Made by a program: the position numbers and the translations under genes. Under the pieces are notes generated by a model. That model had not been told where the DNA came from. It saw only the letters and a program-made list of their open reading frames with translations, and ran no database searches. Shown piece by piece: positions 1 through 9,595 of a stretch of DNA of 9,595 bases (positions within the stretch are counted from its first letter, which is position 1; each line of letters opens with the position of its first letter). Source of the DNA: a virus (lineage: Duplodnaviria; Heunggongvirae; Uroviricota; Caudoviricetes); IMG/VR virus record IMGVR_UViG_2541047688_000006, positions 1 to 9,595 of that record, one strand, 5' to 3'.

Positions 1-249
1 ATGCGTATTGAAATCTGCATAGCCAAAGAAAAAATGACTAAAATGCCAACCGGTGCTGTGGATGCGTTAAAGGAAGAATTAACCCGACGCATCAGTAAAC
101 GTTATGACGATGTAGAGGTGATCGTAAAAGCTACCAGCAACGATGGCCTTTCTGTTACGCGCACCGCCGATAAAGATTCAGCTAAAACTTTTGTTCAGGA
201 AACTCTGAAAGATACCTGGGAGTCTGCTGACGAGTGGTTTGTTCACTAA
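1..249 (+). CDS. dinI: DinI-family protein (DNA damage-inducible protein I-like), 82 aa
   Basis: ORF begins at ATG at position 1 (its RBS would lie off-window). The translation MRIEICIAK...[16 protein letters not shown] matches the recalled E. coli DinI pattern (MRIEVTIAK ... LQETWESADDWFV) in both length and termini. dinI-like genes are common prophage cargo. Confidence 0.8.
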
Positions 250-317
250 TTAGCACGTAAAATCTGTAACGGCTGGAAATCATTCAATACTCGCACTATC
301 GAAAGTTCACCATCCAA

Positions 318-357
318 CCGCAGCACGTTCTTGCTTAAGGCGTGTCTGCGGTTTTTC
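318..357 (+). terminator. Putative rho-independent terminator downstream of the dinI-like gene
   Basis: CCGCAGCACG (318-327) pairs with CGTGTCTGCGG (341-351) with one bulge around a 13-nt loop, followed by TTTTT (352-356). It lies ~70 nt after the dinI-like stop. Confidence 0.45.
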
Positions 358-675
358 AACTATTCAGATACATCACTCCCATCACATTCATTCCTCCGCA
401 TCAAAGGCATATAGGCTATATCACCTTGATATTTTTCTTCTTCAGATAAAAACTGTTATCTATGTATACTTTTAAACCCAATCCGTGTAGAGTCTCTGCA
501 TAAGATAGTTTGCAGTTGCCACTTCAGCTTGCGCCATAAACCGCCTGATTTTTGCCGCCATCTGTTAGCATTCCTGTATACCTGAAACGACAATGTTTAT
601 CTACGAACTTTAAGAACACCCAGGATAAAAATTGTCAACTATATCATATATAACACATTACTAATTCGAGGCTAT

Positions 676-789
676 ATGAACAGCATACTGATAATCACTT
701 CGCTCCTTATCATATTCAGCATTTTTAGTCATGCTCTAATAAAATTAGGGATTGGCATATCCAATAACCCAGACAAAACCGATGTATAA
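676..789 (+). CDS. Possible small hydrophobic peptide (37 aa), hypothetical
   Basis: ATG at 676 preceded by GAGG (668-671); translation [37 protein letters not shown], stop TAA 787-789. It has one predicted TM-like hydrophobic stretch plus a polar tail. It sits in an AT-rich region where Ile/Leu/Phe codons are enriched by composition, so it could be a chance ORF. Confidence 0.25.
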
Positions 790-857
790 GTCAACATATC
801 CTGAATCAGACATACAATATCGCAATGAAAATCAATAATATTTTAAGGAATATATTC

Positions 858-1091
858 ATGAAATCAAAAGACACCCTAAAGTGGTTCCCTGCGCAGCTTC
901 CTGAAGTCAGAATTATCCTAGGGGATGCTGTAGTGGAAGTAGCAAAACAGGGAAGACCTATCAATACCAGAACATTGCTTGATTACATTGAAGGAAACAT
1001 AAAGAAAAAATCATGGCTGGATAACAAAGAATTATTACAAACAGCGATATCAGTTCTTAAAGACAACCAAAATTTAAATGGTAAAATGTAA
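858..1091 (+). CDS. Hypothetical protein, 77 aa (alternative upstream ATG at 825 gives 88 aa)
   Basis: ORF track 825..1091. The ATG at 858 has a good SD (AAGGA at 845-849, ~8-nt spacer) whereas the ATG at 825 has none. Translation MKSKDTLKWFPAQLPEVRIILGDAVVEVAKQGRPINTRTLLDYIEGNIKKKSWLDNKELLQTAISVLKDNQNLNGKM; no family recognised. Low GC, typical of a horizontally acquired moron gene. Confidence 0.5.
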   Translation: MKSKDTLKWFPAQLPEVRIILGDAVVEVAKQGRPINTRTLLDYIEGNIKKKSWLDNKELLQTAISVLKDNQNLNGKM

Positions 1092-1407
1092 TATAATAAA
1101 CTTACTTTTTTATCATTTTTCCACTTTAACAACATTTTGCTCCACTTTTCCACGACCAAACAACTTGAAATCTGGTTAAAATAACACGCAACACTATTCT
1201 TCTTCCTTGAGTCCGCCCGGAACTCGAAAAACAAACCGAGTTAAAGCCATTTTTCACAAAATCGATTTTGGGTCTCACCAAAATTACGGGGTTGCATACG
1301 CATTCGTTTATTTTCGAACGTGTACATACAAACATGCACAAAAATAATCAAAATTATTTTCTGAGATGCATTATGATATGAACACCAATTTCGTATAGAG
1401 TCTCACT

Positions 1408-1998
1408 ATGTCTCGAATTTTTGCTTACTGTCGGATATCAACGCTGGATCAGACCACCGAAAATCAACGCCGGGAAATCGAAAGTGCAGGTTTTAAAATC
1501 AAACCTCAGCAAATAATCGAAGAACACATTAGCGGCTCAGCAGCAACCAGTGAGCGTCCTGGTTTTAACCGGTTGCTTGCTCGCCTGAAATGTGGTGATC
1601 AATTGATTGTGACAAAACTGGATCGCCTTGGTTGTAATGCAATGGATATCAGGAAAACAGTGGAACAACTGACCGAAACAGGTATCAGAGTGCATTGCTT
1701 AGCATTGGGGGGCATTGACCTGACCAGTCCAACAGGAAAAATGATGATGCAAGTAATTTCAGCAGTCGCTGAATTTGAACGAGACCTTTTACTTGAACGC
1801 ACTCATTCCGGGATAGTAAGAGCCCGGGGCGCAGGGAAACGTTTTGGTCGACCACCTGTGTTAAATGAAGAACAGAAACAGGTGGTATTCGAACGGATTA
1901 AGTCAGGTGTAAGTATAAGTGCCATTGCCCGGGAATTCAAAACCTCGCGGCAAACCATTTTAAGAGCCAAAGCAAAACTTCAGACACCTGACATATAA
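1408..1998 (+). CDS. Serine recombinase (resolvase / DNA-invertase family), 196 aa
   Basis: N-terminal catalytic motif [11 protein letters not shown] (Ser11 as the presumptive nucleophile, compare Y-x-R-V-S-T-x-x-Q in Hin/Gin/gamma-delta resolvase). KLDRLGCN matches the KLDRLGRS motif except for Cys76. Central ...[14 protein letters not shown]... and GRFGRPP motifs and a C-terminal HTH ([18 protein letters not shown]) are present. It is convergent with the tail-fibre operon, as pin is in K-12 cryptic prophages. Confidence 0.85.
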
Positions 1999-2095
1999 AA
2001 AATAATCTCGGTGTGAGATGCCTTACGTCTTCCAAGCCCCCTTCCTTGCCGTAAATGGAAAGATACATCTAATTATAGAATTTATATGTTTTACC

Positions 2096-2215
2096 CTACG
2101 GCAGTGCTGGCCATTCAATATCCTGTGCAGTTGACGTATCAACACGGTTCAGCAACACCCGATACTTCTTCCAGGCTTCCCGCAACGAGGTTTCTTCCTC
2201 CGTTGCATATACAGC
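2096..2215 (-). pseudogene. tfa: Remnant of the 3' end of a lambda-type tail fibre assembly gene (tfa), about 35-39 codons with no start
   Basis: Minus-strand translation of 2215..2099 gives [39 protein letters not shown], matching the recalled C-terminus of lambda Tfa (...[39 protein letters not shown]). An in-frame stop lies immediately upstream at 2216-2218 and there is no start codon or N-terminal Tfa sequence. Confidence 0.7.
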
Positions 2216-2225
2216 TCACCTTTTT

Positions 2226-2519
2226 TCACCCACGATTAACCAACAGCCAGACCAGCAGACACGCCACCACCGGCACAGCAAAATCCATCAGGCTTGCCAC
2301 ATCCCACGCACGCGGATCAAAACCGCCCCACCACGGCATATTCATTCGCTTGCCATGCCCGAACATTTCAATCCAGCGATATTCTGCCTGGGTATGTTCA
2401 CGCGCAATGAAGAACGTACAACCAGCTATCGCCCCGTAAGCCCAGTTTCCGGTAAAAAGACCAACCAGTACCTGCGCAGCCACAGCACAAAGTGCATGAA
2501 GGAAAGGTGTTATATCCAT
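2226..2519 (-). CDS. Small integral membrane protein, 97 aa, hypothetical
   Basis: ATG at 2519 preceded by a strong SD AGGAGG (4-nt spacer) directly after the stop of the upstream gene. Two long hydrophobic segments (about residues 5-37 and 75-94) flank a Trp/Arg-rich loop (REHTQAEYRWIEMFGHGKRMNMPWWGGFDPRAWD). No family recognised. Confidence 0.6.
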   Translation of the reverse strand: MDITPFLHALCAVAAQVLVGLFTGNWAYGAIAGCTFFIAREHTQAEYRWIEMFGHGKRMNMPWWGGFDPRAWDVASLMDFAVPVVACLLVWLLVNRG

Positions 2520-2529
2520 TACGCCTCCT

Positions 2530-3234
2530 TTATCCGATATCGCTTCGGGAAACGGATAACAACTTTAATTCTGACTCAAGTTCATCAACTCTTTCAGTCA
2601 GCTTCTGGATATGGTGAATCAGTGGAACAACCAGACGTTCGTACATTACACCTTCGGCAACAAGGCCATTGCTGGAAATGGTTTCCGGTGCATCATCTTC
2701 GTTGGCTGGTCGCCAGTGAACAAACTGAGGGGCAATTTCTCCTACTTCCTCGGCAATCAATCCATAGAATCCCCAGTCACGCCTGTCATTTTCGCATTGC
2801 GACCTGTACCACACATGGCGCATCCTGAAAATGAGATCGGCGTGCTCTGAATCTATCGTCTCTACTGAATGTTTATAGCGGATAGACGATGTTGACCGCA
2901 GCACAGACGAAATTGCAGGGTCAGGATTAAGATAAAGATTTGCCGCCGCTGTAGTTGTGCCCAATCCCCATAAATAAAACGCTTCACGGACAGTCAGCGG
3001 GTAAAAATCTCCGCCATAACGACCACTTTCCAGATCGTTCACTTCCACTTTGTTTTTCAGCTTATTATCCACTTCTGTTTTTGTGTATCTGGTACTGATA
3101 TCCTGCTTTGCACTGTCCATATCAGTCTGAAGCGTTGATACTTTTACGTTAATTGAGGAAATATCTTCCTTTGCCTTACTGACATCTCCCTTTAGCGTTT
3201 TGATGTCATCAGGAATTACTGTCGATGTAGCCAT
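2530..3234 (-). CDS. Tail-fibre-like protein with C-terminal S74-type intramolecular chaperone (self-cleaving) domain, 234 aa
   Basis: ATG at 3234 with SD GAGGAAG overlapping the upstream stop. The N-terminal ~70 aa are coiled-coil-like (K/D/S-rich heptads). Residues ~116-225 (SSIRYKHSVETIDSEHADLIFRMRHVWYR...DWGFYGLIAEEVGEIAPQFV...NGLVAEGVMYERLVVPLIHHIQKLTERVDELESELK) follow the recalled Peptidase_S74 / endosialidase-chaperone pattern (SDxRxK...v.Y.w...GfIAQEV.E.lPelV...L.vdY..LvplLieaiKeL), including a Ser116...Lys121 dyad candidate. Confidence 0.65.
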   Translation of the reverse strand: MATSTVIPDDIKTLKGDVSKAKEDISSINVKVSTLQTDMDSAKQDISTRYTKTEVDNKLKNKVEVNDLESGRYGGDFYPLTVREAFYLWGLGTTTAAANLYLNPDPAISSVLRSTSSIRYKHSVETIDSEHADLIFRMRHVWYRSQCENDRRDWGFYGLIAEEVGEIAPQFVHWRPANEDDAPETISSNGLVAEGVMYERLVVPLIHHIQKLTERVDELESELKLLSVSRSDIG

Positions 3235-3243
3235 TTTTCTTCC

Positions 3244-3525
3244 TCACATCCAGCTACGGAGTTGATGCTCAACAGCAACCGCGTGTTCATCGAATAATGA
3301 CGATATTTGCGAATCATTAATGATGCGCACATTTACAAAATATCCGTCCTCCTTAACACATACCGGCTCGCCATCTTCAGTAAGTTCTCCGGTTTCTTTG
3401 TACACATTACCTATCACGTCAATAAGAATATCATCCTGCATCGACTCGTCATCATAATAGCCAATGCTCTCCATAAAGGCCGAAAAGTCGGCCCTGTCTG
3501 CAAATTTGAGTGTTAAATCTTTCAT
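3244..3525 (-). CDS. Small highly acidic protein, 93 aa, translationally coupled to stf; hypothetical (possible fibre chaperone/accessory)
   Basis: Its ATG (3525-3523) overlaps the stf stop TGA (3524-3522) as ATGA. The translation has 21 Asp+Glu against 7 Lys+Arg. Coding-like composition; no family recognised. Confidence 0.6.
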   Translation of the reverse strand: MKDLTLKFADRADFSAFMESIGYYDDESMQDDILIDVIGNVYKETGELTEDGEPVCVKEDGYFVNVRIINDSQISSLFDEHAVAVEHQLRSWM

Positions 3526-5918
3526 TTAATACTCTCCCCCATTTGCGCATCAGTTAATTCTTTATGCCAGAGACGAAGATTTCTCAAATGGCCGAATAGA
3601 TGACGAGTTCCCGATGTGGCTTGACCTCCAATTCGAATAAAGGTCCGTGTTTTTACGCCCGTCCACTCCGTTTTCATAGTTTTAGTAGCCTCACCGTTAG
3701 AAACTACTCGTTTAGTACCATCAGAATAAATATTAAAACCACCAATGAATTTTCGAACATCAGCTCGACCAGCAAACACACTAGAAACGTAAGTACTTGT
3801 CGACGCTTTATAAGTTTGCATATAAAGCTGACCGTAATATTTCTCAGTTGTGTTAAAAGCGTATGTAATTGACTCAATAGGTGGCACACCAGAAAAATCA
3901 AAAATACGCGGTGCTACATTAGGAGGAATATCGCCCCAATTTCTATTAACCTCGACAAGACACGTAAGCGGTCTATTATAGATATTATTTTCAGTTGGGA
4001 TCGTCACCATATCACTGGAGCGGGTTGCGGGTGCAGTTGTCGTAATAACAAAAGATGAAGCACATCCGCCGTTTTCAAATTGTGGTGTTGCAAGGTAAAT
4101 ATAATCTCCCGCTTCAGTTATACCACCTTTTTTCGGCGCATACTGAATCATTGCGCCAATTAAGGTTTCACCTTCAACAGCTTCTATAGTTGCCTCATAG
4201 AAAATCCACCCTGTAACCGGATCTTTAGTTGCAGTAGCTGCTATTCTATTGGCTGCCCCGCCAGTTTTTTCTATTATCAGAGTTCCGAAAGTTAAATAAG
4301 CATCTCCTAAAAATGTATAAACCGACCCATCGTATTTTTCAAAACGCAAACGACAACGAAGACCATCAGGAGCTTTAACCCTGCATGAAACAGTGCAATA
4401 CTTATTATCGCCACTAACATCAATCCCCCGGGATGCACTGCATGTATGCAGACTAAGTGCAGATGATTGTCCTGTCATATTATCTTTTGTTCGCATTTTG
4501 GCATATGAAAAACCAAATTCATCAACACCATTATTAGTTTTATCGATATTGCTGGTACTCGTCCATTCAGCGGGAGTATTGGATTTAACAAAATAGTTAG
4601 TGCGCTGTCCTTCAATCAATAAACCTTCTTTTTCAAATCGTGGCTCATCAATTTTAGCAACACTAAATACGCCTGATTTATTGATATATGTGGCAGTTGA
4701 TGCGCGTTTAAACTTAACAACCTTGTCGCCAGGCATCGTTATTTCATCATCACCAATAACAATTTTTTTATATGACGGCGAAAAGCCCGTAATCATATCC
4801 AGTGAATCGTTAAACGGTATCCACACATCAGGCAGTGGCTGTAAGACATATTTATACGGCTCTGCTGCCTGACTTGCATACTCTCTGGCTGCGTCTTCAC
4901 TTGCTTTAGCTGCTGTCTGGCTTGCTGCCGATGCTTTCGCCGAGTTCGCCGCTGCAGTCTCGCTTGTCTTTGCATTGGTTTCACTGGTTTTTGCTGCTTT
5001 TTGACTGTTGGCTGATGCAGTGGCAGAAGCAGCCGCCGCGCTTGCAGAACCAGCTGCAGCACTCTCGCTTTGGGCTGCTGCATCCTGACTGTTTTTCGCC
5101 GCAGTTTCGCTGGCTTTGGCATTCGTTTCGCTGGTCTTCGCTGCCGTCTGGCTGGACTTTGCGTTAGTTTCACTCGTCTTCGCAGCTTTCTGGCTGTTAG
5201 CCGCAGCAGTTGCTGATCCAGCTGCTGAAGTCGCAGAACCGGCTGCCGCGCTCTCGCTTTGGGCTGCTGCAACCTGGCTGTTTTTTGCCGCAGTTTCACT
5301 GGCTTTGGCATTCGTTTCGCTGGTTTTCGCTGCCGTCTGGCTGGACTTTGCGTTGGTTTCGCTCGTCTTTGCGGCTGTCTCGCTATTTTTCGCGTTGGTT
5401 TCTGATTTTTTGGCTGCTGTCGCGGAGTTTGCCGATGCAGTCTTTGAGGTCGCTGCCGCCTGTGCACTATTAGCTGCATTCGTTTCTGAGGTTTTCGCCG
5501 CGTTCTTCGATGATGCCGCTGCAGTTTCGGATTTCTTTGCCGCCGCTGCGCTCTGAGAGGCGGCTTCGGCGTTGCGTACCACTTCTTCCACCATTGCCTC
5601 AAAACGACGCAATGCCTCCGGCATGACATCATCTTCCGTCATGGCACCGAGAAAATCATTCAGCGTACCTGATCTGGAACCTTCATAGACGGTAATGGTC
5701 CCGGCATGTGAAGGCGGAAAACCTTCAACCAGCAGGGTGACGCTGTACTGACCATGCTCAACATCCATGCTGTAACGTCCGGCTTCATCCGGATTTTCAG
5801 AGGCCACCGTGTTCACCACCACCGTGCTGCTGGTTCGTCTGGCCTTCAGCACAATGGTGCAGTTCTGTACTGGTTTTCCTGTGCCATCTTTAAGCACGCC
5901 AGAAATTTTTACTGTCAT
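3522..5918 (-). CDS. stf: Side tail fibre protein (Stf), 798 aa, mosaic: lambda-like N-terminus, Ala-rich repeat shaft, non-lambda C-terminal jelly-roll-like tip
   Basis: The N-terminus MTVKISGVLKDGTGKPVQNCTI...GFPPSHAGTITVYE...TLNDFL matches recalled lambda Stf (MAVKISGVLKDGTGKPVQNCTIQLKA...). An Ala/Ser/Thr/Lys-rich repeat follows. The C-terminal ~460 aa are unlike lambda and end in ...IGGQATSGTRHLFGHLRNLRLWHKELTDAQ, resembling the C-terminal signature of concanavalin-A-like / LamG lectin folds. GC drops by eye near ~4870. Confidence 0.9.
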   Translation of the reverse strand: MTVKISGVLKDGTGKPVQNCTIVLKARRTSSTVVVNTVASENPDEAGRYSMDVEHGQYSVTLLVEGFPPSHAGTITVYEGSRSGTLNDFLGAMTEDDVMPEALRRFEAMVEEVVRNAEAASQSAAAAKKSETAAASSKNAAKTSETNAANSAQAAATSKTASANSATAAKKSETNAKNSETAAKTSETNAKSSQTAAKTSETNAKASETAAKNSQVAAAQSESAAAGSATSAAGSATAAANSQKAAKTSETNAKSSQTAAKTSETNAKASETAAKNSQDAAAQSESAAAGSASAAAASATASANSQKAAKTSETNAKTSETAAANSAKASAASQTAAKASEDAAREYASQAAEPYKYVLQPLPDVWIPFNDSLDMITGFSPSYKKIVIGDDEITMPGDKVVKFKRASTATYINKSGVFSVAKIDEPRFEKEGLLIEGQRTNYFVKSNTPAEWTSTSNIDKTNNGVDEFGFSYAKMRTKDNMTGQSSALSLHTCSASRGIDVSGDNKYCTVSCRVKAPDGLRCRLRFEKYDGSVYTFLGDAYLTFGTLIIEKTGGAANRIAATATKDPVTGWIFYEATIEAVEGETLIGAMIQYAPKKGGITEAGDYIYLATPQFENGGCASSFVITTTAPATRSSDMVTIPTENNIYNRPLTCLVEVNRNWGDIPPNVAPRIFDFSGVPPIESITYAFNTTEKYYGQLYMQTYKASTSTYVSSVFAGRADVRKFIGGFNIYSDGTKRVVSNGEATKTMKTEWTGVKTRTFIRIGGQATSGTRHLFGHLRNLRLWHKELTDAQMGESIK
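4928..5567 (-). repeat. In-frame tandem repeat inside stf, period 189 bp (63 aa), about 3 copies of decreasing identity
   Basis: 5101-5289 and 5290-5478 begin with near-identical ~80 nt (gcagtttcRctggctttggcattcgtttcgctggtYttcgctgccgtctggctggactttgcgtt); a further diverged copy spans ~4912-5100. At protein level the unit AAKTSETNAKSSQTAAKTSETNAKASETAAKNSQ.AAAQSESAAAGSA... repeats. It also creates the spurious long ORFs on other frames. Confidence 0.8.
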
Positions 5919-5931
5919 ACTTTTCCACCAA

Positions 5932-5966
5932 TAAAAAAAGCCCGCAGCAGTGACGCCACGGGCTTC
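5932..5966 (-). terminator. Putative rho-independent terminator between lom and stf (minus strand)
   Basis: On the minus strand, AAGCCCG (5965-5959) pairs with CGGGCTT (5944-5938) around a 14-nt loop, followed by a U-run (plus-strand A7 at 5933-5939). It lies immediately upstream of the stf RBS. Confidence 0.45.
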
Positions 5967-6069
5967 AGGACAGTGTAACTTTACGTTTCCTCAAACGCAG
6001 TTCACCCCATAAGGTGGATGAACCTGCGTATCATAACAATATTTACAGAAGATAAATCGGCGTCTGTTG

Positions 6070-6669
6070 TCAGAAACGGTATCCGATACCAACAATAAAT
6101 GCATCCGTTCGCCAGTCGCCACTACCGGAACCTTCATAAGCAAGGTCAATGGTCACGGATTCGGTCGGATTAAACTGCACGCCAGCCCCCCACGCCAGAG
6201 ACGTGTTGCTGTGGCGACCGTCATCACTTCCGGTCAGCACATCGTGCGTTTTCCCCTTGTTGTCAGTTACGCGGAGATAATCCCCGGAGAAAGTCGACAC
6301 ACGGCTGTAAGCCACACCCACCATCGCATACGCGCTGAACCATTCATTCACGCGTACAGACGGCCCCGCCATCACGCTGAACCAGCGGTTACGCACGGAA
6401 TCTTCATGCCAGCGGGTATCGCTGTAGCGCGTTTTTTGCTCATCCTCAGCATTGGCATAACTGAAGGACGTAATCAGCCCCAGCGCGTCCGTAAACTCAT
6501 AACGGTATTTCACGTTAATCCCGTTCAGATCATCACTACCGGGAACGTTCGTCGAGGCATGGAGATACCCCGCGCTCAGCGTGGACTGATGTTCTGCTGC
6601 ACTCGCTGGCGTAGCAGCGGCGACCTGCCAGACTACTGCGGACAAAATAACAGCACATAATTTACGCAT
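6070..6669 (-). CDS. lom: Lom outer membrane protein (Ail/Lom/PagC/OmpX family 8-strand beta-barrel), 199 aa
   Basis: ATG at 6669 with SD GAGAGG. Signal peptide MRKLCAVILSAVVWQVAAATPASA. The body (HQSTLSAGYLHA...NGINVKYRYEFTD...RYSDTRWHEDSVRNRWFSVMAGPSVRVNEWFSAYAM...GIGYRF) closely matches recalled lambda Lom. Confidence 0.9.
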   Translation of the reverse strand: MRKLCAVILSAVVWQVAAATPASAAEHQSTLSAGYLHASTNVPGSDDLNGINVKYRYEFTDALGLITSFSYANAEDEQKTRYSDTRWHEDSVRNRWFSVMAGPSVRVNEWFSAYAMVGVAYSRVSTFSGDYLRVTDNKGKTHDVLTGSDDGRHSNTSLAWGAGVQFNPTESVTIDLAYEGSGSGDWRTDAFIVGIGYRF

Positions 6670-6692
6670 AATTACCTCTCGCTTTTCTGCAA

Positions 6693-6718
6693 TAAAAAAG
6701 GCGCCATTTCTGGCGCCC
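6693..6718 (-). terminator. Putative rho-independent terminator between J and lom (minus strand)
   Basis: Perfect 7-bp stem GGCGCCA (6700-6706) / TGGCGCC (6711-6717) with a 4-nt loop, followed on the minus strand by UUUUUU (plus-strand A6 at 6694-6699). It lies ~25 nt upstream of the lom SD. Confidence 0.55.
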
Positions 6719-6736
6719 GTATCTGGGTTATAAAAT

Positions 6737-9595
6737 TCAGCTAATCGTGATGCCTGCAGTGGCTTTCTTCATCACAACAACCAGCAAATCGCTGATACTT
6801 GCTGTGGGATACCAGCCATTTACCCACCATGCTGATACAGAAAACTCCAGCGTCATGTCGCCGCGACCAGCAGGCATATCAATAACACCACTGTAAACCA
6901 GCGTATTATCCATCGCGGTACGGTTATAAATTTCAGCACCGTTTTTCTTCACTATCAGGCGGCATGACGAATAAGTATCGCTGTTCTCCCGCTCATGTCT
7001 GGCACCGCTGAAAGCCACCGCCGGAATAACAATCTGCCGGTTAAACGGCTGATCGTCATAAACCCTGACGGTAATGGTTCCTGATGGCCAACGCTTCGGT
7101 GCACGGGAGTCACGAGGGAAAGCCTTACCCACTGTTTTAACGAGATCGCCTTCAATCTGGTTTGCAGACAGTTTCCCTCTGATGACACAGTTCTTGTTAA
7201 TGGTGACATTATTGAGCGTGCCGGTATTCGCCGTGATGGCTCCACTGATATCCGCATTGCGGGCTGTCAGCCTGCCATCCGGCGTCAGGGAAAACGTCGG
7301 AGGATTGCCGGATGACGTGATGCTCACCGCAAACAGTCGCTTCAGGAACACGTCGTTCATGAACAGCTGATTCCCCTGCGCCACAAACAGCGGCGTGGTG
7401 TTGCCGTTCTCCGGGGTAATCATCGCAATGCGATCGGCCTGCAGCAGAATGTTACTCAGGGTCTGACCATCAACATCCTCAATCCCCGCACCAATCCCGG
7501 CCACATAGGGAATACCGTTTTTTGTTTTCTGCACCTTCAGCATATACATGGCATTCAGCTCATTGCGCGTGTCTGACTGAACCCGCTGGATTTGCTGTAT
7601 GGTCACGGCCTGGTCACCCAGCTTTTTATCCGTGGTCGAGGTAATTTCACTCCCTTTTTTATCCACGTACTGGCGGACCTGTGCTATCTGTCGGGCGTTT
7701 TCTGACTGCCCCTGGCTGACAGTCTGTGAGATTTCACTGCTCACCCGGTCCACTTTCTGGCTCACCTGCGCGATGGCCAGTGTCTGATCCTCATTCTTTT
7801 TCGCAACCAGCTGCGTGAGGCTGTTTTCCGCCTTCCCGATTTTCCGGGTCACTTCTGCGATATCCGTGTCCATCCGCTGACGGATATCTTCTTCCAGTTG
7901 CGTGACCTCCGTACGCAGCGCTGAAGCATCAATGCGCTCTTTCAGTGCCTGACCCAGAAGCGTCTCATCTATCAGCCCCCGGAAAATTTCCAGATACCCT
8001 TCACCATCATTGCTGGGCTGCCCGCTGGCTTCCACAAAAGCAGATTTTCCCACCAGGTTGACGCTTCGCACGTAAAACCAGAAATCCGTCCCCGGCTTAA
8101 TCCGGCTCCCCTGGACAGTCCACTGACTGCCGGTCCCCAGATAACGGGCAGATTTTTCCACCTGTGCTGTGTTCGTGATGCGTTTTTCTGAGAACCAGAA
8201 TTCAAACTGTACCGTCGGGTCATACACCGCAAGACGCGGGACCGCCGTTATCTGAAAATACCCCGGCGTCAGCTCAATGGTGGCGGGTTTTGCAGGTGCG
8301 TTAATCCGGAACGATACCGACGCCGGATCGCCCTGCTGTCCCCGGGCATTTACCGCCCGGACCGTCAGCGTGTAACGCCCCAGCGCCAGCTGCCTGAAGC
8401 GGTAAGTGGTTTCCGCCGTCCGGGCCGTGCTGACCAGCCGCTCACTGCCGTCATCCGCTGTTACGGTCAGACGGAGCAGGAAGCTCACGCCCTTCACCAC
8501 CTTCGGCGTGTCCCAGCGCGCCAGCACCTGATATTCCCCGCTGTCTGCGGTGACTTCGGCGGTCAGGTGCTGCACCGCTGGCGGCGTGACACCATTCACC
8601 GTGCCGCTCTGGTCGCCGTCAAAGTGCGCTCCGTTATCCACGATGGCCTCTTTTTCCGGTACATGCTGCACGGCGGTGATGGCATACGCACCGTCATCGT
8701 TCTCCCGGATACTCACACAGCGGAACAGGCGCTGGCGCAGCGTCGGCAGCTTCAGCCCCCACACGCTGTATTCGGCAACGCCGTCAGGAATACGGCTCAC
8801 TTTCACCTTCACGCCGTCGGTGACGGACTGGACCTCCACGCTGACCGGATTCCCACTTCCGTCAACCAGGCTTATCAGCGTGGTGCCGGAGGATGGCAGC
8901 GTGATTTCACGGTCGAGCGTCAGTGTCCGCGTCTGGCTGTTCACCGCCAGCACGCGCCCGCCGATGCTGATACCCGCATAGTCATCATCACAGATTTCAA
9001 TGACATCGCCCGGTACATGGCGAAGCCCTTCTGCACCCACGCTGAAGTCCACGGTCTGCGTTTCCAGCAGCTCCGTTTTAATCAGCCACAGCCCGGCGCG
9101 GTGTGCCTGCCCCCGGCTGGTACAGCCAAAGGCATCCATCTTCGTGACGTTACGACCGTAACGGAGAATGGCCTGCGTGTCCTCCACAAGCTCTGTCGCC
9201 GTCTCCCAGCCGTTATTCGGGTCAATCCAGTTCACCTCAACGGCATTATGACGGTCCTTCAGGGCGCTGAAGCTGTAGCGGAACGGCGCGCCATCATCCG
9301 GCATCACCACATTACTGCGGTTATAGGTCCACACCTTATCCGATGGCCGGTCCTGCACGAACGTCAGCGTCTGCCCGTTCCATACCGGCATACAGCGCAT
9401 CGCCGAGCAGAAATCACTGAGCACATCCCACGCCTTGCGCTGCGTGGTCAGGTACGCATTACAGGTGATACGCGGTTCCGTGCCACCAAAGCCATCCGGC
9501 ACCGACTGGTCGCAATTCTGGCCGATGACATACAGCGCCCATTTATCCACATCCGCCGCACCAAGACGTTTCCCCATGCCGTAGCGCGGATGGGT
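6737..9595 (-). CDS. J: Tail tip attachment / host specificity protein J, C-terminal ~950 codons (5' partial; gene continues beyond window end)
   Basis: The frame is open from the window edge ([26 protein letters not shown]...) to the stop at 6737-6739. Size, position immediately upstream of lom, and the C-terminal ...[16 protein letters not shown] region fit a lambda J-like central tail fibre. The first in-window ATG is at 9577, but the true start is off-window. Confidence 0.9.

Follow-up and report, generated by a model that had tools for sequence, protein, structure and literature searches.

The window analysed here is a stretch of 9,595 nucleotides from a virus of the Caudoviricetes (IMG/VR record IMGVR_UViG_2541047688_000006), in which positions 250-1407 form an AT-rich island. 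As the first-pass annotation had described, and as Pfam matches bear out, the island is flanked by a dinI-like gene on the left and by a serine recombinase gene on the right. The stretch is the already annotated, cold-induced ynfT–ydfK pair, located at one end of Rac/Qin-type E. coli prophages, and thus represents a rediscovery rather than a new element; the only new point is that YdfK is predicted, from a structural model, to have the fold of AriR/YmgB, a small "connector" protein in signalling. The features of the locus are as follows.

1-249, plus strand: dinI-like gene, left flank (Pfam PF06183 DinI, E 1.1e-19; PHROG 189, RecA filament binding protein DinI).
250-357, plus strand: shared lambdoid segment comprising the dinI 3' UTR, with an intrinsic terminator at its end (GC-rich hairpin 316-353, U-run 352-356).
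441-470, plus strand: candidate sigma-70 promoter of a probable ynfT-ydfK transcript (TTCAGA-18-TATACT, from a consensus scan).
471-675, plus strand: ynfT-ydfK leader (5' UTR), with a GAGG Shine-Dalgarno motif at 668-671.
676-789, plus strand: ynfT (YnaM/YnfT family), 37 aa (PF23676, E 6.5e-28).
858-1091, plus strand: ydfK/ynaE, "cold shock protein YdfK", 77 aa, with an AAGGA Shine-Dalgarno motif at 845-849 and three predicted helices.
1076-1118, plus strand: weak AU-rich hairpin with T-runs over the ydfK stop codon (-7.9 kcal/mol, z -2.85).
1092-1407, no strand assigned: ydfK–pin spacer, 34.2% GC, non-coding and poorly conserved (75% identity and a 63-nt indel relative to phage 2H10).
1321-1348, plus strand: predicted pin promoter (TGTACA-16-AATAAT, promoter scan).
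1408-1998, plus strand: pin-type serine invertase, right flank, a separable module (PF00239 and PF02796 (HTH_7)).

The G+C content of 250-1407 is 35.8%, compared with 43.4% in dinI (1-249), 45.0% in pin (1408-1998), and 48.5% in the whole window. In a GC profile of the whole window, the lowest-GC stretch of 1158 bp starts at 351 and is therefore essentially the same as the island. The AT-richness noticed at first reading thus stands, whereas the word "far" does not fit a gap of 7–9 points to the immediate flanks. Both ORFs lie where they had been placed, the 37-aa ORF at 676-789 (plus strand) and the 77/88-aa ORF at 825-1091 (plus strand), with the 77-aa form beginning at 858; the latter start is the real one, judging from the AAGGA Shine-Dalgarno motif, RefSeq usage, and the homologues of other genera, which begin at MKS. 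The stretch 250-675 had been reported to hold no ORF of 60 aa or more, and the longest found there is indeed at most 45 aa. The same statement about 1092-1407 was incorrect, as a 71-aa minus-strand ORF occupies 1126-1341 and an 83-aa minus-strand ORF (983-1234) overlaps the spacer. Neither is preserved in the copy of phage 2H10 (87% identical), and no ORF in the non-coding stretches matched a PHROG family; because these minus-strand ORFs are mechanical, the label "non-coding" is retained for 1092-1407. No remnants of known genes were recognised in the spacers.

The 77/88-aa ORF had been described as belonging to an unknown family, but both ORFs are already named and annotated. The 37-aa peptide scored 96.2 bits against PF23676 (cutoff 27) and 63.9 bits against NF041477 (cutoff 35), and its sequence is identical to that of K-12 YnaM/YnfQ as printed in PMC6001520. 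It comprises one hydrophobic helix followed by a polar tail. The K-12 YnaM/YnfQ peptide was detected by chromosomal epitope tagging, and tagged YnaM was readily detected, at a comparatively high level, in ordinary LB cultures, toxicity being unreported (PMC6001520; bioRxiv 511675). Judging from these tagging results and a dN/dS of 0.107 relative to Salmonella, ynfT is a translated gene under purifying selection. The 77-aa protein is 100% identical to RefSeq YdfK (phrog_2718, E 1.8e-47) and belongs to PF27475, an assignment taken from precomputed annotation on homologues; its gene has a dN/dS of 0.079. Variable positions amount to 9% in ynfT and 4% in ydfK, as compared with about 20% in the spacers, and both ORFs are conserved and expressed. 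The YdfK family is tiny, with only 31 representatives in an exhaustive HMMER search and no link to other families, and sequence-level comparisons with solved structures and Pfam families likewise yielded no links.

DNA matching the cassette, annotated as ynfT and ydfK, was found by megablast in 4975 of the 5426 complete E. coli genomes (~92%), often in several places, which ranks it among the most widespread E. coli prophage cargoes. It is present in both K-12 prophages, Rac and Qin, and in a small number of lambdoid phages with sequenced genomes. The window is near-identical to the K-12 arrangements (ynfT-ydfK-pinQ in Qin and ynaM-ynaE-pinR in Rac) between roughly position 310 and the beginning of pin, ORFs and spacers alike, with the same gene order and the same place beside tail-fibre genes; the K-12 block, however, abuts the prophage/host junction (a truncated ydfJ, or ttcC), whereas the window carries the dinI-like gene upstream. 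This dinI–block junction occurs in only 149 of the 5426 genomes, at identities of 94% or less. Comparison of the same slot in related prophages, a check that had been proposed with the first-pass annotation, revealed a presence/absence polymorphism: the whole block is present in phages Tritos, HannyBb, and 2H10, and also in Turner and Kati, whereas HK97, mEp460, and the Stx phages have 250-357 alone. Moreover, Salmonella phage 118970_sal3 and a Superficieibacter prophage have a YnaM-like ORF together with YdfK as neighbours of tail-fibre genes, with pin missing from the locus, and the ORF pair recurs in Pantoea eucrina. These results support the earlier view of horizontally moving accessory prophage cargo. 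The block occupies the "b-region" slot of lambda, which has att/int (or dinI) on one side and the tail-fibre genes on the other. Like lambda b-region morons such as lom and bor, the cassette is AT-rich, nonessential cargo located between att and the tail-fibre genes, variable in presence, bounded upstream by a terminator, and expressed from the prophage; unlike them, it has a promoter and a downstream terminator that are only predicted, and no known conversion phenotype.

At the upstream boundary, the terminator hairpin at 316-353 has a calculated stability of -20.7 kcal/mol (z = -5.0), which none of 200 shuffled sequences reached; where the Rac, Qin, and window copies differ, the change lies in the loop or a bulge or converts a G-C pair to G-U. 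Only 250-357 is common to about 200 phage records, including HK97, mEp460, and Stx phages, and in HK97 this segment comes immediately after the sib/tI hairpin and the attP core annotated there. Window positions 254-357 are homologous to the ~100 bp after the HK97 sib/tI hairpin and likewise end in a terminator facing transcripts from int; the window differs from the lambda/HK97 sib-tI region in having dinI upstream instead of the sib hairpin, and RNase III retroregulation is not implied. An Rfam scan of 1-2600 (E <= 1) gave two sub-threshold matches and no family reaching threshold. The sole match in the island, to CssrB (30.8 bits, with a gathering score of 76), lay mostly over the terminator hairpin 316-353 and was absent at E <= 0.01 from the K-12, Shigella, and 2H10 loci; the other, to IS009, corresponds to the 3' terminus of a tfa gene.

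Downstream of this boundary, neither hexamer of the candidate promoter (441-470) varies among 60 distinct copies, as compared with about 20% variable positions in the leader that follows (p ~0.07). The available leader copies represent approximately two sequence types, and YdfK is 100% identical throughout 80 IMG/VR loci. The segment 441-470 may be the promoter of a ynfT-ydfK transcript. The ydfK/ynaE promoters printed in a SELEX paper (PMC3946193) are inapplicable to the window, as they are located in host DNA outside the conserved block. At the distal end, the hairpin at 1076-1118 was not called by the terminator scan and is possibly a weak terminator after ydfK. The signals around the cassette would comprise the strong upstream terminator, a conserved candidate promoter that matches the consensus, and a possible weak terminator downstream. 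Neither ynfT nor ydfK was present in the term-seq supplements searched (Adams 2021). Two pairs of direct repeats (476-496/1384-1404 and 445-463/624-642) are at chance level, which we estimate at about one such pair per 1.9 kb.

The spacer 1092-1407 showed no global folding signal (z -1.24). The hexamers of the predicted pin promoter are also predicted for pinQ and pinR, in spacers bound by the RpoD holoenzyme in genomic SELEX, and in-vitro genomic SELEX sites of H-NS have been mapped to the K-12 ydfK-pinQ and ynaE-uspF spacers (PMC3946193). The island combines a G+C content of 35.8% with H-NS marks on its K-12 copies, and the H-NS part of the earlier term "H-NS-silenced" agrees with this in-vitro binding (PMC3946193); the word "silenced" goes too far, with YnaM being detected in LB and ydfK being strongly cold-induced. 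The invertase gene behaves as a separate unit. It is not beside ynfT-ydfK in Salmonella phage 118970_sal3 or the Superficieibacter prophage, and ydfK and pinQ mark different single-cell clusters in the literature, indicating separate transcription units.

The cassette genes are among those most often reported as cold-induced. In several transcriptome studies, ydfK/ynaE rise together with csp genes upon cold and related stresses, and are also induced by conditions that mimic cold shock, namely translation inhibitors, AZT, and long-term stationary phase. UPEC cells contain YdfK protein at 23 °C, and its level drops at 37 °C; a NudC pull-down brings YdfK at 16 °C only. The name "cold shock protein", however, reflects induction only: as with the CspA-family genes (cspA, B, G, I), ydfK is co-induced with csp genes and preceded by a long leader, whereas YdfK contains no cold-shock domain (no Pfam match) and the leader 471-675 has no match to a cspA-type cold-box within 3 mismatches. 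In about 28 loci of other genera, a YdfK homologue adjoins an LpxP equivalog (cold-induced lipid A acyltransferase), a separate link to cold that nevertheless constitutes one mobile linkage group and not many independent associations. In Enterobacter and Klebsiella, LpxP, YdfK, and GH94 make up an island that shares an AT-rich intergenic region of 0.9 kb.

Regarding the function of YdfK, we examined its predicted structure. The AF2 model, built on an 18-sequence alignment (pLDDT 80.7), adopts the three-helix YmgB fold (PDB 2OXL), and the top Foldseek match was 2oxl_A (AriR/YmgB), with a TM score of 0.81 and a clear margin. Profile-profile alignment of YdfK and AriR by hhalign gave a P value of 4.7e-4 at 32% probability and then 8.6e-5 at 60%, over 28–30 columns, with the same register for two different YdfK alignments; the real score was 28.3, and none of 200 column-shuffled controls scored above 19.7. 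The YmgB HMM (PF10798) matched none of the 18 YdfK homologues at E <= 10, for comparison scoring 90.3 bits with AriR and 24.9 bits with YcgZ; a PDB sequence-profile search with YdfK did not find 2OXL, and a BFVD viral fold search gave nothing meaningful. AriR/YmgB is encoded in the cold- and blue-light-induced ycgZ-ymgA-ariR-ymgC operon and works by direct protein binding, its partners being the Rcs phosphorelay and SpoT (PMC10704370; PMC11451591). YdfK differs from it in sharing only 15% identity, in being prophage-borne and paired with a membrane peptide, and in lying outside the BluR-controlled operon; moreover, the profile alignment leaves out the YmgB C-terminal helix, where R74G abolishes SpoT binding.

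With the gene identities, purifying selection, ynfT-ydfK portability, prophage expression, and cold induction established here or in the literature, the best explanation of the whole is that the island represents the accessory region next to att in a lambdoid prophage of the Rac/Qin type, composed of three modules and carrying a cold-induced ynfT-ydfK cassette with YdfK as an AriR-like adaptor; we estimate the probability of this reading at roughly 0.6. In the first module (250-357), the strong terminator would stop transcription arriving from dinI here and from int/att in relatives. The second (358-1091) would be a self-contained two-gene cassette with a probable sigma-70 promoter at about 441-470, followed by some 200 nt of leader, its products being a putative 37-aa single-helix membrane peptide (ynfT) and a predicted 77-aa three-helix protein (ydfK). 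The third (1092-1407) would be an AT-rich spacer with in-vitro H-NS binding and, probably, the promoter of the separable pin invertase. The two cassette genes are presumably co-transcribed, and a temperature downshift would lead to accumulation of the transcript and of YdfK. YdfK may then act as a small adaptor in the manner of AriR/YmgB, binding and retuning a larger host protein. In this view, YdfK would be neither an enzyme nor an RNA chaperone of the CspA type, nor would it repress by binding DNA; candidate targets would be the AriR partners, the Rcs phosphorelay and SpoT, and also the NudC/CsdA cold RNA machinery.

A more specific extension, which we offer tentatively and consider doubtful, is that YdfK is a phage-borne connector of the AriR/YmgB class. 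Under this proposal, a chilled lysogen would make YdfK and YnfT, and YdfK would bind a host signalling or RNA-metabolism protein (e.g., an Rcs component, SpoT, or NudC/CsdA), reprogramming envelope and stress responses in a temperature-triggered lysogenic conversion; the pairing of YdfK with LpxP would reflect the same envelope role. If YdfK is indeed an AriR-like adaptor, the identity of its host partner in the cold becomes a cheaply testable question, and such a partner would give cryptic prophages a place in envelope signalling and in cell physiology at low temperature. The near-identity of the Rac and Qin copies in K-12, owing to which genome-wide studies and omics pipelines often drop these genes, helps explain the blind spot.

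Some databases label YdfK as a helix-turn-helix protein, according to which it would be a DNA-binding transcription factor for prophage or host promoters. These labels are automatic predictions, however; YdfK matched no HTH Pfam family at E <= 10, and its best structural match is AriR/YmgB and not a classical HTH regulator, so that we consider this function unlikely.

Less probable still is that the main product of the island is an RNA, the ydfK leader serving as a riboswitch- or attenuator-like element or as the source of an Hfq-dependent trans-acting sRNA, with the ORFs being secondary. The earlier suggestion that small RNAs may arise here has a precedent, since the K-12 ydfK/ynaE leaders give short, prematurely terminated transcripts that co-precipitate with Hfq and have been proposed to be riboswitch-like (PMC5089854; PMC4152368). 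The leader in the window is identical to those K-12 copies, and it contains a small hairpin followed by a U-run at about 525-556. Nevertheless, the leader 471-675 as a whole has no globally stable fold relative to shuffled sequences (z 0.11), matches no Rfam family at threshold, and diverges from that of phage 2H10 (89.6% identity) at a roughly synonymous rate, with about 20% of its positions variable as compared with 4–9% in the ORFs. Moreover, the candidate attenuator hairpin is disrupted in 2H10, and the leader sequence is not shared by the regions preceding YdfK homologues of other genera, whereas both ynfT and ydfK are under strong purifying selection.

Defence cargo is common in the b-region slot of prophages, and YnfT, a short peptide with a hydrophobic helix and a polar tail encoded after a long leader, resembles many type I toxins in these respects. 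The cassette might accordingly be viewed as a toxin-antitoxin or abortive-infection/defence module with YnfT as the toxin-like membrane peptide. This is improbable, to an even greater degree than an RNA product, in view of the comparatively high level of tagged YnaM in normally growing cells with toxicity unreported, and of the island itself, at which neither an antisense RNA family nor a convincing antisense promoter-terminator pair was found. Of YdfK, YnfT, DinI, Pin, and the 97-aa ORF, none matched a PADLOC model at E <= 0.01, and the PHROG entries read "unknown function"; the defence, anti-defence, or lysogenic-conversion role suggested by the first-pass annotation thus gained no support from either source.

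Finally, decay into functionless prophage DNA with ORFs kept by chance, to which the location in the defective prophages Rac and Qin, the neighbouring invertase without recognisable crossover sites, the truncated tfa, and the poorly conserved spacers might point, is already contradicted by the presence of the same block in the sequenced phages Tritos, HannyBb, Turner, Kati, and 2H10, by dN/dS values of about 0.1 for both ORFs, by the recurrence of the pair in distant genera and the detection of both proteins, and by frequent frameshifts or stop codons not being seen in the ORFs across genomes.

As for the right flank, a search for Pin crossover sites and inverted repeats found none, and a truncated tfa gene is a further neighbour of the island.

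The island at 250–1407, between the dinI-like gene (1–249) and the pin serine invertase gene (1408–1998), is an already known and annotated feature built of three modules, 250–357, 358–1091 and 1092–1407. Its G+C content (35.8%, against 43.4% in the dinI-like gene, 45.0% in pin and 48.5% in the whole window) bears out the AT-richness noticed in the first-pass annotation, and the 1158-bp stretch of lowest GC in the window begins at 351. The features are as follows.

316–353, plus strand: terminator hairpin with a U-run after it (−20.7 kcal/mol, z −5.0)
358–1091: second module, the ynfT–ydfK pair with its leader
441–470: candidate promoter TTCAGA-18-TATACT (weak evidence), hexamers invariant in all copies
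668–671: Shine–Dalgarno sequence of ynfT, GAGG
676–789: 37-aa ORF (ynfT)
825 or 858 to 1091: 88- or 77-aa ORF (ydfK)
845–849: Shine–Dalgarno sequence of ydfK, AAGGA
983–1234, minus strand: 83-aa ORF overlapping the spacer 1092–1407
1126–1341, minus strand: 71-aa ORF inside this spacer
1321–1348: pin promoter TGTACA-16-AATAAT, within the spacer
2130–2228, minus strand: 3′ remnant of tfa, partial match to Rfam IS009
3522–5918, minus strand: Stf-like tail-fibre gene (798 aa)
Rest of the window as a whole, minus strand: J, lom, stf, a tail-fibre gene whose product ends in a chaperone domain, and the tfa remnant

This gene content places the island, whose flanking genes are a DinI-family gene and a serine invertase gene, in the lambda ‘b-region’ slot between tail-fibre genes and att/int. 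Both plus-strand ORFs lie where they had been placed at first, but the spacer, described then as free of ORFs of 60 aa or more, does contain the 71-aa minus-strand ORF. Nevertheless, the spacer is best read as non-coding, both minus-strand ORFs being lost in the phage 2H10 copy (87% identical) and matching no PHROG family.

By megablast, 250–1407 matched 4975 of 5426 complete E. coli genomes, with a match covering at least 80% of the query in 2780 of them (median, two places per genome); RefSeq names on the matches are ynfT (YnaM/YnfT family protein) and ydfK (cold shock protein YdfK). Between about 310 and pin, the window hardly differs from either K-12 copy, Qin (ynfT–ydfK–pinQ) or Rac (ynaM–ynaE–pinR). 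In contrast to the island alone, which matches at 99%, the best E. coli match of window 1–700 is 94% identical, and only 149 of the 5426 genomes cover at least 80% of it, making the dinI–island junction rare; the window looks like a recombinant, or may come from a lineage outside this collection. The supposition that the 77/88-aa ORF is of unknown family had to be abandoned, and both ORFs have named families: the 37-aa peptide matches PF23676 (E 6.5e-28) and NF041477, and the 77-aa protein matches phrog_2718, its homologues carrying PF27475. The former has the sequence of YnaM/YnfQ, detected through chromosomal tagging by VanOrsdel et al. (PMC6001520), and tagged YnaM was more abundant than most newly found small proteins (Weaver et al., bioRxiv 511675). 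The YdfK family is tiny: when 1.84 billion representative proteins were searched with its profile, only 31 scored at E ≤ 0.001. The present analysis adds the modular dissection, the ynfT–ydfK pair as a portable unit under selection, and the predicted AriR-like fold of YdfK.

About 200 of 212 matching phage records, including HK97, mEp460 and many Stx phages, have only 250–357. In HK97 (L005, 2951–3099), its homologue directly follows the annotated attP core and sib/tI hairpin. The hairpins of Rac, Qin and the window differ only in the loop, in a bulge or by changes giving G-U pairs. The plus-strand hairpin is a terminator for transcription from dinI or int, and 250–357 is a second, conserved terminator at the b-region edge in lambdoid and Stx phage records.

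The ORF pair of the second module also occurs apart from its neighbours. Salmonella phage 118970_sal3 has just window 627–1095, at 79% identity, with both ORFs beside tfa and no pin; in a Superficieibacter prophage (L069, 3847–4234), thrS and tail-fibre genes flank a YnaM-like ORF and a YdfK homologue, pin being absent here too; and Pantoea eucrina (L019, 3805–4234) likewise carries both. In the latter two, the genes of the YnaM-like peptides, which are divergent (motifs LGIAISNNQD and KIASQVSNNND), immediately precede those of the YdfK homologues (55–60% identical). These results show that the two-gene unit is the portable element and, with the restriction of most phage records to 250–357, sustain the earlier moron idea as regards accessory, portable prophage cargo. 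Moreover, dN/dS against the Salmonella copy was 0.107 for ynfT and 0.079 for ydfK, and among 60 distinct copies 9% and 4% of their positions, respectively, were variable, compared with about 20% in the leader and spacer.

The AlphaFold2 model of YdfK (18-sequence alignment) has three helices, with pLDDT 80.7 and pTM 0.69. Profile–profile comparison with the AriR/YcgZ alignment gave P 4.7e-4, and a more diverse YdfK alignment gave P 8.6e-5 (60% probability), both in one register pairing LPEVRIILGDAVVEVAKQGRPINTRTLL with a 28-letter segment. The YdfK–AriR score of 28.3 compares with a mean of 9.95 (sd 2.08, maximum 19.7) for 200 column-shuffled AriR alignments and 15.2 for a reversed alignment. 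The PF10798 HMM did not match YdfK, 2OXL was not recovered by a PDB sequence-profile search with YdfK, and no paper linking ydfK to AriR was found in the literature searched. The relation is best described as a fold-level resemblance and possible remote homology, not family membership. That YdfK is instead a helix-turn-helix transcription factor, as the label on some of its records implies, is unlikely, since HTH families gave no match and the resemblance in fold lies elsewhere. AriR/YmgB works via direct protein binding (PMC10704370, PMC11451591). It also acts on the cytoplasmic side to activate the Rcs phosphorelay (PMC11451591). Its operon adjoins BluF, annotated as temperature-regulated. 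Our best reading is that YdfK may be a cold-made adaptor, which would bind a host protein.

LpxP, a lipid A palmitoleoyltransferase, is a classic case of induction by cold. At about 28 loci (among L020–L058; for example Enterobacter sp. MGH 24, L030, 2208–8201) in Enterobacter, Klebsiella, Leclercia, Citrobacter, Pantoea, Brenneria and others, the neighbours of a YdfK homologue (about 62% identical) are a divergently transcribed LpxP equivalog (535.7 bits; cutoff, 517) on one side and a convergent GH94 gene on the other. The genes share an AT-rich intergenic region of 0.9 kb, and one copy is on plasmid pAPP145_3. Because the loci are 97–99% identical across genera, they form a single mobile linkage group rather than many independent associations. 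The arrangement suggests a mobile cold/envelope island, and the LpxP neighbourhood is a separate hint to the role of YdfK.

In published data, ydfK/ynaE (or ynfQ, as ynfT was formerly called) rises alongside csp genes after AZT, in glmY glmZ mutant cells and during long-term stationary phase; in UPEC, YdfK protein is seen at 23 °C and drops, as do BluF/BluR, upon upshift to 37 °C; and NudC capture yields YdfK at 16 °C, not 37 °C. In single-cell data from cells given tetracycline or chloramphenicol, ydfK and pinQ are each the marker of a rare cluster of their own, consistent with separate transcription units. The pairs ynaE/ydfK, ynaM/ynfT and pinR/pinQ are near-identical duplicates, which ribosome-profiling and similar pipelines leave out; these genes are routinely dropped from analyses for this reason. 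The ynfT and ydfK genes were absent from the term-seq supplements searched, and this exclusion probably explains both their absence from those 3′-end maps and the missing YnaM start-codon signal.

Short, prematurely terminated, Hfq-binding leader RNAs of ynaE and ydfK are in print (PMC5089854, PMC4152368), in keeping with the early suggestion of small RNAs from the island, and a small hairpin and U-run at about 525–556, broken in 2H10, could be their stop site. These transcripts suggest an RNA role, but the leader as the functional product is rather improbable in view of its poor conservation. Indeed, it is 89.6% identical to that of 2H10, a divergence near the synonymous rate; it folds no more stably than shuffles (z 0.11), has no Rfam match at threshold and lacks a conserved counterpart ahead of distant YdfK homologues, giving little sign of a constrained RNA. 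A type I toxin or defence module, the latter also proposed at first, is still harder to credit, as PADLOC returned nothing and tagged YnaM builds up in healthy cells. Junk DNA is scarcely conceivable given purifying selection on the ORFs and the presence of the island in sequenced phage genomes.

The spacer is only 75% identical to that of 2H10, with a 63-nt indel. Shimada et al. (PMC3946193) give TGTACA-16-AATAAT as the pinQ/pinR promoter, in spacers bound by RpoD holoenzyme, and mark an H-NS site in the ydfK–pinQ spacer in vitro. Of the proposed H-NS silencing, the binding has such in vitro sites in its favour; the accumulation of tagged YnaM points against full silencing. The Pin invertase looks orphaned (1408–2230): no gix/hix-type crossover sites were found, AAACCNNGGTTT with at most two mismatches giving 3 hits against 4.9 expected, nor inverted repeats bracketing the tail-fibre genes. 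Rfam IS009 in K-12 is merely the 3′ end of tfaQ/tfaR. A 97-aa hydrophobic ORF (2226–2519, minus strand), situated downstream of the tail-fibre protein with the S74 chaperone domain, matches phrog_1443, of unknown function, with no Pfam family and a hypothetical label in RefSeq. The strongly negative AT skew at 4800–5600 (minus strand; down to −0.72) is due to ‘SETNAK.S.TAAK’ repeats, rich in Ala, Ser and Thr, within the N-terminal half of the Stf-like gene.

Follow-up and report, generated by a model that had tools for sequence, protein, structure and literature searches.

The three genes that lie between the side tail fibre gene stf and a truncated tfa in a caudoviral record (IMG/VR IMGVR_UViG_2541047688_000006; a stretch of 9,595 nucleotides, hereafter the window) are three separately exchangeable parts and not one co-evolving cassette, because the small acidic gene orf93 tracks the frame of the fibre tip, the second-fibre gene orf234 is optional and interchangeable, and the membrane protein gene orf97 is independent of the fibre. 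We read the locus as the distal end of a lambdoid late (tail) operon encoding a two-part glycan-type side tail fibre and one unrelated passenger gene, orf97, an explanation that, taken whole in its four steps, we favour with modest confidence. The original prediction had proposed a single unrecognised cassette specific to this locus; this was not borne out, as the three genes differ in distribution and reassort independently. It had also placed the accessory set with a host-range determinant, which holds. The features discussed below are the following.

1408..1998, plus strand: pin-type serine DNA invertase, 196 aa (Resolvase and HTH_7 matches)
2096..2206, minus strand: tfa 3' remnant, the last ~36-39 codons of a tail-fibre-assembly gene (translation and PGAP)
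2226-2519, minus strand: orf97, 97-aa three-helix membrane protein, phrog_1443
2301..2405, minus strand: near-invariant loop, orf97 residues 39-73 (alignment)
2530-3234, minus strand: orf234, putative minimal second fibre with a C-terminal S74 chaperone
2872..2889, minus strand: Ser116-Lys121 codons (SSIRYK), predicted autoproteolytic Ser-Lys dyad
3145..3234, minus strand: putative docking peptide, orf234 residues 1-30, motif M[AV]T.T[VI]IP.DI..LK
3244-3525, minus strand: orf93, 93-aa acidic protein, phrog_1361, coupled to stf by ATGA
3522-5918, minus strand: stf, 798-aa side tail fibre (ORF listing)
3525..3968, minus strand: putative ConA-like/Laminin_G_3 lectin-type domain, the C-terminal domain of Stf (residues ~651-798)
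3993..4712, minus strand: RcGTA head-spike-like domain, Stf residues ~403-642 (NF048003; PDB 6tb9)
4599..4838, minus strand: Stf junction, residues 361-440, upstream arm of the swap frame (alignment identity)
5937..5966, minus strand: terminator-like hairpin between lom and stf (prediction)

The open reading frames place three close-packed minus-strand genes between the stf stop and the tfa remnant, exactly as predicted. The sequence reads as ATGA where the stf stop and the orf93 start overlap, a 9-nt gap with an SD of the GAGGAAG type precedes orf234, and a 10-nt gap with an AGGAGG SD separates the orf234 stop from orf97. All three genes are under purifying selection (dN/dS of 0.11-0.49 against homologues), and the same gene arrangement is present in 506 of 5426 complete E. 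coli genomes; these observations indicate that they are not chance ORFs. The module also occurs in several isolated viable phages. Our scan of viral contigs returned only near-identical E. coli loci, so it serves as a census and not as a sample of diversity. Promoter prediction found none of the accessory genes' own, including orf97, and an Rfam scan of the whole window gave zero matches. In phage 21 a terminator is annotated at the place equivalent to the lom-stf hairpin.

The truncated tfa is genuine; its PGAP annotation in a 99.9% identical genome (L001) reads 'tail fiber assembly protein, missing N-terminus'. The truncation is not a local event: the scar is old and is also found in phage 21, and the first 91 nt past orf97 are common to the window, phage 21, and 1H12. 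As tfa is reduced to this 3' scar, Tfa appears to be functionally replaced at this locus, as originally predicted. The neighbouring pin invertase, annotated pinQ in relatives, is intact and convergent to the fibre genes. We considered a Pin/Gin/Cin type invertible tail-fibre switch and rejected it: although the invertase is intact, the surroundings of pin contain no match to a Gin/Hin-type crossover site and no suitable flanking inverted repeats. No invertible segment is left beside the invertase.

Stf joins a lambda-type N-terminus (PF08400, residues 1-131, 221 bits) to a non-lambda C-terminal region, which confirms the foreign tip that had been predicted. The protein matches phrog_1419 over its full length, and residues 1-94 match a tail fibre chain in PDB 9e7m (E 2.8e-46). 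A domain map drawn from an 11-phage alignment gives the order lambda-type attachment domain, Ala/Ser-rich repeat shaft, conserved junction, variable receptor-binding region, and conserved C-terminal end. Residues ~403-642, which overlap the hypervariable residues 441-760, score 58.1 bits against NCBIfam NF048003 (cut-off 36), and a profile of nine tips matches Rcc01080 (PDB 6tb9) with an E value of 1.4e-13. This region is therefore homologous to the RcGTA spike, but here the domain belongs to a tail fibre, with a putative ConA-like domain after it. Laminin_G_3 (PF13385) is matched by seven of the nine members of the tip family (best E 1.1e-6), with the window Stf scoring 18.9 bits, under the gathering score of 27.6. 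Based on these domain families, the tip probably binds glycans.

Two segments frame the variable region. In the junction (residues 361-440), identity is 75-98% among the fibres of lambdoid, T1-like, Nonagvirus, and T5-like phages and 35-66% in the rV5-like Bas48. Its pN of 0.05-0.17 against a pS of 0.42-0.67 indicates conservation at the protein level and not through recent DNA exchange. The second segment, the last ~40 residues, is conserved as HLFGH.RN.R.WHKELTD.Q. In our model Stf would trimerise, its lambda-type N-terminus would fix the fibre to the tail, and the variable middle (residues 441-760) would be swapped within the frame formed by these two segments.

The RcGTA plus ConA tip type occurs with orf93 in lambdoid, T1-like, T5-like, Nonagvirus, and rV5-like phages, and in every one of these lineages examined a homologous fibre gene directly precedes or overlaps orf93. 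Of 80 E. coli prophage loci, at least 76 have the gene. Its family comprises only 47 clusters, and the phages with this tip that we examined have no intact tfa nearby. As predicted, the protein is acidic (pI 4.1; 21 D+E versus 7 K+R). It belongs to phrog_1361, a PHROG entry without assigned function, and at E<=0.1 it has no match in Pfam or NCBIfam, including Tfa (e.g. Caudo_TAP) and chaperone families. No orf93 fusion that could hint at a partner emerged from an exhaustive phmmer search, and AlphaFold2 gave a pLDDT of 50 from an alignment of 35 sequences that are 82-99% identical.

The identity of orf93 between phages follows that of the last 40 Stf residues (rho 0.77) and of the junction (rho 0.68), but hardly that of the Stf variable region (rho just 0.10-0.24). 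Co-variation of orf93 with the entire last 430 residues of Stf was considered and dropped, since the frame alone co-varies and the variable region does not. The co-variation of orf93 with adjoining Stf segments could be genetic linkage alone. By analogy with Tfa, we infer that orf93 is an assembly factor of the RcGTA/ConA tip type: the ATGA overlap would keep its synthesis in step with that of Stf, and the protein would work on the conserved Stf frame, either as a dedicated assembly factor or as a partner that stays bound, thereby filling for this tip the role that Tfa has for lambda-type tips. The likeness to lambda Stf-Tfa (and to Mu S-U and P2 H-G) lies in a small co-expressed gene directly downstream of the fibre gene, with orf93 at the place of Tfa and the PF08400 N-terminus on Stf. 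However, orf93 has no sequence similarity to Tfa and is half its size, and the tip that it accompanies is of the GTA-spike/ConA-like type and not of the lambda/T4 gp37 type.

Profile searches of the trio placed orf234 in a known family, S74, but assigned neither orf93 nor orf97 to a characterised one. The S74-type domain of orf234 scores 24.7 bits against Pfam Peptidase_S74 (PF13884; gathering score 22) over residues 116-172 and lies C-terminal to the fibre part of the same chain, residues 1-115. The N-terminal part gives matches of the coiled-coil type and consists of a shaft with a TRYTKTEVD repeat, followed by a short tip. The protein is similar to DT57C LtfA, both in the shaft repeats of the latter and in its chaperone region at the C-terminus; the shaft and coiled-coil matches fall in residues 9-68. 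S116 and K121 are invariant across 26 aligned family members, and cleavage at Ser116 is predicted to yield an N-terminal product of 12.6 kDa and a C-terminal product of 13.8 kDa. Domain and dyad together support the self-cleaving mini-fibre of the original prediction, with cleavage as a predicted step. It counts against this reading that a mature product of 115 residues would be very short for a fibre that binds a receptor.

The first ~30 residues of orf234 carry a motif that is 72-100% identical among lambdoid phages and 52-57% identical in T1-like and Nonagvirus phages. The motif is also present in the T5-like VSe12, where it stands at the point at which LtfA has a continuous shaft. It is common to second fibres of 231-348 aa from four lineages, and in PhiR46_1, HannyBb, and JenP2 the S74 fibres of ~346 aa that occupy this position carry it as well; these alternative second fibres score 52-59 bits against Pfam S74. 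Of 80 E. coli prophage loci, 23 have nothing in the second-fibre slot, 34 carry the 234-aa type there, and 21 carry the ~346-aa type. At least six Stf variable types are found in combination with the 234-aa type. Stand-alone homologues of 220-270 aa predominate in the orf234 family, and T1-like phages carry one at the same position. Judged from sequence, orf234 thus appears to be a second fibre in its shortest form, one that is optional and can be swapped. Its S74 domain would drive trimerisation and then cut itself off at Ser116, and the remaining 115-residue coiled-coil stub would dock on Stf through its N-terminal ~30 residues, as the conservation of the motif suggests, providing a second, independently swappable binding module.

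This organisation answers the earlier view that the genes match no nameable module, as a fibre with an S74 second fibre fits the concept of the two-protein lateral fibre. Such fibres have been described in T5-like phages, and their occurrence in small siphoviruses has been noted (PMC4728585, PMC8594841); branched two-protein fibres are represented by LtfA plus LtfB of DT57C/DT571/2 and by gp14 plus gp15 of phiEco32 (PMC4728585, PMC10713586). As with LtfA/LtfB, the gene of a tail-attached primary fibre precedes that of a second fibre, which has a C-terminal self-cleaving S74 chaperone, a conserved N-terminal module, and variable distal parts; the short N-terminal module would dock on the first fibre, and the second fibre would add an independent specificity. 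In contrast to LtfA/LtfB, the primary fibre here has no S74 domain, a 93-aa gene always stands between the fibre genes, and the mature second fibre would be only ~115 residues long. The 45-residue N-terminal module of LtfB and phiEco32 gp15 is not found on second fibres of the orf234 type. We therefore rejected orthology with LtfB at the docking end, where BLASTP of the DT57C LtfB N-terminus against the M[AV]T.T[VI]IP motif found no similarity. With the K1F endosialidase and T5 pb1, orf234 shares an S74 domain that scores above threshold, an invariant Ser-x4-Lys dyad, and a position C-terminal to a trimeric part, but here the domain belongs to a tiny stand-alone protein, not to the main fibre, and its cleavage is predicted.

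The nearest relatives of the locus each contain part of the set. In phage 21 (CPT_21_22 to _24), stf is accompanied by a 92-aa gene and by the gene of a 97-aa 'putative membrane protein', which shares 97% identity with orf97. In BASEL phage Bas05 PeterMerian (bas05_0031 to _0029), the LTF gene is accompanied by a 92-aa gene and by one for a 231-aa 'putative lateral tail fiber chaperone' with 55% identity to orf234. Neither holds all three accessory genes. Phage 21 and BASEL phages thus already contain such genes as unstudied hypotheticals, and, as the original prediction had it, the genes that stand in place of tfa have no characterised function. Literature searches by protein accession, phage 21, ECOR prophages, and separate S74 chaperones found no functional work, and an Eligo preprint on Stf engineering does not mention the accessory genes.

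The membrane protein predicted from orf97 is supported by its hydrophobicity and by an AF2 model (pLDDT 93) with helices at residues 4-23, 26-53, and 74-96. Its loop, AREHTQAEYRWI..FG.GKR.NMPWWGGFD.R.W, contains on average 5.5 K+R, compared with <=0.6 in the other non-membrane segments, so it is probably cytoplasmic. There are 583 homologues; orf97 has no match in Pfam, NCBIfam, or PADLOC, and fold searches with the model were uninformative. It does not co-vary with the fibre: orf97 is 94-98% identical across loci whose tips are just 45-61% identical, whichever second fibre stands before it, and the phages of the T1-like, T5-like, Nonagvirus, and rV5-like groups that carry the same fibre module lack it. 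In sipho-, myo-, and podoviruses alike, members of the family follow receptor-binding genes, be they for Stf, S74 fibres, Tfa, or tailspikes, occurring directly after the tailspike in JEP4, after the Tfa gene in phiHAP-1, directly after S74 fibres in Aeromonas and Leclercia, and between tailspikes in an Ackermannviridae-type phage. The last of these led us to drop the notion that orf97 is limited to temperate phages. One homologue, a stand-alone copy in Aeromonas rivipollensis, lies in a non-phage chromosomal context.

Based on these contexts, orf97 would be an inner-membrane passenger outside the fibre, from a family that accompanies many kinds of receptor-binding genes. Its most likely place of action would be the envelope of the cell during infection or lysogeny, where it might serve in exclusion or control a step at the surface or in entry. 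T5 Llp, Cor of phi80/N15/T1-like phages, and HK97 gp15 are exclusion proteins whose genes lie beside or within tail or receptor-binding protein genes (in part PMC4728585, PMC8594841). As small envelope proteins encoded beside adsorption genes they are possible functional analogues, but they have no homology to orf97 (PADLOC, Pfam, and PHROG annotation negative), and Llp and Cor are receptor-specific lipoproteins that co-vary with the receptor-binding protein, whereas orf97 is invariant across receptor-binding protein types. As for the superinfection-exclusion or anti-defence module that the original prediction held possible, PADLOC-DB models matched none of orf93, orf234, and orf97 at E<=0.1.

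Several other readings of these genes were weighed. The set might be recombination debris, with orf234 the orphaned end of a long fibre and the small ORFs decaying beside the truncated tfa; orf234 covers just 1147-1384 of the 1385 positions of phrog_3299, and the tfa scar and an orphan invertase adjoin. This is very improbable and already largely refuted by the dN/dS values of all three genes, their conserved starts, SDs, and spacing, the presence of the same genes in isolated phages, virulent ones included, the dominance of stand-alone proteins in the orf234 family, and the sharing of the tfa scar with phage 21. That orf234 might instead be a trans-acting folding chaperone of the Stf tip and not a fibre of its own is suggested by the nature of S74 as a chaperone domain, by the presence of neither S74 nor Tfa on or for Stf, and by the BASEL label on the homologues in Bas05 and KarlJaspers. 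We consider it improbable, as homologous Stf tips occur without orf234 (phage 21, 1H12, and the 23 prophage loci with an empty slot), and orf234 reassorts freely among tip variable types and bears fibre-shaft repeats and the N-terminal motif of longer S74 fibres. It also counts against this reading that known S74 domains, as in endosialidase, T5 pb1, and LtfA/LtfB, act in cis on their own polypeptide. A swappable second fibre therefore remains our preferred reading of orf234.

For orf93, the alternative to an assembly factor is a structural adaptor, or 'knee' protein, linking the second fibre to Stf. Within E. coli prophages the window type of orf93 goes with a second fibre (46/46) and the phage-21 type without one (25/25), and orf93 identity correlates with that of the second-fibre N-terminus (rho 0.63). 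However, phages that lack a second fibre still hold a full-length orf93 with conserved motifs, and in Bas05, JenP2, and VSe12, all with second fibres, orf93 is nearer to the phage-21 type than to the window type; because these phages break the association across lineages, it is probably linkage within the prophages, and the adaptor role seems unlikely. We give a similarly low likelihood to orf97 serving receptor-binding proteins directly, for example as a membrane-bound factor in their assembly or maturation or as a late factor related to lysis, and not in the envelope or in exclusion. Its close translational coupling to late fibre genes with no promoter of its own predicted, the adjacency of the family to receptor-binding genes even in a virulent Ackermannviridae-type phage, and a conserved loop probably facing the cytoplasm, where fibres fold, would fit such a role, but four virulent lineages have a homologous fibre module without orf97, the protein is nearly identical beside very different fibres, and the A. 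rivipollensis copy stands alone on a chromosome. We accordingly retain the reading of orf97 as a passenger that would act in the cell envelope.

A bolder proposal, which we put forward only tentatively, is that orf97 represents an undescribed class of phage function and, jointly, that orf93 founds a new family of non-Tfa tip assembly factors spanning at least five lineages. In that case orf97 may target a conserved envelope or entry component of the host and control adsorption, superinfection, or surface-glycan display; its family is carried by temperate as well as virulent phages, right behind receptor-binding genes of unrelated types.

The host range of coliphages depends on their side and lateral tail fibres, and such fibres are being engineered for use in phage therapy and DNA delivery. 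The very common tip that combines GTA-spike-like and lectin-like domains goes with a specific 93-aa partner and not with Tfa, and the conserved frame around it permits exchange of the variable binding domain, while an optional plug-in second fibre with a putative docking motif can be added. Where these tips are transplanted, orf93 would probably be needed alongside, and the docking motif may be exploitable. The orf97 family is widespread, strongly conserved, unnamed, and tied to receptor-binding genes across phage morphotypes; on account of this spread, conservation, and linkage, orf97 is a concrete candidate for a new envelope-level phage function.

The window comes from a lambdoid prophage, at its tail-fibre end, and contains the following ORFs:

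6737–9577, minus strand: J
6070–6669, minus strand: lom
3522–5918, minus strand: stf, the side tail fibre gene
3244–3525, minus strand: orf93, encoding 93 aa
2530–3234, minus strand: orf234, encoding 234 aa
2226–2519, minus strand: orf97, encoding 97 aa

Inspection of the sequence confirms the gene arrangement of the original prediction, with stf and orf93 overlapping in an ATGA, and gaps of 9 nt ahead of orf234 and 10 nt ahead of orf97, the latter with an AGGAGG site. The last three genes are neither chance ORFs nor debris. Window 1900–3700 is carried by 506 of 5426 complete E. coli genomes (counted at ≥80% coverage), two isolated temperate phages, PhiR49_1 and IdasGreatGrand, have identical gene order, and dN/dS against homologues is 0.16–0.44 for orf93, 0.14–0.49 for orf234, and 0.11–0.24 for orf97. 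Their proposed unity as one system does not hold, as they form three modules with different distributions: synteny links orf93 to the fibre-tip type, while orf234 is optional and orf97 is independent of the fibre. A strong, terminator-like hairpin (13 pairs and a T run) occurs between lom and stf (5937–5966, minus strand), where a terminator is also annotated in phage 21; the fibre genes would thus depend on antiterminated late transcription.

The Stf N-terminus is a lambda-type attachment domain (PF08400, 221 bits) that matches the solved chain 9e7m and is followed by a shaft of Ala/Ser-rich repeats. These are near-perfect at 4869–5525 (minus strand; KTSETNAKSSQTAAKTSETNAKASETAAKNSQ...) and give rise to long spurious ORFs in other reading frames as well as on the opposite strand (e.g., 4793–5632, minus, 279 aa). 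Repeat number varies among relatives, the region being shorter in IdasGreatGrand. An alignment with ten homologous fibres divides the remainder of the protein as follows:

Residues 361–440 (4599–4838, minus strand): junction, 75–98% identical in lambdoid, T1-like, Nonagvirus, and T5-like phages and 35–66% in the rV5-like Bas48
Residues 441–760: hypervariable, 7–80% identity
Residues 761–798: conservation returns

Only the protein sequence of the junction is conserved (pN 0.05–0.17 versus pS 0.42–0.67, synonymous sites being strongly diverged), which indicates functional constraint and not recent DNA transfer; by this measure these 80 residues appear to be strongly constrained. The tip contains an RcGTA head-spike fibre homologue domain (NCBIfam NF048003), and the family profile of Stf tips matches PDB 6tb9 (E 1.4e-13). 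A ConA-like/Laminin_G_3 C-terminal domain is matched by seven of nine relatives, with the window Stf scoring below threshold. Based on the spike-like and ConA-like domains, the receptor is likely a glycan.

Orf93 is acidic, as predicted (pI 4.1), and belongs to phrog_1361, annotated as of unknown function. In profile searches, Orf234 matches Pfam Peptidase_S74, and nothing in Pfam, NCBIfam, or PADLOC matches Orf93. In an exhaustive HMMER search the Orf93 family proved small (47 clusters at 50% identity), all clusters being stand-alone proteins of ~90–110 aa with no informative fusion, and the structure model is poor (pLDDT 50). In every lineage examined, orf93 comes directly after, and overlaps, a fibre gene with ~430–560 C-terminal residues homologous to the window Stf:

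Lambdoid: phage 21 and 1H12
T1-like: Bas05 PeterMerian
T5-like: VSe12
Nonagvirus: JenP2
rV5-like: Bas48 CarlMeissner

None of these phages has an intact tfa (tail fibre assembly gene) adjoining the fibre. A census found orf93 at no fewer than 76 of 80 E. coli prophage loci, counting a divergent 89-aa form that is paired with a divergent Stf end. Between loci, Orf93 identity correlates with that of the last 40 Stf residues (Spearman 0.77), and also with that of the junction (0.68) and of the N-terminus of the second fibre (0.63), versus 0.10–0.24, effectively no correlation, for the Stf variable region. Orf93 may thus be an assembly factor, or a bound partner, acting on the frame conserved in this tip type, that is, the junction and final ~40 residues flanking the variable region. 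We infer that its role is comparable to that of Tfa, making it a putative analogue by function and not a homologue. Simple linkage could also account for the co-variation with the frame.

The original prediction of Orf234 as a self-cleaving mini-fibre is supported by the Peptidase_S74 match, which is above the gathering score, and by Ser116 and Lys121 (SSIRYK), which are invariant in the family alignment and lie where the S74 domain begins. Predicted self-cleavage would release a 115-residue (12.6 kDa) N-terminal part. A PDB search recovers DT57C LtfA, with matches to its C-terminal chaperone region and to the TYTKTEVD shaft repeats. Most homologues are stand-alone proteins of 220–270 aa, and one in the matching position in T1-like phages is labelled "putative lateral tail fiber chaperone". 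Its N-terminal ~30 residues (M[AV]T.T[VI]IP.DI..LK) recur in Orf234 and in longer, ~346-aa S74 proteins that fill the same slot in PhiR46_1, HannyBb, and virulent JenP2. Of the 80 prophage loci, 34 have the 234-aa type in this slot, 21 have the ~346-aa type, and 23 have no gene there; the 234-aa type is paired with six or more different Stf variable regions. Judging from this distribution, Orf234 appears to be a second fibre that is optional and can be exchanged independently, with a conserved putative docking peptide; the pattern does not fit a chaperone specific to the Stf tip.

The combination of a fibre and an S74 second fibre is of a known kind. Two-protein branched lateral fibres are genetically established in T5-like phages, where LtfB is thought to dock on LtfA through a conserved N-terminal stretch of 45 residues (PMC4728585; PMC10713586). 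The Orf234 start motif shows no homology to the LtfB N-terminal module. Salmonella phage VSe12 encodes a gene with the Orf234-type motif, which stands where LtfA has a continuous shaft. Its second fibre (L006 5289–7018) seems to be mis-annotated or split: 9 nt past the 92-aa gene, and thus ahead of the start given in the annotation, there is an ORF that begins MVTKTVIPTDITKLK, and LtfB-like (65% identity) and S74 segments come next in separately annotated genes. The BASEL paper describes the same diversity among small siphoviruses (PMC8594841).

Downstream of orf97 lie the tfa scar and an invertase:

2096–2206, minus strand: tfa 3' remnant
1408–1998, plus strand: pin-type invertase, convergent with the fibre genes

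The truncation of tfa was correctly predicted, as seen in the remnant's translation and in a 99.9% identical genome, where PGAP annotates the tail fibre assembly gene as truncated. Its replacement by genes of unknown function also stands. These genes are already in databases as hypotheticals in phage 21 and BASEL phages, and our literature search found no functional study. HannyBb is 100% identical over the 940 bases that run from the end of orf97 across both the remnant and pin. The first 91 bases past orf97, into the remnant, are common to phage 21 and 1H12, which then run into the sit operon; the truncation is thus an old scar of this lambdoid lineage and not recent here. Insertion of sitABCD, an iron/manganese transporter operon, directly after this stretch in phage 21, 1H12, and related Jouyvirus phages marks the site as a cargo insertion point. 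The intact pin is an orphan invertase, with no recognisable crossover site, inverted repeats, or invertible segment detected in its surroundings; the copy in the near-identical genome L001 carries a frameshift. The left flank is unlike that of Qin-type relatives, with a DinI-like gene truncated by the window start (1–249, plus), ~550 AT-rich bases (250–800; 33–42% GC) in which all ORFs are short and weak (45 aa at most) and Rfam finds no match, and an 88-aa protein of phrog_2718, function unknown (825–1091, plus).

Orf97 is hydrophobic with three helices predicted at high confidence (pLDDT 93), in keeping with the predicted membrane protein; fold searches return only generic helical bundles. 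It is 94–98% identical between phages with tips only 45–61% identical and differing second fibres, and is absent from the examined T1-like, T5-like, Nonagvirus, and rV5-like phages bearing the same fibre module, indicating that it is not functionally part of the fibre. With 583 hits, its family is a large one, and it has no name in any library searched. Its transmembrane segments are variable, and an almost invariant loop (AREHTQAEYRWI..FG.GKR.NMPWWGGFD.R.W), holding most of the positive charge, is probably cytoplasmic. Across all three tail morphotypes, family members (2226–2519, minus, in the window; L016 3989–4288; L017 4001–4306; L019 5001–5309; L020 5001–5297; L021 5001–5297) immediately follow, and often overlap, the last receptor-binding gene:

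P22-like phage JEP4: directly after the tailspike
P2-like Halomonas phage phiHAP-1: directly after the tail-fibre assembly gene
Aeromonas media and Leclercia prophages: directly after ~950-aa S74 fibres
Comamonas prophage: directly after a J-like gene
Ackermannviridae-type virulent phage: instead located between tailspike genes

One copy in Aeromonas rivipollensis is in a non-phage chromosomal context. Promoter prediction found none of orf97's own, and the gene is close-coupled to late genes. We read Orf97 as a probable passenger that accompanies receptor-binding genes and may act in the cell envelope. In our estimation, the newest elements of this locus are the Orf97 family and the Orf93 family as a putative non-Tfa fibre partner.

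Follow-up and report, generated by a model that had tools for sequence, protein, structure and literature searches.

Intramolecular chaperone domains of the S74 type, such as those of the K1F endosialidase and T5 pb1, end tail spikes or fibres of about 1,000 to 1,400 aa. What, then, is such a domain doing at the end of a protein of 234 aa? The question is raised by a gene found in a tailed-phage sequence (IMG/VR record IMGVR_UViG_2541047688_000006; the whole 9,595-nt stretch analysed is here called the window), which a sequence-only reading had described as a stand-alone mini-fibre, unusually small for its kind and perhaps an adaptor or decoy. Which E. coli strains are within reach of a phage is determined by its side tail fibres, which engineers exchange to retarget phages and phage-derived delivery particles.

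As that reading had proposed, the mini-fibre stands alone as a gene, with its own ATG and a GAGGA ribosome-binding site that overlaps the TGA stop codon of the preceding gene, p93 (Table 1). Between stf and p93 there is an overlap of 4 nt, between p93 and the mini-fibre a gap of 9 nt and between the mini-fibre and p97 one of 10 nt, and no promoter-like site was found on the minus strand inside the cassette. To judge from this layout, the mini-fibre is the third gene of a presumably co-transcribed cassette made of Stf, p93, and the mini-fibre.

Table 1. Features of the fibre cassette and its surroundings (nucleotide positions in the window)
Feature	Position	Strand	Basis or remark
Tail fibre assembly gene (tfa), 3′ remnant; relic of an earlier tip module	2097..2207	-	RefSeq annotation, colinear E. 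coli 7/2
Pin-type serine invertase, intact	1408..1998	+	Pfam Resolvase, HTH_7
p97, 97-aa predicted membrane protein, last cassette gene in lambdoid phages	2226..2519	-	Hydropathy
Mini-fibre gene (third-slot fibre protein, C-terminal S74)	2530..3234	-	ORF list, 234 aa, ATG start
Stop codon of the mini-fibre gene	2530-2532	-	
S74 intramolecular chaperone domain, codons 116-234	2533..2889	-	Pfam, phmmer, Foldseek on AlphaFold2 model, dyad conservation
Codon of His140, within the S74 domain	2815-2817	-	
Codon of Lys121, within the S74 domain	2872-2874	-	
Codon of Ser116, within the S74 domain	2887-2889	-	
Small distal tip segment, codons 66-115, just before the predicted cleavage site, includes Val82	2890..3039	-	
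Heptad-repeat helical stalk, codons 9-62	3049..3210	-	AlphaFold2 helices 9-47 and 52-60; heptad register
Conserved N-terminal peptide MATSTVIPDDIKTLK, codons 1-15	3190..3234	-	Motif starts other third-slot proteins
GAGGA ribosome-binding site	3241..3245	-	Read from sequence; 6 nt upstream of the mini-fibre ATG
p93, acidic 93-aa protein	3244..3525	-	phrog_1361; always follows immediately on a fibre gene of this type
Stf side tail fibre, 798 aa	3522..5918	-	Pfam PF08400, NCBIfam NF048003

A Pfam and NCBIfam scan of the mini-fibre gave S74 as its sole match and placed it in no Tfa family. Peptidase_S74 (PF13884) scored 24.7 bits (E 2.9e-5), narrowly above the Pfam gathering cut-off of 22 bits, with residues 116 to 172 on profile positions 1 to 57 of 58; close relatives of the protein scored 23 to 36 bits. 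The phmmer matches were the C terminus of DT57C LtfA (8hqz, E 7.5e-7) and the MyRF ICA domain (7dc3), and a profile search of the PDB with the family alignment yielded nothing beyond 8hqz. In the AlphaFold2 model, pLDDT was about 80 to 90 across residues 131 to 230, and the top Foldseek match was again MyRF ICA 7dc3 (probability 1.00, E 3e-5). The mini-fibre resembles the K1F endosialidase and T5 pb1 in domain family, Ser-x4-Lys motif, and C-terminal position; its best fold match is a eukaryotic domain, and its structural match to the endosialidase chaperone 3gw6 is weak, as is that to the GA-1 chaperone 3gud (both E ~0.1).

The candidate catalytic residues, Ser116 and Lys121, lie 5 residues apart at PF13884 positions 1 and 6, in a motif that aligns with T-S-G-I-E-Y-K of DT57C LtfA. 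Across 42 homologues, K121 is invariant and S116 is ≥90% conserved; the GFYGLIAEEV stretch occupies residues 156 to 165. Both the S74 domain and the dyad claimed from the letters of the sequence are therefore borne out, and by sequence comparison the mini-fibre carries a true S74 chaperone domain with a conserved putative Ser/Lys dyad. The further claim that the domain is intact is weakened at residue 140, where this copy has His and 41 of 42 family members have Pro.

The part preceding the domain had been described as Gly-rich, which it is not (5.2% Gly); instead, clean heptads of the pattern D-[IV]-x-x-[LAI]-x-x are followed by a segment of ~50 residues. The heptad number differs among alleles, the model is confident for the stalk (pLDDT 85 to 91 for residues 11 to 40), and identity to the Drexlerviridae alleles is only ~22% there. 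The tip segment is ~60% conserved between lambdoid and Drexlerviridae (T1-like) alleles and is homologous to the stretch that precedes the S74 domain in one-piece long fibres; in the AlphaFold2 monomer it is not confidently modelled (pLDDT <50), and no known receptor-binding domain family was detected in it with Pfam or NCBIfam. The computed masses are 12.6 kDa for residues 1 to 115 and 13.8 kDa for the released domain, so that the predicted mature part is indeed as short as had been supposed.

To place the gene among its relatives, we compared cassettes across phages. The order Stf, p93, third gene was found in ten phages of five lineages, comprising the lambdoid PhiR49_1, 2G7b, PhiR63_1, IdasGreatGrand, and PhiR55_1, together with KarlJaspers (Drexlerviridae), ESCO3 and VogelGryff (Queuovirinae), KarlBarth (Dhillonvirus), and IrisVonRoten (T5-like). 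The third slot holds exchangeable alleles of 98 to 574 aa, most of them with a C-terminal S74 domain. What had seemed unusually small is the commonest allele of this slot, which is conserved in at least five phage lineages. The short allele is carried, nearly always at full length, by 742 of the 5,426 complete E. coli genomes (~14%) and should be annotated as a common conserved prophage gene and not as an anomaly. Its architecture of 221 to 234 aa is kept in lytic Drexlerviridae (225 aa in KarlJaspers, as annotated) as well as in plaque-forming lambdoid phages, one of which, PhiR49_1, has a gene 98% identical to the mini-fibre, and dN/dS is ~0.2 to 0.3 in both the mature part and the chaperone. 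The 234-aa mini-fibre is a genuine gene, neither an oddity nor a broken fragment.

That the ORF is a 3′ fragment of a longer fibre gene, which was to refute the first reading, is true only in terms of descent: residues ~50 to 223 are homologous to long-fibre ends (59% identical to the C-terminal 182 aa of the 735-aa Citrobacter freundii protein WP_418224550.1), but what the window holds is a separate conserved gene under purifying selection, found also in lytic phages. WP_418224550.1 is a one-piece Stf, the N-terminal 200 aa of which are 73% identical to the Stf of the window. In it one chain, lacking both a lectin head and a separate docking peptide, carries the two ends that the window splits over two genes.

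The Stf of the window consists of a phage_tail_N attachment domain, an Ala-rich repeat shaft, a conserved block (residues 361 to 440), and a variable lectin-like head, so that its C-terminal end is a lectin-like jelly-roll domain and not an S74-type tip segment. The head is the hypervariable part (17 to 65% identity). p93, without a Pfam or NCBIfam match, has homologues in 181 phage records of several lineages, and its AlphaFold2 model (26 close homologues) reached a mean pLDDT of 48. p97 is 94 to 98% identical in phage 21, 2G7b, PhiR63_1, and PhiR49_1, irrespective of the third gene. In phage 21, Stf, p93, and p97 occur with the third slot empty, and the third-slot subunit is therefore dispensable for this fibre type. 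The mini-fibre is 92 to 93% identical across cassettes whose Stf heads are only ~40 to 54% identical, and similar Stf heads occur with unrelated third genes; at the level of sequence, then, mini-fibre and Stf head assort independently. Three units that can be exchanged independently seem to make up the cassette, namely the lectin-headed shaft, a small conserved protein, and a tip subunit that plugs in.

All third-slot proteins open with the motif M-[AV]-T-x-T-x-I-P-x-D-I-x-x-L-K and diverge after it. It is seen in lambdoid phages, Drexlerviridae, Queuovirinae, Dhillonvirus, and Tequintavirus, and the MATSTVIPDDIKTLK of the mini-fibre aligns with eight other third-slot proteins of 98 to 574 aa. 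The 345-aa alleles match the mini-fibre over these 15 residues, with 20 of the first 24 positions in common. We infer that the peptide acts as a docking tag. Two places on Stf considered as its socket, the block at 361 to 440 and the last 38 residues, could not be assigned as such since phage 21, where the third gene is lacking, conserves them just as well, and no feature of Stf or p93 specific to the presence of the third gene was identified.

The same modular fibre-tip arrangement is already seen in several E. coli phage groups. In Bas32 (IrisVonRoten, Tequintavirus), Gp22, Gp23, and Gp24 follow each other as do Stf, p93, and the mini-fibre. Gp22 is 46% identical to the Stf of the window over 767 aa and has a lectin-like head, Gp23 is a p93 homologue (39% identical), and Gp24 starts with MVTKTVIPTDITKLK and, like the mini-fibre, ends in an S74 chaperone domain. 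In the model of Humolli et al. 2025 (PMC11990801), Gp24 is a T-shaped distal fibre on the proximal fibre Gp22; this attachment is an AlphaFold-Multimer prediction and not an experiment. Gp24 differs in having 574 aa and two predicted receptor-binding domains, whereas the mini-fibre has only its heptad stalk and the ~50-residue tip.

An experimentally supported analogue of the proposed two-part arrangement may be seen in DT57C and DT571/2, with a branched L-shaped fibre of LtfA and LtfB, both ending in S74 (PMC4728585, PMC10713586). LtfB is positioned by a conserved 45-residue N terminus (Golomidova et al. 2016, PMC4728585; Ayala et al. 2023, PMC10713586) and is a full-size receptor-binding fibre, whose role in host range was shown genetically (PMC4728585, PMC10713586). 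The likeness lies in a second protein that is held on the first by a short N terminus and ends in an autocleavable S74 domain. It does not extend to the peptide itself, a motif search having returned no T5-like LtfB match, nor to gene order, with no p93-like gene between ltfA and ltfB as described and p93 in between in the window. The RBPseg atlas also mentions a class with a coiled-coil N terminus and an S74 C terminus. For the short allele itself, we found in the papers searched no direct evidence of its presence in virions, cleavage, or binding to Stf, no virion proteomics of a carrier phage, and no trans-chaperone test of S74.

Together, we consider the mini-fibre to be probably the shortest of the common allelic forms of a distal subunit, tip or branch, in a side tail fibre made of two parts. 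Its gene would be read from the late operon together with stf and p93. The C-terminal chaperone (residues 116 to 234) would bring three chains together and template the folding of the segment ~66 to 115, after which Ser116/Lys121-dependent autoproteolysis would remove it. The product would be a trimer of 12.6-kDa chains, each with the MATSTVIPDDIKTLK peptide, a stalk of about six heptads, and the tip of ~50 residues. By its N-terminal peptide this stub would dock onto the lectin-headed Stf, possibly with p93, and would either add a small conserved binding tip or complete and cap the distal end of Stf. Trimerization, cleavage, docking, incorporation into virions, and binding of any receptor are inferences of this model.

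In other phages, receptor-binding fibres of 345 to 574 aa occupy the third slot. The conserved slot, an N terminus shared with larger distal fibres (its 15 residues match Bas32 Gp24), and a tip and chaperone that elsewhere end conventional one-piece fibres favour a conventional minimal distal fibre over the adaptor or decoy function first suggested.

The protein could also be a structural blank that fills the docking site on Stf, perhaps stabilizing the fibre, and binds no receptor, recognition being left to the Stf head and J. Stalk and cleavage site are no more than ~50 residues apart in each chain, the tip is ~60% conserved against 17 to 65% in the Stf head, and the protein stays nearly constant across cassettes with differing heads; moreover, DT57C LtfA appeared unstable without LtfB (PMC4728585). 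We nevertheless hold a pure cap to be unlikely. Tip and chaperone end one-piece long fibres that have no other recognized (Pfam) distal domain, which suggests that the tip can be a working end, and phage 21, with no third gene, does without any cap.

A chaperone that acts in trans on the assembly of Stf, remaining outside the virion, is what GenBank implies with "putative lateral tail fiber chaperone" on the Drexlerviridae and Queuovirinae homologues (KarlJaspers gp35, PeterMerian, and VogelGryff gp24), and we find it quite improbable. The protein is small, is encoded after a fibre gene, the usual place of Tfa-type chaperones, and is accessory, as its absence from phage 21 indicates. However, the label derives from the Pfam name "Chaperone of endosialidase," and the accessible text of the BASEL paper gives no experiment behind it. 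S74 domains are described as intramolecular, folding the chain that carries them (PMC11990801, PMC4728585), and the jelly-roll end of Stf is not the kind of tip segment that precedes them. The Tfa, gpU, and gp38 assembly proteins, whose genes are likewise small and follow immediately on that of the fibre, act in trans and have no sequence relationship to the mini-fibre, which matches no Tfa family and has its S74 domain on its own chain. One nearly constant mini-fibre with such divergent Stf heads, and similar heads paired with unrelated third genes, are unlike a dedicated chaperone and client. Purifying selection on the mature part and an N terminus common to a 574-aa fibre with two receptor-binding domains also count against it. 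Short homologues are thus labelled from a domain name, where the evidence favours a structural fibre subunit.

That the gene is a decaying remnant, the 3′ part of a once longer fibre gene that stays open by chance in a cryptic prophage and has no function, would agree with its homology to long-fibre C termini (residues 50 to 223), the fibre relics nearby (the tfa remnant and the orphan pin), the frameshifts in neighbouring stf and pin of E. coli 7/2, and His140 at a nearly invariant Pro, but is very remote for a gene with its own conserved N-terminal module and ribosome-binding site, full length in nearly all of the 742 genomes, maintained in lytic and plaque-forming phages, with a dN/dS of 0.2 to 0.3, and accompanied in the window by intact stf, p93, p97, and pin (ORF list).

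Returning to the distal subunit, a bolder version of it is possible, if doubtful. The 15-residue peptide might serve the lectin-headed lateral fibres of at least five E. coli phage lineages as a universal plug that fits a socket on them. Whole tip subunits could then be exchanged by recombination just behind the plug, and the smallest load would be the 234-aa protein, as a blank closing the socket or as a 12-kDa tip bringing a conserved second receptor specificity. In that case, the mini-fibre would be the smallest natural unit for loading a foreign tip on a side tail fibre; confirmation of the peptide as a docking element would make the 234-aa protein the simplest natural template for attaching new tips.

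Successive replacement of tip modules had also been proposed for this region, and the remains fit: a tfa 3′ remnant, the sole tfa-like sequence within the window, and an intact pin lie just downstream. No suitable inverted repeats were found around any fibre segment, and pin therefore no longer switches the cassette. The colinear stretch of E. coli 7/2, whose neighbouring stf and pin are frameshifted, differs from the window at 2 of 1,601 nt. A difference in the fibre module between PhiR49_1 and PhiR49_1_star was considered and rejected, as the 4 differences in the region compared (32764-45270) lie just upstream of or within the 5′ end of J.

Besides His140, this copy of the mini-fibre has Val82 in place of Gly. 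None of the 5,426 complete E. coli genomes has G82V or P140H (best match, 99.0% identity over 195 nt), which first suggested decay or a sequencing error. The exact protein is found, though, at two chromosomal sites on at least 24 contigs of public draft assemblies and is therefore a natural lineage variant, in which His140 could impair the folding of this copy.

The window comes from a lambdoid E. coli prophage and spans the end that encodes its tail fibres, where the side tail fibre gene (stf) is followed by genes for a 93-aa protein (p93), the 234-aa mini-fibre, and a 97-aa membrane protein (p97). These genes are tightly packed, with a 4-nt overlap between stf and p93 and gaps of 9 and 10 nt that separate the mini-fibre from p93 and p97, respectively. 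No promoter-like site was found on the cassette strand within the four fibre-cassette genes, and the mini-fibre starts at an ATG with GAGGA 6 nt upstream. A strong terminator-like hairpin (13 pairs, then a T run) stands between lom and stf; in phage 21, a terminator is annotated directly ahead of stf. Expression of the cassette would need late-operon antitermination.

Features of the tail-fibre region, with the variant positions of this copy
Feature	Position (nt)	Strand	Remark
J	6737-9577	-	
lom	6070-6669	-	
Terminator-like hairpin	5937-5966	-	
stf	3522-5918	-	798 aa
p93 gene	3244-3525	-	93 aa
Mini-fibre gene	2530-3234	-	234 aa
P140H	2816		Pro in 41/42 relatives
G82V	2990		conserved residue
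p97 gene	2226-2519	-	97 aa, past it the tfa remnant
Intact Pin-type serine invertase, adjoining 3' tfa remnant	1408-2207	+ (invertase)	
YnaE-family gene		+	
dinI-like gene		+	

The S74 domain of the mini-fibre passed the Pfam PF13884 cut-off narrowly (24.7 versus 22 bits), with residues 116 to 172 aligned to profile positions 1 to 57. A phmmer search of the PDB matched the C terminus of LtfA from DT57C and the ICA domain of MyRF; the latter was also the top Foldseek match (prob 1.00), followed by the much weaker endosialidase and GA-1 chaperones (E of ca. 0.1). Among 42 homologues, K121 was invariant and S116 conserved in at least 90%, the two lying 5 residues apart at profile positions 1 and 6. 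The observation made in the sequence-only reading, a short protein with an S74 domain and a Ser116/Lys121 dyad, was therefore confirmed, but its interpretation was only partly supported. Neither is the N-terminal part Gly-rich, as had been proposed: with only 5.2% Gly, it consists of a clean heptad array and then a segment of ca. 50 residues. The AlphaFold2 model was confident for the N-terminal helix (9 to 47) and residues ca. 125 to 233 and not for residues 63 to 115; low confidence there would be expected of a segment that folds only upon trimerization.

The gene position after stf and p93 (here, the third slot) holds proteins of 221 to 234 aa in the window and its close relatives, 345 to 351 aa in 2G7b, PhiR63_1, and ESCO3, 384 to 388 aa in VogelGryff, and 574 aa in IrisVonRoten. 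Phage 21 has no third gene, and in KarlBarth (3770-4649 of sequence L009) the slot contains two annotated ORFs, one of 98 aa with a putative docking motif and one of 196 aa, and no S74 domain; this represents either a gene that has been split or another type of tip with the same N-terminal peptide. Every third-slot protein opens with the peptide M-[AV]-T-x-T-x-I-P-x-D-I-x-x-L-K. The 345-aa alleles match the window protein over the first 15 residues (20 of the first 24 positions) and are then unrelated to it until the S74 domain. A shared start with a divergent remainder is the usual signature of a subunit whose attachment end is constrained and whose body can be exchanged.

Humolli et al. 2025 (PMC11990801) describe Gp24 of IrisVonRoten as a distal fibre of T shape that has two receptor-binding domains and ends in an intramolecular chaperone; AlphaFold-Multimer places it on the proximal fibre Gp22, whose C-terminal domain is lectin-like. 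Gp22 is 46% identical to the window Stf over 767 aa, Gp23 is a p93 homologue, and Gp24 begins with MVTKTVIPTDITKLK; therefore, the window ORF occupies the Gp24 slot. The best experimentally supported analogue is the branched LtfA/LtfB fibre of DT57C, in which the second protein has an S74 domain at its C terminus, is held in position by a conserved N terminus, and determines host range (PMC4728585; PMC10713586). The mini-fibre is probably the minimal allele of the distal subunit that plugs into side tail fibres built of two parts, and offers the simplest natural example of a putative docking peptide joined to a tip-and-chaperone unit.

When 1.84 billion representative proteins were searched exhaustively with HMMER, 2,788 relatives were retrieved. 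Residues ca. 49 to 234 of the mini-fibre are 51 to 61% identical to the last ca. 180 residues of one-piece fibres of 539 to 1,243 aa, whose N-terminal parts are of the phage_tail_N, P2-type collar, or T4 gp34/gp37 type. In one of these, a Citrobacter freundii prophage Stf (735 aa), the first 200 residues are 73% identical to the window Stf and the last 182 are 59% identical to the mini-fibre; thus, the two genes of the window correspond to opposite ends of what is one polypeptide in another prophage. By homology, the tip (residues ca. 66 to 115) appears to be a standard fibre end, which explains why the PHROG match fell at the end of a profile 1,385 columns long. Only in this evolutionary sense is the mini-fibre a fragment of a longer fibre. 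Met-started S74 proteins of 180 to 270 aa with other N termini are common in metagenomes, so its small size is not unique.

A fibre gene followed by p93 and then by a third gene was found in five lineages: lambdoid phages, Drexlerviridae (KarlJaspers), Queuovirinae (ESCO3 and VogelGryff), Dhillonvirus (KarlBarth), and Tequintavirus (IrisVonRoten). The cassette fibre proteins have in common the shaft-to-head junction LPDVWIPFNDSL...EPRFE..GLLIEGQRTN, and the lectin-like head is their most variable part. Homologues of p93 occurred in 181 phage records, which range from lambdoid phages to T5-like and rV5-like ones, and in every case the gene immediately followed a fibre gene that has the LPDVWIPFNDSL...GLLIEGQRTN junction. 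This acidic protein (pI 4.1), present in phage 21 without a third gene, belongs to no Pfam or NCBIfam family, and its AF2 model was unusable (pLDDT 48). Stf residues ca. 116 to 345 form a long Ala-rich repeat shaft of KTSETNAK-type units, variable in length among Stf proteins that are nearly identical in other respects; a frameshift within this region splits the stf of E. coli 7/2.

That the mini-fibre acts in trans as a chaperone for Stf, as the name "putative lateral tail fiber chaperone" given to BASEL homologues in GenBank would imply, seems to us improbable. The label reflects the Pfam name, and the available passages of the BASEL paper contain no experiment behind it. The mini-fibres of the window, IdasGreatGrand, and PhiR55_1 are 92 to 93% identical but accompany Stf heads with only 54% and ca. 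40% identity and p93 with 80% and 35%; in 2G7b and VogelGryff, heads with 77% identity are paired with unrelated third genes (23%). Besides, the C-terminal end of Stf is a self-contained lectin-like domain, not a segment templated by S74 domains, and phage 21 has the same fibre type without any third gene. Relative to the Drexlerviridae alleles, the mini-fibre tip is conserved, whereas the Stf head is the fast-evolving element; a conserved tip would be compatible both with a small tip that binds a conserved ligand and with a cap that serves Stf structurally. Recognizing the mini-fibre as a distal subunit corrects the "chaperone" annotation.

The mini-fibre is neither a one-off oddity nor a disrupted fragment: the gene was carried by 742 of the 5,426 complete E. 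coli genomes searched, by plaque-forming lambdoid phages (98% identical in PhiR49_1, 92% in IdasGreatGrand, and 90% in PhiR55_1), and, as homologues with 55 to 60% identity, by ca. 45 Drexlerviridae, and dN/dS among lambdoid copies was 0.2 to 0.3 in the predicted mature part (residues 1 to 115) and chaperone alike. Full-length short alleles span 221 to 269 aa, differing by whole heptads. Identity to the Drexlerviridae alleles was ca. 70% in the N-terminal peptide, 22% in the heptad stalk, 60% in the tip, and 67% in the chaperone core. In three longer short-allele homologues (P0009, P0011, and P0016), the unit IP-x-D-[IV]-x-x-L-K is present twice, by tandem duplication of the N-terminal motif inside the heptad stalk.

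The p97 gene, which closes the lambdoid cassette, encodes a predicted membrane protein hydrophobic at residues 1 to 38 and 73 to 95, 94 to 98% identical whether next to a 234-aa allele, a 345-aa allele, or no third gene (phage 21). It is absent from the lytic-phage versions of the cassette, its PHROG entry gives no function, and it could be a lysogen-expressed moron or exclusion factor. No inverted repeats are left near the invertase and tfa remnant, which look like what is left of an earlier, invertible Stf/Tfa tip that was displaced by the present cassette.

A comparison with E. coli 7/2 over 1,601 nt showed only two substitutions, both G:C to T:A, non-synonymous, and within the mini-fibre gene (G82V and P140H). 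Neither was found among the 5,426 complete genomes; the exact window protein is encoded by at least 24 contigs of draft assemblies, which place it at two different chromosomal sites, and is therefore a real lineage variant.
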